A stretch of 64,000 nucleotides of DNA from Vulcanimicrobiota bacterium. Its GTDB lineage: Bacteria; Vulcanimicrobiota; Vulcanimicrobiia; Vulcanimicrobiales; Vulcanimicrobiaceae. The DNA lies in NCBI GenBank assembly GCA_963820825.1, contig CAWGBN010000006.1, positions 256,001 through 320,000 on the forward strand, in the 5' to 3' direction. The notes under the pieces are model-generated. The model was not told the DNA's origin, ran no database searches, and saw only the letters and a list, made by a program, of their open reading frames with translations. Shown piece after piece: positions 1-64,000 of the stretch (the first letter of the stretch is position 1; every line of letters begins with the position of its first letter). The position numbers and the translations under genes are program-made.

Positions 1-338
1 AGATGCTCGCTCCACGACGTATCGATCTCGCGAGCGAGCGGCGCCGCGACCAGTGGTGCGCCGAGCGCGCCGGCCTGCGCGAGAATTTCGTCCATCCGCT
101 CGGGCGCCGCCGAGAAGAACGTCGAATCCGCGAGCGCGGCGATCGAGAGCCCGCGGTCGGCGGCCATCTTCTTGACTTGGGCGAGGTAGTCGTCGTCGCT
201 TCGCGGAAAATGGCGCACGTCTAAGACGACGCCGTCGCAAGCGAGCTCGCGAGCGCACAGGTCTAAGAACTCGAGTTGCGTGAGTTCGCCGCGTTCGATA
301 TCGCGGTGAAGCGAACTGCTCGCGCAAGCAAGCTTCAT
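1..338 (-). CDS. Sugar phosphate isomerase/epimerase-like TIM-barrel protein, N-terminal part (runs off window start)
   Basis: Not in the ORF track. My translation from ATG 338: MKLACASSSLHRDIERGELTQLEFLDLCARELACDGVVLDVRHFPRSDDDYLAQVKKMAADRGLSI..., open to the window edge and resembling xylose-isomerase-like TIM-barrel N-termini. Confidence 0.7.
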   Translation of the reverse strand, partial: MKLACASSSLHRDIERGELTQLEFLDLCARELACDGVVLDVRHFPRSDDDYLAQVKKMAADRGLSIAALADSTFFSAAPERMDEILAQAGALGAPLVAAPLAREIDTSWSEH

Positions 339-394
339 CGACGTTCGGCCTTCGACCGCTCGACGCAACTCACCCGTAGGATGGCAATGAGATC

Positions 395-925
395 ATGAGA
401 ATCGCGCTCGGCGCAGATCACGCCGGTTTCGAATATAAGGATCGCATCGGAAGGCTGCTCCGCGATCGGGGTCACGAGGTCCTCGACTTCGGAACGCACG
501 ATCGGACGCCGGTCGATTACCCGCAATACGGTTACGCGGTCGGCGAGGCGGTCGCGACGGGTCAAGCGGAGCGCGGCATCGTCGTCTGCGGCTCGAGCCT
601 CGGCATCGCGATGGCCGCAAATAAGGTACCCGGAGTTCGGTGCGCGCCCGTCGCGGAGCCGTACTCGGTCGAGCTGGCGCGCCGTCACAACGACGCGAAC
701 GTCGTCGCGTTCTCCGAGCGGCTTACCGGCTGGGAGATGATCGAGCGAATGCTCGACGTCTATCTCGAGACGCCGTTCGAGGGCGGCCGTCACGCCGTTC
801 GCACCGAGCAGCTCTTCGAATTCGGCGACGCGCAGCGCGCGCGCACGCTCAAGGATTTGGAGCGCGGCGAAGTCACCGGCGCGCAGACGCCGAAAGAGCT
901 TACCGGCAAACCTAGCGAAGGATAA
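395..925 (+). CDS. rpiB: Ribose-5-phosphate isomerase B
   Basis: MRIALGADHAG, DYP, GIVVCGS, ANKVPGVR, ARRHNDANV and FEGGRH motifs. Confidence 0.95.
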   Translation: MRIALGADHAGFEYKDRIGRLLRDRGHEVLDFGTHDRTPVDYPQYGYAVGEAVATGQAERGIVVCGSSLGIAMAANKVPGVRCAPVAEPYSVELARRHNDANVVAFSERLTGWEMIERMLDVYLETPFEGGRHAVRTEQLFEFGDAQRARTLKDLERGEVTGAQTPKELTGKPSEG

Positions 926-928
926 CGA

Positions 929-2179
929 ATGGACATTCTCGCGCGCAGCGCGATCGAAGCGCAAGACCCGCAGATCTTCGCCGCAATCGCCGGTGAGGAG
1001 CGTCGGCAACGAGAGAACCTGGAACTGATCGCCTCGGAGAATTACGCAAGCCGGGCGGTCCGCGAAGCCATGGGCTGCGTGATGACCAACAAGTACGCCG
1101 AAGGCTATCCCGGAAAGCGCTACTACGGCGGCTGCGAATGGGTTGACGTCGCGGAGACGCTCGCAATCGATCGCTGCAAGCAGCTCTTCGTCGGCCGAGC
1201 ACGCGAACGTCCAACCGCACTCCGGCGCGCAGGCGAACATGGCGGTCTTCATGGCGCTTCTGCAGCCCGGCGATACCGTGCTCGGCATGTCGCTCGCGCA
1301 CGGCGGCCACCTCACCCACGGAACGAAGGTGAGCTTCTCCGGCAAGCTGTACAACGCGATCGCGTACGGCGTGAAGCAGGATACCGAGCTGATCGACTTC
1401 GACGAAGTGCGCGCAAAAGCGCTCGAATACCGCCCCAAGCTCATCGTTGCCGGAGCGAGCGCCTATCCGCGGATCATGGAATACCAACCGTTTCGCGAGA
1501 TCGCCGACGAGGTCGGCGCCGCGCTGATGGTCGATTTCGCGCACGTTGCCGGGACTCGTCGCCACCGGCTTGCATCCCTCGCCCGTGCCGCTTGCCGATT
1601 TCGTCACCTCGACGACGCACAAGACACTGCGCGGTCCGCGCGGCGGCATTCGTTCTCTGCACGCAGCAATGGGCGGCGCCCGTCGACAAGAGCGTCTTTC
1701 CCGGCATCCAAGGCGGTCCGCTCATGCACACGATCGCCGCGAAGGCGGTCGGCTTCAACGAAGCGCTGCAGCCCGAGTTTACCGCGTACCAGCGTCAAGT
1801 CGTCGAGAATGCGCGGGCGATGGCCGACGAGTTCGTCAAGGCCGGCTTGCGGCTCGTCGCCGGCGGGACCGATACGCATCTGATGCTGGTCGACGTCTCG
1901 GTAAAGGGACTCACCGGTAAGGCGGTCGAGGCCTACCTCGACGAGATCGGTATCACCGTCAACAAGAACGCGATTCCCTTCGACAAGCAGAAGCCGATGG
2001 TCGCCAGCGGCATCCGCATCGGCACGCCGGCGATCACCTCGCGCGGTCTGGGCGCCGAGGAGTGCCGCGAGATCGCGCGCATCGTCTGCGACGGATTGGC
2101 GGATATCGAGCAGCGCGGCGCGATCGAGCGCTTGCGCGGCCGCGTCCGCGAGCTCACCTCGCGCTTCGACGTGCCCTAA
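929..2179 (+). CDS. glyA: Serine hydroxymethyltransferase (about three apparent 1-nt frameshifts near 1193, 1552 and 1647)
   Basis: [56 protein letters not shown] and SGIRIGTPA motifs spread over three frames. Confidence 0.95.
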
Positions 2180-2189
2180 GCCGAAAGCA

Positions 2190-2446
2190 TCACTGCGCCG
2201 CCGGCAGCGGCAGTATTTCGTCGACGGAGAGAGCGACGTCGGGAAACGCAATCGGGGAGATCGATTCGCCGCGGCGGTAGCCTCTGGTCGAGCCGCAGCT
2301 CAACTCGTTTGGCTCCGATGCACGACGATCTCGTCGTCGACGAGGTTGACCGGCCGGACGGGATCGAAGACTCCGGCTTCGACCATTCGATGGTATTCAT
2401 CGATCGTGACGCGATGCCGTTCGTAGATGGTTGCCATATCACTCAT
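2190..2446 (-). pseudogene. Internally deleted Uma2/DUF820-family endonuclease remnant
   Basis: N-terminus MATIYERHRVTIDEYHRMVEAGVFDP joins directly to C-terminal-type VNLVDDEIVVHRS...YRRGESISPIAFPDVALSVDEIL. The central core is missing and there is one frameshift. Confidence 0.7.
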
Positions 2447-2556
2447 GGTAGCCTAGCTTTCTCGGATAGCGGCTTCGTCGCCGCGAAGTGACCGTCTTGC
2501 TGCCGCCTGAGTACGTTTGCGAAGGTCGGGAAGCCGGTCGCACTAAAGAGCCCGTC

Positions 2557-2994
2557 ATGCGCCCCGGTTGGGACGAATACTTCATGCAGATCGCACGCAC
2601 CGTCGGAACGCGAGCGACGTGTCCGCGCGCCGCGGTCGGTTGCGTGCTCGTCCGCGACCATCGAATCCTAACGACCGGCTACAACGGCGCGCCGCGCGGC
2701 GTCGCGCATTGTACCGAGGTGGGATGCACGCTGGTCAACGAACACTGTCTGCGTGCGACGCACGCCGAGGCGAATGCCGTGGTTCAAGGCGCGCTGCACG
2801 GCGTTAGCCTGCAGCAGGCGACCGCGTATTGCACCCATCAGCCCTGTGTCAACTGCTCGAAGCTGCTCATCAGTGCCGGCGTGAGCAAGATCGTCTACGA
2901 CGAGGCCTATCCCGACGCGATTGCGAGCCAGTTGCTCGCCGAAGCCGGCGTCGCGCTCGTCGCATACGCGACGCTCGAAGGGGCGCGGGGATGA
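2557..2994 (+). CDS. Deoxycytidylate deaminase (ComEB/dCMP deaminase family)
   Basis: RPGWDEYFM, TGYNGAP, HAEANA and PCVNC zinc motifs. Start moved to ATG 2557. Confidence 0.92.
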   Translation: MRPGWDEYFMQIARTVGTRATCPRAAVGCVLVRDHRILTTGYNGAPRGVAHCTEVGCTLVNEHCLRATHAEANAVVQGALHGVSLQQATAYCTHQPCVNCSKLLISAGVSKIVYDEAYPDAIASQLLAEAGVALVAYATLEGARG

Positions 2995-4040
2995 GCGTGC
3001 ATCACGTGAGCCCGAGCATCGTCTATGGCGCGACCTTCGTCATCGCCGGCGTCGTGAGCGGCTTGGCGACGCCGCTCGTCGTTCGTTTGGCGAACCGTCT
3101 GGGAATCGTGGACAACATCGGCGAGGACCGGCGCATGCACGACTCGCCGAAGCCGCGGGTCGGCGGCATCGCGGTCTTCTTCGGCTTTGCCTTCGCGCTC
3201 TTTACGGTGCTCGGCGTGACGCTCGCCTCGGGTTTCGGGCTTCTGCCGGCAACGGATCAGTTCGATGCCGCGCACCGGCTCGTAGGCCTGCTCTTCGGCA
3301 GCCTGCTCATTCTGGGCGTCGGCATCTGGGACGACGTGATGCAGATGCGTCCGCGCAACAAGCTCGTAGCGCAGCTCGTCGTCGCTTTGGTTTCAATGCT
3401 TTACGGCTTCGTCATTCCGGGGATCAACAATCCGTTCGACCACAATCCGGGAACGAACTGGATCGACTTTCCGATCTGGCTCTCGATCCCGGTGACGCTG
3501 CTCTGGTACGTCGGGATGATGAACGCGATCAACTTCCTCGACGGCCTCGACGGGCTGCTCGCAGGCGTATCCGCGATCTCGAGCCTCTTCTTGTTCGTGA
3601 TCTCGATCCTGCACGGCAACCCGGTCGTCGCACTGGTGGTGGTGGCGCTCGCCGGCTCCGCGCTCGGCTTTCTGCCGTATAACTTCAATCCGGCGCGGAT
3701 CATTCTCGGCGATGCCGGCTCGCTCTTCATCGGCTACGTCTTCGCGACCGTCTCGATCATCGGCGCGAGCAAGACCGCGATCGCGATCAGCGTCGTCGTT
3801 CCGCTGCTAGTCTTAGCGTTGCCGGTGCTCGACACCGCCGCCGCGATCGTTCGCCGCGCGAGCAGCGGCAAGCGAATCACCGAAGCCGACCGCGGCCACT
3901 TTCACCATCAGCTCATCTTCCGGTTCGGTCTGAACGTGCGTCAGGCGGTCTTGCTGCTCTACGCCGTCTGCTTCGTGCTCGGTGCGGTCGCGTTGGCCTT
4001 TTCGGGCGAGTTCACGCACGTCTTCCGTCACGCGACGTAG
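2991..4040 (+). CDS. Undecaprenyl-phosphate GlcNAc-1-phosphate transferase (TagO/WecA, MraY/GT4 family)
   Basis: PRVGGIAV, GIWDD, NAINFLDGLDGL, YNFNPARIILGDAGS and DRGHFHH motifs, many TM segments. Confidence 0.92.
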   Translation: MSVHHVSPSIVYGATFVIAGVVSGLATPLVVRLANRLGIVDNIGEDRRMHDSPKPRVGGIAVFFGFAFALFTVLGVTLASGFGLLPATDQFDAAHRLVGLLFGSLLILGVGIWDDVMQMRPRNKLVAQLVVALVSMLYGFVIPGINNPFDHNPGTNWIDFPIWLSIPVTLLWYVGMMNAINFLDGLDGLLAGVSAISSLFLFVISILHGNPVVALVVVALAGSALGFLPYNFNPARIILGDAGSLFIGYVFATVSIIGASKTAIAISVVVPLLVLALPVLDTAAAIVRRASSGKRITEADRGHFHHQLIFRFGLNVRQAVLLLYAVCFVLGAVALAFSGEFTHVFRHAT

Positions 4041-4049
4041 CATAGCGCG

Positions 4050-5225
4050 ATGGGCAGATTGAAGGTCATAAGCGTCTTCGGGACGCGTCCCGATACCATC
4101 AAGATGGCGCCCGTGGTTCGGGCGCTGCGCGCGCACCCCGAGATCGACGACCTCGTCTGCGTTACGGCCCAGCATCGAAAAATGCTCGACGACCTGCTCG
4201 CGCTCTTTGGCATCGCGCCGCAGTACGACCTCGACGTGATGAGCGAGGATCAAACGCTGACCGAGGTGACGACTCGCGTGCTGATCGGAATGGAGCGGGT
4301 CTTGATCGAGGCTCGTCCGGAGGTCGTGCTCGTGCACGGCGATACCACGACGAGCACCGCCGCGGCGCTCGCGGCATTCTATCAGCAGATTCCGGCCGGT
4401 CACGTCGAGGCGGGTCTGCGGACGCAGAATCGCTGGCTGCCCTACCCCGAGGAGATGAACCGCCGGCTGACGGCGGCGATTGCGTCGTATCACTTTGCGC
4501 CGACGGCGCTCGCGCGCGAGCACCTGCTGCAGGAGCACGTCGCACCGCAGGACATCGTCATTACCGGCAACACCGTCATCGACGCCTTTGCGGAGACGGC
4601 CGCGCGCTCCGACCTTCCGGTTCCACCGCGATGGAACGACGTCGACCCGCAGCGGCCCGCAATCGTCGTCACCGCACACCGGCGCGAGAACCATCCGTTC
4701 ATGCAAGAGATCTGCGAGGCGCTGCGCGAGATCGCGCAGCTGCCGGCTCGGCCGCAGATCTATTGGCCGGTGCATCCCTCGCCGCGCGTCGCGCCGGTGG
4801 CGCACGCCGTGCTCGACGGAGTTCCCGGCGTCGTCTTGGTCGATCCGATCGATTACGCACAGATGGTCGCCGCCGTCAAGGGTTCGTCGTTCGTCCTCAC
4901 CGATTCGGGCGGGCTTCAAGAGGAGGCGCCCTGTCTCGGTAAACCGGTGCTCGTGATGCGCGACGAAACGGAGCGCCCCGAGGGCCTGGCCGCCGGAACG
5001 CTCGAGCTCGTCGGTCACGAGCGCGAACGGATCGTCGGCGCGGCTCGCCGGCTCCTCGACGACCCCACCGCATACGCGCAGATGGCGCAGGCCGTCAATC
5101 CGTATGGCGACGGTCGTGCCGGCGTGAGGATCGCGGCCTGGCTTGCCGCGCGACTGCGCGGCGGCGCCTACCCGGCACCATTCAGCGGCGAGCAGCCCGC
5201 CGAGAGTGCGCCCGTCGGCCGATGA
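4050..5225 (+). CDS. wecB: UDP-N-acetylglucosamine 2-epimerase (non-hydrolysing)
   Basis: FGTRP, VHGDTT, HVEAGLRT, PEEMNR, TDSGGLQEEAP and NPYGDG motifs. Confidence 0.95.
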   Translation: MGRLKVISVFGTRPDTIKMAPVVRALRAHPEIDDLVCVTAQHRKMLDDLLALFGIAPQYDLDVMSEDQTLTEVTTRVLIGMERVLIEARPEVVLVHGDTTTSTAAALAAFYQQIPAGHVEAGLRTQNRWLPYPEEMNRRLTAAIASYHFAPTALAREHLLQEHVAPQDIVITGNTVIDAFAETAARSDLPVPPRWNDVDPQRPAIVVTAHRRENHPFMQEICEALREIAQLPARPQIYWPVHPSPRVAPVAHAVLDGVPGVVLVDPIDYAQMVAAVKGSSFVLTDSGGLQEEAPCLGKPVLVMRDETERPEGLAAGTLELVGHERERIVGAARRLLDDPTAYAQMAQAVNPYGDGRAGVRIAAWLAARLRGGAYPAPFSGEQPAESAPVGR

Positions 5226-5407
5226 AGCCGCTGCTGCCGGTCTTGGTCGCGGGCACGACCTTCGCCGGAGCGACGCTGGCCGGGCTCTTCGTCGGAGTCT
5301 GGATCTCCGGGCGCACGGGGCAACCGCTCTGGGTGCTCGGCGGACTCGCCGGCGGCTTGTGCCTGGGCGGCTACGCCGCTTTTCGCTTGCTGATCCAATC
5401 CGTCTAG
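5222..5407 (+). CDS. AtpZ/AtpI-family small membrane protein
   Basis: 61 aa with two TM helices, at the head of the atp operon. Confidence 0.7.
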   Translation: MKPLLPVLVAGTTFAGATLAGLFVGVWISGRTGQPLWVLGGLAGGLCLGGYAAFRLLIQSV

Positions 5408-5836
5408 TTGCTCGTGCAGGAGGAAAAGGGCGGCGGGCGTAGCTACAGCGTCGCCGAGGCGGCGGCGGATCTCGAGGTTTATCGCAGGCTCAAACGGACC
5501 AGCATGATCGGATCCCTCGCGATCGTGGCCGCAGCGTCGCTCTTGACCGTTCGTTGGCTTCCGCATCCGGCACTCGCACTGGCAGCCGGCGGGCTCGCTG
5601 GAGTGCTCAACGCCCGGCTTACCGCGCGCAGCGGCGAATGGTTACTCGACACCCGCAGCGTGGGGCTCTTCGTCTTAAGTAGTTTCCTGCGAATCGGGGT
5701 CTTCGGTATAGTCCCGGTGGCGTTTGCGGCGCTTGGCCCCTGGTGGTCGATGGCGTGGTACTTCGCCGGTTTTTTTCTCCCGCTGGCGATGTTTGCACTT
5801 GGCGCTGCACGAAATGGGGGGGCCCGTCGAGCGTAG
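5408..5836 (+). CDS. atpI: ATP synthase subunit I-like membrane protein
   Basis: Four hydrophobic segments, directly upstream of atpB. Start uncertain. Confidence 0.65.
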   Translation: MLVQEEKGGGRSYSVAEAAADLEVYRRLKRTSMIGSLAIVAAASLLTVRWLPHPALALAAGGLAGVLNARLTARSGEWLLDTRSVGLFVLSSFLRIGVFGIVPVAFAALGPWWSMAWYFAGFFLPLAMFALGAARNGGARRA

Positions 5837-5875
5837 TTCGATGGGGGCGCACGGTACGACGTACGGAGTGCTATT

Positions 5876-6607
5876 TTGAACGAAAAACTCGGGGAGCACA
5901 TCCTGTGGCACCTTCCGGTGCTCGGTGCCGTGCATGCCGACACGATCGTGACGACGTGGATCGTCATGGCGTTGGCGTTGGCGTTCTTCGCGTGGATCGG
6001 AGCCAGCTATCGTTCGGCGTACCAAACGAAGCGGCAGATCGTTGTCGAAGGCGTCGTCAACTATATCGCCGATCTGGCGACGAGCACGTTAGGGCCGCGC
6101 GGCGAGCCGTTCGTCCCGTTCTTCATAGCCCTTTTCGTCTTCATCTTCTTGCTCAACCAGTTCGGCATGCTGCCGTTCAAGCCGCTCGGACTGCCGTTCG
6201 GCGGATCGCCGACGGCCGATCTCAACACGACGGTGCCTCTGGCGTTGCTGGTCTTCTTCATGACGTGGATCGTCGGATTCCGTTTCAACGGCATCAAACA
6301 GTTCGCGCATTTGGCAAAACCCAATCCGCTGCTGTTGCCGTTCAACCTGCTCGACGAGCTCGTCCGTCCGGTCACGCTGGCCGCGCGGCTGTTCTTCAAC
6401 ATCTTCGTCGGCGAGCTGCTCTTTGTCATCGTAGCGTCGATCGTCGTCGCGCACGTCATGATCGGCCCGGTCAACCTATCGCTGGCGGTAACGATCGTGC
6501 CGTTCTTTATCCAGTTTTTCAACTTCTTCGTCGGTACCGTCCAAGCGTTCGTCTTCACTCTGTTGGCGATCGTCTATCTCTCGCTCGCGATCGGCGAAAG
6601 TCATTAA
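5876..6607 (+). CDS. atpB: F0 ATP synthase subunit a
   Basis: SPTADLNTT, RPVTLAARLFFNI (conserved Arg) and QAFVFTLL motifs. Confidence 0.95.
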   Translation: MNEKLGEHILWHLPVLGAVHADTIVTTWIVMALALAFFAWIGASYRSAYQTKRQIVVEGVVNYIADLATSTLGPRGEPFVPFFIALFVFIFLLNQFGMLPFKPLGLPFGGSPTADLNTTVPLALLVFFMTWIVGFRFNGIKQFAHLAKPNPLLLPFNLLDELVRPVTLAARLFFNIFVGELLFVIVASIVVAHVMIGPVNLSLAVTIVPFFIQFFNFFVGTVQAFVFTLLAIVYLSLAIGESH

Positions 6608-6622
6608 GGAAAGGTTACGTTC

Positions 6623-6904
6623 TTGACTTCTGAAGCGTTGGTAGCCGCATTTACCTTACTCGCGTTTGGCATCATCGTTGCCGGCGTCGCGTTCGGCTCC
6701 GCAGTGGGCGACGGTATCGTTGCCAGCAAAGCCGTCGAGGCAATTTCCCGTCAACCCGAAGCGCGGCCGAACATCATGACCTTCATGTTTCTGGGCGTCG
6801 GCGTGCTGGAAGCGTTCCCGATCATCGGCTTGGGTCTTGCGTTTTACATGCTGCTGGTCGTGGCAAACGTTCCCGCGATGCTGACGAAGATGGCGGGCCA
6901 CTAA
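6623..6904 (+). CDS. atpE: F0 ATP synthase subunit c
   Basis: RQPEA loop and LEAFP carboxylate. TTG start after AAGGAAAGG. Confidence 0.95.
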   Translation: MTSEALVAAFTLLAFGIIVAGVAFGSAVGDGIVASKAVEAISRQPEARPNIMTFMFLGVGVLEAFPIIGLGLAFYMLLVVANVPAMLTKMAGH

Positions 6905-6911
6905 GCGTTCC

Positions 6912-7343
6912 ATGTTCCTTTCGCTCGACGGCACGTTCTTCGTCCAGCTCTTGAACTTCGCGATTTTCTTCGCGGTGCTCAACGTCGTCTTCTTGCGTCC
7001 GGTGAGCCGGGCGATCGTCAAGCGGCGCGAGTACATCAATAGCGTGGTCGCCGATTACGATACGTATCAAGCGCAGGCAAAAGCCTTACGCGACCAAGAC
7101 GAGCGTCTGCGCGCCGAGGCTCGGCGAGAGGCCGAACAGGCGATTGCGAAGGCACGCGCCGAGGCGTCGAACGAGACGGCCAGACTCGCGGCCGAATATG
7201 CCGGGCGGGTGCAAGCAACGATCGAAGAAGCCCAGCGTGAAGTAGCGCAGGAGCTTGGTGCGGCGCGCGCCGGCGAGGAGCGCATCGTCGCCGCGCTCTC
7301 CGATCTCATGGTCGAGCGCGCCCTCAGCGAGCCCGTACGGTGA
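6912..7343 (+). CDS. F0 ATP synthase subunit b'
   Basis: LDGTFFVQLLNFAIFF N-terminal TM followed by coiled coil. Confidence 0.85.
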   Translation: MFLSLDGTFFVQLLNFAIFFAVLNVVFLRPVSRAIVKRREYINSVVADYDTYQAQAKALRDQDERLRAEARREAEQAIAKARAEASNETARLAAEYAGRVQATIEEAQREVAQELGAARAGEERIVAALSDLMVERALSEPVR

Positions 7344-7834
7344 GCGAAGCCCGGTTCTACGTCCACGTCGCGTTGTGGAGCCAGGTCGCGGCGTCGATTC
7401 TGTTCGTCGCGGTGCTCGTCTGGTTGTGGGTACGCTTCATTCAACCGGCGATTCTCGCCGCACAAGATCGAGCGAACAAGCAGATCGCCGAAGCCGAGCG
7501 TCATCGAGATGAAGCCAACGCGATGCTCGATTTACTGCAAGGCCAGCTGAGCGGCGCCGCTCGCGACGCCGACGCGATCAAGGATCGCGCCAAGGCCCAA
7601 GCCGAGCGAGAGTACGAGGCTGCCGTCGCCGAAGCCAAGGAGGCCGGCGAGCGTGCTCTAGCGAGCGCGAGCGGAGAGTTGCCCCGCGCCCGCTCCGCGG
7701 CTCGCGAACGGCTGCGCGTCGAGCTGCTCGACAAAGCGCTGGCGCGCGCGCGCAGCGATGCGAAAGGTCGCGTCGACGCCGGTACCAATACGCGATTGGT
7801 CGATCAGTTCTTGGCGTCGCTGGAGCGTCGCTGA
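7340..7834 (+). CDS. atpF: F0 ATP synthase subunit b
   Basis: N-terminal TM plus Ala/Glu/Arg-rich coiled coil, operon position. Confidence 0.85.
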   Translation: MSEARFYVHVALWSQVAASILFVAVLVWLWVRFIQPAILAAQDRANKQIAEAERHRDEANAMLDLLQGQLSGAARDADAIKDRAKAQAEREYEAAVAEAKEAGERALASASGELPRARSAARERLRVELLDKALARARSDAKGRVDAGTNTRLVDQFLASLERR

Positions 7835-8376
7835 TGGTAAACGAAACGCTCGCGCGCCGCTACGCCGCCGCGATTTTTTCGCTGGCGACCGAACAGAACG
7901 CCGTCGACCGGATCGGTACCGACTTGCAAGCGATTGCGTCGTCGATCGAGGGCGATGCCCTGGCGCATCAGTTCTTCGTAGCCCCGGTCATCGCGCGCGA
8001 GACCAAGGAACGGGTTCTCACCGCCGCTTTCGGAAGCCGCGTTCACGAAGTAGCGCTGCACGCCGTTCTGCTCCTGGTCCGCAAGCGCCGCGAAACGCTG
8101 TTGCCGACGATCGTCTCGGAGTACCGGAAGCTGCAGCTCGCGTCGCGCGGCGCCGAGGTGCTGACGCTGACGTCGGCACGCGAGCTGGATTTGCGCGAAC
8201 TGCGCTCGATGGTCGAGCGCTTGGAAAAGTTGTACGACAAAAAGTTCGAAGTCAAGCAGGTCGTCGATCCCGAGTTGATCGGCGGCGTGCGCATTTTGAT
8301 GGGTGACCGTCGCGTCGACGGTACGGTCTCGGGCCGTTTAGAGGCTCTCGCTAGAACGCTATTCGCCACCAACTAG
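7834..8376 (+). CDS. atpH: F1 ATP synthase subunit delta
   Basis: ARRYAAAIF and [22 protein letters not shown] motifs. Confidence 0.93.
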
Positions 8377-8386
8377 GACGAAACGA

Positions 8387-9890
<1,504 letters not shown>

Positions 9891-9891
9891 C

Positions 9892-12732
<2,841 letters not shown>

Positions 12733-12788
12733 CGCGACCGGTCGGCAGTAGGCGAGCGGAGCGCCTACGCGAACGGTAAACGGAGTAT

Positions 12789-14141
12789 ATGCTCGATCGG
12801 CTTGAGACGACGCTGCGGATACGCGGCGGCGTGCGCTTGGAGGGTTCGGTGACTACGCACGGCGCGAAGAACGCCGCGTTGCCGATCATGGCCGCGTCGC
12901 TGCTCGCCAAGGGCACCGTCACGCTCCATCGCGTGCCGCGCATCACCGACGTATCGGTGATGTCGTCGCTGCTCGAAGCGCTCGGCGCGCGCATTCGCTA
13001 CGAAGGCGATAACACGCTGACGATCGATGCGAGCAACGTCGCGACCTACCGGGCACCCTACGCGCTGGTTCGCAAACTCGCCGCGTCGTTTGACGTGGTC
13101 GGCTCGCTCTTAGGACGCTTCGGCCGGGCCGAGGTGCCTTTGCCCGGCGGCTGCGTGCTCGGCACCCGGGCGACCGATATGCACGAGCAAGCCTTCGTCG
13201 CACTCGGTTGCGACGTACACAACGCGCACGGATACTTGATCGCACAGTCGCGCGGCCCGCAGTTGCGCGGCGCCGAGGTAGAGTTTCGCATGCCGAGCGT
13301 CGGCGCGACGAAGAACGCGATGCTCGCCGCCATGCTCGCCGATGGAGCGACGCGGTTGAATAACGTCGCGATGGAACCCGAAGTCGTCGACCTGGCAAAC
13401 TTCCTCGCGGCGATGGGCGCGAAAATATCCGGCCAGGGAACCGATACGATTCTCATCGAGGGCGTCCGCGAGCTGCACGGCGTCGAGTACGAGATCATCC
13501 CCGACCGCATCGTCACCGGAACGCTCTTGCTCGCCGGCGCGGTGACGCGCGGCGACGTGACCGTCAAAGCCTGCCGTCCGGACCATCTCAACGCGCTGAC
13601 CGATAAGCTGGTCGAGTGCGGCGTCACGACGATGACCGGCGACGATTGGATTCGCGTAAAGGCCGACGGGATCACCGGCGGCACCGATATTCTCACCGCT
13701 CCCTATCCGGGTTTCCCAACCGATTTGCAGCCGCAGGTGGTAGGCTTTCTCTGCACCTGTCCCGGCACCAGCATCGTCGAGGAGTCGATCTTCAACGCGC
13801 GCTTCTCATACGTGAACGAACTCGCGCGCATGGGAGCGGACGTCAAGGTGACGATGGAGAGCAACGCAGCCGTCATCAAAGGACCTAAGCAGCTCTCGGG
13901 AGCGCCCGTCGAAGCGCCCGACATTCGCGCCGGGGCCGGTCTGGTGATCGCCGGCCTGGCTGCCGTCGGCGAGACCGAGATCATCGGCCTTGAGTATATC
14001 GATCGCGGTTACGAGCGTCTCGAAGAGTTGCTCTCGGAGCTCGGCGGCCAGGTGCAGCGCAGCAGCGGCGTCACCCCGCTCGTCGAGCCGACGGGATTAT
14101 TCGAGACGAGCGAGTATCCTCGCGTCTCCGCAACTGGATAG
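12789..14141 (+). CDS. murA: UDP-N-acetylglucosamine 1-carboxyvinyltransferase
   Basis: GAKNAALP, LPGGCVLG, SVGAT, PYPGFPTDLQ, DIRAG and IDRGYE motifs. Confidence 0.96.
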   Translation: MLDRLETTLRIRGGVRLEGSVTTHGAKNAALPIMAASLLAKGTVTLHRVPRITDVSVMSSLLEALGARIRYEGDNTLTIDASNVATYRAPYALVRKLAASFDVVGSLLGRFGRAEVPLPGGCVLGTRATDMHEQAFVALGCDVHNAHGYLIAQSRGPQLRGAEVEFRMPSVGATKNAMLAAMLADGATRLNNVAMEPEVVDLANFLAAMGAKISGQGTDTILIEGVRELHGVEYEIIPDRIVTGTLLLAGAVTRGDVTVKACRPDHLNALTDKLVECGVTTMTGDDWIRVKADGITGGTDILTAPYPGFPTDLQPQVVGFLCTCPGTSIVEESIFNARFSYVNELARMGADVKVTMESNAAVIKGPKQLSGAPVEAPDIRAGAGLVIAGLAAVGETEIIGLEYIDRGYERLEELLSELGGQVQRSSGVTPLVEPTGLFETSEYPRVSATG

Positions 14142-14159
14142 ATTTCAAACTCCGGATGA

Positions 14160-15152
<993 letters not shown>

Positions 15153-15169
15153 CCATGGCGCCGTAACGG

Positions 15170-15877
15170 ATGCCGCCCGAGCGATTCGGCCGCATCATCG
15201 ATGCGCAAACCGTCGAACTCGACGAGATTGCCGAGGAAGTAGCGCGGACCGTCTTCTCCGGAGGGACGGTCATCCTACCCAACGATACGAGTTACCTCAT
15301 CGGATGCGACCCGTACGACTCCGAAGCGATCGATCGCGTCTATGCCGCGATGGGCAGACCGGATAACCGCCCGCTCACGATGCACGTCGCCACGGCTCAA
15401 GAGTTTCTAGAGTACGCGGCCGACAATCCGCTCGCAATTCACGCGGCCAAACGGCTGCTTCCCGCACCGGTCATTCTGCTCGTCCGTAAGCCCGCGTTCA
15501 TCAGCGACGAGTTGGCGGCGGGTCTACACACGCTGGCATTTCGAGTACCGGACGAACCGTTCGCACGCTGCGTGCTCGATCGTTGCGGGCCGATCGCCGG
15601 CACGACTGCGAATCCGCGCGGCGGCGCGCGCTACCTGGGCGGTTCGGATCGCTCGATGCTCCCCGGAGCCGATCTTCTGGTGGAGCACGGGCCGACGCGC
15701 TATAATAGCGAATCGTCAATCGTCGATCTCTCCGGCAGCCACGCTCGTTTGCTGCGCGAGGGCGCCGTCTCGGAACGGCACCTTACCGAGCTGCTTGGAC
15801 CGATCGAACGACCGACGGTAAAGGTACGCACGTCCGCTCGACAGGCTCAGGGCTCGGCTCAGGATAGACTCGGATAG
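15170..15877 (+). CDS. Sua5/YciO/YrdC-family protein (divergent TsaC-like)
   Basis: GGTVILPNDTSY, GRPDNRPL, FRVPD, TTANP and SSIVDL motifs. Confidence 0.8.
   Translation: MPPERFGRIIDAQTVELDEIAEEVARTVFSGGTVILPNDTSYLIGCDPYDSEAIDRVYAAMGRPDNRPLTMHVATAQEFLEYAADNPLAIHAAKRLLPAPVILLVRKPAFISDELAAGLHTLAFRVPDEPFARCVLDRCGPIAGTTANPRGGARYLGGSDRSMLPGADLLVEHGPTRYNSESSIVDLSGSHARLLREGAVSERHLTELLGPIERPTVKVRTSARQAQGSAQDRLG
15838..15868 (-). repeat. Short interspersed repeat at the 3' end of the Sua5/YrdC-like gene
   Basis: TCGACAGGCTCAGGGC is identical (16/16) to 23229-23244 in alaS, and is followed by a second GGCTCAGGA. Confidence 0.65.
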
Positions 15878-16627
15878 ATGATTCGATCACTCTTCGCACT
15901 CACCGGCGTTATTTCGCTCGCGACGCCGTTTGCGAGCGCCGCTTCGCCGAGCCCGACGCCATCGCGTCCCTCGGCGGTGCGACCGGCACCGGCGCGTTCG
16001 ACCGGAGCGCTGCCGTCACCGAGCGCCGCACCGGCATCGTTCGATCTCGGCGTCTGGACCGTGCACGCGAGTTCGCTCGATGCGAACTTCAAAAACGGCG
16101 ATTTCAGCACGCCGAACAGAGTCGTGATGACGCGAACCGGCGGCGACGTAAGCGCCGACAAGGCCAACGGCAACTACAAGAAGCAGATGCTCTATCTCAA
16201 CGGCCACGTCGTCATGCACGACTCGCAGGGCAACGCCCAGTCCCTTGCCGGCGGCGAAGCGCCGCACGCTCCGAGCCCCTCGACGCTGACCGCCGATCAG
16301 GCGCAGATCGACGGAGCCGCAAAGATCTATAAAGCGATCGGCAACGTCCACTACGTCCAAGCCGATACCGTCGTCAACGCGAATACGGGCACGCTCAACG
16401 ATGCGGAGCACACCTTGCTGCTCGAAGGCAGCGTGCACATAACGCAGGGCACCCGCAGCATGAACGCCCGAAGAGTGCTCTACAACACGGCCACCGGAAC
16501 CGCGCATGCCGAGGGCGACGTGACGATGCAGTTCCCGGGTGAACTGCATCGCAAACTCGCGACGCCGCGCCCGATCAAAGTGCCGAAGAACGCGCTAACG
16601 GAGCCGGTATCGAGCTCGGCGCCCTAA
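15878..16627 (+). CDS. LptA/OstA-family beta-jellyroll protein
   Basis: Signal peptide, Pro/Ser linker, and repeated A(D/N)...GNV/GHV/GSV/GDV beta units. Confidence 0.75.
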   Translation: MIRSLFALTGVISLATPFASAASPSPTPSRPSAVRPAPARSTGALPSPSAAPASFDLGVWTVHASSLDANFKNGDFSTPNRVVMTRTGGDVSADKANGNYKKQMLYLNGHVVMHDSQGNAQSLAGGEAPHAPSPSTLTADQAQIDGAAKIYKAIGNVHYVQADTVVNANTGTLNDAEHTLLLEGSVHITQGTRSMNARRVLYNTATGTAHAEGDVTMQFPGELHRKLATPRPIKVPKNALTEPVSSSAP

Positions 16628-16637
16628 GCGCAGCGTA

Positions 16638-17879
16638 ATGATGCTCGGCTTCGCCCGTAACGAGATGCCGCTGGCGGCGCGCATGCGGCCGCGTAGCCTC
16701 GACGAGTTCGTCGGACAGGAGACGCTGCTCGGTGCGGGGCGCGCCTTGCGCGCGGCGATCGAACGCGACGCGGTGCCCTCGATGATCCTCTGGGGACCGC
16801 CCGGAAGCGGAAAGACCACGCTTGCCCAGATCGTCGCGCGTTCGACCGGTGCTCACTTCGAAGGCATGTCGGCGGTGAGCGCGGGGGTTGCGGATCTGCG
16901 GCGCGTCGTCGCCGAAGCGAAGGCACGCCAACGCGTCGGGAAACGCACCGTGCTCTTCGTCGACGAAATTCACCGGTTCAACAAGGGGCAGCAAGACGCA
17001 ATACTGCCGCACGTCGAGGACGGTACGGTCACGTTCATCGGGGCGACGACCGAGAATCCGTCGTTCGAAGTCAACTCGGCGCTGCTATCGCGAGCGCGCG
17101 TCTTCGTGCTCCAGCCACTCTCCGACGAGGACGTCGGACGAATCGTCGACCGCGCGCTGACCGACCGGGAGAACGGCCTCGGAACGCTGCAGATCGGGCT
17201 CGACGACGATGCCCGGCGCCTCTTGATCTCGCTTTCGAACGGCGACGCGCGCGCCGCGCTCAACGCCCTCGAGTTCGCCGCCGCGACCGCGGCCGCCGGC
17301 AAACGTGCCGCGATCGACGCCTCGCTGGTCTACGAAGCGATGCAGCGCCGTGCATCGCAGTACGACAAAGCCGGCGAGATGCATTACGATATCATCAGCG
17401 CGTTCATCAAATCGGTTCGGGCCAGCGATCCCGACGCGTCGCTCTACTGGCTCGCGCGAATGATCGACGGGGGCGAGGATCCGCTCTTCATCGCGCGGCG
17501 GCTGGTCATCCTGGCCTCGGAAGACGTCGGTCTGGCCGATTCGAACGGGCTGCAGGTTGCGATTGCCGCGCAGCAGGCCGTGCATTTCGTTGGGATGCCC
17601 GAGGGGTTCTATCCGCTCGCGCACGCGACGCTCTATCTTGCGACGGCCCCGAAGAGCAACGAAGTCGGGCGCGCCTACGGCGCCGCGATGGAGGACGTTC
17701 TTGCGACGCGCAACGATCCGGTTCCCATGCATCTTCGTAACGCGCCGACGGGGCTCATGCGAACGTTAGGATATGGTGAAGGGTACCACTATGCTCATAA
17801 CGACTACAGCGTAACCCAGCTCAATTTACCGCCGTCGTTGAGCGGCCGGCGCTACTACAAAAAAAGGCGGTCCGAGTGA
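16638..17879 (+). CDS. rarA: Replication-associated recombination protein A (RarA/MgsA)
   Basis: PLAARMRP, WGPPGSGKTT, DEIHRFNK, GATTENPSF and HYDIISAFIKS motifs. Confidence 0.95.
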   Translation: MMLGFARNEMPLAARMRPRSLDEFVGQETLLGAGRALRAAIERDAVPSMILWGPPGSGKTTLAQIVARSTGAHFEGMSAVSAGVADLRRVVAEAKARQRVGKRTVLFVDEIHRFNKGQQDAILPHVEDGTVTFIGATTENPSFEVNSALLSRARVFVLQPLSDEDVGRIVDRALTDRENGLGTLQIGLDDDARRLLISLSNGDARAALNALEFAAATAAAGKRAAIDASLVYEAMQRRASQYDKAGEMHYDIISAFIKSVRASDPDASLYWLARMIDGGEDPLFIARRLVILASEDVGLADSNGLQVAIAAQQAVHFVGMPEGFYPLAHATLYLATAPKSNEVGRAYGAAMEDVLATRNDPVPMHLRNAPTGLMRTLGYGEGYHYAHNDYSVTQLNLPPSLSGRRYYKKRRSE

Positions 17880-17892
17880 TACTCGGACCGCC
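17859..17892 (-). terminator. Intrinsic terminator, strongest on the minus strand and possibly bidirectional
   Basis: 12-bp stem GGCGGTCCGAGT-GAT-ACTCGGACCGCC with A7 on its left (U7 on the minus strand) and AGTTTT on its right. Confidence 0.8.
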
Positions 17893-17938
17893 AGTTTTCC
17901 CGTTGCTACTTCTCGGAGTGTGCGTTGGAGCTTCGCAC
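17859..17938 (-). ncRNA. Candidate ~80-nt small RNA
   Basis: Minus-strand TATTAT -10 (17950-17945), 5' hairpin with a CUCC loop, and a terminator with U7. I saw no ORF within it. Confidence 0.45.
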
Positions 17939-17944
17939 AACCAG

Positions 17945-17977
17945 ATAATAGAACGCCAGACTGTGAGCGACCTGTGA
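17945..17977 (-). promoter_or_regulatory. OmpR/PhoB-type direct-repeat box plus -10 element
   Basis: TCACAG-N5-TCACAG (11-bp period), then N10, then TATTAT on the minus strand. Confidence 0.5.
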
Positions 17978-19134
17978 ACTCCGCGCGAATTTATCTCGAC
18001 AACGCAGCGACGACGGCGCTGCGCCCGGAGGTTGTGACCGCGATGCGGGAATCCGAGGCGGAGTATAACCCAAGTTCACTCCATACCGAAGGGCGGCGGG
18101 CGCGCGCCGCCCTCGATGCGGCGCGGGAGCGCGTTGCGACGTTACTCGGAGTCACCCGCAACGAAATCGTCTTTACCTCGAGTGGTACGGAATCGAACAA
18201 TCTGGCGTTGCTGGGCGTCATGCGCGCCGGCGGCGCGGGCGCGCACGTCGTTGCCCCGGCAATCGAGCACCACGCCGTTTTGGAAGCGCTCGAGCGGCTG
18301 CACGAGGAAGGCTTTCAAACCACCGTGCTCCCGGTCAGTTCGGATGGCCGGGTCGATCCCCGCGAGTTCGAAGCGGCACTGCGCCCGGGGACGCTCCTGG
18401 CCTCGGTGGCCTATGCGAACAACGAGATTGGGACGATCCAGCCGATTGCCGAGTTGGCCGCGATCGCACGCGAACGGGGCGTTCGCCTTCATTGCGATGC
18501 CGTCCAAGCGGCGAGCTGGCTCCCGCTCGGAGTCGGTGCCCTCGGGGTCGATCTGCTCTCCCTCTCCGCGCACAAGATCGGCGGGCCGCGCGGCGCCGGT
18601 CTGCTCTACGTCCGCTCGGGCGTCCCGCTGGCGCCGATTCTTTACGGGGGCGGCCAAGAGTCCGGCCGGCGCTCCGGGACCCAGAATCTCCCCGCGATCG
18701 CCGGGATGGCCCGCGCGCTGGAGATCGCGGTCGGCGAGCGCGAAGCGAACGCGGCTCGGGTCGAGGCGTTGCGCAACCGTCTCGAAGCCGGGATCCGGGC
18801 CGGCGTCCCCGACGTGCGGATCAACGGCGCGCCCCCCCGCCTCCCCAACCACCTCAACGTGAGCTTTGCCGGGGTGGAGTCGGCCGCGCTCCTCATCGCG
18901 CTCGATCTTGCGGGCGTCGCCGTTTCGGCCGGCAGCGCCTGTACCTCCGGAAGCCTCGAGCCGAGCCACGTCCTTCTCGCGATCGGCCTCGAGGAACGCT
19001 GGCAAACCGGCCCAATCCGGTTTACGCTGGGGGTAGAGAGTACGGCCGCCGAGATCGACCGGGTCCTGGCCCTGCTTCCGCCGCTGGTCGCCGAGCTTCG
19101 AAGCCCGGCAACGCTGCGGCGGGGGGATGGGTAG
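17974..19134 (+). CDS. iscS: Cysteine desulfurase (IscS/NifS family)
   Basis: IYLDNAATT, NPSSLH, SGTESNN, NNEIG, SLSAHK and SAGSACTSG motifs. GTG start. Confidence 0.92.
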   Translation: MNSARIYLDNAATTALRPEVVTAMRESEAEYNPSSLHTEGRRARAALDAARERVATLLGVTRNEIVFTSSGTESNNLALLGVMRAGGAGAHVVAPAIEHHAVLEALERLHEEGFQTTVLPVSSDGRVDPREFEAALRPGTLLASVAYANNEIGTIQPIAELAAIARERGVRLHCDAVQAASWLPLGVGALGVDLLSLSAHKIGGPRGAGLLYVRSGVPLAPILYGGGQESGRRSGTQNLPAIAGMARALEIAVGEREANAARVEALRNRLEAGIRAGVPDVRINGAPPRLPNHLNVSFAGVESAALLIALDLAGVAVSAGSACTSGSLEPSHVLLAIGLEERWQTGPIRFTLGVESTAAEIDRVLALLPPLVAELRSPATLRRGDG

Positions 19135-19172
19135 ACTGAGAAAACGAACGGCGCGCCGCTGGAGGCAGAGGC

Positions 19173-19538
19173 TTGAGTAATACTGAGTGGGGCCCTTTAG
19201 TTCTCGATGTGCTGGTGGGCGTTGGCGCGCTGCTGGTCGGCATCGGCGTTCTCATCGCGGCCGTCGCACTCTCCAAGACCTTCGAGCGAGTCCGTACGAC
19301 CCTCGACGGCGTCGACCGGCAGCTGGAGAACATCGGGACGCCGGCGACGAGCACGCTGGCGCATATCGACGAAGTTACGCGATCGCTCGAGGAGACGGCC
19401 GGTACGCTCGCGCAGACTGCCGACTTGACGAAGAGTGCGGTGGTACCCGCGATCGTTAACGTCGGCGCGACGCTCGGTGGTGTAACCGCCGGTTTACGTC
19501 GCTTGGTTACTGGAAAAGACCGAAAGACCAAGGAGTGA
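19173..19538 (+). CDS. DUF948/YtxG-like general stress membrane protein
   Basis: N-terminal TM plus coiled coil, upstream of a YtxH-like gene. Confidence 0.7.
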   Translation: MSNTEWGPLVLDVLVGVGALLVGIGVLIAAVALSKTFERVRTTLDGVDRQLENIGTPATSTLAHIDEVTRSLEETAGTLAQTADLTKSAVVPAIVNVGATLGGVTAGLRRLVTGKDRKTKE

Positions 19539-19545
19539 TTAAACG

Positions 19546-19887
19546 ATGGGCAAGGGCAATGGCGGGGGCGGTGGGTTCTTCGCCGGTTTTCTCATCGGCG
19601 CAGTAATTGGCGGTGCTGCGGCGGTGCTCCTGACGCAGGAAGAGACGCGGGATCGGCTCGCCGGAAAGGCGCGTGAAGCCGGAGACTTTGCCATGGGCGC
19701 GACGGGCGATATACGCGGCAAAGTCAACGACGTTACCTCGCAGTGGCAGTCGAGCGTCTCCGAGCTCTACGAACGCGGCCGTCAAGTCGTTGAGAGCGCA
19801 CGGGCGAACATCGATGCTGCGGTCGCCGAAGGGCGTGCCGCGGCGGACGAGACGGCCGACGAGCTCCAACGGAAAGCCGACGGGTAG
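19546..19887 (+). CDS. YtxH-domain protein
   Basis: FFAGFLIGAVIGGAAAVLL...ETRDRL motif. Confidence 0.8.
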   Translation: MGKGNGGGGGFFAGFLIGAVIGGAAAVLLTQEETRDRLAGKAREAGDFAMGATGDIRGKVNDVTSQWQSSVSELYERGRQVVESARANIDAAVAEGRAAADETADELQRKADG

Positions 19888-19891
19888 CGGC

Positions 19892-20236
19892 TTGGACATC
19901 AAGGTAAACGTCCGCGAAGCACCCGGCGATTGCTACGTCGTCGACCTGGCCGGTGAGATCGACGTCTACACTTCACCGAAAGTAAAAGACGCGGTCGGCA
20001 CACTGATCGATCGCGGCGTCTATCATTTGGTGATCAACCTCGAAAAGGTACGCTATATCGATTCGACCGGACTCGGTGTATTGATCGGCGGCCTCAAGCG
20101 CGTGCGCGAGCACGGCGGCTCGGTCAACTTGGTCTGCACGAACCTGCAGATCAAGAAGATCTTCGATATCACCGGGCTCGTCAAGATCTTCGGCATCTTC
20201 GATAGCGAGGACGCCGCGATGAAGGCGCTGGTATGA
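19892..20236 (+). CDS. rsbV: Anti-sigma factor antagonist (STAS, RsbV-like)
   Basis: GEIDVYT, YIDSTGLGVL (phospho-Ser site) and IFDITGL motifs. TTG start. Confidence 0.9.
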   Translation: MDIKVNVREAPGDCYVVDLAGEIDVYTSPKVKDAVGTLIDRGVYHLVINLEKVRYIDSTGLGVLIGGLKRVREHGGSVNLVCTNLQIKKIFDITGLVKIFGIFDSEDAAMKALV

Positions 20237-20667
20237 ACCAAGCGGTCGAGCAGTCCGTACCCGAACTCGTCGAGTTGCGCATTCCGGCGCGCGCCGAGTG
20301 GGTCGCACTTGCGCGTCTCGCCGCCGCGACGGTGGCGAACCGGCTGCACTTTTCAATTGAAGAGATCGAAGACGTCAAGCTGGCCGTTGCGGAGGCCTGC
20401 GCGGCGATCATTCAACTCGACGGTCACAGCGAGTTCCTCTTCCTTACTTGTGAGGCATTCCCCGACTCGCTGCGGGTCCGCGTGCGCGACAGCGGTGGGC
20501 ACGGTCTCCAATCGGCCGATCGTCAACGCATCAACTTCGACGAAGCTCGCATCGCTGGGCTCGGAATTTTTCTCATTCGCACGCTTATGGACGAGGTGAG
20601 CTACGACGTCCATCCCCAGCACGGCACCGATATCCTGATGGTCAAGCGGCTGAGTGTATCGGATTGA
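20233..20667 (+). CDS. rsbW: Anti-sigma factor Ser/Thr kinase (RsbW-like)
   Basis: LRIPARAE, IEDVKLAVAEAC and GLGIFLIRTLMDEV motifs. Confidence 0.88.
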   Translation: MNQAVEQSVPELVELRIPARAEWVALARLAAATVANRLHFSIEEIEDVKLAVAEACAAIIQLDGHSEFLFLTCEAFPDSLRVRVRDSGGHGLQSADRQRINFDEARIAGLGIFLIRTLMDEVSYDVHPQHGTDILMVKRLSVSD

Positions 20668-20698
20668 GTAGCTCCATGATCCGCACCATACGACCTTA

Positions 20699-21502
20699 GT
20701 GTACTCACGTGAGGAGGCGCGCCCCGACCGCGAACGGACGCGCGAGCTGTTCGCGCGTTTTATCGGCGCGCGCAAACGCCACGACGAACGCCCCGAGCGC
20801 AGCGACCCCGAATACGAGCGCCTGCGCGACGAGCTTATCGTCGTCCACCTCAATCTCGTGCGCTTTCTTGCGGTGCGCTTCGCAAACCGGGGCGAGCCGC
20901 TCGACGATCTCGTGCAGGTCGGGACGGTCGGACTCCTCAAGGCGATCGATCGCTTCGATACCGAGCGCGGCGTCGAGTTCACCACCTATGCGACGCCGAC
21001 GATCGTCGGCGAGATCAAGCGATACTTTCGCGACAAAGGCTGGGCCGTCAAGGTTCCGCGGCGCCTACAAGAGCTCAACCTCGCCGTCAACCGCGCGAGC
21101 GACAAGCTCGCGATCGAGCTCGGACGCAGTCCGACCGTCGCCGAGCTTGCCGGCCATCTCTCCGCGGGCGAGGACGAGATTCTCGAAGCGCAGGAGCTCG
21201 GCCAGGCCTACAATCTCCTCTCGCTCGACAGCGAAGTCTCGGGTGAGAACGACAAGAAGTCGCAGACCCTCGCCGATACGGTCGGCGTCTCCGACGCCGC
21301 CTTGGAGCTCTTGGAGGATCGCGCGAATCTCGAGCGCGCCTTCGAGGTGCTCAGCGGCCGCGAGCGCGTGATCATCTATCTGCGCTTCTACGAATCCGTT
21401 TCGCAGACCGAGATCGCCAAGCGCCTCAACGTCTCGCAGATGCACGTCTCCCGCCTGCAGGCCAAAGCCCTTGAAAAACTGCGCGCCGTCCTAGCGGAAT
21501 AA
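20699..21502 (+). CDS. RNA polymerase sigma factor, SigB/SigF/SigG family
   Basis: DDLVQVGTVGLLKAIDRFD, YATPTIVGEIKRYFRDKGW and SQMHVSRL motifs. Confidence 0.93.
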   Translation: MYSREEARPDRERTRELFARFIGARKRHDERPERSDPEYERLRDELIVVHLNLVRFLAVRFANRGEPLDDLVQVGTVGLLKAIDRFDTERGVEFTTYATPTIVGEIKRYFRDKGWAVKVPRRLQELNLAVNRASDKLAIELGRSPTVAELAGHLSAGEDEILEAQELGQAYNLLSLDSEVSGENDKKSQTLADTVGVSDAALELLEDRANLERAFEVLSGRERVIIYLRFYESVSQTEIAKRLNVSQMHVSRLQAKALEKLRAVLAE

Positions 21503-21683
21503 CCGGGCTGCCGAAAAGGTCTCAGCGCACGACGTGATGCCTCGGAGCCGCTCGTCGCTGCACCCTCCGGGCTGCGCTCCTGCTGCACGGCCTCCTCGCT
21601 CCCGCCCTCCATTGCTCCGCTCGTCGGTCCGAGCCTCTTCGGCATCACGTCGTGCGCATCGACCTTTCTTGCCGCCGCGGTTA
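21500..21683. mobile_element. Putative MITE / large palindromic element between the sigma factor gene and alaS
   Basis: Ends TAACCG...CGGTTA, AAAGGTC/GACCTTT, and a perfect 17-bp IR GCGCACGACGTGATGCC (21525-21541 / 21641-21657). No credible ORF. Confidence 0.55.
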
Positions 21684-21695
21684 TAGTTGAGAGTA

Positions 21696-24323
21696 ATGAA
21701 GAGTCAGGAACTGCGTCAGGCGTGGATCGACTTTTTCGTCGGCAAGCAGCACAAGCTGCTTCCGCCGGCGAGCCTGATTCCGCACGAGATGTCGACGACG
21801 CTCTTCACGATCGCGGGGATGGAGCAGTTCGTTCCAGTCTTTCTCGGCGAGCAGCCGGCGCCGGCGCCGCGCGCCGTGACGGTGCAGCGCTGCCTGCGGG
21901 TCGCGGGCGCGAAGAGCGACATCGAGAGCGTCGGACGGACCGGGCGCCACGGCACCTTCCTCGAGATGCTCGGGAACTTCAGCTTCGGCGACTACTACAA
22001 ACGCGATGCGATCCGATGGGCGTGGGAGTTCGTCACGCAGGTTCTCAAGCTCGAGCCTGCGCGTCTGTACGTGACGGTGCATACCGGCGACGACGAGGCG
22101 GAGCGAATTTGGATCGACGAGGTTGGACTTGCGCCCGAACGCATCACGCGTTTCGACGAGGAGAACTTCTGGACGATGGGCGCGACCGGGCCATGCGGTC
22201 CGTGCACCGAAATTTTTTACGACACCGGCGCCGCGTACGCAAGCGGTCCCGACGACTCCGGTCCGAATCTCGGGAACCGGTACGTCGAGATCTGGAACGT
22301 CGTCTTTCAGCAGTACAATCGAACCGCAGACGGCAAGCTCGAAGAGCTGCCGCGCAAGGCGATCGATACCGGTGCGGGTCTGGAGCGCATGCTCGCCGTC
22401 TGCAACGGCTTCGCCTCGATGTATCAGACCGATCTCTTCACCGATCTCGTCGCCGCTCAGCCGCCGATCGGCCGAACGACGCTCTCGCCCGCCGAGCAGC
22501 GAGCCCGGCAGAATATCATCGCCGATCATATGCGGGCCGCGACCTTTCTGATCAACGACGGAATCTATCCGTCGAATACGGAGCGCGGATTCGTCCTGCG
22601 CTTCTTGATCCGGCGTGCGATTCGCAACGGAAGACTGCTCGGCTATCCCGACGGCTTTCTCGCCGGACTCGTGCCGGCGGTGGTGCGTTCGCTCGAACCG
22701 GGATACCCGGAGCTGCGCGAGAGCGAGGCGCGCATCGTCAACGCGCTGCGTCAAGAGGAGCAGACCTTCGATCGTACGCTCGAACGCGGCATGGCGATGC
22801 TCGACCGCGTGATCGGCGAAGCGATCGAACGCCACGGACGCGTGATCGGCGGCGAAGCCGCGTTCACCTTACACGATACCTACGGCTTCCCGGTCGAGCT
22901 TACGCGCGAGATCGCCGGCGAGCACGGCGCCGTCGTCGATACAGTCGCCTTCGACCAGCTGATGGAGGAGCAGCGCGAGCGCGCAAGGCGCGACGCTGCG
23001 GCAAAGCGGGAGGCGGTCGCGCTCGCCGATCTACCGGCGGTGCGCAGCGAGTTTACGGGCTACGATCAAGGCCTCGAAACCGAGGGTCGCGTCGTAGCGA
23101 TCCTCAAGAGCGGCGCGATGGTCTCCTCACTGCGGGCGGGCGAAGAGGGCACGATCGTTCTCGACCGCACCGCCTTCTATGCCGAACGCGGCGGACAGAT
23201 CGGCGATCGCGGAACGATCTTTGCCCCTTCGACAGGCTCAGGGCAGGCTCGTTTCGAGGTTAGCGACGCGCAGTATATGGGCGAAGCGATCGCGCACCAC
23301 GGCAGCCTCGTCGAGGGTGAGATTGCGGTCGGCGACGTCGTCGGCACGAGCGTCTTCGAGCATTGGCGCCGCGAGATCCGGCGCCATCACACCTCGGCGC
23401 ATCTCCTCCAGCGCGCGCTTAAAGACGTGCTCGGCGACGACGTGAATCAAGCCGGTTCGTGGGTCGGGATCGACCGCATGCGTTTCGATTTCCGTTGGCC
23501 CGGCGGCGCGCTGACGCCGGAGCAGAGACGCGCCGTGACGCATCGCGTCAACGAGATGATTCGCGACGACGCGCATCTCGTTACGCGCGTCTTGCCGCTC
23601 GAAGAGGCGAAGAAGACCGGCGCGATCTGGATGGCCGGTGAGAACTACGGCGAAAGAATTCGCGTCGTCCAGGCGGGACCGTCGCTGGAGTTCTGCGGCG
23701 GAACGCACTCGCATTCGACCGGCGAGCTCGGCATGTTCGTCATTCTTTCGGAGTTCTCGATCGGCAGCGGCATCCGCCGAATCGAATCGTGCGTTTCAGA
23801 AGCGGCCGAGGAGTACGTCGGCAAGCAGAGCGAGCTGATCGGAACGCTCTCGTCGGCGCTGGCCTCTTCACCCGACGAACTGCGCGAGCGCGTCGAGCGC
23901 ATGCAGCGCGAGATGAAAGAGTTGCAGACGGCGCTGGGACAGCTTCGCGCCCGGCTCGCGGCCAGCGAAGCCGAATCGTACGTCGAACGGGCCGAGCGTA
24001 ACGGCGACCGGACGTTCGTCGGTGCGGTCGTCCGCGAAGCGAATGCCGAGTCGCTGCGCCATCTCAGCAGCGCCATTCGCAACCGCTTGAAGAGCGGCGT
24101 CGTCGCGCTTGCCGGCGTCGACAACGGCGCGGTGAGCCTCTTGGTAAGTGCGAGCGACGATCTGGTGAGCGCGGGCGTGCACGCCGGCAATCTCGTCAAG
24201 CTGGCCGCGCCGCTCGTTGCCGGAAAGGGCGGCGGACAGGCGGCGCAAGCGCAGGGCGGCGGAAGCGACGCGTCCGGAGCGGAGGCTGCGGTCCGCGCGA
24301 TCCGCGATGCGGTCTTGGCGTGA
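21696..24323 (+). CDS. alaS: Alanine--tRNA ligase
   Basis: FLEMLGNFSFGDYYK, GPCGPCTEI, IDTGAGLER, HTSAH...FCGGTH editing domain and GKGGG motifs. Confidence 0.97.
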   Translation: MKSQELRQAWIDFFVGKQHKLLPPASLIPHEMSTTLFTIAGMEQFVPVFLGEQPAPAPRAVTVQRCLRVAGAKSDIESVGRTGRHGTFLEMLGNFSFGDYYKRDAIRWAWEFVTQVLKLEPARLYVTVHTGDDEAERIWIDEVGLAPERITRFDEENFWTMGATGPCGPCTEIFYDTGAAYASGPDDSGPNLGNRYVEIWNVVFQQYNRTADGKLEELPRKAIDTGAGLERMLAVCNGFASMYQTDLFTDLVAAQPPIGRTTLSPAEQRARQNIIADHMRAATFLINDGIYPSNTERGFVLRFLIRRAIRNGRLLGYPDGFLAGLVPAVVRSLEPGYPELRESEARIVNALRQEEQTFDRTLERGMAMLDRVIGEAIERHGRVIGGEAAFTLHDTYGFPVELTREIAGEHGAVVDTVAFDQLMEEQRERARRDAAAKREAVALADLPAVRSEFTGYDQGLETEGRVVAILKSGAMVSSLRAGEEGTIVLDRTAFYAERGGQIGDRGTIFAPSTGSGQARFEVSDAQYMGEAIAHHGSLVEGEIAVGDVVGTSVFEHWRREIRRHHTSAHLLQRALKDVLGDDVNQAGSWVGIDRMRFDFRWPGGALTPEQRRAVTHRVNEMIRDDAHLVTRVLPLEEAKKTGAIWMAGENYGERIRVVQAGPSLEFCGGTHSHSTGELGMFVILSEFSIGSGIRRIESCVSEAAEEYVGKQSELIGTLSSALASSPDELRERVERMQREMKELQTALGQLRARLAASEAESYVERAERNGDRTFVGAVVREANAESLRHLSSAIRNRLKSGVVALAGVDNGAVSLLVSASDDLVSAGVHAGNLVKLAAPLVAGKGGGQAAQAQGGGSDASGAEAAVRAIRDAVLA
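23225..23248 (-). repeat. Short palindromic repeat inside alaS
   Basis: CCCTTCGACAGGCTCAGGGCAGGC, read in frame as PSTGSGQA. Confidence 0.75.
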
Positions 24324-25009
24324 TGCGGCCAACGGCGCTCTGCGCGCTCGCCGTCGTCGCGTTGCTCGGTGCAGCGCCGGCGACGCTCGACTCGCAGTAC
24401 GTCTTGCAACGATACGCGCTCGCGCTCGCCGCGCTGAGCCTTCCCAAGGTCGTCATCTACGCGTACACCGTCTCGCAAGTCGGTCCGAGCAATATCGAGC
24501 AGCGTCACGAGATCTATCGTAACGGCATGGACGTACGCGACGAGACGCTTGCGGTCGACGGCATTCCGCTGACGCGAAAGGTCGTGCGTTTCTCCCACCA
24601 CGAAGAGCGTTACACCGTCGACCGGTTCGCGCCGCGCACCGACGCGTACGAGATGCTCTTCTTGGGCACCGCAAAGGACGGGCACCATCTGGACTACATC
24701 TACGAAGCGACGCCGATGAGCCGGCCCGCGGGCGCCTGGATCGACCGAATCGCGATTGACGGCGTAACGTTTCTTCCGCGCGCCGTACACTTTCACAGCA
24801 ACGGTCTCGACGTCTCGGGAAGCGGCGACATCGAGTTCGCCGCCTTCGGAAAGTATTGGATGCCGGTTCTCGCCTCGGCCGAGGCGCGCGTCAAAGGCAA
24901 GCCGGCGCGCGAGCGTATCACGTGGAGCGACTACCGTTTTCCCGGGAGCCTCCCGCCATCGACGTTCCAGCCGCCGAAGCCGCTGCCGGAGACGACGCCG
25001 TCGCCGTAG
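24323..25009 (+). CDS. Secreted hypothetical protein
   Basis: Signal peptide, beta-rich body and Pro-rich tail. Overlaps the alaS stop. Confidence 0.7.
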   Translation: MRPTALCALAVVALLGAAPATLDSQYVLQRYALALAALSLPKVVIYAYTVSQVGPSNIEQRHEIYRNGMDVRDETLAVDGIPLTRKVVRFSHHEERYTVDRFAPRTDAYEMLFLGTAKDGHHLDYIYEATPMSRPAGAWIDRIAIDGVTFLPRAVHFHSNGLDVSGSGDIEFAAFGKYWMPVLASAEARVKGKPARERITWSDYRFPGSLPPSTFQPPKPLPETTPSP

Positions 25010-26198
25010 AGGCGCGCCGCGCGCCGCAGCAGATCAAGCCCGCCTACGCCGCGGCGCTCGTTGCATTTCTCGTTACCGCGATCGCCTCGCATCTGCGAGC
25101 GACGCCGTATAACAACTTCGTTCTGCTCGCGCAGGCCTTCTTGCACGGGCGGGTGTGGATCGACTGGCCGGGTTCGTACATCGACGCGCTGCAATACAAC
25201 GGCCGTTACTACATCATCGAGGCGCCGCTGCCGGCAATCTTGCTGCTGCCGCTCGTCGCGCTCTTCGGCGCGCAGGCGAATCAGACGCTGCTCGCTGCGG
25301 TGCTGGGCGCCGTTGCGGTCGGTGCGGCATGGGAGCTCGGCGAGCGCTTCGGTTTGAGCCGCACGTCCAACCTCTGGATCTGCGCCTTCTTACTCGCCGG
25401 GACCGACCTTCTCTGGTGCGCGATGTTCGGCGACGTCTGGTTTCTCGCGCACGTTTCGGCGGTCTGCTTCACGCTGCTCGCGCTCGTGGAGCTTGCCGGC
25501 AGACGCCGAGGCTGGCTCGTCGCGCTCTTCGCAGCCTGCGCGGTCGAATCGCGCTTTTCGATGATCGGCGCCATCCCAATCTATCTCTATCTGTTGCTCG
25601 CGCCACCTCGCTCTGTCATCCTGACCGAAGCGCGAAGCGCGGAGTCGAAGGACGGGCTCTATCGTTTGGGGCGGTGATTGCCGGGGCTGCGGTGCTCTGG
25701 GTGATTTACAATCTCGCGCGCTGGGGGACGTGGAACGACATTGGCTACGCGGCGTGGTATCACCAAGATCAAGCGGGAATGCCGACCGGCTCGCCCTTCC
25801 GGATCGAATATCTGCCGTTTCAGCTCTGGTCGTTCTTCGTGCAGATGCCGACGCGTCTGCCGGTCTTTCCGTGGCTGCGTCCGGAGTTCTCCGGTATCGC
25901 GCTCACCTGGACGTCGCCGGCGCTCGTCGTGGCACTCTTCGCGCGCTCGCCGTTGCGCTGGGTCGTCACGCTCTGGGCCGCGGCGTTCTTGAGTGCGGCA
26001 CCGAATTTTTTCTACTACGTCAACGGCTACGCGCAGTTCGGGATGCGCCATGCCCTCGACTTCGCGCCGTTCCTCGTCGCCTTGATGATGCTCGCCGTGC
26101 GCGAACGCTTCCCGCGCTGGGGATACGCGTTGATCGCATACTCCGTCCTCGTCGGGTTGTGGGGCTGCTGGTACTGGCTGGGCTACGTGCGGACGTAA
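25010..26198 (+). CDS. Polytopic membrane protein, possibly GT-C glycosyltransferase-like (start uncertain, frameshift near 25610-25670)
   Basis: Continuous hydrophobic coding across two frames (YNNFVLLAQAFLHG...; ...NGYAQFGMRHALDF). Confidence 0.6.
25614..25652 (+). repeat. Palindromic interspersed repeat (fullest copy in the window)
   Basis: TGTCATCCTGACCGAAGCGCGAAGCGCGGAGTCGAAGGA inside the membrane protein gene. Confidence 0.75.
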
Positions 26199-26241
26199 TG
26201 AGCCGCCGAAACAATCCGAAGCCTCGGTTCGTAGAACTCAC

Positions 26242-26934
26242 ATGACGTCACCTCGCCTCGTTGCCAGGCTCGCGGGCGTCGCGTATCTGGTCACGGTGTT
26301 GACCGGCCTCTTCGCCGAAGTCGTGGTCCGCGGAAAGCTGATCGACTACGGCGATCCGGCCGCGACGGCTCGGAACATTCTGGCGTCGGAGAGCCTCTAT
26401 CGATGGGGCTTCGCCGCCGATATTCTCGGCGGCGCGGCTTACGTCGTGGTGACGCTGCTGCTCTACGAGCTGCTCAAGCCGGTAAACAAGAAGCTCTCGC
26501 TCCTCGCTGCGTTTTTTAGTCTGGTGGGAATCGCGATCGGCGGCCTCGCCGCGCTCGGACATCTCGCGCCGCTGCTCATCTTGAAAGATGCGTACATGGC
26601 GCCGTTCGCCACCGCGCAGGCGCAGGCGATGGCGCTGCTCGCGCTCAAGCTGCACGCCCGCGGCTACTGGATCGCGCTGGTCTTCTTCGGGTTCTACGAG
26701 GCGGTGCTCGGGTATCTGATCTTCAAATCGCGCTTCTTGCCGCGAACGCTCGGCGTCCTCGTGGCGCTGGCGGGGGCGGCATTCCTCGCCAATAGCTTCG
26801 CGCTCTTCGTCTCGCCGGCGCTGGGCAACGCGATCAATCCGTTCATGCTCGCCCTCGACGGCATCGGTGAGATCGCGCTAACGCTCTGGCTTCTGATCGT
26901 CGGCGTCAACGAGCGCCTCGTAAGCCGCGCGTAG
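26242..26934 (+). CDS. DUF4386-family membrane protein
   Basis: ARLAGVAYL...DPAATARNILASE...KSRFLPRTLG...GEIALTLWLLIVG pattern. Confidence 0.75.
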   Translation: MTSPRLVARLAGVAYLVTVLTGLFAEVVVRGKLIDYGDPAATARNILASESLYRWGFAADILGGAAYVVVTLLLYELLKPVNKKLSLLAAFFSLVGIAIGGLAALGHLAPLLILKDAYMAPFATAQAQAMALLALKLHARGYWIALVFFGFYEAVLGYLIFKSRFLPRTLGVLVALAGAAFLANSFALFVSPALGNAINPFMLALDGIGEIALTLWLLIVGVNERLVSRA

Positions 26935-28647
26935 TCCGGCCGCATCCCGAACCGGCGCGCCGCAGGTACCGGTGACGCAGACGTATGCGGCCGGCTCCGC
27001 CGGCATGCCGAGCTTGGCGGCATCCTCCGGCGAGAGCGTGCGAATGGTGGCGAAGGGCATGGGAAGACGCAATGCGGCTTCGCGAAAGGCATCGCTTCCC
27101 GCCGCGTCCCCGACGATCCGAACGCCGAGCTCCGGCAGGAGATACCGGCGCAGCGCCCGCGCGCACGGCGCGCCGAACGATCCGGCGGAACGAATGCTCG
27201 GCGCGTAGAGACGAAGCGCCGCCTCCGCGCGCTGCCGATACCTCGCCTCGCCGGTTAGCGCGGCGAGACGCAGAAGCGAATCGGCCATCAAGCCGTTCTC
27301 GGCAATCGGCCGATCCGGCAACGCGAGCCGACCGAAGGCTTCGTCGGCGACGATACGGTCGTAGAATCCGCCGCCCGGCGCTTCGAAGCGTTCGAGCGTG
27401 ACGTCCGCGACGCGACGTGCGCGTTGGAGAAAACGCGCTTCGCCCGAGATCTCGTGCGCGTCGAGCAGCGCGCGTAAATATGCGGCGTGGTCGACGAGCA
27501 AGCCCGGTACCTCGGGTGCGCCTTCCGGCGAAAGGACGTGGTAGAGCAGGCCGTCGTCGCCGACCAACCGCGCCGCGACGTTATCGAGCGTTTGGAGCGC
27601 TTCGGCGAGCAGGCTCTCGTCGTCGAGCGCGCGCGCGACCAACACTTGCGCTCCGGCAAGCGCGCAGGTCCAGTTCGTGTACGAAGTGCGATCGACGTAG
27701 GGTTGCGCGTGCATCCGCCGCTCCTCCAGGGGAAGTGCGTAGTACTCTTCGTCGGCGTCTTGGCTGCCGGAAAAGAAGCCGCTGCGCGGGTCGCGCAGCA
27801 CGCGGCGGACGTATCCCATCGCCGAGACGAGAGTCGCGCGAATCTCGTCGATCGGAGCGAAGGTGACCAGCCCCGCAAGAACGCGCAGCAGGCCCGCATG
27901 GTCCTCGGCCATCTTTTCAAAATGCGGAACGCTCCAATCGCGGGTCGTCGAGTAGCGGAAGAACCCGCCTTCGACGTGATCGTACGTGCCGCCGCGCGCC
28001 ATCGCGAGCATGGTGCGTGCGACCATTTCGTAGAGACGTTGATCGCCCGAGAGGCGCCACTCCGCGAGTAAGAACTCGTGGACCTCGGGTTGCGGAAACT
28101 TCGGCGCATCGCCGAAGCCGCCGAACTCGTCGTCGTAGGATCGATCGAGCTGGGCGAGCAGGTTGCGAATCGGCGCGTCGTCGAGATCGCCGCTCGTCTC
28201 CGGGGCGCGCTCGGCAAAACGGTCGTGCAGCTCGGCGGCGCGCTGCGCGATCTCGTCTTTGCGCTCGGCGTAGAAGCGCGCGATCTCGTCGAGGGCGCGG
28301 CGCATCTGCGGTGCCGGAAGGTAGGTCGTGCCGGTGAGCGTCGTACCGTCCGGTGCGAGAAAGGCCGTGGTCGGCCAGCCGCCCATATTGTAGCGCGCGT
28401 TGACGTCCGGACGCCGGTCGTTGTCAACGCGAATCGGAACGAAGTCGCGATTGATGCTCTCGATCACGCTCGAATCGGAGTACGACGTCTCGTCCATGAC
28501 GTGGCACCAGTGACACCAGACCGCGGAGATCGCCAGAAGAATCGGCTTGTCCTCCGAGCGTGCGCGCTCGAAGGCATCTTCGCCCCAAGCCATCCAGCCG
28601 ATCTCCGACGCGCGATTCGGTCGCGGAGAGAAGCGAAACTCATTCAT
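26878..28647 (-). CDS. Thioredoxin-domain DUF255/YyaL (SPATA20-like) protein
   Basis: WCHWCHVM, GGWPTTAFL, GGFGDAPKFP, DHVEGGFFRYS and PHFEKM motifs. Confidence 0.9.
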   Translation of the reverse strand: MNEFRFSPRPNRASEIGWMAWGEDAFERARSEDKPILLAISAVWCHWCHVMDETSYSDSSVIESINRDFVPIRVDNDRRPDVNARYNMGGWPTTAFLAPDGTTLTGTTYLPAPQMRRALDEIARFYAERKDEIAQRAAELHDRFAERAPETSGDLDDAPIRNLLAQLDRSYDDEFGGFGDAPKFPQPEVHEFLLAEWRLSGDQRLYEMVARTMLAMARGGTYDHVEGGFFRYSTTRDWSVPHFEKMAEDHAGLLRVLAGLVTFAPIDEIRATLVSAMGYVRRVLRDPRSGFFSGSQDADEEYYALPLEERRMHAQPYVDRTSYTNWTCALAGAQVLVARALDDESLLAEALQTLDNVAARLVGDDGLLYHVLSPEGAPEVPGLLVDHAAYLRALLDAHEISGEARFLQRARRVADVTLERFEAPGGGFYDRIVADEAFGRLALPDRPIAENGLMADSLLRLAALTGEARYRQRAEAALRLYAPSIRSAGSFGAPCARALRRYLLPELGVRIVGDAAGSDAFREAALRLPMPFATIRTLSPEDAAKLGMPAEPAAYVCVTGTCGAPVRDAAGLRAAYEALVDADDQKPER

Positions 28648-28918
28648 CGGGGGCTCCTTGCAGAAACGACGCGGAGTAGAAGACGGCGATCAACGCATAC
28701 AGCGCAAGACCCGCGATGCCTGCCGTCTCGTAACGCAGTGCGAACGTCGCCGTGAAATAGAGCGCGAAGATTAGGCTTATCGCGGCATACCGCCGGTGCG
28801 ACGCCGCCGACATGCCGTACGTCTCGCGGTCGTAGAGGCCGCCGTGGGAACGACTGCATCGCAACGCGACGGCGCCGACGACGAGCGATACCGCGACTCC
28901 GGCTAAGCTCCACCCCAT
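28640..28918 (-). CDS. Small membrane hypothetical protein
   Basis: 92 aa with about three TM segments. Overlaps the start of the DUF255 gene. Confidence 0.6.
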   Translation of the reverse strand: MGWSLAGVAVSLVVGAVALRCSRSHGGLYDRETYGMSAASHRRYAAISLIFALYFTATFALRYETAGIAGLALYALIAVFYSASFLQGAPDE

Positions 28919-28961
28919 GCGCTCTAAGGGTACCCTGCCGGAGCGTCGAAAGCCAACCGCA

Positions 28962-30581
28962 ATGGCGCCTCGTACGACGTCCGCTCGTCCCGGTTCGCTC
29001 GCGACGTATCAAAAGAAACGGGACTTCGATCAAACGCCCGAGCCGAGCGGTCGCAAGGGAAAGACCGCTCGTTCGCGCGGGAAGGCGATGCGGTTCGTCG
29101 TTCAGATGCATCGCGCGACGCGCCTGCACTACGATTTTCGTCTGGAGGCCGACGGCGTTCTGGCCTCGTGGGCGGTTCCCAAGGGACCGACGCTCGCCCC
29201 GGGCGATCGCCGATTGGCAATGCACGTCGAGGACCATCCGCTCGACTATCGCGACTTCGAAGGCAACATTCCCGCAGGGCAATACGGCGCCGGGAGCGTG
29301 ATCGTTTGGGACAAAGGCACCTACACGCTCGCCGAGGGCGACGACCCGGCCGACGAGATTGCCAACGGCAAGATCAAGTTCGTGCTGCACGGGAAGAAGC
29401 TGCACGGTATTTTCGCGCTCGTCAAAATCAAGCCGCGGGAGGGCGAGAGTGGAGAGCCGTGGCTGCTCATCAAGGATCGCGACGAATACTCCGATCCGAA
29501 ATACGACCCGGCCGATCATCCGGAATCGGTCAAGAGCGGTAAGACGCTCGGCGACGTCGCGCGCGATCCGAAGGCGCGAACGTGGCAGTCGAAGCCGAGC
29601 GCGCGTCACGCCGCCGTCGCTTCCCGGCGGCGCGTCACCGTCAAGCGCGATCCGGTGCCGCATCCGAAATCGTTGATGCTCGCGACGCTCGTCGCCGAAC
29701 CCTTCGACGATCCCGCGTGGCTCTTCGAGATCAAGTGGGACGGCTATCGCGCGCTGGCTACGATCGAAGAGGATTCGTTCTCACTCGTCTCGCGCAACGG
29801 TCTCGACATGTTGCGGCGCTTTCCGGAACTCAAAGAGCTCGCCGGCGCGTTCGCGAGCCTGCCGGTCGTGGTCGACGGTGAGATCGTCAGCCTCGATGCG
29901 GACGGACGCTCGGCCTTTCAGCGTCTGCAGGAATCGCAGAAAAAACCCGCCGGTCTCACCTACGCCGCCTTCGATCTGCTCTACGCCGACGGCACCGATC
30001 TGCGCTCGAAGCCGCTCGAGGAGCGCAAAGCGCTGCTGGAGCGGCTGATTCGCGACGACGAGCTCGTGCTCTACTCCAAACACATCGTCGAAAAAGGTAC
30101 GGCGCTCTACGAAGTCGCCAAGAAGCAGCGACTCGAAGGCATCATCGGCAAGAAGCGCGACTCGAGCTATCAAGAACGGCGCAGCCGCGATTGGGTGAAG
30201 ATCAAGACCGGTTACGAACAAGAGTTCGTCGTCGGCGGCTGGACGGAGCCGAAAGGAAGCCGCAGCGGTTTCGGCGCGCTGCTCTTGGGCGTCTATGAGA
30301 AGCGCGCGCTGCGCTACGTCGGCTCGGTCGGCACGGGCTTCACCCAGAAGATGCTGACCGATCTCTCCAAGCGGCTGCGCGCGATCGAGCGGAAGACGTC
30401 GTCCTTCTCCAATCCCGTCGATGCCAACGCGCCGACGCATTGGACGTCGCCCGAGCTCGTGGTCGAGGTGCGGTTCTCCGAGTGGACGCGCGACGGCTAC
30501 CTGCGCCAACCCGCCTATCTGGGGCTGCGCTCCGATAAATCGGCGAAGGACGTCGTCGCGGAGCTGCCGGGCGAGGCGTGA
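28962..30581 (+). CDS. ligD: NHEJ DNA ligase D (phosphoesterase plus ATP-dependent ligase domains)
   Basis: YQKKRDF, HYDFRLE, SWAVPKGP, EIKWDGYR, EGIIGK and WVKIK motifs. Confidence 0.93.
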   Translation: MAPRTTSARPGSLATYQKKRDFDQTPEPSGRKGKTARSRGKAMRFVVQMHRATRLHYDFRLEADGVLASWAVPKGPTLAPGDRRLAMHVEDHPLDYRDFEGNIPAGQYGAGSVIVWDKGTYTLAEGDDPADEIANGKIKFVLHGKKLHGIFALVKIKPREGESGEPWLLIKDRDEYSDPKYDPADHPESVKSGKTLGDVARDPKARTWQSKPSARHAAVASRRRVTVKRDPVPHPKSLMLATLVAEPFDDPAWLFEIKWDGYRALATIEEDSFSLVSRNGLDMLRRFPELKELAGAFASLPVVVDGEIVSLDADGRSAFQRLQESQKKPAGLTYAAFDLLYADGTDLRSKPLEERKALLERLIRDDELVLYSKHIVEKGTALYEVAKKQRLEGIIGKKRDSSYQERRSRDWVKIKTGYEQEFVVGGWTEPKGSRSGFGALLLGVYEKRALRYVGSVGTGFTQKMLTDLSKRLRAIERKTSSFSNPVDANAPTHWTSPELVVEVRFSEWTRDGYLRQPAYLGLRSDKSAKDVVAELPGEA

Positions 30582-31537
30582 TGGCCGAAGCACGCGTCTC
30601 GGCGCGCGTCGGATCGCGCACGCTCTCGCTTTCGAATCTCGATAAGGTTCTCTGGCCGCGCGACGGCTACACGAAGGGCGATCTCATCGAGTATTACCAA
30701 AGCGTCGCGCCCTATGCGGTCGCTCATCTCAAGGACCGCCCGCTGACGCTCCAACGCTATCCCAATGGAATCGACGGCCAGGCATTCTTCGAAAAACAGA
30801 TGCCGCGCGGAACGCCGGAGTGGATCGAGCGCGTCACGCTGCCGACGCCGGGCGGCTCGCGCAGTCACGTGACCTTCGTGGTCTGCAACGATACGCCGAG
30901 CCTCGTCTACCTCGCGAACTTGGCAACCATCGTCCTGCATATTTGGACGTCGCGACTGCCCGCCGTCGACGAGCCGGATTTTGTCATCTTCGATCTCGAT
31001 CCCGGAGAGAAGTGCACGCTCAATACGCTCGCAACCGTGACGCTCGCGGTGCGCGACTTGCTCGCAGAGATCGGCTTGACGCCGCTGGTCAAGACGACCG
31101 GCGGATACGGCGTGCACGTCGTCGTCCCGCTGGCGTCGGGGTACTCCTACGATACGGCCAAAGTCTTCGCGGAGATCGTCGCTCGCCGCGCGGCCGGCGA
31201 GTTGGGCGAACGGGCGACGCTGCAGCGGACGATCGCGAAACGGTCGCCGAGTGCGGTCTACATCGATTACGTGCAAGTCGGTCACGGCAAGACCATCGTC
31301 GCGCCGTACTCGGTGCGGGCCGGCGATGCCGCGCCGGTCTCGACTCCTTTGCATTGGGCCGAGGTCGAGGCCCTCGCCCGGCGCCGGACGGCGGCGGCTC
31401 CGGCCGACGAATTTGCGAAGTTTACCATGGCCACCACGCCCAAGCGGCTCGAGCGCGAGGGCGACCTGTGGGGGCGCAAGTACTGGAAAAAACAGCGCCT
31501 GGAACCCGCAATCAACCGGGCGCGCCGCTTGTGGTAG
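30581..31537 (+). CDS. LigD polymerase (primase-polymerase) domain protein
   Basis: LSNLDKVLWP, RYPNGI, FDLDPG, KTTGGYGVH and APYSVR motifs. Confidence 0.92.
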   Translation: MAEARVSARVGSRTLSLSNLDKVLWPRDGYTKGDLIEYYQSVAPYAVAHLKDRPLTLQRYPNGIDGQAFFEKQMPRGTPEWIERVTLPTPGGSRSHVTFVVCNDTPSLVYLANLATIVLHIWTSRLPAVDEPDFVIFDLDPGEKCTLNTLATVTLAVRDLLAEIGLTPLVKTTGGYGVHVVVPLASGYSYDTAKVFAEIVARRAAGELGERATLQRTIAKRSPSAVYIDYVQVGHGKTIVAPYSVRAGDAAPVSTPLHWAEVEALARRRTAAAPADEFAKFTMATTPKRLEREGDLWGRKYWKKQRLEPAINRARRLW

Positions 31538-31567
31538 GGGGTGCGCCTTGGGTAGAATAAGCGGACT

Positions 31568-32402
31568 ATGGCGCATGCAATTTGGTCGGGATCCATCAAC
31601 TTCGGGCTCGTAACGATACCCGTCAAGCTCTTCACGGCGGTCAAGACGGACGATCTCTCCTTCAACTTGCTCCACGCGAAGGATGAAGGTCGGATCAAGT
31701 ACGAGCGCATCTGCTCGGTCGACGGCAAGCCCGTCCCCTGGGACGAGATCGTCAAAGGGTACGAATTCGAAAAGGGCGAGTACGTCCTGCTGACCGACGA
31801 CGATTTCAAGAAGGTAAATCCCGAGGCGACGCAGTCGGTCGACATTCTGGAGTTCGTCGAGCTCGACAAGATCAATCCGATGTACTTCGACAAGCCCTAC
31901 TATCTCGAGCCGACCAAACAGGGGCGCCACGCCTACGCGCTGCTGCGCGAAACGCTGACCCAATCCAACCGCGTCGCAATCGCCCGGGTCGTCGTTCGCA
32001 CCAAAGAGTATATCGCCGCCGTCAAACCGATCGACGACGCGCTCGTGCTCGAGCTCATGCATTGGGCGAGCGAGATCGTCGCTCCCGACACGCTCGAGAT
32101 TCCGGATCGCGAGAAGCTTGCCGGAAAAAGAGATGCAGATGGCGCGCATGCTCGTCGACACGATGAGCGTCGATGCGTTCGAGCCGGAGAAGTTCACCAA
32201 CAAGTACTACGACGAGCTGATGACGATGATCGAGGCGCGCGCCGCCGGTAAGGAACTTCCCAAGCCGAAGAAGGCGCCGGCCCGCTCGAAGGTCGTCAAC
32301 CTCATGGACGTGCTGGCGCAGAGTCTCGAAGCGAGCAAGAAGCGCCGCTCGGCCGCAAACGGCAAAGCGACGACGAAGCGCCGCAAGAGCACCGCCGCGT
32401 AA
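31568..32402 (+). CDS. ku: NHEJ protein Ku (frameshift near 32120)
   Basis: IWSGSINFGLVTIPVKL, IVKGYE, PYYLEP and VVNLMDVLAQSL motifs, basic C-terminal tail. Confidence 0.93.
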
Positions 32403-32411
32403 CGCATCGCG

Positions 32412-32958
32412 ATGGCCGAGGTGCCGACGCTGGAGACGCGCGCGCTTGATCCTACGCGACTGGCGCGACGACGACGTCGAGGCCTGGGTGCAGATGAACG
32501 CCGATCCGCGCGTTGCCGAGTTTCTGCGCGGTCCGTATTCGCGCGAGCATTCCGAATCCGCGGCGGCGGGGATTCGCCGCGAGCTCCACAACAACGGCTA
32601 CGGTTGGTGGGCGGTCGAGGTACGGGGCGGGCCGCCGTTCGCCGGCGCTATCGTTCTGCAAGCGGTCCCGTTTGCGGCGCCATTCGCTCCGGCGTACGAA
32701 ATCGGCTGGCGGTTCGCGTTCGGGTCTTGGGGGCACGGCTACGCGACCGAAGGCGCGACCGCCGCGTTACGCCACGCGTTCGATAGGCTGCGCTGGCCTG
32801 AAGTCGTCGCATTCACCGCGCAGACGAATCTGCGCTCGCGCCGCGTGATGGAACGGCTGCAGATGACCTACGATCCCGCCGATGATTTCGACCACCCTAA
32901 GCTCGAGCCCGGCCACCCGCTGCGGCGCCAGGTTCTCTATCGAATCAAGAAACGCTAG
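32412..32958 (+). CDS. RimJ/RimL-type GNAT acetyltransferase (frameshift near 32440)
   Basis: LET..LILRDW, EIGWRF, WGHGYATEGA and NLRSRRVMERL motifs. Confidence 0.85.
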
Positions 32959-32968
32959 CCGCGCGTAC

Positions 32969-34213
32969 TCATCCGTCGGCGACCTTCACCGCCTCGACTT
33001 CCAAGCCGAGCGTGCTCTCATGCTCGCGTATGCCGGCGCCCTCGCTTCGCGCGTTGCGCAGTCCCATGACGAATGCAACCGCGGCAAGGGTGATCGACTC
33101 GATGCCGGCAAAGCGCGGGCCGTAGGCCGCGAGCAGACCGGTCGAGATGGGAGGCGCGAGAATCCCCGAGAGCGAGTCGAGCGAGGAGCTCGTACCGAGT
33201 ACCGTTCCTTGTTCGCGATCCGAGGCGGCATTGCTGATCAGCGCGGTAATACCGGTGTTCGTGAGCGCCATTCCGAACGAGAAGAGAATCATCGGGGCCG
33301 CGAGCAGCGCGACCGTGTGCACGAACGGGATCAGCGCGAATCCGGCAATCAGGCAAACGAGTCCGACGTTGGACATCAATCGATCGCCCAATCGCGCCGA
33401 GACGCGCCCGACGACGGCAATATTGACGAAAACGTTGAAGACGGCGAAGATCGAGAAGAAATAGTCGGTCTGCGTCAGCGTAAACCGCAGCTGCTGTTGA
33501 AAATAGAGCGCGAAGACCGCAAACCAGCCGTATAATGCGAGCGAGATCGCCAACTTCTGCCAAAGGATGCGCGCGAGGCGCGGCTTACGGAAGCTCGCAA
33601 CCACCGAGCCGAGGGCGACGCGCTCTTCCTCTTTTCGCCGGGCCCGCGACTCCGGAAGCATAACGATCGTCAGCGCCAAGGTCACGAGCTGCAGGCCGGC
33701 GGCGACGAGAAACGGCGTCGCGAATCCGAAACGCGCGTAGAGAATACCGCCGCCGAACGGACCGAAGACCATGCCGGCGGCGAACATCGCGCCGATCAAA
33801 CCGAATGCGCGCGCGCGCTCGTTTGGCGCGACGAGGTCGGCGACGTAGGCCTGGGTGATGCTGATGTTTCCGCCCGAGACGCCTTCGACGACGCGTGCGG
33901 CGAAGACGACCCCGATCGGCGCGACGGCAAGCGCCGTTGCGATGTTGGGCGCCAAGCCGAGCATTACCCAGCCGATCGTAGCGCCGATCTGGCTAACGAT
34001 GAGCACCATCTTTCGGCCGATCCGATCGGAGATATTTCCCCAGAGCGGCGCCGAGACGAGCTGGCAGAACGAAAAGGTCGCGGCCAGGAATCCGACGACG
34101 GCTGCCGAGACGCCGAAGTGCGTAACGAAGTACGGCAGCATCGGAATCAGCATGCTGAAACCGACGATATCGATGAACGTGACGCCGAGAATCGGCAGAA
34201 GTTTACGGATCAT
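32969..34213 (-). CDS. MFS transporter (TetA/DHA1-like)
   Basis: FIDIVGFSMLIP, GNISDRIGRK, GGNISITQAYVAD motifs, about 12 TM segments. Confidence 0.88.
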   Translation of the reverse strand: MIRKLLPILGVTFIDIVGFSMLIPMLPYFVTHFGVSAAVVGFLAATFSFCQLVSAPLWGNISDRIGRKMVLIVSQIGATIGWVMLGLAPNIATALAVAPIGVVFAARVVEGVSGGNISITQAYVADLVAPNERARAFGLIGAMFAAGMVFGPFGGGILYARFGFATPFLVAAGLQLVTLALTIVMLPESRARRKEEERVALGSVVASFRKPRLARILWQKLAISLALYGWFAVFALYFQQQLRFTLTQTDYFFSIFAVFNVFVNIAVVGRVSARLGDRLMSNVGLVCLIAGFALIPFVHTVALLAAPMILFSFGMALTNTGITALISNAASDREQGTVLGTSSSLDSLSGILAPPISTGLLAAYGPRFAGIESITLAAVAFVMGLRNARSEGAGIREHESTLGLEVEAVKVADG

Positions 34214-34237
34214 CCTCGAGCCCCCATTCGAGGCCCG

Positions 34238-35188
34238 CTACCGAGACGACTCTACCGGCAGAACGACTCGCGAGAACCGCTCGCTCTTGCGCACCACGTC
34301 GATCTTGTACGAACGGCTGAGGTCGATGCTCGTCATGATCTTGTGCAGCGCGTCGACGCTGCTCAATCGGCGTCCCTCGAACGCCAGCAGCACGTCGCCC
34401 GCTTGCAGGCGTGCCGTATCGGCGGGGCTGCCGGGCTCGATCGAATCGACGATGATCGCGCGGCGATCCTCGAGCCCGAGCCGGCGAGCGGCCGGCGGCG
34501 GGAGGACGATGTCTTGCGCGGCGATTCCGAGGTAGCCGCGGCGCACGCGTCCGTCGCGCATCAATAGACCGGCAATGTGCTTGGCCGTGTTGATCGCGAT
34601 CGCAAAGCAGAGGCCTTGACCGGGAAGCACCGCCGTGTTCACGCCGATGACTTCACCGTCGGCAGTGACCAGCGGGCCGCCGGAGTTTCCCGGATTGAGC
34701 GCCGCGTCGGTTTGAACGACGTTATCCATCAGCCGGCCCGATCGCGAGCGAAGCGAACGTCCGAGCGCGCTGACGACTCCCGCGGTTACGGTATACGCAA
34801 GCCCGAACGGATTGCCGACGGCCACGACGAGCTGGCCCGGAAGCAGGGTCGCCGAGTCGCCGAGAACGGCGTGCACGAGGTCGGGGGCATCTACCCGCAG
34901 GACGGCGACGTCGGAATCGGGATCGTCACCGACGAGCGTGGCCGGAAGTTCCCGGCCGTCGAGCAGCGCGACGGCGATGCGTTTCGCATCGTGCACGACG
35001 TGGCTATTCGTTACCACAAAGCCGTCGGGCGTGAAGACGAAGCCGCTGCCGTTTCCGCCGCGCCGCCCGTCGTGCACTTCGATGCAGACGACCGCCGGAC
35101 TAACCCGCTCGGCGGCCGCGGTGACGGCCTGCGAATAGGGGTCGAGTGCGGCCGCGCTTTCAATTGGTGAGACGAGAGGAAGAACCAT
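34238..35188 (-). CDS. Trypsin-like serine protease with PDZ domain (HtrA/DegS family)
   Basis: GSGFVF, TNSHVV, DVAVL and [15 protein letters not shown] motifs, C-terminal PDZ. Confidence 0.92.
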
Positions 35189-35273
35189 AGAGGCTCCTCC
35201 CAACCGCGAGAGAGCTCGCCGGGTTTCGCCGAGAGGCGGCGAGTCGGCCGCCCCGAATCGTGGTCAGTTCCGC

Positions 35274-35357
35274 GCCCAGATGGCGGAATTGGTAGACGCG
35301 CTGGTTTCAGGTACCAGTGGTGGCAACACCGTGGGGGTTCGAGTCCCTTTCTGGGCA
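35274..35357 (+). tRNA. tRNA-Leu(CAG), CCA not encoded
   Basis: GCCCAGA/TCTGGGC acceptor stem, D-loop GGAATTGGTAGAC, anticodon arm CTGGT-TTCAGGT-ACCAG, long variable arm and GGTTCGAGTCC T-arm. Confidence 0.96.
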
Positions 35358-35375
35358 GTTCAGCTGATCTCTGCG

Positions 35376-35723
35376 TTACCGGTCGGCGAGGTTGAGGTCG
35401 GCGACCAGCGCTTTCGCCGTGGATTCCGGAACGCCAAGCGCGACTAGAGTGGGATTCGAAAACTTTTCGCTCGAGATCTTGACGATCGCCCATCCGCTCT
35501 TCTCTTTTTTCGCGAGCGCTTCGCCGGCAGCGTAGTTCTTGCCGGCGCTCCAGAACGCGATTGCGTATGGCTTCTCTTCGACCATCTTTACGTTGATGTC
35601 GGTAGCGTTCAGGCGATCCTGAACGATACCGGAGACGGCGACGGCGTCGTCGGGACCAGGTATCGCCGCGGCAGCCGGCATGACGCAGGCCAGCACAAGA
35701 CTGATAACGGCAAATATTCGCAT
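35376..35723 (-). CDS. Secreted hypothetical protein
   Basis: Signal peptide MRIFAVISLVLACVMPAAA. Confidence 0.65.
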   Translation of the reverse strand: MRIFAVISLVLACVMPAAAAIPGPDDAVAVSGIVQDRLNATDINVKMVEEKPYAIAFWSAGKNYAAGEALAKKEKSGWAIVKISSEKFSNPTLVALGVPESTAKALVADLNLADR

Positions 35724-35820
35724 GAGCGTGCGCTTCAGCGCGCGCTCATGCATCACCCTTCACGGTTAGCTGGTGTAAGCGCTCCAGCCCAGAGCGAAAC
35801 GTTGCTTGCAAGGCAGCCAT

Positions 35821-35846
35821 GTTTCGATAACACCGCGGCCGGGGAA
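35821..35846 (+). promoter_or_regulatory. SigB/SigF-like promoter
   Basis: GTTT-N16-GGGGAA, ending 8 nt before ATG 35855. Confidence 0.45.
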
Positions 35847-35854
35847 AAAGCACG

Positions 35855-36043
35855 ATGCCGTTAATTGAAATCGTCGTGGTTCTCATCGTGGTCGGCGTGC
35901 TGCTCTGGCTCGTCAACTCGTATATTCCCATGGCTGCCGCCGTGAAGTCTCTGCTCAATGCCGTCGTGATCATCGCACTGATCGTTTGGATTTTAAAAGT
36001 CGTCGGTCTCTGGCATTACGTCGCTAGCCTCCGCGCCGGCTGA
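35855..36043 (+). CDS. Small membrane protein (Thivi_2564-like)
   Basis: LIVVGVLLWLVNSYIPM...LNAVVIIALIVWIL pattern. Confidence 0.75.
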   Translation: MPLIEIVVVLIVVGVLLWLVNSYIPMAAAVKSLLNAVVIIALIVWILKVVGLWHYVASLRAG

Positions 36044-36163
36044 GGCGCGGGCCCGGGCCGAGACGATCGTTTAGCTCATCTGCTAATCGGATATAAATGC
36101 TCTACCGAAGCAAGATTGGTTCCCGATTCGACAGAAGGGCGTCCTTTGGGAGAGGGACGCCCT

Positions 36164-38929
36164 TTGCGTATCAGACCAATAGGCGTGCCGCCGCGCGGCG
36201 CGTTTGTCGCTCGGGAAGGTGAGGCTGAAGAGCTCGCCGCGTATCGCCGTGCGGCGGCCCAGGGGCACGGGCATATCGTATTGGTCGGCGGAGAAGCCGG
36301 AATCGGCAAGTCGCGCCTGCTCGATCACTTCGAATCGGTCACGGCTAGCGCGCGGGTGATGCTGGCGACCGCGCGTTGCGCGGAGTTTGGACAGACTCCG
36401 CTCTCGCCGCTGCGAGAGCTCTTAGGGCAACTCGAGCGCCGCGGCAATGCGGCGAGCGATGCGGGTACGCGTGCGCTTCTGGAGCGGCTCGCATTCGAGC
36501 GCAACGCGGAGACGACGGTGGGGTGGCTGCCCGAGGCGTCGCTCTTCAGCTCCATCGATGGTGCGTTTGCTCGTTATGCGATGCGAGGTACGTTGATCCT
36601 CACCATCGAGGACGTTCACTGGGCCGATCGTTCGACGCTGGCCTTCTTAACGTACTTTGCCGATCGGATCGAACGGCGACGGACGCTGGTCGTCACCACG
36701 TACCGAGCCGATGAGGTCGGTTCGCAGCATCCCCACCTTTCGGAATTCTCCGCGCTGCTTTCGAAGCGAGCCGTCGCGACGCTCTCTCTGGCACCGCTGA
36801 GCGAATCCGCGATTCGGGCTCTCGTCGAACAAGCGGCCCCGCATCCGCACGCCGTGTCGCGCATGACGATCGCGGAGATCGTGCGGCGCAGCGAGGGCAA
36901 CCCGTTCTTTGCCGAGGAGTTAATCAAGAGCGTACTCGATGCGGGGCGCGGAGCTCCGATCGCAGAGCTGCCGCTCTCCATTCGCGCTGCCGTCCTGGCA
37001 CGCGCCGCGCGATTAACTCAAGCCGAACGTGACGTCATCTCCCTTGCCGCCGTGCTCGGCGAACGATTCTCGGTCGAGCAGCTGAGCGCGCTCGTTGGAG
37101 GCGATCGAGAGGCCGTTTTGCGTGCGCTCGAGCGGGGTCGTTCGCTGCGTTTGCTTTACGACGAGCCGGCGACGCCCGGCGAAGTCGCGTTCCGCCATGC
37201 GCTAACCCAAGAGGTGCTCTACGGCGAGCTGCTGGCCGAGCGCGTTCGTCCGCTGCACGAAGCGATTGCGATCGAGCTGGAAAAAGCACCCAAGCGCAAC
37301 GTTACGCAACTGGCGCATCACTGGCGGCGAGCCGGGGATCTCCAAAAAGCGTCGGCGTACGACGAAATGGCCGGCGACGGCGCGTTCGTCATCGGCGCAT
37401 TCGCCGATGCGATTCTTTATTACGAGCGCGCCCTTGGCGCGCGAGAGGCCGATGCGCGGCTGGAGCACAAGCTCGGCGTTGCGCTGGGGTCGATCAACGA
37501 GCTGCACGCGGGAATCGAGCGGCTGCGGCGCGCCGGCGAACTCTACTGGCAGAGCGGCGATTTTGACGGTTTTGCCGAGAACGCGTCGTCGCTCGTCGCC
37601 CAGCTGTACAACTCCGGCGACGTGGCTGCCGCCAGTGCGGTCTGCAAGAATGCGATCGAGACGCTGAGTCAAAAACTTCCTGCGGAGAAGCTCGATCTAT
37701 TTCGGACCAGGCTCGCGTTTCAATGCATCGCGGCGCTGGATTACAATGCAGCCTCCGCCTTCTTAAACGATATTCGAGAACCGATTGCCGATCCGAAGAT
37801 CGCGATGCATGCATCGTGGAATCGCTTCAGAGTGGCGGCCATGCGTGGAGAGATCGAGCAATGGCGCTCTCTAACGGCACGAGCGCTCGACGCCGCATGG
37901 CAGGTCGCCGACGGCGGCTCCTGGGCGCGTCACATGCATATCCAAATCGGCATCGATGCACTGGGGCTCGGCGACGTGAAAGCGGCGCGCGACCACTTCC
38001 GCTCTGCGATTCTACCGAAGCGAGAGCGTCAATCGCTCCAAGGGACGATGCTTTCGGCGGCATCGGCGTTCGAGCACACGCTTCGCGGCGACTTCGCCGC
38101 TGCGGCGGAGATCCTGCGGGATGGCGAGCGCCTCGCATTGCAGAGCTATCCGGTTCTCGTACACGTCAAGAGCGCAAACTTCGCCCTTGGAATCTGTTCG
38201 GGGGACGACGCGCGCCTGCGACACGACGATACGGAGTCGTTTCTCCGTTACGGGATCGAGCATGGCATGAACGTCGCGATCGGGATTCTCGGCGGGCCGT
38301 ACGCGTGGGCGTTAGGGATTCAAGGTGATCTCGAACCGGCCGCCGTTTGGATCGGGAGAATCGCCCGCGCTTTGCCCGGGCCGCATCGCTTTCTCTTTGC
38401 CTACCTGGCCGCCGCGCAGTTTGGAGAGCCCGAGGACGTCATCGCCATGCGCCGGCAACTCGGCGAGGCGGCCGAGCACCCTCAGGATCGCGTGAACAAA
38501 GCCGCGCTGGGACTCTTCGATGCGTTTGCCGCCGGGCGCGGCGTTATCGAGGCCGACGCGCGCGCCGCCGCACTCGATGCCGCGACGAGATTCGACGCTA
38601 TTGGTTGGCCGTGGCTCGCCGCGCGCGGCTATGAATTGGGTGGTGAATCCAAACGCTCGTCCGAAACGTATCGCTCGCTGGGGGCTTTGCGCGACCTACG
38701 CCGCGTTGAAACCGCTCGCTCATCGGGGAGCGTCTCTTTGCTCTCGTCGCGAGAGCTCGAAGTCGCCGAACTCGTTGCGGCCGGCCACTCGAACGATGAA
38801 ATCGCACAGTTGTTGCACATCAGTTCTCGTACGGCAGAAAAGCACGTCTCCTCGGCGCTGCGGAAGTTGAACGTGCGATCGCGCGTGCAGCTCGGGCGGC
38901 TGCTCGCGCGATCGCAGGGTGGCGAGTAG
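36164..38929 (+). CDS. Large LuxR-family regulator: AAA/STAND ATPase, TPR-like region and C-terminal LuxR HTH
   Basis: GEAGIGKS, EDVHWAD, SEGNPFF, FRHAL and LSSRELEVAELVAAGHSNDEIA motifs. Start uncertain (36116 or 36164). Confidence 0.9.
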   Translation: MRIRPIGVPPRGAFVAREGEAEELAAYRRAAAQGHGHIVLVGGEAGIGKSRLLDHFESVTASARVMLATARCAEFGQTPLSPLRELLGQLERRGNAASDAGTRALLERLAFERNAETTVGWLPEASLFSSIDGAFARYAMRGTLILTIEDVHWADRSTLAFLTYFADRIERRRTLVVTTYRADEVGSQHPHLSEFSALLSKRAVATLSLAPLSESAIRALVEQAAPHPHAVSRMTIAEIVRRSEGNPFFAEELIKSVLDAGRGAPIAELPLSIRAAVLARAARLTQAERDVISLAAVLGERFSVEQLSALVGGDREAVLRALERGRSLRLLYDEPATPGEVAFRHALTQEVLYGELLAERVRPLHEAIAIELEKAPKRNVTQLAHHWRRAGDLQKASAYDEMAGDGAFVIGAFADAILYYERALGAREADARLEHKLGVALGSINELHAGIERLRRAGELYWQSGDFDGFAENASSLVAQLYNSGDVAAASAVCKNAIETLSQKLPAEKLDLFRTRLAFQCIAALDYNAASAFLNDIREPIADPKIAMHASWNRFRVAAMRGEIEQWRSLTARALDAAWQVADGGSWARHMHIQIGIDALGLGDVKAARDHFRSAILPKRERQSLQGTMLSAASAFEHTLRGDFAAAAEILRDGERLALQSYPVLVHVKSANFALGICSGDDARLRHDDTESFLRYGIEHGMNVAIGILGGPYAWALGIQGDLEPAAVWIGRIARALPGPHRFLFAYLAAAQFGEPEDVIAMRRQLGEAAEHPQDRVNKAALGLFDAFAAGRGVIEADARAAALDAATRFDAIGWPWLAARGYELGGESKRSSETYRSLGALRDLRRVETARSSGSVSLLSSRELEVAELVAAGHSNDEIAQLLHISSRTAEKHVSSALRKLNVRSRVQLGRLLARSQGGE

Positions 38930-38934
38930 TACTG

Positions 38935-40209
38935 CTATTGGGGTACCGCGAATACGGTTCCGTCACCGGTCTGCCCGCTATTGCTCGTGGTCGTTCCGTA
39001 TAACGTGCCGTTGAGGTCCACGAGGGGCGCGTAGGGCGTCTCCGGATAACCGGTCGGATTCGAAGGAGGATCTTGCAAGGTGAAGACCACCTTTTCGCGT
39101 CCCGCCGGCGAGACCGAGTAGACGACTCCCCATCCGAACGTGCTGAACGGCGTGGTGCCGTAGAGCGTCCCGCCGGCGGCGATCAGTGCCGAGATCGGAT
39201 GTTGTCCGTCTTGTTTCGACGCAACGTTGGTGAACCGGTAGAGCACCTTCTCCTTGCCGTCCGGCATCACTTTGAAGATGGTGCCGCAGCCGCAGTTTTG
39301 CAAGCCGCCGTACGAGGTGGTGCCGTACAGCGCGCTGCCCATGACGGCGAGCGAACCCTCCGGACCCGCACCGTCGGGCTGACCGCTGAACGAGTAAACG
39401 ATGCTCTCCGCGCCCGAAAGCGTCACTCTGTAGACCGCGCCGTCGCCGTTCGCACCGCCCTGGCGCGTCGTGCCGTAGAGCGCATTCTTGTACAAGACGA
39501 GTCCGGAGCTGTACGTCGGGCTGCTCGGAGAGCCGGTAAAACTGTAGAGAACGCTCTCCTTCGGTTTCTTGCCGGCAAGGCTGAACTTAAAGATGCAGCC
39601 TTCGCCATCGGCGCCGCCGGCGTAACCCGTACCGTACAGCGCGTTCTTGCTCGCAACGTAAATCATATCGGAATCCGGCTCGAAGCAGTCGTTCGGGTTG
39701 GTTCCGAACGAATACAGGACCTTGTACGAGCCCGACGGCGTAATCGAGAAGATCGTGCCGTGATCTCCGGCCTGGGCTCCCTCCTGATAGGTGGTGCCGT
39801 AGAGCGTTCCGTTGACGTTGGTCAGTGCAGCGTTGGGATAGACGCCGTCGGGCGTGCCGGTAAAGCTGTGCATGACGCTCTCCACGCCGGTGGTGGTTAC
39901 CGAGTAGATCGCGCCGAGGTTATCGCTGCCTCCGGTGTACGTGGTTCCATAGAGCGTGGTGCCGACGTTGACCAGGCCGACTTGCGGACCGCCGGCGTCG
40001 GGCTGACCCTGGAAAAGGTAGATGCCGGGCCCGCTCGGGCCGGACCGTTTATGGGATCGCCCTTGCGGCGAACCGGCACGCTCCGTAGTGGGCAGCATCG
40101 AAACGCCGCCCGGCCCGATCGCCCCGGGCGTGCCGCCGAGACCGCTCTGGGCGCAGCCGGCGATGCCGAGCGCGCAGCTGAGGGCCACTAACTTGAGAGT
40201 CGAAGTCAT
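38935..40209 (-). CDS. Lipoprotein with tandem LYGTT repeats (GloVer-type repeat beta-propeller)
   Basis: Lipobox IAGC and about seven repeats of LYGT(T)...G.(V/I)(F/Y). Confidence 0.85.
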   Translation of the reverse strand: MTSTLKLVALSCALGIAGCAQSGLGGTPGAIGPGGVSMLPTTERAGSPQGRSHKRSGPSGPGIYLFQGQPDAGGPQVGLVNVGTTLYGTTYTGGSDNLGAIYSVTTTGVESVMHSFTGTPDGVYPNAALTNVNGTLYGTTYQEGAQAGDHGTIFSITPSGSYKVLYSFGTNPNDCFEPDSDMIYVASKNALYGTGYAGGADGEGCIFKFSLAGKKPKESVLYSFTGSPSSPTYSSGLVLYKNALYGTTRQGGANGDGAVYRVTLSGAESIVYSFSGQPDGAGPEGSLAVMGSALYGTTSYGGLQNCGCGTIFKVMPDGKEKVLYRFTNVASKQDGQHPISALIAAGGTLYGTTPFSTFGWGVVYSVSPAGREKVVFTLQDPPSNPTGYPETPYAPLVDLNGTLYGTTTSNSGQTGDGTVFAVPQ

Positions 40210-40315
40210 GATGAAGGCTCCTTTGAGAGAGTGCGTCTCTACAAGGGTGCCTCCGTTTCACCTGAGGGTCGATGCGTAGAACTACTACTCTTTAGAGGTT
40301 CGCCGGGTCTGAGGT

Positions 40316-43066
40316 CTACAAGCGGTAACGCAGCCGAATCAGCGCCGTTTGAGCGAGCGGAAAGGCCTCGGGAACGTAACCGTTCGTTCCATAGTTCCAT
40401 GGAACCGCGGGCGTCCGGCCGTCGTTGGTCGGGATGCCGTTGCCCAGCGTGTAAAGACACTTCTTGCAATACTGCGACCCGTAGGCCCTTTGGTAGTAGG
40501 GATCGCCGCCGGTATATCCGGGAGGGCCGATGAGGTATGGGTTTCCCTGCAGTTGCGTCGGCGTAGCGACCGCGAGGAGATTCACGACGTCGAGCATCGC
40601 CGTCAAGTTCGGCGTAAGGTCGTACTCGACGTGGAGCGAGGTCATCCATTGCGGCGTCGTCCGCAGCGTGTTTGGATCGGCGCCCTCCGGCGTTCCCAGC
40701 GTTGCGACGTACGGGTTGGTCTGGGCGTTGAACGGCCGGTTGGGGTTCTTCAGAAAGTAATAGTTGTAACCCGGATCGACGTAGTTGTCGTTTGGAACTT
40801 GCGTCGGCACGCCCTTGATCGTCTGCCAAATCGTCGTGCCGTTTCCGTACGGGTAGCCGCTCTCGTAGGAGAGCGCCGGAGTAAGCCGCAGGCGACGGCG
40901 ATCGAACCCGATTTCGTACGACGCCGTGCTCGTAAGCGCCGGTATATAGTTTACCGGGAAGAGATGCCCGGCCAGAACCGCCGGCGCGTTCAAGTCGTTG
41001 AACGCGAACTGATAGATGCTCGACGAGAACGTCCGATTGTAGTTGGCGGCGAGCGTGAAGTGTCCCCTGCTTGCCCAGAGTTCGAGTCCGTGTGAACGCA
41101 GCTGGCCCGCGTTGGTCGGCACCCCGATGGCGTTGGGATTCTCGCCGGCGTTGGCCGCACTGCGAAAGTTCGTCGGCAGCACGTCGATGACGTTCTTTTC
41201 AAACTGCGCGAAGTACGAGAGCCGAATCTGCGTGGCGCCGCCGTGCTCGTAGGAGATCTCAAAAAGGTCGGCGGTTTCCGGGGCGAGCGAAAGGCTCGGC
41301 ACCGCACCGCCGGCGTTCGAACCCGAATCGTCGCTGCAATCCTGCGCGGGGGTACAGGTGCGCTGTACTTCCAGGGGCAGCGGCGGCGTTGAGGTGTGGT
41401 CGAAGTTGAAGCGGAATCCGTTGAGCCCGGCAAAGGTATAGGCCAGCGCGAGATGCGGGTCGACCGCGCCGTTGCCGTAGATCACGTTCGTGCTCGTGTG
41501 CGAGTGCTGACCGATGTAGCGCAGCGAGCCCATGATCGAGAAGTGCGGCGTTATGCTCCACGTATCGCTGACGTAAGCCAGGTATTGATTTAGGCGCGGC
41601 GCGGCGGTGATGATCTGCGGTACGGTCGGGACGATCTGATAGATGCTGCTCGTGTTCACGTCGTACTGCGCGCCTGCGCGAACGTCGTGCCTCTCTCCGG
41701 CCTGGTCTTCGAAATCGTAGCCGAAGCCGTCTTCGCGTTGGTATTGCGTCGAGTAGAGCGAGATGACGCCGTCCGGGAAGGAGAGATCGTCCCATTCGGG
41801 CCCGTTTGCGACGGCGCCGGTCTGTGATTGAAAGACTTGAAAGCGCCCCAGCGAGTGCCGCCAGTCGTGAACCCATTGCAGCTTCTCCACGCTGTACGTT
41901 CCGCGTGCGAGCGAGGGCGTATCCACCTGCTGATTCGGATTTGCCGGCTGGCCGGGGAATGCGACCCCCGGCGCACTGAACGTCGACCACTGCAACCCTT
42001 CGTAGGGAGAATCGTACTGCTGATAGGCTGCGGCGCCGGTGAGGAATGACGCCGAAAGATCGTCCCTCGCCGTAGCGGCAAAGTGCAGGTTCCCGGCGAT
42101 CGCGTACTGGGAGCGGGTCTGAAATCCCAAGCCGTACGTGCCCTGCTCGGCCGGGTAGAACGTATGCCCGTCGCCGTATGCAAAATACTCCTGGCCGACG
42201 GTCGACGACAGAGCGTAGCGCCACTTTAGGTCGGGCGTCGCAGCCTGTTCGCTGAACTTCATCTCACCGAGCTGCGCGCCGATTCCGTCTCCGATTTCGA
42301 AAGTGGTCTTCCCGGGATAGCTCCCAACGAGCGGGACCTCGTTGACGACACCGCCGAGCGCATTTTGACTCTCGTCGCTGTACCCGCCCAACGTCACGGT
42401 TGCGGCGCCGACGCCGGTGGTTCCGAGCTGCGCCCCGACGATGTTCCCGCCCGGCTCGGCGATCAATCCTTGTGGAATTGGAACGGAATCGTAGTCGTAC
42501 ACGGTATCCTGCACCTTGCCGCCGCGGACGATGACATTCGCAAACGTATCTTGCTGTATTCCGGGTACGTTCGATATCGCGCCTTGAACCGTGTCGCGCG
42601 AGTAATTGGCGAGTCCGGAGGACGAGGCTTGCGGAGTTCCCGCTTGCGCCTGTTCGCCTGCGACCGAGAAGACGTCGCTCGTGCTCCCGACCGCAAATGC
42701 GTGGCTCTGGGCTTGCACCTTAGCGATCTCTTTCATCGATGGACGCAGCACGAGCGCGACCTCTTCGTGTTCTCCGGGTATTACGACGATGGTAATGCTG
42801 GCCGGCTCGTAGCCCCCAAGCTCGGCTTTGATCGCGTACGTATCGGGCGTGACCCCAAGAACCGTGAACCGTCCTGCGGGGTCGGTCGTCGATCGATAGC
42901 GGCCCGACGGGGCCAGCAGCGTTACCGTGACGCCGGTCAAGGGCCTTCCGGACGTCGTCGTTACGGTGCCGAGGACCGTCCCCGACGATAACTCAGCCGC
43001 TTGCGTAAAAATCGGAACGAGTGCGATTGCGACAGACCCGCAAACCGCGCGCGCGAAAACTCGCAT
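40316..43066 (-). CDS. TonB-dependent receptor with N-terminal carboxypeptidase-regulatory-like domain
   Basis: Signal peptide, GTVLGTVT...GRF..LGV.PDTY domain, plug (NVPGI..., VRGG), beta-barrel and C-terminal LRYRL. Start set at ATG 43066 after AGAGGAG. Confidence 0.85.
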   Translation of the reverse strand: MRVFARAVCGSVAIALVPIFTQAAELSSGTVLGTVTTTSGRPLTGVTVTLLAPSGRYRSTTDPAGRFTVLGVTPDTYAIKAELGGYEPASITIVVIPGEHEEVALVLRPSMKEIAKVQAQSHAFAVGSTSDVFSVAGEQAQAGTPQASSSGLANYSRDTVQGAISNVPGIQQDTFANVIVRGGKVQDTVYDYDSVPIPQGLIAEPGGNIVGAQLGTTGVGAATVTLGGYSDESQNALGGVVNEVPLVGSYPGKTTFEIGDGIGAQLGEMKFSEQAATPDLKWRYALSSTVGQEYFAYGDGHTFYPAEQGTYGLGFQTRSQYAIAGNLHFAATARDDLSASFLTGAAAYQQYDSPYEGLQWSTFSAPGVAFPGQPANPNQQVDTPSLARGTYSVEKLQWVHDWRHSLGRFQVFQSQTGAVANGPEWDDLSFPDGVISLYSTQYQREDGFGYDFEDQAGERHDVRAGAQYDVNTSSIYQIVPTVPQIITAAPRLNQYLAYVSDTWSITPHFSIMGSLRYIGQHSHTSTNVIYGNGAVDPHLALAYTFAGLNGFRFNFDHTSTPPLPLEVQRTCTPAQDCSDDSGSNAGGAVPSLSLAPETADLFEISYEHGGATQIRLSYFAQFEKNVIDVLPTNFRSAANAGENPNAIGVPTNAGQLRSHGLELWASRGHFTLAANYNRTFSSSIYQFAFNDLNAPAVLAGHLFPVNYIPALTSTASYEIGFDRRRLRLTPALSYESGYPYGNGTTIWQTIKGVPTQVPNDNYVDPGYNYYFLKNPNRPFNAQTNPYVATLGTPEGADPNTLRTTPQWMTSLHVEYDLTPNLTAMLDVVNLLAVATPTQLQGNPYLIGPPGYTGGDPYYQRAYGSQYCKKCLYTLGNGIPTNDGRTPAVPWNYGTNGYVPEAFPLAQTALIRLRYRL

Positions 43067-43075
43067 CGTGTCTGT

Positions 43076-43163
43076 GGTCTCCTCTCGCCGGGAGACCGCA
43101 CGCTGCGAGCTCCCGGATTTAGGTTGCGAAGTAGGTGAAGAGAACGAAAGGAGGCGGGGCGCG
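43076..43163 (-). promoter_or_regulatory. Putative translational attenuator (alternative SD-sequestering pairings)
   Basis: CUCCUUUCG (43153-43145) pairs with CGAGAGGAG (43087-43079). The CCGGGAG/CUCCCGG hairpin is mutually exclusive with GGUCUCC/GGAGACC. Confidence 0.55.
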
Positions 43164-43775
43164 CAGGCCGGCACAACGGCCGGCGATTCCAAGTGAAACG
43201 CGAGTAACGCGTCGGTCGAGGGCATCGGACGCGGTGGCTCGAGATGCCGACGCGATTTGCAAGAGCCGCCGCAGAAACTCGACGATAAACGCAACGACGA
43301 CGGTGCTTGCGTTCCTGGCGACGCGAATAGCCGCGCGCAGCGCGCAGTACACGATCGTGCCGGTAAGAACGATTGCGACGAGCAAGACCAGCGTATGCGA
43401 GAGGACGACCGAGCGTGGATCGAACGGCGATATGCCGCCAAACCTGGTCTCGTAGCCTTCCATAACGACGATACAAGCCATACTTCCGCAGAACGCGCAA
43501 GCGAGATCGATCCCTCGCGAGAGAACGTTGCCCATCTCAAGCAGAAGCGGGTCGCGCGCAGCTACCCGCGCGGAGGCGAGGAATAGCGTCAACGCGAGGA
43601 TGATGATTGCGCCGAGAAAGAACGCGGGAAGGAGCGCTTCATGCTGGTTGTCGTGAAGGCACTTCCCGAGAAGGCCGGCGTTCTGCGCAGACTCCGTCGC
43701 CGCATCACCGAGTGCTGCGGCCAAAATGGCGACGGCCGCCACGGCGGTGCAGCGGACGATGGCTAAGCGCACCAT
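43119..43775 (-). CDS. Membrane leader protein with C-terminal RAPP motif (putative arrest peptide)
   Basis: Four hydrophobic segments, CLHDNQH and CAFC motifs, ends GLRAPPPFVLFTYFAT, 52 nt upstream of the TonB receptor. Confidence 0.7.
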   Translation of the reverse strand: MVRLAIVRCTAVAAVAILAAALGDAATESAQNAGLLGKCLHDNQHEALLPAFFLGAIIILALTLFLASARVAARDPLLLEMGNVLSRGIDLACAFCGSMACIVVMEGYETRFGGISPFDPRSVVLSHTLVLLVAIVLTGTIVYCALRAAIRVARNASTVVVAFIVEFLRRLLQIASASRATASDALDRRVTRVSLGIAGRCAGLRAPPPFVLFTYFAT

Positions 43776-43987
43776 CTGCTAAATGCTCGCAGAGGCATTA
43801 CCCGGCATAAAGGGGCGTTCGCTTCGCCAACGGGCCCTCCCCTCCGCATGGGCGAGATGGCGCATGCCGGCCCGGAAGGAGCCCCCAGCCCTCCAAAGAA
43901 CCCCCCGCTCCTCCCGCTCGTTTTTACGAGCGGACGCTCAGTTTTACCCAAAGCCTCTTAGCTGACAGAATCGGAGAAGCCAATCTG

Positions 43988-45052
43988 ATGCGAAAACAGT
44001 CAATTCTGACGAGCGCGGTGACGGCGGCCGTCGCGGTCGCGCTGCTATCCGCGTGCTCCAGCGGCGTCTCGCAGGGCACCAACGCCGGCCTCCCCTCAAG
44101 CGGCGCAAGCCAGAGCCGGGGAAACTTTGATCCCGCTCGCTCGGGCGTCGCACCGAAGTTCCTGGGAATGATCGGTCACGCGCACGCGGCCAAGCGTGGC
44201 GTCAGCCCGGCCTTTACCAACCACGTCGTCTACATCGACGACTTCGGGACGGGCAACGCCCAGGTGATCAAGTACAACCACTGGACGACCAACGAAGGAA
44301 CGATCAGTGCCGGCATGAACGGCCCCGACGGAAACTGGGTCGACAAGCCGGTCGCGGGCGTTCGTCACCTCTACGTTGCCAACTACGCCAATCCGAACAT
44401 CACCGAGTACGATACGGCCGGGAATCTGGTCTTCACGTACACCGCCGGCATCACCGACTCGGTCGGCGTGACGACGGATAAAAACGGCAACGTCTACGAG
44501 GCCGACTACGCCCTCGGCGCGTCGGGCGTTGGGTTCGTCAACGAGTACGCGCAGCAAAGCAACACCGTCGTGGCGACCTGTTCGCCCGGCGGCAACGTCG
44601 AGGGCGTGGCGGTCGACAAGCACCTCAACGTCTTCGTCGCCTACAACGTCACGTTCGGCACTGCCAACATCGTCGAGTATCACCATCCGTTCTCGGGCTG
44701 CAACGGCACCGTGCTGCCGGTCACGCTGGGCTTCGCCGGCGGCATGGTTCTCGATAAGCGGGGCAATCTCGTCGTCTGCGACCAGATTGCACCGGCGGTC
44801 GACATCATCGCGGCGCCGGCGTACAACGCCATCACCGGAACGCTTGGATCCGGCTGGCTCGATCCGTTCCACGTAACCATCGACATGGCGGGGACGCAGG
44901 CCTACGTGGCCGACGTCGGCGCGGGCACCGTTTCGGTTCTCACCTATCCGGGCGGCTCACCCGTGGCGACGATCAACTCGACGGGAGGTCTCATCCAGGC
45001 GGCGAGTGCGGTCGACGAGCACAATTTGGTTGTAGATAGCCAAGGCCCCTAA
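43988..45052 (+). CDS. Lipoprotein, NHL-like beta-propeller
   Basis: Lipobox LSAC and repeated GV..DK.GNV(Y/F).A motifs. Confidence 0.8.
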   Translation: MRKQSILTSAVTAAVAVALLSACSSGVSQGTNAGLPSSGASQSRGNFDPARSGVAPKFLGMIGHAHAAKRGVSPAFTNHVVYIDDFGTGNAQVIKYNHWTTNEGTISAGMNGPDGNWVDKPVAGVRHLYVANYANPNITEYDTAGNLVFTYTAGITDSVGVTTDKNGNVYEADYALGASGVGFVNEYAQQSNTVVATCSPGGNVEGVAVDKHLNVFVAYNVTFGTANIVEYHHPFSGCNGTVLPVTLGFAGGMVLDKRGNLVVCDQIAPAVDIIAAPAYNAITGTLGSGWLDPFHVTIDMAGTQAYVADVGAGTVSVLTYPGGSPVATINSTGGLIQAASAVDEHNLVVDSQGP

Positions 45053-45070
45053 ACCGCGGATCGTACCTGC

Positions 45071-45105
45071 AAAAAACGAGAGGCGGCGCGCTAGCGCCGC
45101 CTCTC
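45071..45105. terminator. Intrinsic terminator between convergent genes
   Basis: GAGAGGCGGCGC-GCTA-GCGCCGCCTCTC, preceded by A6 (U-tract on the minus strand). Confidence 0.8.
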
Positions 45106-45127
45106 TTCATTGAGTACGCCGAGGCGT

Positions 45128-46181
45128 TTAGGGCAACGTCCGAAATCGCGCGGCCATGCCGAGCTGCAGGTGCACGTTGAGGTGGCAGTGGTAGAGCCAA
45201 ACACCGGGGTTATCGGGAATCATGTCGGCCACCACCATGCCCATTGGGCCGAGCTCGGCCGTATCGGTCCGCATGCCGTTGACGACGACGGTCTCACCGT
45301 GCCAGTGGGGGGCATGAAAGTCGAAGTCACTCATCGTCGTCATCAGGTACCATCGAGTTCGCTCGCCGCGACGAACGTCGATGAGCGGCATGTTCCCGAA
45401 TATATATCCGTTGATCGAATACATTTGGTTATCGTCCACGAAACCTTGACTGCCGGGCTTCACGCCGCTCGGGTTAATCGCGGCATCGGCGACGTTCTCG
45501 TCGAAGAGCCGGCTTTGGCTCTCGTCGATCTCCGCGAACATCGTAAAGATCTCTCGGTCGACGTCGTTTGGGGATCCGTCCGGCTTGGCCGCATCGCGCC
45601 GAGTGACGACGATCGGCCCCACGAGACCGGTGTTTACGTCGCGCAGCTCGTCGGTGTGCGAGTGATACATCCAGAGAATCGAGCTCGGATCCATCGGCCC
45701 GGGCCCGGACCGCTCCGGAACGTCGAAATGGTAGGTGTACGTCGCCCCGGGAGCGACGGTGTCGCCGGGCTTATCGCCGGAACCGCTTCCGTCGCGATAC
45801 GGCGCACCCTCGGAGGCCTTCAGGTAGCGAAGACCGTGCACGTGGAAGCTCAGCGGCAAGTGCGAATTACTTCTTAAACACCACGACCACCGAATCGCCG
45901 ACGACGGCGTGGATCGGCGGTCCCATCGTGCCCATGTAGCGCTGATCCGCGGGGCGCGGCTCGAGCGTTGCGAACGTCGAGTCGGTGTAGCCGTGGTAGA
46001 CCACCTTATGGTAGGCGAAGCCCAGTTGAAACTTGGCCGGTTTCAACGGTGCCCCGGTGAGAACGTTCGTGCCGCTCGGAGCATAGTTCCAGACGACCTC
46101 GTCGGCGGCAATATAATACGTGCGCTCCGCCGCCAGTGCCGGCGTCGTGCAGAGCAAGACGAGAGAGATTATTCGAAGCAT
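45128..46181 (-). CDS. Secreted two-domain multicopper oxidase (1-nt frameshift near 45870)
   Basis: Signal peptide and HVHG, WMYHSH, HAPHWHG, WLYHCHLNVHLQLGM copper motifs. Confidence 0.88.
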
Positions 46182-46185
46182 GTCC

Positions 46186-46377
46186 TCACACTTTCGGAGC
46201 CTGTTCGTCGGCGAGCCGCGCGGCAATGAAATCGGCAACTTCGCGCGTCTCCGTCACGAAGAGACGCTTGCCTGACGTTACCTCGTGGACCGAGCCGCGC
46301 CAGTGCGCGTCGCCGCAGGATTCCTCGGTCAGCCACATGCGAACGAGGAAGGTGACGTCTCGCCGTTTGGGTTTCAC
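46186..46377 (-). CDS. Small hypothetical protein (63 aa), probably leaderless
   Basis: GTG 6 nt after TATGCT. FLVRMW...WRGSVHEVTSGKRLF pattern. Stop lies 4 nt before the oxidase start. Confidence 0.7.
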   Translation of the reverse strand: MKPKRRDVTFLVRMWLTEESCGDAHWRGSVHEVTSGKRLFVTETREVADFIAARLADEQAPKV

Positions 46378-46383
46378 GCGCCC

Positions 46384-46458
46384 AGCATAACCGGCCGGCG
46401 TGCCGCCGCCGTGCCGTAAAGCCGCCCGTACGCCAGGAGCACGGCAAGGCCGTACCAT
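46384..46458. promoter_or_regulatory. Divergent promoters with SARP-type heptamer direct repeats
   Basis: Minus: CGGCACG-N4-CGGCACG-N9-TATGCT. Plus: CCGTACG-N4-GAGCACG-N9-TACCAT. Confidence 0.65.
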
Positions 46459-46550
46459 GCTCAAAACCGAACCCTTATGACTGCCGCTTTCGGACCTCGG
46501 ACCGTGTCGGAGCGCGAACCATCAGTTGCGATGACCGTGTAAGACTCGAC

Positions 46551-49500
46551 GTGCGGTTGTTCGGCCAGGCCGACATTCGCTGCGCCGGCGCGCCCGTCAA
46601 GTTCGCGAAACGCTCGACGACGCTCACGATGCTGGCGCTGCTGGTGCTCAAACGCGGCCAGGCCGTTGCTCGCGACTCGTTGGCATTCACGTTGTTCCCG
46701 GAGACCGATGAAGCCGGCGCGCTAGCGGAGTTGCGGCGCTATCTCTATTTGGCGAACAAGGCACTGCCGGCGAGCGATGGCGAGCCGTGGATCGTCAGCG
46801 ATGCGGAGACGGTGCGCTGGAACGATGCGGCCGGCGCGTTCGTCGACGTCTTCGAGTTCGAGCGGCTCGCGGCCGAACCGGAGAGTCAGCGGCAAGCCGT
46901 CGACCTCTACGCCGGGGACTTGCTTGAGAACGTCTACGAGGATTGGGTCGTCGCCGAACGCGAACGGCTGCGCTCGCTCTACCTCGGCGTGCTCGACGAG
47001 TTGATCGGCCGATATCGTGCGGAACGAAACTACGCCGAGGCCATTGCTTGCGCGAAGCGCGTGCTTGCCGACGACGCCTGGCGGGAAGATACCCTGCGCA
47101 TTCTGATGGCGCTGCGCTACGAAATGGGCGATACTGCCGGCGCCCTCGCCGAATACGAGCGATTTGCAAAGCGCCTGCGAGACGAGCTGGCCGTCACGCC
47201 GATGCCTGAAACGGTCGCCGTGCGCCAATCGATCCTCCGACAGGAAGCCGTACCCGGTGCCGTTCGCCCTTCACGCTTCGCGCCGATGACCGAACCCCGT
47301 CGTGGCGCCGGCGCGATTCTGCCGTTCGTGGGACGCAAGAAGGAGCTCGCGGTGCTCTACGGCGCTTGGAGTCGCGCGGCACGCGGCTCTGCCGGTTTTG
47401 TCGTCGTCGCGGGCGAAGCGGGCGTCGGCAAGACGCGCCTCGCCGCAGAGCTCGCGCGAGTCGCTCAATCCGAGGGTGGTAGAGTCTTCGTCGGTACGAC
47501 CGCCTCGCCGGAATCGATGCCATATCAACCGATCGTCGAAGCGCTGCGTTCGGGACTGCCGCTGCTGCTCGCGCGCAATATCTCGCCGGAGCGCCGCATC
47601 GTCTTAGCGCCGCTCCTCCCCGAACTTCGCGATCCCGACGTTCCCGAAGTGCTCTTTTCGGAGACGTCGCCGGAGCGCGCCACGGCACGCATCTACGAAG
47701 CGCTCTCGTTTGCCGTTCGAACGCTGGCATCGCCGCGCCCGCTGCTGCTGGTTCTTGAAGACCTGCATTGGGCCGGTCCGGCGACGATCGAAGCGCTCGG
47801 GAGCATTCTCCGCGATGCGACGCGCTCGCCGATGTTGATCCTTGCGACCTGCCGGCAAGAGGAGACGCCCCTCGCTCATCCGCTGCGAGCACTCGGGCGT
47901 TCCTTGCGCGTCCATTTTAGCGTGGAGGAGTTCGAGCTCGAGCGTCTCGACGAAACGGACGTCAGCGAGTTGGTCGATCGAGTAGAAGGCCTGAGCGGCG
48001 AGCGCGAGGGCCTCGTACGGGCGCTGTACGCGCAAAGCGAGGGCAACGCACTCTTTCTCGATGAGGCGATTAGCGCGATTCTCGAAGATCGCGAGCCGAT
48101 GCTTGGACCGGCAACGATAGCGAGCGTCATCGGTCGACGAATCGCGCGACTCGGTCGCGAGGGCCGCACCGTGGTGGAAATTGCGGCGGTCGCCGGCCCC
48201 GGTTGCAGCGTTCCCTTGATTCGCGACGTTTCCAACCTTTCGAGTACCGCCATCGCGCGCGGTCTCGACGAACTGCTCGATCACCGGATTCTTCGCGAAG
48301 CCGGGGCGCGGGCCGGCTACGACTACGTCTTCAGCCATCATCTGATCGCCGACGCGGTCTACGCGGAGATCGAACCGGCCTTTCGGCAGCAGCGCCATCA
48401 TCGCGTGGCCGAGTGTTTGCAGGCCATATTCGAATCGAGCGGCGCCGGTTCGGCTCGCGAGATCGCGCGCCACTACGAATCGGCCGGGGCCCAAGCGAGT
48501 GCCGCGCACTGGTATCTGCACGCGGCACAAGACGCCGCCCTCGTTCACGCTCACGGTGACGCGATCGAGCTCGCGGGCCGGGCGCTGCAAAACGCTGCCG
48601 AGAGCGACCTTCGCCGAGCAGCGCTCGAAGTGCGCGAAGCGGCTCGAAGCCTTCGCGGCGATCGGCAAGGGCAACGCGATGACATCGACGCTCTCGAAGA
48701 ACTTGCAACGAACGATCCGGTACGCCGGTTCGACGTGTTGCTTCGGCGGGTCTTCCTCGCACGGGCGTTAGGCGATTCGGACGACGAGTATCGCTACATC
48801 GAGCGCCTCGAGCGGCTGGCCACGCAGCTCGGCGATGCCGAACGGGCGCAAGCGCTCACCCAGGCCGCGACGCATCTCAGCCTTTGTAGCCGCTCCGCAG
48901 AGGCGGTCGAGCCTGCGCGCCGGGCGCTCGCGATCTACGAGCGATGCGGGGATCTACGGGGACAGCTCGACTGTCTCTATCTGCTGGTGGAGGCAACGGC
49001 AAACACCGGCGAGTTGGAGGCTGAGAGCGGTTATCTGAGCGCCATTCGCGAGCGTGCGGGGAGCGTCAGCGATCGTGCGGTCGAGGCTCGAGCGCTCCGC
49101 ATCGCGGGCCTGGCCGCCCTTCACCGGCAGGAGTATAAAGATTGCTTCGCGCTCACGGAACGCTCGCTCGCACTCTATATCGAACTCAACGACCGTGAAG
49201 GCGAAGCCGCCGCTCGGGGGCGCTTGGCCGTAACGGCGGCATGGCTAGGGGAATACAGCTACGCTTTGCGCGAGTTCGAGTCGGCGATGCGAATCTACGA
49301 GTCGCTCGGGCATAAGCGCGGCCTCGCGGTCATCCACACCAATCGTACGCTGCTGCTGATGCGCGTCGGCCTGTTCACCGAGGCATTGCGCTCGATCGAA
49401 CGCTCGAACGAGCTCTTCGAGAGAGTTCAAGAGAAGCGCACGGTCGTAGCAAATCTCGTCAACGCGAGTTTCGTCAACGTGCAGTGCGGCGACGCCGCGC

Positions 49501-50024
49501 AAGCTAAGGCGCTGGCATCGTCGGCGCTGGAAATCGCGCGAGAGATGGCCTATCCGGTCTTTGAAGCCGCCGCGCTCGCGAATCTAGGAAACGCCGAGCG
49601 ATTAGCCGGCGAGCTCGGTGCCGCGATCGCGCACATGGAAGCGGGTCTGAGCATTCGCAGGTCGGTTCAGGAAGCACGCGACTTCGTCGACGATCTCGCC
49701 GACTTGACGCTGGCATACGTCGACGCGGGCCGAAACGATCGCGCGCTGGCGATCGCGCGAGAGCTGCTCGACGTAGGAATGAGTTCGTTCGAGGGCGCTT
49801 TCTGGCCCCAATACGCTTGGTGGGCGGCGGCGCACGGGCTCGCTGCGGGCGGTGCAGAGAGCGAAGCGCGCGACGCAATGGTGCACGCGCACCGCGAGCT
49901 CGACGCCTTTGCCGCACGAATCGCCGACGAAGCGACGCGCACGGCATTCCTGAGCGTGCCCATCAACCGTTCGATCGCCGAAGAGGCTCTACCGGCGGGC
50001 GGTCAACGTGCCGGCGAATGCTGA
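46551..50024 (+). CDS. SARP/AfsR-like regulator: wHTH, BTAD, AAA/STAND ATPase and TPR
   Basis: LALLVL...RDSLAFTLFP, LYAGDLL...WVVAERERL, GEAGVGKT, EDLHWA and EGNALF motifs, then TPR repeats. Confidence 0.9.
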   Translation: MRLFGQADIRCAGAPVKFAKRSTTLTMLALLVLKRGQAVARDSLAFTLFPETDEAGALAELRRYLYLANKALPASDGEPWIVSDAETVRWNDAAGAFVDVFEFERLAAEPESQRQAVDLYAGDLLENVYEDWVVAERERLRSLYLGVLDELIGRYRAERNYAEAIACAKRVLADDAWREDTLRILMALRYEMGDTAGALAEYERFAKRLRDELAVTPMPETVAVRQSILRQEAVPGAVRPSRFAPMTEPRRGAGAILPFVGRKKELAVLYGAWSRAARGSAGFVVVAGEAGVGKTRLAAELARVAQSEGGRVFVGTTASPESMPYQPIVEALRSGLPLLLARNISPERRIVLAPLLPELRDPDVPEVLFSETSPERATARIYEALSFAVRTLASPRPLLLVLEDLHWAGPATIEALGSILRDATRSPMLILATCRQEETPLAHPLRALGRSLRVHFSVEEFELERLDETDVSELVDRVEGLSGEREGLVRALYAQSEGNALFLDEAISAILEDREPMLGPATIASVIGRRIARLGREGRTVVEIAAVAGPGCSVPLIRDVSNLSSTAIARGLDELLDHRILREAGARAGYDYVFSHHLIADAVYAEIEPAFRQQRHHRVAECLQAIFESSGAGSAREIARHYESAGAQASAAHWYLHAAQDAALVHAHGDAIELAGRALQNAAESDLRRAALEVREAARSLRGDRQGQRDDIDALEELATNDPVRRFDVLLRRVFLARALGDSDDEYRYIERLERLATQLGDAERAQALTQAATHLSLCSRSAEAVEPARRALAIYERCGDLRGQLDCLYLLVEATANTGELEAESGYLSAIRERAGSVSDRAVEARALRIAGLAALHRQEYKDCFALTERSLALYIELNDREGEAAARGRLAVTAAWLGEYSYALREFESAMRIYESLGHKRGLAVIHTNRTLLLMRVGLFTEALRSIERSNELFERVQEKRTVVANLVNASFVNVQCGDAAQAKALASSALEIAREMAYPVFEAAALANLGNAERLAGELGAAIAHMEAGLSIRRSVQEARDFVDDLADLTLAYVDAGRNDRALAIARELLDVGMSSFEGAFWPQYAWWAAAHGLAAGGAESEARDAMVHAHRELDAFAARIADEATRTAFLSVPINRSIAEEALPAGGQRAGEC

Positions 50025-50980
50025 CTGATGACGGCACCGACCGGCTGCGAAATGCCGCCCGCGATCGATCCGAGAACCGTACCGCTGGGATAGGCGTAGA
50101 CCCAAACGTTGCTGTAATCGTAGTCGGGCGCGATGATCGCCATCGACGAGCCGGAGCCGAACAATCCGAACTGAGCGAGCGTCTGCGTCTTGCTCAGCGC
50201 GATGGTGTTTGCGACGGTCGCCGTCGAGCCGCTTACCGTAATTTCGTAAATCTTGGTTTTGGGATCGTATGAATCTCCGAGCAGAAGGCTCGACCCGTTG
50301 GCGAGCAGGCCGCTCGGCACGTTCATGGTGCCGCCGGTCAGGCTCAGGATCGTGAAGCCGGAGCCGCCGTTTGGAAGCTCGCCCAAGACCGCGCGAAACG
50401 AAGTGTCGTAGGCGTCCACGAAAACGTTTCCTTTGCGATCGAACGTGCAGAAGAGCGGCTCGTTCAGACGCGAATCCGAGTATTCCACCGGCGTCGAAGT
50501 CGGCGACGCAAAAACGAGTACGTTCCCCGGCTCGCCGCCGCTCGAATTGCTCAGGTTGGTAACGGCGAGCCGCCCGGTCTTCCGATCGATCGCGCAGCTG
50601 TAGGGCTCGCCGAGCGGGTCGGCGATCACGGCCTTCGGCGTTACGGCGCCATGGGCGTATTCGACGATGGTCCGCGCGTTCGAGTCGGCAATGAAGACGT
50701 CGCCGCGGGGGTCCGCGCAGAGACCGATGGGCGATTGGAAACCGAAGAGCTCGCCTGCGAGCGTAAACGTATCGCCGCCGGGATTGGCGTAGATCGTGAC
50801 GCCGCTGCTTCCGAATTCCGAAACGTAGAGGAGCGTTTCGCGCTGCGCCGCCACCCTCACCCACGATTTTTGGGCCTGAGCCGCAACCGGATCGGTTGCG
50901 GTCGTGGCGGGCATCGACGAGCCACATGCGCATAACGATGCAATCGTTACGGGAACGGCAAAGAAGCGGAACGCAAACAT
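50003..50980 (-). CDS. Lipoprotein, beta-propeller-like
   Basis: ATG 50980 after GGAGGAG, lipobox LCAC, and LLYVS / P.GLC.D..GDVFI repeats. Confidence 0.8.
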   Translation of the reverse strand: MFAFRFFAVPVTIASLCACGSSMPATTATDPVAAQAQKSWVRVAAQRETLLYVSEFGSSGVTIYANPGGDTFTLAGELFGFQSPIGLCADPRGDVFIADSNARTIVEYAHGAVTPKAVIADPLGEPYSCAIDRKTGRLAVTNLSNSSGGEPGNVLVFASPTSTPVEYSDSRLNEPLFCTFDRKGNVFVDAYDTSFRAVLGELPNGGSGFTILSLTGGTMNVPSGLLANGSSLLLGDSYDPKTKIYEITVSGSTATVANTIALSKTQTLAQFGLFGSGSSMAIIAPDYDYSNVWVYAYPSGTVLGSIAGGISQPVGAVISQHSPAR

Positions 50981-51017
50981 TTTAAAGACTCCTCCGTCGG
51001 GCGGTGCTGACGTCCGA

Positions 51018-51092
51018 ACCATAGCCGATGGGCGTGCCGCTTGCGTGCCGATCGCGCATTCGCACGCTGACGGCACGCACCGGCCCTACGAT
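51018..51092. promoter_or_regulatory. Divergent promoters with SARP-type heptamer direct repeats
   Basis: Minus: CGGCACG-N4-CGGCACG-N9-TATGGT. Plus: TCGCACG-N4-CGGCACG-N9-TACGAT. Confidence 0.7.
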
Positions 51093-51124
51093 TCGGCTAG
51101 ATCACTCTTACGGAGGACCCTTAC

Positions 51125-51568
51125 ATGAACCGCAATAAATGGCTGCCCGTCGCTATTGGTCTGGCAGCGCTCGCCTTTCAGCCTGTCGCCGCTGCTCAGC
51201 CGAAGACCACGGGTCAGGCACTCTCGAGCCTCGCCGGCGTACTCGGGACGTGGCATTGCGTCGACGGTAAAATCACCGAGACCGACACCTACACCCCCCG
51301 GAGCAACGCAATTCTCGATACCGATAGCCGCGGGGGAACGACGGTCATCACGTTCGATGCGAAGCGCCAAAAATGGGTCGTTTTTGCCGTCGGCTCGGAT
51401 GGCTACAGCACCTCGGAGGCTACCGTAAACCCTGCGAACTCGGATCGAGCGACGTTTTTCGTCGTCTACCCGCGCGCCTCCAGCAAACCGTTTATCGTCA
51501 GCGGTCCGTTCGGCCACGAGGCCAATGCCAAGATGACCGTCGGAACGATGAGCTGTACGAAGATATGA
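51125..51568 (+). CDS. Secreted hypothetical protein
   Basis: GGAGG RBS, signal peptide, LGTWHC and C-terminal CTK. Confidence 0.75.
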   Translation: MNRNKWLPVAIGLAALAFQPVAAAQPKTTGQALSSLAGVLGTWHCVDGKITETDTYTPRSNAILDTDSRGGTTVITFDAKRQKWVVFAVGSDGYSTSEATVNPANSDRATFFVVYPRASSKPFIVSGPFGHEANAKMTVGTMSCTKI

Positions 51569-51571
51569 CGT

Positions 51572-52942
51572 CTAGGCCGACGGGTTCGCCCAGCCGCCCG
51601 GCGGTGTGACCTGCGCGACTTGCGCCGGGCCCCAGGTGCCGGGCTCGTAGGGATAGACGGGCGTCGAGGCTTTGAGCATGGGATCGACGATTCGCCAAGC
51701 CTCTTCGACGTAATCTTGGCGCGCGAAGAGCGTTGAGTCGCCTTGCATCGCGTCGTAGAGCAGCCGCTCGTATGCATTCTCCTCATCGAGCGCGCTGGGG
51801 TGGCGGCTCACGGTCAGCTCGGTCGGCATCGCCGCGGCGTCGCTCTTGGGCGACATAATGGTGAGCCCGATTGCCATTGCGACGTCGGGACTCAGTTCGA
51901 TGCGGACGTGGTTCTGCGTGACCGGGTCGATCTGATAGATTCGCGGCGGTTTGCGAAGGCGGACAACGAGTTCGAGCCCCGTAACCGGAAGATTCTTCCC
52001 GGCACGAATGTAAAACGGAACGCCCTTCCAGCGCCACGAGTTGACCCACAGCCGCAACGCTGCAAACGTCTCCGTTTTGGAATCCGCTGCGACGCCCTCT
52101 TCGCTCAGGTAGCCCGTGAACTGGCCGCGAACGACGTCGGAGACCTCGATCGCGGGAACGGCTTCGAGTACTTTGACCTTCTCGTTGCGGATCGGCTCGC
52201 TATCGGAACGCGCCGGCGGGTCCATCGCGAGGTTGGAGAGCACCTGAAACATGTGGTTTTCGATTACGTCGCGGATCGCTCCGGTCGCGTCGTAAAAACT
52301 GCCGCGCCCTTGTACGCCGAAGTTCTCCGCCATCGTGATTTGCACGCTCTCGACGAACTCGTGATTCCAAAACGATTCGAGCAGCGGATTCGAGAACCGG
52401 AAGAAGAGCAAGTTATGGATCGGGCGTTTCCCAAGGTAGTGATCGATGCGGAAGATCGCCGATTCGTCGAAGTTCGAGTGCAGGATGCGATTGAGCTCCT
52501 GCGCTGAGGCCAAATCGTGGCCGAACGGCTTTTCGACGATGACGCGCGCCCCGTTCGCACAATCGGATTTACCGAGTTGCTCGACGACCGTCTCGAAGAG
52601 CGATGGGGGTATTGCCAGATAGTGCGCCGGGCGCTTCGCATTGCCGAGCGTCTTGCGCAGGGTATCGAAGGTGGCGGGGTCGGCGTAATCGCCGTCGACG
52701 TATTGAAGCAGCGACATGAGCTTGTCGAAAGCCGCGGCGTCGAGTCCGCCGTGCTCGGTCACGCTGTCGCGTGCGCGCTTCTTGAGCTGGTCCAGGTTCC
52801 AGCCGGCCTTCGCGACGCCGATGACCGGGACGTCGAGCTTACCGTGCTCGATCATCGCTTGGAGCGCGGGGAAGATCATCTTATAAGCGAGGTCTCCGGT
52901 CGCTCCAAAGAAGACCAGTGCGTCGGAAGGTTGAGCGGGCAT
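51572..52942 (-). CDS. zwf: Glucose-6-phosphate 1-dehydrogenase
   Basis: [22 protein letters not shown] and [12 protein letters not shown] motifs. Confidence 0.95.
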
Positions 52943-53950
52943 CTACTTCTGTTCCAAGTGGCCGCCGAACTCGTATCGCATCGCCGAGAGGATCTTGTCG
53001 GCAAACTCGGCATCGCCACGCGAGCTGAAGCGTTCGTACAATGCGGTCGTTAGGACCGGCGCGGGGATCGCTTCGTCGATCGCGGCCTTGATCGTCCAGC
53101 GCCCCTCGCCCGAATCCGAGACGCGCCCTTCGAACTTCGTGAGCTGCGGATCTTGGACGAAAGCGGCGGCGGTCAGGTCGAGCAGCCACGATGCGATAAC
53201 GCTTCCTCGCCGCCACACCTCGGTGATATCGGCAAGGTTGAGATCGTACTGATAGTTCTCCGGGTCGCGCAGCGGCGTCGATTCGGCGCTGGCAACCTGT
53301 TTCTGCTTGCCGACGTTTGCCGAGCGTAAGATGTTCAATCCCTCGGCGTACGACGCCATGATGCCGTACTCGATTCCGTTGTGGACCATCTTCACGAAGT
53401 GGCCCGCGCCGCTGGGACCGCAGTGCAGATATCCCAACTCCGAGGTGCCGCCGATCTTCTCGCGGCCGGGCGTTCGCGGAATCTCGCCGCGCCCCGGCGC
53501 CAGCGCCAAGAAGATGGGGTCGAGCCGCTTCACCGCCTCGTCCGGTCCTCCGATCATCATGCAGTAGCCACGCTCCAGCCCCCAGACGCCGCCGCTCGTG
53601 CCGACGTCGAGGAAGTCGATGCCGGCGGGCTTGAGCGCGGCTGCGTGGCGCAGGTCGTCGATGTAGTAAGAGTTTCCGCCGTCGACGATTGCGTCGCCGC
53701 GCTCCAGCAATGGTGCGAGCTCACCGATGCTCGCGTCGACCACGGCGGCCGGTACCATGAGCCAGACCGCGCGCGGCTTTTCGAGCTTCTGCACGAACTC
53801 CGCAAGCGAAGCGGCTCCGATCGCGCCGTCGGCGGCCAGTTCTTTCACCGCATCGGCGTTGCGATCGTAGACGACGCAGGTGTGTCCGGCACGCATCAGG
53901 CGGCGGACCATATTGGCTCCCATTCGGCCGAGGCCGATCATCCCGAGCAC
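52943..53950 (-). CDS. gnd: 6-phosphogluconate dehydrogenase (decarboxylating, short type)
   Basis: [27 protein letters not shown] and DSGEGRWT motifs. Confidence 0.95.
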
Positions 53951-54133
53951 TGCTTAAAGCCCTCCATCTCGACGATAACGCTGCCGCCTGTACCGCGGGC
54001 TGTTAGTATTATCATGATTCCGATGAAATCCTAGATACGAGACGGTGCACGATCCGATGATGTGAGAAGGCGATGGAATTCTTGGGAAAGAAGCCCAGAG
54101 CGAAACGTTATTACAGTCCAGCGGGAGAGAACA

Positions 54134-54742
54134 GTGTACAAGTTGCCCCTAATTGCCTTCGTTGCCCTCGCATTGGCAAGCTGCGCCGGAGGCGCAAAGC
54201 AGTCCGCGCAAAACGCAGTCCCCGGCACGTACCGAGTTCTGCTCGATACGACCGAAGGACCGGTCGTGATCGACGTCGATCGCAGCCTCGCGCCGAATGG
54301 GGCCCAGCGCTTCTACGAGTTGGTGAAGGCGAAATATTTTGACGGCTCACGCTTCTACCGCGTCGTTCCGGGTTTCGTCGTCCAATGGGGCGCAGCCGCG
54401 AATCCCGTCGTGACGAAGAAGTGGGACGTGACGATTCCCGACGATCCGGTAAAGGCGTCGAACACGCGGGGAACGGTAGCGTTTGCGGCAACCGGCCAGC
54501 CGAATAGCCGCACCACGCACCTCTTTATCAATCTCGGTGACAACGCAAAGCTCGACGCGATGGGCTTCGCACCGATCGGCCGGGTTACGAGCGGAATGGA
54601 TGCCGTCGATAAAATCTACCCGGGCTACGGCGAAGCTCCCGATCAAGGGATGATCGGCGATCAGGGCAATGCGTATCTATTGAAATCGTTTCCACGACTC
54701 GATTACATCAAGACCGCGCGAGTCGTTAACGGGTCGCATTAA
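54134..54742 (+). CDS. Cyclophilin-type peptidyl-prolyl isomerase (lipoprotein)
   Basis: Lipobox LASC, FYRVVPGFVVQWG and NTRGTVAFA motifs. Confidence 0.9.
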   Translation: MYKLPLIAFVALALASCAGGAKQSAQNAVPGTYRVLLDTTEGPVVIDVDRSLAPNGAQRFYELVKAKYFDGSRFYRVVPGFVVQWGAAANPVVTKKWDVTIPDDPVKASNTRGTVAFAATGQPNSRTTHLFINLGDNAKLDAMGFAPIGRVTSGMDAVDKIYPGYGEAPDQGMIGDQGNAYLLKSFPRLDYIKTARVVNGSH

Positions 54743-54751
54743 CCCCGGGGT

Positions 54752-55063
54752 TTACCCTTCGCCATTTCTCAGCGCCAAGCGGAAGCGCGCGATCGCCCTC
54801 GAGTCATCGAGCCGTGCCGCCAAGCCGTGGACGACGTTCTTCTCGAGCAAACCGATGAGCACGAGCCGAAGCTCCGCCGAGCCCGGCCTCGAGACCACGC
54901 AGTCGCCGGTGAAACGGGACGCGGGATCGATGCTGAACCTCCCCGCATAGTGCAGGCCGAAGTAGCCGCCTTCAAAGCGGCCGAGTTCCAGCACCACGAT
55001 GCCCGCGTACGCCAGTCTATCGTCGAGGTTTGCGAACTCGATCGTATACGCTCCATCGCGCAC
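54752..55063 (-). CDS. Hypothetical protein
   Basis: Fills the gap between neighbours. GTG start preceded by GGGTAT. Confidence 0.5.
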   Translation of the reverse strand: MRDGAYTIEFANLDDRLAYAGIVVLELGRFEGGYFGLHYAGRFSIDPASRFTGDCVVSRPGSAELRLVLIGLLEKNVVHGLAARLDDSRAIARFRLALRNGEG

Positions 55064-55106
55064 GGCATGTCTATACCCAAACGGACGCGCCGCTCGCGGC
55101 GACCTT

Positions 55107-55135
55107 GTTTTCATTCGGTGCAGGTTGGGTACGCT
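55107..55135 (+). promoter_or_regulatory. SigB/SigF-like promoter
   Basis: GTTT-N16-GGGTA(CGCT), upstream of an AGGAGG RBS. Confidence 0.5.
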
Positions 55136-55158
55136 CTCGGCGACCAGGAGGTAAGATC

Positions 55159-55398
55159 GTGAGCAAAGATACGCTCGACAAAGCGGCCGACACCATCAAG
55201 CGAACCACCGACAACGTCAAGGATACGATTCACGAAGGGGAGCACCGTACTGCGGCCGAGGCCGAGCGCGCTCGAAGGGAGAGTTTGGGCGACGAGATGA
55301 CCGGTGGCGAAAAGGCGAAGTCGGTTTTGAACGAGGCAAAGCATCGCACGCAAGCCGAGATCGATGCGGCCAAGCGCGAAGTCAGAAATCGCACCTGA
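55159..55398 (+). CDS. Small hydrophilic CsbD/LEA-like stress protein
   Basis: AGGAGG RBS, GTG start, 79 aa, highly charged and helical. Confidence 0.7.
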   Translation: MSKDTLDKAADTIKRTTDNVKDTIHEGEHRTAAEAERARRESLGDEMTGGEKAKSVLNEAKHRTQAEIDAAKREVRNRT

Positions 55399-55416
55399 AG
55401 GCATCGTGATCGAAGC

Positions 55417-55449
55417 AAACGGCGCGCCGCATCAGCGACGCGCCGTTTT
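55417..55449. terminator. Intrinsic terminator between convergent genes
   Basis: AAACGGCGCG...CGCGCCGTTTT hairpin. Confidence 0.65.
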
Positions 55450-55464
55450 ACCATAGAGTCGGAT

Positions 55465-56754
55465 CTACGGACCGGGACCGAACTCCGCCGTGAACAAATA
55501 GACGCCATCTTCGGGAACGCAGTTCACGAGGCGGGGCGTATACGTCGATTCCTCGGCAGCCTTGAGCACGGCCCGATCCAGGTTGGCGTTGCCACTCGAG
55601 TGATAGACTCGAGCGCCTGCGGCCTTCCCGTTAGCGCCGACTTTGACGGCAACGATCGCCGAAACCTTATGCGTCGGCCACTCCGATTTCGGCAGGTGGG
55701 GCTCCGCGGGGTTGAGTGCTTGCGGCTCGGCGTTTGGATCTTTGCATGATACTGCAACGGTAGCCGCACCGTTCGTAGTAAGGGCATTGGCTCGCACCGG
55801 CACGGGAGCAAGACTCTGCAAGGCGACGGTCATGGCGACAAAGAGCATCGTAATCCCTCCAACGGCAGCGTAGTTGAGCTTGGCATCGGTCGGCGAACGG
55901 TCGGCCATGAGGCGCTCGATCCGGGTGACCAGCGAATGCCGTGAACCGAGCGCGCTCGGCGTCAGAAGCGGCGTGGCCGGCTCGTGGATGCGACGACCGA
56001 GCTGGGCGAGGCAGTTCGCGTAAGCGTGCGGCTCGCCAAGGCGTCCAACGGCCCAATCGTCGCAGGCGGCTTCGCGTTCGGCGGCGAGCCGACGGCCTAC
56101 GAAGTAGATCCACGGATTCCAAAAGAACGCGGCTTCGAGAAGTCGTTCCAATGCATTGGTCGTAACGTCACCGCGGCGAACGTGCGCCAGCTCGTGTTCG
56201 ATCGTGCATTGGAGATCTGCGGGCGAGAGCGCCTCCAGCAACTCGACCGGAATTGAAATTGCCGGCGCGAGTATACCGGCTGCGATCGGCATCGATAGAT
56301 CGCTCGAGGCAAGAACCGGGACGCGGTCGACCTGGGAAACGAGCTGTGCGCCATGCCGGAGCCGCGCGATGCGCGAGTAGCTCACCGATAAGCGTGCAAG
56401 GGCGAGCGCCGTTCCGGCGATCCAGAACGCAGTAATCGACCAAACGATGCTCGGGGCGCCGAGTATCGACGGTAACGCAAGCCGGCTCGCGTTTTGCTCG
56501 AGGGGACCGAAGGGGAGCAGCGAGAATGCGGGGCGACCGAATGGCGCGCCGTGCTCGAGCGCTGCAAAAATCGGCAAATGCCAATGGACGGTCGTCGACA
56601 GCAGCGGTACGGCGGCGAGCGAGAGTGCCGTTACGAACCATGCGGCGTAACGGGTCGCGGCGTTTCGCACGGGGACGAAGTGCAGCGTTAGGACGGTCAC
56701 GCCGGCGATGAGGGCGCCCTGCCAGAGTGCGCTTATGATGAAGGAGAGGATCAT
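55465..56754 (-). CDS. BlaR1/M56-family metallopeptidase fused to a TonB C-terminal-like domain
   Basis: HELAHVRRGD, FFWNP and REAACD motifs. C-terminal VKVGANG...SSGNANLDRAVL. Confidence 0.88.
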   Translation of the reverse strand: MILSFIISALWQGALIAGVTVLTLHFVPVRNAATRYAAWFVTALSLAAVPLLSTTVHWHLPIFAALEHGAPFGRPAFSLLPFGPLEQNASRLALPSILGAPSIVWSITAFWIAGTALALARLSVSYSRIARLRHGAQLVSQVDRVPVLASSDLSMPIAAGILAPAISIPVELLEALSPADLQCTIEHELAHVRRGDVTTNALERLLEAAFFWNPWIYFVGRRLAAEREAACDDWAVGRLGEPHAYANCLAQLGRRIHEPATPLLTPSALGSRHSLVTRIERLMADRSPTDAKLNYAAVGGITMLFVAMTVALQSLAPVPVRANALTTNGAATVAVSCKDPNAEPQALNPAEPHLPKSEWPTHKVSAIVAVKVGANGKAAGARVYHSSGNANLDRAVLKAAEESTYTPRLVNCVPEDGVYLFTAEFGPGP

Positions 56755-57137
56755 CGCGAGGCCTTTCGCTTACGGGAGAGCGCCTTTTGAATGCGCGCGA
56801 GATCGTCGTCGTCCAGCTTCTTGTCGTCGAGCAGCCGCAACGCGAGCTGGCCGGGCGAGTCTCCGAAGAATCGCCGCAGGAGGTGGCGCATTGCGGAATC
56901 CGCCGCTTGGCTCTGGGCAACGATCGGACGATAGATGAAGGCCCGGCCGTCCTCTTCGTGCGCGACGTAGCCTTTCTGCTCGAGGGTTCGCAGCGTCGTA
57001 AGAACGGTATTGTAGGCAAGCGGCGGTCTTCCGACTCGATCGGTCACTTCGGCGACGGTCGCGAGGCCGGCGCTCCAGAGCACGTCCATCAGCCGCAGTT
57101 CGTGATCGGTTAGTACCGGCGAGCGCTTACGCGACAT
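56751..57137 (-). CDS. BlaI/MecI/CopY-family repressor
   Basis: LTDHELRLMDVLW, LAYNTVLTTLRTLEQKG and GRAFIY motifs. Confidence 0.92.
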   Translation of the reverse strand: MSRKRSPVLTDHELRLMDVLWSAGLATVAEVTDRVGRPPLAYNTVLTTLRTLEQKGYVAHEEDGRAFIYRPIVAQSQAADSAMRHLLRRFFGDSPGQLALRLLDDKKLDDDDLARIQKALSRKRKASR

Positions 57138-57151
57138 CGAGCGACGGCACT

Positions 57152-57209
57152 TCAACTAGATTCATAGGTGTAAAGCCTACACCCACACCGCGCTCCTGTC
57201 AACTAGATT
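57152..57209 (-). promoter_or_regulatory. Sigma70-type promoter flanked by 11-bp direct repeats
   Basis: TTGACA (57202-57197), N17, TAGGCT (57179-57174). TCAACTAGATT at 57152 and 57199. Confidence 0.7.
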
Positions 57210-57210
57210 T

Positions 57211-58113
57211 CTAATAGTTTCGTTCCAGCGCGGCGCGGTCCCAGCCCGCGCGATCGGCAGCCGCCTCGTACGCGCTGGAAAAGAAATCGAGAATGCACTT
57301 GTCGGGATCTCCGGAGGTGCGCGCCGCTTCGTACGGCAGCAAGAACTCTCGAAGTTGATCGTTCCAAGCGGCCATCTCCGGTCGAATCGGCTCTTGTGCC
57401 AAACTCGGCGGAATGGGATAGATGTAGGCGTAGAGCATCGCGTCGAGGCCGAAACCGCCCGGCCAGAATCCGACGCTGAAGACTTCGCGCGAGTAGGCTT
57501 CGCGCGTTACCCAGTCGGGCAGGTTGGGGAAGCCGCCGGGATGCGGCGGTGCCGGCCTGCCCGAGAAGAGCGACGTGGCCAGATCGAAGCTGCCCCAAAA
57601 GAAGTGCGCCGGGCTCGCCTTGCCAAGAAATCCGGCACGAAAGATCTCGCTCGTGGCGGCGACTCGCAAGAGCACGCGCCAGAATCGCTGCGCGTACTCG
57701 GGGTCGTACGAGTGATGAACCGTGTCCTCGTCGAGCGGGATCGCCTCGGTAACTTCGTTCGGCTTGGTGTTGATCGCGATCGCGATGTCGAGTTCCGCGA
57801 GACTCTCCATCACGCCCGCATAGAACGCCGCGACGGTCATCGGCTCGAGCGCAAAAGCGGTACGCCCACCTTGCGAATCCTCGATGCGCAACTGTTGATC
57901 GATGAAGTCGAAGAGGATCTCGAAGGCGCGCGATTGGTAGGGCATCGCCGACGTGGTGAGGCCTCGTGCCGACGGATAGAGCGTGACGGCCCACCAGTGG
58001 TTCACCAGCGGTTCTCGTTTGAGCCGGATCTTGCCGACGATCTGCGTCCAGAGCTGGAGCGTCGTCAGCGTATCCTTCCAATCGTCGTAATGCAGCTCGG
58101 GCCAGGCTTCCAT
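57211..58113 (-). CDS. DUF5996-family protein
   Basis: TLQLWTQIVGKIRL, NHWW, GKASPAHFFWGSFDLA and GFWPG motifs. Confidence 0.8.
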   Translation of the reverse strand: MEAWPELHYDDWKDTLTTLQLWTQIVGKIRLKREPLVNHWWAVTLYPSARGLTTSAMPYQSRAFEILFDFIDQQLRIEDSQGGRTAFALEPMTVAAFYAGVMESLAELDIAIAINTKPNEVTEAIPLDEDTVHHSYDPEYAQRFWRVLLRVAATSEIFRAGFLGKASPAHFFWGSFDLATSLFSGRPAPPHPGGFPNLPDWVTREAYSREVFSVGFWPGGFGLDAMLYAYIYPIPPSLAQEPIRPEMAAWNDQLREFLLPYEAARTSGDPDKCILDFFSSAYEAAADRAGWDRAALERNY

Positions 58114-59370
58114 CTACAACCTCCGTTCGGCGCTTCGCACGTTCGTAATAACGGCCGCGCTTCCAAGCAACGCCGGGATGATTCCGAGCGCCGCGAGCGC
58201 CGCCAGCCCGCGCCACGCGGCGACGAAGCCGTGCGCCTCGGCGATCGCGCCGAAGATCGGCGGCGTCAATACCGCGGCGAGCAGCGTCCACGTGAGCCCG
58301 ACGCCGAGCGCGCTTCCCGAGTGCTCTTCGCCGCCGATCTCGGCAAAACCGATCACGCTCACTCCCAGCCATCCTTCAGCGGTGAAGCCGAGAACGATCG
58401 CGAGCGTTGCCGCCAGCCAGAGCGGCGTCGTGAGGCCGACGCCGGCGACGCCGAGCGCCACGAAGGCGACGAGCACGCAGACGACCGCGAGCGGCAAGGT
58501 TCGGCTTCCGCCAAAAATGTGATCGCTTATCCATCCCCAGGCAAGGCGTCCGGCGATCGCGGCGACTTGCGAGAGCGTAAAGAGCGCCACTGCCAAGGCG
58601 ACGCCGTAGCCACAGACGTGCACGAAGGTGAGCGTCAAGAAGCCCATCAGCGCGAACTGCGTGCAGATCAGGATCATCGAAGTAATCGTCAGCAAGATGA
58701 GGCGTCCCTCGCGTGCGATCGATACCATCTCGACGAGCATCGCACGAATCGAAATACGTTCGCCTTGCAGCTCGCGCGGCTCGCGATAGAGTGCCGACGC
58801 GATCCAGCACGCGCCGAGGGTGAGAATTCCCGCCGCGAGCAGCGCGCCGCGGTACTCAAAGCGCAGCGCTATCGCCGGCAGCAGCACCGAACCGATTGCG
58901 CCGGCGAGCGGAACTCCGCACTGGCGCACGCCCATCGCCAAACCGCGGTCGGCCTTCTTGAAGAAAAAGATGATCGCATGGCTCCCTGCCGGCGTCACCG
59001 CCGCGTAGCCGATCCCGTACATCAGCAGCCAAAAAAGGAGCCATGAATAGCTCTGCACCGTCGATGCGGCGATCAACGAAAGGCCCATGAAGACGCCGCT
59101 CCATAAGACGATCGCTTTATCGCCGAAACGATCGGTGAGCAGGCCCGCGACCGACGTCATCGCGACCGATCCAAGCATTTGAATCGAGAGTATGAGACCG
59201 AGCTGCGTCTGTCCGAGGTGGAGAGCCGAGGCGAAGAAGGTCATGAGCGAACCGGTGCCCACGATAAAGATCGACGCACCCACCATCGCGCCGGTGAAGA
59301 GCGCGAGCACTTCGTAGGGCGATTCGGGGATCGGATTATGGGGACGCGGGCGCCGCGTATGAGGGTGCAT
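58114..59370 (-). CDS. MFS transporter
   Basis: About 12 TM segments, GLLTDRFG, RGLAMG and WGWISD motifs. Confidence 0.85.
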   Translation of the reverse strand: MHPHTRRPRPHNPIPESPYEVLALFTGAMVGASIFIVGTGSLMTFFASALHLGQTQLGLILSIQMLGSVAMTSVAGLLTDRFGDKAIVLWSGVFMGLSLIAASTVQSYSWLLFWLLMYGIGYAAVTPAGSHAIIFFFKKADRGLAMGVRQCGVPLAGAIGSVLLPAIALRFEYRGALLAAGILTLGACWIASALYREPRELQGERISIRAMLVEMVSIAREGRLILLTITSMILICTQFALMGFLTLTFVHVCGYGVALAVALFTLSQVAAIAGRLAWGWISDHIFGGSRTLPLAVVCVLVAFVALGVAGVGLTTPLWLAATLAIVLGFTAEGWLGVSVIGFAEIGGEEHSGSALGVGLTWTLLAAVLTPPIFGAIAEAHGFVAAWRGLAALAALGIIPALLGSAAVITNVRSAERRL

Positions 59371-59393
59371 CGTCCTGAGGGTTTCTTCGCCCG

Positions 59394-59675
59394 ATGGCGG
59401 CGAAGCTGCCGGATGTGAACCGTCGTGACGAGCGCGCTCGTTATCTGGCGCTCTTCCTGATCGCGGCGCCGAGCGCGGCCATCGTCTGGTACGTCTTCCA
59501 CCTGGTCTACCAGAATCTGACCGCCACGGTGAAGGCGATCGGATACGTCGACTCGACGACGCAGGTCGGGATCGGGTTGGGCTACGTCGCGATGGTCGGC
59601 GGGACGCTCGTTCTTGCGGGGCTCGCTGCCTGGTCGGGGATCACCTATTTGATTATGCTTCGCCGCGACCGGTAA
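59394..59675 (+). CDS. Small membrane hypothetical protein
   Basis: Two TM segments, 3 nt before the DAG kinase gene. Confidence 0.6.
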   Translation: MAAKLPDVNRRDERARYLALFLIAAPSAAIVWYVFHLVYQNLTATVKAIGYVDSTTQVGIGLGYVAMVGGTLVLAGLAAWSGITYLIMLRRDR

Positions 59676-59678
59676 TCG

Positions 59679-60512
59679 GTGCGCGTCCGTCTCGTCGTCA
59701 ACCCCGCCGCGCGCCGCGCAACGCGGCTCGGAGATGCGGTTGCCGCGGAGCTGCATCGTCTCGGAATCGAGGTGACCGAGGCGGAATCAACGTCGAGCGC
59801 CATCGATGCAATCGTGGTCGCGGGGGGCGACGGCACGCTCGCCGGGCAGATTCCCCGCGCGCTGGCCATCGGCGTGCCGATCGGCCTGGTTCCGCTGGGC
59901 ACGTTCAACGATCTCGCCCGGGCGCTCGAGATACCGTTCTCGGTCGAGGCTGCGTGCGCGATCGTCGCGCAGGGTCGTACGCGGCCAATCGACGTCGCGC
60001 GCGTCAACGAGGCGTACTACGCGACCGAAGCGAGCGTCGGTATCTCGAGCCGAATCGCTCGTCTCCAGCGATCCGAAGATAAGCAGCGCTTCGGCTTCTG
60101 GGCGATCTTCGCGAGCATCTTCGCGGTGGCGCGCTACGCTCGGCCGTTTCACGTCGAGATTGCGTTCGAGGGAAGGCGCGAGCGCTTGCGCGCCGTCCAG
60201 TTGACGGTCGCCAACAGCCAGCATTTCGGGGGAATCATCACCGTCGACGATGCCGCGATCGACGACGGCTGGCTCGACTGCTACTGCGTCGAAGTCGATT
60301 CCATCGCAGCGTTTCTCTCTGTCGCGCGAGCGATCGTGACCGGCCGGCGTCACTCCGCACCCGGCTTGCGGACTTTTCGCGCGCGAAGCTTCGACGTGCG
60401 AATGCGCCGTCCGCATCGCATTACCGCCGACGGCGAGCCGGCCGGCAAGACGCCGGCCCGCTTCGAAGTCCTGCCGCGCGCAGTGCGCATCTTCGTACCG
60501 GAGCGGCCGTAA
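59679..60512 (+). CDS. Diacylglycerol/lipid kinase family protein (YegS/BmrU)
   Basis: VVNP, AGGDGT, PLGTFNDLAR and ADGE motifs. Confidence 0.9.
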   Translation: MRVRLVVNPAARRATRLGDAVAAELHRLGIEVTEAESTSSAIDAIVVAGGDGTLAGQIPRALAIGVPIGLVPLGTFNDLARALEIPFSVEAACAIVAQGRTRPIDVARVNEAYYATEASVGISSRIARLQRSEDKQRFGFWAIFASIFAVARYARPFHVEIAFEGRRERLRAVQLTVANSQHFGGIITVDDAAIDDGWLDCYCVEVDSIAAFLSVARAIVTGRRHSAPGLRTFRARSFDVRMRRPHRITADGEPAGKTPARFEVLPRAVRIFVPERP

Positions 60513-60601
60513 GCAACCGAGCGAAACGAGAGTGAAAACTTTCCGCTCGTCTGCGCGTATAACGTTCAAACGGAGATCAAAGCCCACGACAGGAGTGCGG
60601 T

Positions 60602-62017
60602 ATGAGCCTTTACGAATTCGGCCCATTTCAACTCGATGAGGCGCGCTTGCTCTTGCTCGAGCACGGTACGGCGACGCCGATTGGTCCGAAGGTCGTCGAA
60701 ACGCTCTTAGCCCTGATCGAGCACCCGGGCGAGCTCTTTTCGAAGGCCGACCTGCTCGCCCGCATCTGGCCTGAGGGGTACGTCGACGAAGCGAATCTCG
60801 CGCAGAACGTCTACGTGCTGCGCAAGACCCTCCGCCGGAGTTGGAACCTCGAAGCGATCGAGACGATTCCCCGGCGCGGATACCGCTTTACCGCGCCCGT
60901 TCGGCGCCGTGAGGATCCGCCTCGCCGCGAGCCGGTTCCGGCGGTACCGGCGCCTCCGGTTGCTCCGTCGTTGCGCCGCGGTTCGGCCCTCGCCGCGGTC
61001 TTCGCTCTGGCGCTGCTCGGCGGATCGGCACCGAACCTCTACCGCAGCGCCGCTGCACGGCCTGCCGCCGGCGTCAGCGCCCAGGATACGCGGCTCTATG
61101 CGATGGGCCGATACTATTGGAACCTTCGCTCGCGTGAGGGCATCTCCAAGAGCTTTCAATACTTCTCGCGCGTCCTTTCCAACGATGCGCGCGACGCGCG
61201 CGGATATGCCGGGCTGGCCTCGGCGAATGCAATTACGGCCGATTACGGTTATGGAAGCGCGCCGGCGCAGGTCGAGATCGCGCGCGCTCGCTCGTACGCG
61301 CACAAAGCGCTTGCCATCGATCCCGAGAACGCAGAGGCCTACGCGGTGCTCGGCTTCATCTCGTCGGGGGCGATGAAGAGCGCCGGCGGCGAGCGTCCCG
61401 AAGCACTCGCCGACTTGCGGCGCGCGATTGCGCTCGATCCTTCGAGCGGGACCGCGCACGAATGGTACGGCACCGCGCTCCTACGCCACGGACGGGTCGC
61501 CGAAGCGTACGCGGAACTCACGAAGGCGGCGCAGCTCGACCCGCTCTCGGTCGCAACGGCGTCCTGGCTTGGAACGACGGCCTACTATGAAGGTCACTAT
61601 CGCGACGCAATCGCCTTCGCTCGCGAGACGCTCGACCTCTCGCCGCAGCGAGCCGACGCGTACGAAACGCTGGGCCTTGCCTACGAAGCGCTCGGCGATC
61701 GAACCGACGCGGCCGCGAACTTCCGCCGCCTCGCAACGATCTGTTCCGACTGCAAGGCCGAGTCGGCCGCCCTCCTGAGCGCGCTCTACGCCCGAAGCAA
61801 TCGCATGGCACTCGCCCGCGCCGAGCTGGCGATCGCCCGAGCGAACCTCAACGAGGTGGAGCCTCAGAATCTCGCCCTCGCCCTCGAGGCCGTCGGCGAG
61901 CGCGGCGCGGCCCTGAGCTGGCTGCGGCGCGCCAGGAACATGAGCGGCTACGCCGCCATCGAGATCGCTACCGACCCGCGATTTGCCACCCTACGGCGCG
62001 CCTCGATAAACGGCTGA
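60602..62017 (+). CDS. CadC/ToxR-like winged-helix regulator with TM segment and TPR domain
   Basis: YEFGPFQLD, NLAQNVYVLRKTL and IETIPRRGYRF motifs, then TPRs. Confidence 0.85.
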   Translation: MSLYEFGPFQLDEARLLLLEHGTATPIGPKVVETLLALIEHPGELFSKADLLARIWPEGYVDEANLAQNVYVLRKTLRRSWNLEAIETIPRRGYRFTAPVRRREDPPRREPVPAVPAPPVAPSLRRGSALAAVFALALLGGSAPNLYRSAAARPAAGVSAQDTRLYAMGRYYWNLRSREGISKSFQYFSRVLSNDARDARGYAGLASANAITADYGYGSAPAQVEIARARSYAHKALAIDPENAEAYAVLGFISSGAMKSAGGERPEALADLRRAIALDPSSGTAHEWYGTALLRHGRVAEAYAELTKAAQLDPLSVATASWLGTTAYYEGHYRDAIAFARETLDLSPQRADAYETLGLAYEALGDRTDAAANFRRLATICSDCKAESAALLSALYARSNRMALARAELAIARANLNEVEPQNLALALEAVGERGAALSWLRRARNMSGYAAIEIATDPRFATLRRASING

Positions 62018-62028
62018 TCCCGAGGGGG

Positions 62029-62091
62029 TTGACAGGCCCGTACTAATAAGTTATCGTACTAGTGTACTAGTACGATAACTTAATGGTACTA
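62029..62091 (+). promoter_or_regulatory. Sigma70 promoter overlapped by a perfect 17-bp inverted repeat (putative GntR/YtrA operator)
   Basis: TTGACA-N17-TATCGT and TAAGTTATCGTACTAGT-GT-ACTAGTACGATAACTTA (62047-62082). Confidence 0.75.
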
Positions 62092-62113
62092 GACGCCTGA
62101 AAGGACTTCCCAG

Positions 62114-62227
62114 ATGATTCAGTCGACCTACGCACCCCAAGATTCCGTCCGCGAGACGCGTACCCCGGTGCGGCTTCCCGATCGCCGCTCGACCGAGCTC
62201 TTCCCCGGCTGGGGCCCGAAGTTCTAG
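62114..62227 (+). CDS. Putative small protein, 37 aa (MIQSTYAPQDSVRETRTPVRLPDRRSTELFPGWGPKF)
   Basis: AAGGA RBS 8 nt before ATG. Lies between the promoter and the GntR gene. Confidence 0.5.
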   Translation: MIQSTYAPQDSVRETRTPVRLPDRRSTELFPGWGPKF

Positions 62228-62260
62228 AGCCGTCCGCGTAAGCGAGTAGGTTCTCGTACG

Positions 62261-62659
62261 ATGCCGGCCGTCCTAACGGTTGATCCACGCAGCGGCGTGC
62301 CGATCTACCTGCAGATCATCGAGCAGATCAAACGATCGATCGCGCTTGGGATCTTGCAGTCAGGGGAGCAGCTTCCAACCGTGAAACAGCTCGCCGTCGA
62401 CCTCACCGTCAATCCGAACACCGTCGCGCGTGCCTACCGCGATTTGGAGCGCGACCAAGTGATCGAGACCGCTCCCGGACGCGGATCCTTCGTTCGCGCC
62501 GACGGCATTACCGAATCGCCGAAGGTGGCCGCGGAGATCGGCGGTGACGCACTCGACGTAGCGCTGCGCGAAGCAAAATCGGTTGGACTCTCGCGCGCAG
62601 ACGTGCACGAGCTCTTCGAAACCGCGCTGCAACGCTGGTACGGCGACCTTGAGAAGTGA
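62261..62659 (+). CDS. GntR-family regulator (YtrA subfamily)
   Basis: PIYLQIIEQIK, LPTVKQLA, NPNTVARAY and GRGSFV motifs, short C-terminus. Confidence 0.92.
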   Translation: MPAVLTVDPRSGVPIYLQIIEQIKRSIALGILQSGEQLPTVKQLAVDLTVNPNTVARAYRDLERDQVIETAPGRGSFVRADGITESPKVAAEIGGDALDVALREAKSVGLSRADVHELFETALQRWYGDLEK

Positions 62660-62665
62660 GTGAGC

Positions 62666-63577
62666 ATGAGTATCACGATTACAAATCTTCGTAAACTCTA
62701 CGGCAGAACCGCGGCCGTCGACGGCCTCACCCTGGAGATACCGGGCGGGAGCGTCTTCGGCTTGCTTGGGCCAAACGGCGCGGGTAAGACGACGACGTTC
62801 AAATGTATGCTCGACATGGCGCGTCAGACGAGCGGTGAGATTCTCTACGATGGAAAGCGGCTAGAACCCGCGACCTTCGAGCGGATCGCGTACGTTCCCG
62901 AGCGCAGCGTGCTCTACGACTGGCTGACCGTCGAGGAGCACGTCGAGATGAACCGCCGGGCGTTTACGAACTTCGAGCCGGCTCGCGCCTTCGAATTGCT
63001 CGCGACCTTCAACATCGACCGCCGAAAGCGCGCGCGAACGCTCTCGAAAGGGATGAGGACCGCCGTGATGGTGGCAACCGCCTTCGCGCGAAACGCCGAG
63101 ATTCTCGTGCTCGACGAGCCGACGGGCGGGCTCGACCCGGTCAACCAGCGTCACGTGCTGAGCCTGATGATCAACGAAGCGGCAAAGGGAAACTCGGTGA
63201 TCTTCTCATCGCACCAAATCGGCCAGGTCGAGCGCGCGGCCGAGCACATCGCGGTCATGGACCGCGGGCGGCTCGTTCTGCAAGGAACCGTCGACGATTT
63301 GAAGGCCGATCGCAAGATCGTCGAAGGCATCTTTCCCGACCTCAACTTTACGCTCGACGGAATCGCGAACGATCCGCACGTCGCGCGCGCCGACCGCACC
63401 GAACGCATCGTCCGGCTGCTGGTTACGAGCTGTGCCGACGAGCTGGCCTCGCGTCTCTCGGCCGCCGGCGCCGTGGGCGTGCGAGTGCTCGACCTCAATC
63501 TCGAAGATATCTTTCTATACGCGGTCTCGCCGGCGACGGCGACCGCGGACGTCGTCGCAAAAGAAAGCTCGTCATGA
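62666..63577 (+). CDS. ABC transporter ATP-binding protein
   Basis: GPNGAGKTT, LSKGM, LDEPT and SSH motifs. Confidence 0.93.
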   Translation: MSITITNLRKLYGRTAAVDGLTLEIPGGSVFGLLGPNGAGKTTTFKCMLDMARQTSGEILYDGKRLEPATFERIAYVPERSVLYDWLTVEEHVEMNRRAFTNFEPARAFELLATFNIDRRKRARTLSKGMRTAVMVATAFARNAEILVLDEPTGGLDPVNQRHVLSLMINEAAKGNSVIFSSHQIGQVERAAEHIAVMDRGRLVLQGTVDDLKADRKIVEGIFPDLNFTLDGIANDPHVARADRTERIVRLLVTSCADELASRLSAAGAVGVRVLDLNLEDIFLYAVSPATATADVVAKESSS

Positions 63578-64000
63578 ACTACGTTGAATGGCTGCGCGTT
63601 CGAAACTTGCTCAAGATCGTTGCGATCATTCTAGTCGTCTTGGTCGTCCTCGCCGTGATTCTTCGAATCTCCTTCGCGCGCTACATGTCGCCGGACGCGT
63701 GGGTCGCGCACGTGACGATGGATCCCGGAACGAAGGTCTCCCATACGGTTCTTCCCGACGGTACCAAGCGCACGATCATCGACGATCCCACCGAACAGAC
63801 GCACGTGATCATCGACGATCATGGGTATGCCGGCAAGCACATCGTCGTTACGGAGCCCTCGAGCCGCGCACACTCGGATCATTCGAAGATGAACGTCGGG
63901 AGCATCCACGTGATCGAGTCGAACCACGGCACGATGACCACCACCGTGATCGACACCAACGGCTCGGTTCCGATGATGTACTACATGGCGATCGCCGACG
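63574..64000 (+). CDS. Probable ABC permease / membrane protein (runs off window end)
   Basis: ATG overlaps the ATPase stop. MNYVEWLRVRNLLKIVAIILVVLVVLAVIL... stays open to the window edge. Confidence 0.65.
   Translation, partial: MNYVEWLRVRNLLKIVAIILVVLVVLAVILRISFARYMSPDAWVAHVTMDPGTKVSHTVLPDGTKRTIIDDPTEQTHVIIDDHGYAGKHIVVTEPSSRAHSDHSKMNVGSIHVIESNHGTMTTTVIDTNGSVPMMYYMAIAD

Follow-up and report, generated by a model that had tools for sequence, protein, structure and literature searches.

RAPP leaders located upstream of genes other than sec or yidC have recently been catalogued, and the authors ask whether and how arrest controls the genes downstream (PMC12992588). In a soil Eremiobacterota genome, a 64,000-nt stretch of DNA (henceforth the window) carries, in tandem, a short membrane-protein gene ending in RAPP codons and a gene for an outer-membrane protein. 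We consider it likely that the first gene is an arrest leader which unmasks the ribosome-binding site (RBS) of the second, and we infer the putative stalling, its relief and the ON/OFF direction of the switch. The elements involved are as follows:

43119..43775, minus strand: leader gene, encoding a 218-aa four-TM protein (ORF, coding GC3, homologs)
43152..43163, minus strand: RAPP codons CGC GCC CCG CCT, the presumed arrest site (sequence)
43145..43153, minus strand: anti-SD segment CUCCUUUCG, +4..+12 from the P-site codon, which would lie under a RAPP-stalled ribosome
43088..43116, minus strand: hairpin 1:2, CCGGGAG (43116-43110) / CUCCCGG (43094-43088), directly 3' of the stop
43076..43097, minus strand: alternative hairpin 2:3, GGUCUCC (43097-43091) / GGAGACC (43082-43076), predicted to bury the SD
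43079..43087, minus strand: receptor Shine-Dalgarno (SD) region CGAGAGGAG, with its GGAG core at 43082-43079, 12 nt before the ATG
40316..43066, minus strand: putatively regulated gene for an outer-membrane protein of 916 aa, comprising a signal peptide, CarboxypepD_reg and a TonB-dependent-receptor-like barrel

The ORF, RAPP codons, spacer, pairing and both hairpins were all found where the original prediction had placed them. The 218-aa ORF proved to be a real gene: its GC3 is of the coding type (0.72), and it has 69 homologs of about 217 aa each. It ends in TAA (43121-43119, minus strand); since homologs begin MRFA, translation may actually start from the GTG at 43772. The leader protein had no match in Pfam (E<=0.01) or NCBIfam and represents a new family, in line with what had been suspected. 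Hydropathy, K+R positive-inside counts and AF2 agree on the four TM helices proposed earlier and give an N-in/C-in topology; the AF2 model (pLDDT 82.9) has helices at residues 2-32, 48-68, 84-109 and 120-191, followed by a tail (192-218) of low confidence that is predicted to be disordered and cytoplasmic. Invariant residues on the predicted periplasmic face are D24, D42, H45, E106, E109, D119 and H127, and the homologs also have a near-invariant stretch, MEGYETRFGGxSPFDPRSVVLSH. Conservation of the two His/Cys motifs singled out by the original prediction was uneven: within CLHDNQH the sole invariant residues across 46 sequences were D42 and H45, but its cysteine was present in this copy alone (1/46), and the cysteines of CAFC (residues 93-96, ~110 residues before RAPP) were present in only 20/46 and 26/46. 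The only hint of homology with the four-TM arrest peptides of Streptomyces lividans discussed below is an ESM-Atlas feature match of the leader to an Actinomycetota cluster, which is a lead and no proof.

The most constant part of the leader is its C-terminal motif. R205, A206, P207 and P208 were invariant in the 46 leader sequences; by analogy with the CruR toeprint (PMC12992588), the first Pro codon is presumed to occupy the P site and the second the A site. Conservation of C-terminal RAPP, proposed earlier as a check, was borne out at every depth: the motif lay within the last 50 residues in 66/67 leader homologs of at least 190 aa (with exactly 10 residues after it in 48 of those 66), in 54/67 distant representatives of at least 190 aa (with RSPP in 3 more), and in all 112 full-length proteins among 116 newly listed matches to the wider superfamily. 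At the superfamily level the only invariant columns were one Asp, two Glu and R-A-P-P. The leader thus resembles RAPP-type arrest leaders in having a conserved C-terminal RAPP/RGPP in a protein shorter than 300 aa and in carrying signal-peptide or TM segments, here four TM helices. According to PMC12992588, RAPP is depleted from proteomes, and all 7 of the small membrane or secreted S. lividans proteins with C-terminal RAPP/RGPP that were tested stalled ribosomes, as did CruR.

The receptor ATG (43066) lies 52 nt after the leader stop, and no terminator-like site was detected between the two genes. The protein matched PF13620 at 3.2e-14. To the eye, the PGV...VRGG stretch after its CarboxypepD_reg domain resembles a plug. 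The earlier naming of this gene as a TonB-dependent receptor finds partial backing in its relatives: NCBI names the orthologs TonB-dependent receptor, 6/26 of them match TonB_dep_Rec (PF00593; best 4.8e-15), and a paralog 51% identical over residues 23-916 (894 residues) passes PF00593 with 63.7 bits (cut-off 27). The window's own protein, however, had no PF00593 match even at E<=10 and no Plug Pfam match; Plug (PF07715) was matched by 0/26 orthologs, and profile comparison matched the receptor to no solved TBDT. Its probable identity as a TonB receptor thus rests on orthologs and paralogs. The genome carries a TonB-ExbBD system (four TonB_C and two ExbD matches over cut-off). Adjacency, the other check that had been suggested, also held: the leader lies directly upstream of a barrel gene in 20/20 relatives' loci, with spacers of 44-58 nt, and altogether we found 49 unique loci with a CarboxypepD_reg/TonB-receptor-like barrel within 100 nt of a leader. 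Genes flanking the pair were not conserved.

At the window's own locus, CUCCUUUCG is complementary to CGAGAGGAG through 8 Watson-Crick pairs and one G.U, and the unconstrained MFE fold contains this pairing. Hairpins 1:2 and 2:3 are mutually exclusive because CUCC is common to both, such that hairpin 1:2 could hold a segment otherwise able to sequester the SD. Of 375 co-directional ORF pairs in the same, GC-rich genome, 19% did as well as or better than its pairing energy of -16.1 kcal/mol at a fixed scan position, and 51% did so when any of 13 positions in the last 60 nt was allowed; taken alone it is therefore not significant. Support for the pairing comes instead from the homologs, in which it recurs at the corresponding position.

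We carried out a sliding-window duplex scan of the leader against the receptor RBS; 41 of the loci belong to two main RNA subtypes (type A, 23 loci, the subtype of the window's own copy; type B, 18 loci). The preferred partner of the SD was the segment just 3' of RAPP, i.e., the segment that a stalled ribosome would cover, which agrees at the family level with the original proposal that such a ribosome would mask the anti-SD. Specifically, in these two subtypes the energy minimum fell in scan windows that begin +3..+9 after the P-site codon and reached -15.1 kcal/mol in type A and -19.1 kcal/mol in type B, against roughly -5 to -12 kcal/mol at most other positions; type B had secondary minima far upstream, of -15 and -16.2 kcal/mol near -123 and -102. 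The post-RAPP segment was among the best 5% of leader windows in 38/49 loci, and mononucleotide shuffles were beaten at p<=0.05 in just 27/49 loci.

Types A and B reach this pairing with different sequences. Cognate or same-type pairs gave -18 to -20 kcal/mol, and cross-type pairs gave -12 kcal/mol, i.e., the level of shuffled sequences (-13). The covariation that had been suggested as a check was seen as type specificity of whole helices, but true compensatory changes within a subtype were few (RNAalifold; 4/23 pairs in type B, 1/15 in type A), and counts across these related loci are not independent; a per-position pair table, fitted locus by locus, is descriptive only. Codon usage beside RAPP was strongly biased. 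In type A, Arg+2 was CGT in 18/19 (background 12%), Ser+3 was TCG in 20/20 (background 40%) and Ile+4 was ATT in 14/15 (background 25%), while in type B Leu+4 was CTC in 18/18 (background 42%) and codon +3, which specifies six different amino acids, ended in G in 18/18. Such fixation of rare synonymous codons indicates a constraint on codons at the RNA level. The pairing of the putatively stall-covered segment with the SD supports a dependence of the downstream gene on the putative arrest.

The mechanism we propose would run as follows. During translation of the leader the ribosome would stall when Arg-Ala-Pro-tRNA occupies the P site and Pro-tRNA the A site, hiding the next ~10-15 nt, which in free mRNA would be base-paired with the receptor SD. 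With the anti-SD occupied and hairpin 1:2 intact, the receptor RBS would be open and the receptor made. Upon release of the arrest the ribosome would reach the stop codon and melt hairpin 1:2, after which the SD would be covered either by hairpin 2:3, formed from the freed segment, or by a restored long-range anti-SD:SD stem, switching the receptor off. Release would most likely be triggered by a pulling force on the nascent chain, exerted by folding of the already inserted four-helix domain or by its binding of a partner at the periplasmic face.

Modelled RBS-opening costs bear on these three states. In type A the mean cost was 13.9 kcal/mol in the free state, 9.3 in the stalled and 17.1 in the terminating state, which suits the three-state logic of the original prediction; in type B the values were 12.2, 7.5 and 5.9 kcal/mol, respectively. 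In free mRNA the unpaired probability of the SD was low across loci (mean 0.07-0.13). The window's own sequence did not follow the type-A trend, as stalling neither lowered its modelled opening cost (11.7 free, 12.2 stalled) nor raised its SD accessibility (0.50 free, 0.35 stalled; equilibrium folding). The three-segment hairpin layout was common to all 23 type-A loci, and hairpin 2:3, the RNAalifold consensus of the type-A alignment, keeps its pairing through G-C/A-U variants (GGUCUCC/GGAGACC vs. GAUCUCC/GGAGAUC). Under equilibrium folding of the type-A stalled state, hairpin 2:3 re-sequesters the SD (unpaired just 0.24), and therefore the ON state would need hairpin 1:2 to persist kinetically.

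Beyond the leader family, paralogs make up a broader superfamily of four-TM proteins in Eremiobacterota, with a mean column identity of 31%. In 19/20 paralog loci the protein terminates in ..GERAPPxxxx, and at these loci it is another downstream gene whose SD is paired with the Pro-Pro codons, e.g., through a 14-bp pairing, CCUCCCAUAGCCGC:GCGGCUAUGGGGG, in L085 and through CCCCCUAUAGCUG:CAGCUAUAGGGG in L097; the minimum of the paralog duplex profile lay at -3..0, with 11/18 loci in the best 5%. The downstream genes encode LytR-CpsA-Psr (LCP) enzymes, a bestrophin-like protein and barrels; the same leader design thus also stands before other envelope genes, LCP included. The family would provide a clean comparative answer for one mechanism, since in three subfamilies of unrelated sequence the nucleotides hidden by a stall would be those that mask the next RBS. 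It is possible, although somewhat doubtful, that we are dealing with a lineage-specific superfamily of co-translational sensors in Eremiobacterota (Baltobacteraceae), in which a four-TM chassis with invariant periplasmic-face carboxylates (D..E, D..H, ME..E) and a RAPP stall has been wired to at least three envelope outputs (Oar-like TonB-receptor barrels, LytR-CpsA-Psr glycopolymer ligases and a bestrophin-like channel). Codons near Pro-Pro would have re-evolved as anti-SD for each target, and the nascent inserted domain would turn a periplasmic or membrane cue (divalent or trivalent cation, envelope charge) into a pulling force on the stalled chain.

The locus can also be explained in other ways. 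The stall at RAPP could be real and regulate transcription, with the ribosome shielding a C-rich, rut-like stretch from Rho to give read-through, release leading to Rho termination and the SD pairing being secondary. CruR works in this way, as PMC9426467 describes it, and the genome does encode Rho (634.8 bits, over cut-off). Base composition fits as well: 40-nt windows starting -10..0 from the P-site codon had the leader's highest C-minus-G excess (mean +0.23, 49 loci), and in the window a 45-nt stretch that begins at the first Pro codon and extends 6 nt beyond the stop contains 19 C and 5 G. However, an anti-SD sequence and Pro codons would yield such C-richness anyway, the spacer is short (44-60 nt vs. 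162 nt in cruR) and filled by conserved hairpins, and a pure Rho model gives no role to the position-specific SD complementarity, the cross-type specificity or the alternative SD hairpin. We thus regard it as unlikely, noting that Rho-type and SD-masking mechanisms can coexist.

Quite improbable, in our view, is a constitutive, signal-free stall, whereby the ribosome pauses at RAPP each time the leader is translated and so opens the receptor RBS, a fixed translational coupling determines the leader:receptor ratio, and the four-TM protein itself serves some function in the membrane. Known RAPP leaders are conditional (SecM-type, CruR), one chassis placed before unrelated outputs (LCP, bestrophin-like, barrels) points to a sensor more than to a stoichiometric partner, and type-A hairpin 2:3 would serve a purpose only where passages with and without a stall have to yield different outputs; this holds even though the four-TM body is larger and far more conserved than a mere targeting signal, has a confident AF2 model, and RAPP arrests are described as robust and EF-P-resistant (PMC12992588). 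Finally, RAPP might be kept for a role in the mature protein (e.g., as a docking motif), with the SD pairing being ordinary GC-rich complementarity and the genes adjoining as their products cooperate. While the window's own pairing is indeed not unusual against the genome background, the tail has a predicted disordered structure and varies outside the motif, yet RAPP is invariant across a superfamily of 31% identity and lies a short distance from the stop in all members; together with the rare synonymous codons fixed beside it and a complementarity that peaks at one position in three subfamilies of different sequence, this makes such a role very improbable.

Masking of the receptor RBS, the reading we prefer, has close precedents. 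With SecM and MifM, stalling of the ribosome opens an mRNA stem in which the next gene's SD is concealed, and pulling force releases the arrest. SecM, MifM, VemP, ApdA and ApdP all have a membrane-targeted nascent chain that stalls near its C-terminus, as proposed here, with RAPP used by ApdA and ApdP and RAGP by SecM, according to PMC7897499 and PMC10951233. Their downstream genes encode machinery that pulls on them, whereas here the gene is a receptor barrel and in paralogs LCP; given these outputs, an outer-membrane receptor and LCP enzymes, the loop would not be a feedback on translocation. We accordingly rejected the leader as a Sec/YidC monitoring substrate, the downstream genes (barrel; LCP or bestrophin-like in paralogs) including no Sec/YidC component.

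The parallel that the original prediction drew with CruR (Bp2923, DUF2946), the leader of cruR-bfrG in Bordetella pertussis, holds in part. As described in PMC9426467, CruR is likewise an upstream ORF with a conserved C-terminal RAPP heading an operon with a TonB-dependent transporter, RAPP is required for downstream gene expression, and the relief proposed is, as here, ligand-driven folding of the nascent chain. Its read-out differs: CruR acts via Rho-dependent termination across a 162-nt spacer and not via SD masking, whereas here a 44-60 nt spacer follows an anti-SD beneath the putative stalled ribosome. In the same description CruR has ~145 aa, a signal peptide, poor structure, and a CXXC that is invariant and lies 45 residues ahead of RAPP, which is itself 3 residues from the end; the leader has 218 aa, four TM helices, no conserved Cys pair in its family, and RAPP 10 residues from its end. 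Membership in CruR/DUF2946 was rejected, as the leader lacks both a DUF2946 profile match and an invariant CXXC about 45 residues before RAPP. Four-TM RAPP/RGPP arrest peptides of S. lividans (SLIV_18480, SLIV_27375, SLIV_33595, SLIV_33605) are likewise small, carry the motif at the C-terminus and precede co-directional non-Sec/YidC genes. For these, arrest was demonstrated in vitro and in vivo; they come from another phylum, and the genes that they precede encode ECF sigma, thioredoxin-like and copper proteins (PMC12992588).

Leaders of this kind have already been published (CruR; Fujiwara 2025), and the family described here is most likely a new one among them. The putative stalling sensor would be reused as a module before cell-envelope enzymes of the LCP family, and our literature search found no paper joining 'arrest peptide' and 'LytR-CpsA-Psr'. 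At the receptor it would offer a first way into how outer-membrane uptake is regulated in Eremiobacterota. Orphan copies of the leader also exist: L025 and L026 keep RAPP at loci without a barrel gene downstream.

The predicted regulatory element consists of a leader gene and, immediately downstream of it, the gene of an outer-membrane protein. The following features were read from the sequence:

43775..43119, minus strand: leader ORF, 218 aa
43163-43152, minus strand: RAPP codons of the leader
43121-43119, minus strand: leader stop codon, TAA
43066 (ATG) to 40316, minus strand: downstream ORF, 916 aa, following the leader stop after a 52-nt spacer

The leader has a coding-type codon-position profile (GC1/2/3 of 0.65/0.50/0.72 vs. 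0.60/0.49/0.77 in the next gene; window G+C of 64%) and gave no match in Pfam or NCBIfam. A search of 5.8 billion clusters returned 70 proteins (the window's own and 69 others), the homologs being nearly all 216-217 aa long, 33-57% identical, and without exception labelled 'hypothetical' and devoid of Pfam domains. The original prediction had assigned ribosome arrest to the C-terminal RAPP of this protein, and that motif is indeed retained: it lies within the last 50 residues in 66 of the 67 homologs of at least 190 aa (followed by exactly 10 residues in 48 of those 66), and the sole homolog lacking it looks truncated. A profile search covering 1.84 billion representatives yielded only 88 matches; among the 67 distant representatives of at least 190 aa, RAPP was found near the end in 54 and RSPP in 3, while most of the remainder match just the N-terminal third of the profile. 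We conclude that the leader is a genuine, unnamed protein family, defined by RAPP. Two further ORFs with C-terminal RAPP in the same genome were discarded as apparently spurious, Arg-rich frames with no transmembrane (TM) segments.

In a 46-sequence alignment the invariant residues were D24, D42, H45, P50, L62, E106, E109, T110, F112, G113, G114, P117, F118, D119, S122, H127, L131 and R205-A206-P207-P208. Metal sensing had been proposed on the basis of two cysteine-containing motifs; we rejected this hypothesis because the cysteines are not conserved, with C39 of CLHDNQH present in 1 of 46 sequences and the two cysteines of CAFC in 20 and 26, against 46 of 46 for both H45 and H127. Hydropathy gave four TM windows, and the K+R counts are those of a protein with loops 1 and 3 outside and its N-terminus, loop 2 and tail inside; the invariant acidic and histidine residues would therefore face the periplasm. 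The AF2 model built from the leader alignment (mean pLDDT of 82.9) has helices at 2-32, 48-68 and 84-109 and a long one at 120-191, with low confidence in the tail (192-218). Together, model, hydropathy and K+R counts suggest that RAPP sits in a disordered cytoplasmic tail.

Foldseek comparison of the model with the PDB gave no match at E<=0.001. In an exhaustive structure search with VIA-align, the best-ranked matches were TM domains of FtsX/MacB-type ABC permeases (YbbP, FtsX, BceB, LolCDE, YtrF and MacB), with Z of 6.3-8.5 over 141-157 aligned residues and rmsd of 4.2-6.1, i.e., below the level that is meaningful for helical bundles. For residues 1-170 of the model, 9 of the best 12 neighbours were four-TM domains of these (mechanotransmission) permeases. 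We treat this possible likeness as a lead only, too weak to be claimed. The ESM Atlas returned unnamed clusters for the leader, mostly from Vulcanimicrobiota and one from Actinomycetota.

The reading of the downstream gene as a TonB-dependent receptor draws its support mainly from relatives, and the window's own copy lacks the diagnostic matches. Specifically, Pfam assigns CarboxypepD_reg alone to the 916-aa protein (3.2e-14), even at E<=10; neither it nor its 26 orthologs match the Plug profile, and comparison with solved transporters, by sequence and by profile, gave no match. By contrast, PF00593 is matched by 6 of the 26 orthologs (best 4.8e-15), NCBI names orthologs 'TonB-dependent receptor', and a paralog, L090, whose PF00593 match clears the cut-off with 63.7 bits, is 51% identical to it over residues 23-916. 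TonB_C and ExbD genes are present in the genome, one of its four TonB_C matches lying inside the window at ~55480-55659 on the minus strand (G000:C6:311480-311659; open frame of 434 aa). We call the downstream gene a putative TonB-receptor-like barrel of CarboxypepD_reg architecture, which we take to be Oar-like.

The pairing of leader and barrel gene is stable. Among 20 loci from the window's genome and genomes of the same genus, an ortholog of the 916-aa protein follows after 44-58 nt in all 20, and the addition of further genome and metagenome records gave 49 distinct RAPP-to-start stretches with a barrel gene within 100 nt. Two orphan second copies of the leader (L025 and L026), ending in RAPPQ[VA]A, have no barrel gene within 2.7-6 kb downstream, and their MAGs also carry a complete leader-barrel pair (L029 and L040). 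In L058 and L059 RAPP is present and the tails are longer, overlapping the barrel start; in L061 the leader is frameshifted and the barrel fragmented; contig ends interrupt L070 and L077. One candidate locus (L078) was dismissed as not being a leader.

The three RNA pairings postulated originally are all present in the sequence, namely a long-range pairing of CUCCUUUCG (43153-43145) with CGAGAGGAG (43087-43079), a CCGGGAG/CUCCCGG hairpin (43116-43088) and an alternative GGUCUCC/GGAGACC hairpin (43097-43076). The unconstrained MFE fold consists of the CUCCUUUCG:CGAGAGGAG pairing with the CCGGGAG/CUCCCGG hairpin nested within it. Across the family, two RNA subtypes could be distinguished, type A (23 unique loci, including the window) with 10 residues after RAPP and type B (18 loci) with 7. 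Counting from the P-site codon (the first Pro codon of RAPP), type A has four segments:

Segment 0: +6..+21 after the P-site codon, usually CGU UCG AUU .. CCUC
Segment 1: CCGGGGAG, just after the stop codon
Segment 2: GAUCUCCCCG
Segment 3: GGAGAUCGAACG, the SD and its flank

Segment 0 pairs with 3 and segment 1 with 2, the alternative being 2 with 3. In type B the pairing partners are CGCUCCCA (+10..+18) and UUGGGAGCG, and a GC-rich hairpin lies between them.

We assessed the position of the pairing by sliding 16-nt leader windows against the receptor ribosome-binding site (RBS). In both types the duplex minimum falls at window starts +3..+9 (-15.1 kcal/mol in A, -19.1 in B), most other leader positions giving about -5 to -12 kcal/mol and type B having secondary minima of -15 and -16 kcal/mol far upstream; in 38 of the 49 loci the RAPP-proximal window was within the best 5% of its own leader's windows. 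The pairing is also type-specific (-18.0 to -20.4 kcal/mol for cognate or same-type partners, -12.1 and -12.3 for cross-type ones, and -13.0 for shuffled sequences), with only 27 of the 49 loci singly beating their shuffles at p<=0.05. Rare synonymous codons are fixed exactly at the pairing segment: in type A, CGT encodes 18 of 19 Arg (background 12%), ATT 14 of 15 Ile (25%) and TCG 20 of 20 Ser (40%); in type B, CTC encodes 18 of 18 Leu (42%) and CCA 11 of 17 Pro (10%), and at codon +3 the third base is G in 18 of 18 sequences, with six different amino acids encoded there. RNAalifold returned the long-range stem for type B and, for type A, hairpin 2:3 plus a start-codon pairing, with few compensatory pairs within a type (4 of 23 in B, 1 of 15 in A); the per-position pair table, fitted separately for each locus, is purely descriptive.

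To quantify the effect of a stalled ribosome, we modelled the mRNA free of ribosomes, with one stalled at RAPP (taking away nucleotides up to +15) and with one at the stop codon; the measure was the mean opening cost for positions -15..+3 of the receptor RBS. This cost was 13.9 (free), 9.3 (stalled) and 17.1 kcal/mol (terminating) in type A, and 12.2, 7.5 and 5.9 kcal/mol in type B. The three-state logic of the original prediction, in which stalling opens the site and run-through locks it, fits the modelled type A mean but not the window's own copy, where the cost changed from 11.7 to 12.2 kcal/mol on stalling. The latter and three further observations weigh against the model. Stalling takes the modelled probability of an unpaired SD from 0.12 to no more than 0.24 in type A, and from 0.13 to no more than 0.33 in type B; at equilibrium, type A is subject to competition from hairpin 2:3. 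In the genome background, 19% of 375 co-directional ORF pairs reached -16.1 kcal/mol in the same fixed window, and 51% when any window in the last 60 nt was allowed; by this standard the 9-bp pairing in the window is ordinary for its genome. Since this copy shows no gain and an ordinary pairing energy, it is the family, and not this single sequence, that carries the case.

A superfamily of paralogs with other outputs bears on the same question. When 301 genomes of the phylum were scanned with the profile, 107 gave a match: 98 of the 206 from the window's family, 8 of the 22 from a second one and 0 of the 72 from the other 19 families sampled. Weaker second matches were numerous per genome. Nineteen of the 20 paralog loci examined encode proteins of ~205-230 aa ending in [IV]GERAPP plus 3-6 residues. 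In all six cases where a next-gene product of 373-434 aa was scanned, it was a LytR_cpsA_psr protein; one locus has a bestrophin-like product at this place and three have a CarboxypepD_reg barrel (two passing PF00593, the third in a locus without RAPP); nine further loci have a next-gene product of 372-378 aa outside the scanned set, and in one of the 20 no next gene was found. IGERAPPxxxx paralogs directly 5' of LytR-CpsA-Psr (LCP) genes are L079-L089, L091, L092, L095 and L097, the LCP match having been scanned in six. The paralogs align with the leader across all four helices. An alignment of 42 superfamily sequences, with a mean column identity of 31%, leaves one Asp, two Glu and R-A-P-P as its sole invariant columns. 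Searching with this alignment listed 116 further proteins, of which all 112 of at least 190 aa carry RAPP in the last 40 residues, followed by four residues in 85.

Within the paralogs, it is the Pro-Pro codons, with the few codons after them, that base-pair with the SD of the gene downstream, e.g., over 14 bp in L085 (CCUCCCAUAGCCGC:GCGGCUAUGGGGG) and as CCCCCUAUAGCUG:CAGCUAUAGGGG in L097. The duplex profile has its minimum at -3..0 (-14.6 vs. about -9 kcal/mol elsewhere), and the pairing window is in the best 5% in 11 of 18 loci. Such a third solution, unrelated in sequence and located at the same place, argues most strongly for the stall-covered segment being meant as anti-SD, and we consider the comparative case for SD unmasking by the predicted stall to be clear.

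RAPP arrest leaders are already known as a kind of element. CruR, a DUF2946 leader with CXXC and RAPP, precedes a TonB-dependent transporter; its RAPP mutants abolish downstream expression, copper relieves its arrest, and the read-out is Rho-dependent termination over a 162-nt spacer (PMC9426467). Fujiwara et al. (2025) showed that proteomes are depleted of RAPP/RGPP, and that the motifs are over-represented towards the C-terminal end of small membrane or secreted proteins encoded 5' of, among others, TonB-dependent receptors; 7 of 7 S. lividans candidates arrested translation, four of these with four predicted TM segments, as did CruR, with Pro-Pro in the P and A sites (PMC12992588). The main text of that paper makes no mention of Eremiobacterota, LCP genes or mRNA pairing, and the supplementary files searched contain 0 occurrences of Eremiobacter, Vulcanimicrob, Baltobacter or Cybelea; the family may still appear in that paper's tables under another label. 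None of the papers found on Eremiobacterota and TonB-dependent transport (including PMC10875860) deals with this element, and no published RAPP leader preceding an LCP gene was found. Judged by its sequences, the leader family is a new, lineage-restricted family of RAPP leaders, with a putative sensor body that is unusually large and well conserved, and redeployed as a module upstream of LCP genes. A Rho component, as in the CruR read-out, may also contribute to control of the receptor gene: Rho is present in the genome, and the stall-covered stretch is C-rich and G-poor.

No neighbouring gene outside the leader-barrel pair is conserved, and a scan of 42900-44100 returned 0 promoters and 0 terminators, with no consensus promoter in the window's upstream region (43776-43830). 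Type A loci (e.g., L007, L028 and L065) often have a promoter-like TTTGCGA, ~17 nt and TGCTAAAA, only 5-10 nt before the leader start; translation of the leader in such loci may use an mRNA that is leaderless or nearly so. In a divergent subgroup (L047, L052, L059 and L060) the pair adjoins a PQQ-dependent methanol/ethanol-family dehydrogenase (TIGR03075, 602.9 bits), with a cytochrome c, a DUF5069 protein and an NAD-binding dehydrogenase also adjacent; as a lead only, this gene setting might point to lanthanide, calcium or PQQ-related uptake. Within the window, a multicopper oxidase at 45128-46238 (minus strand) is apparently split into adjacent ORFs of 123 and 243 aa, the latter matching Cu-oxidase_3 and Cu-oxidase_2, which may reflect a frameshift, an assembly error or a pseudogene. 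Directly 3' of the barrel gene, 38935-40209 (minus strand) encodes a GloVer 'choice-of-anchor' tandem-repeat protein (TIGR03803, 3.5e-67), homologs of which were found upstream of the leader in L030, L031, L034 and L057.
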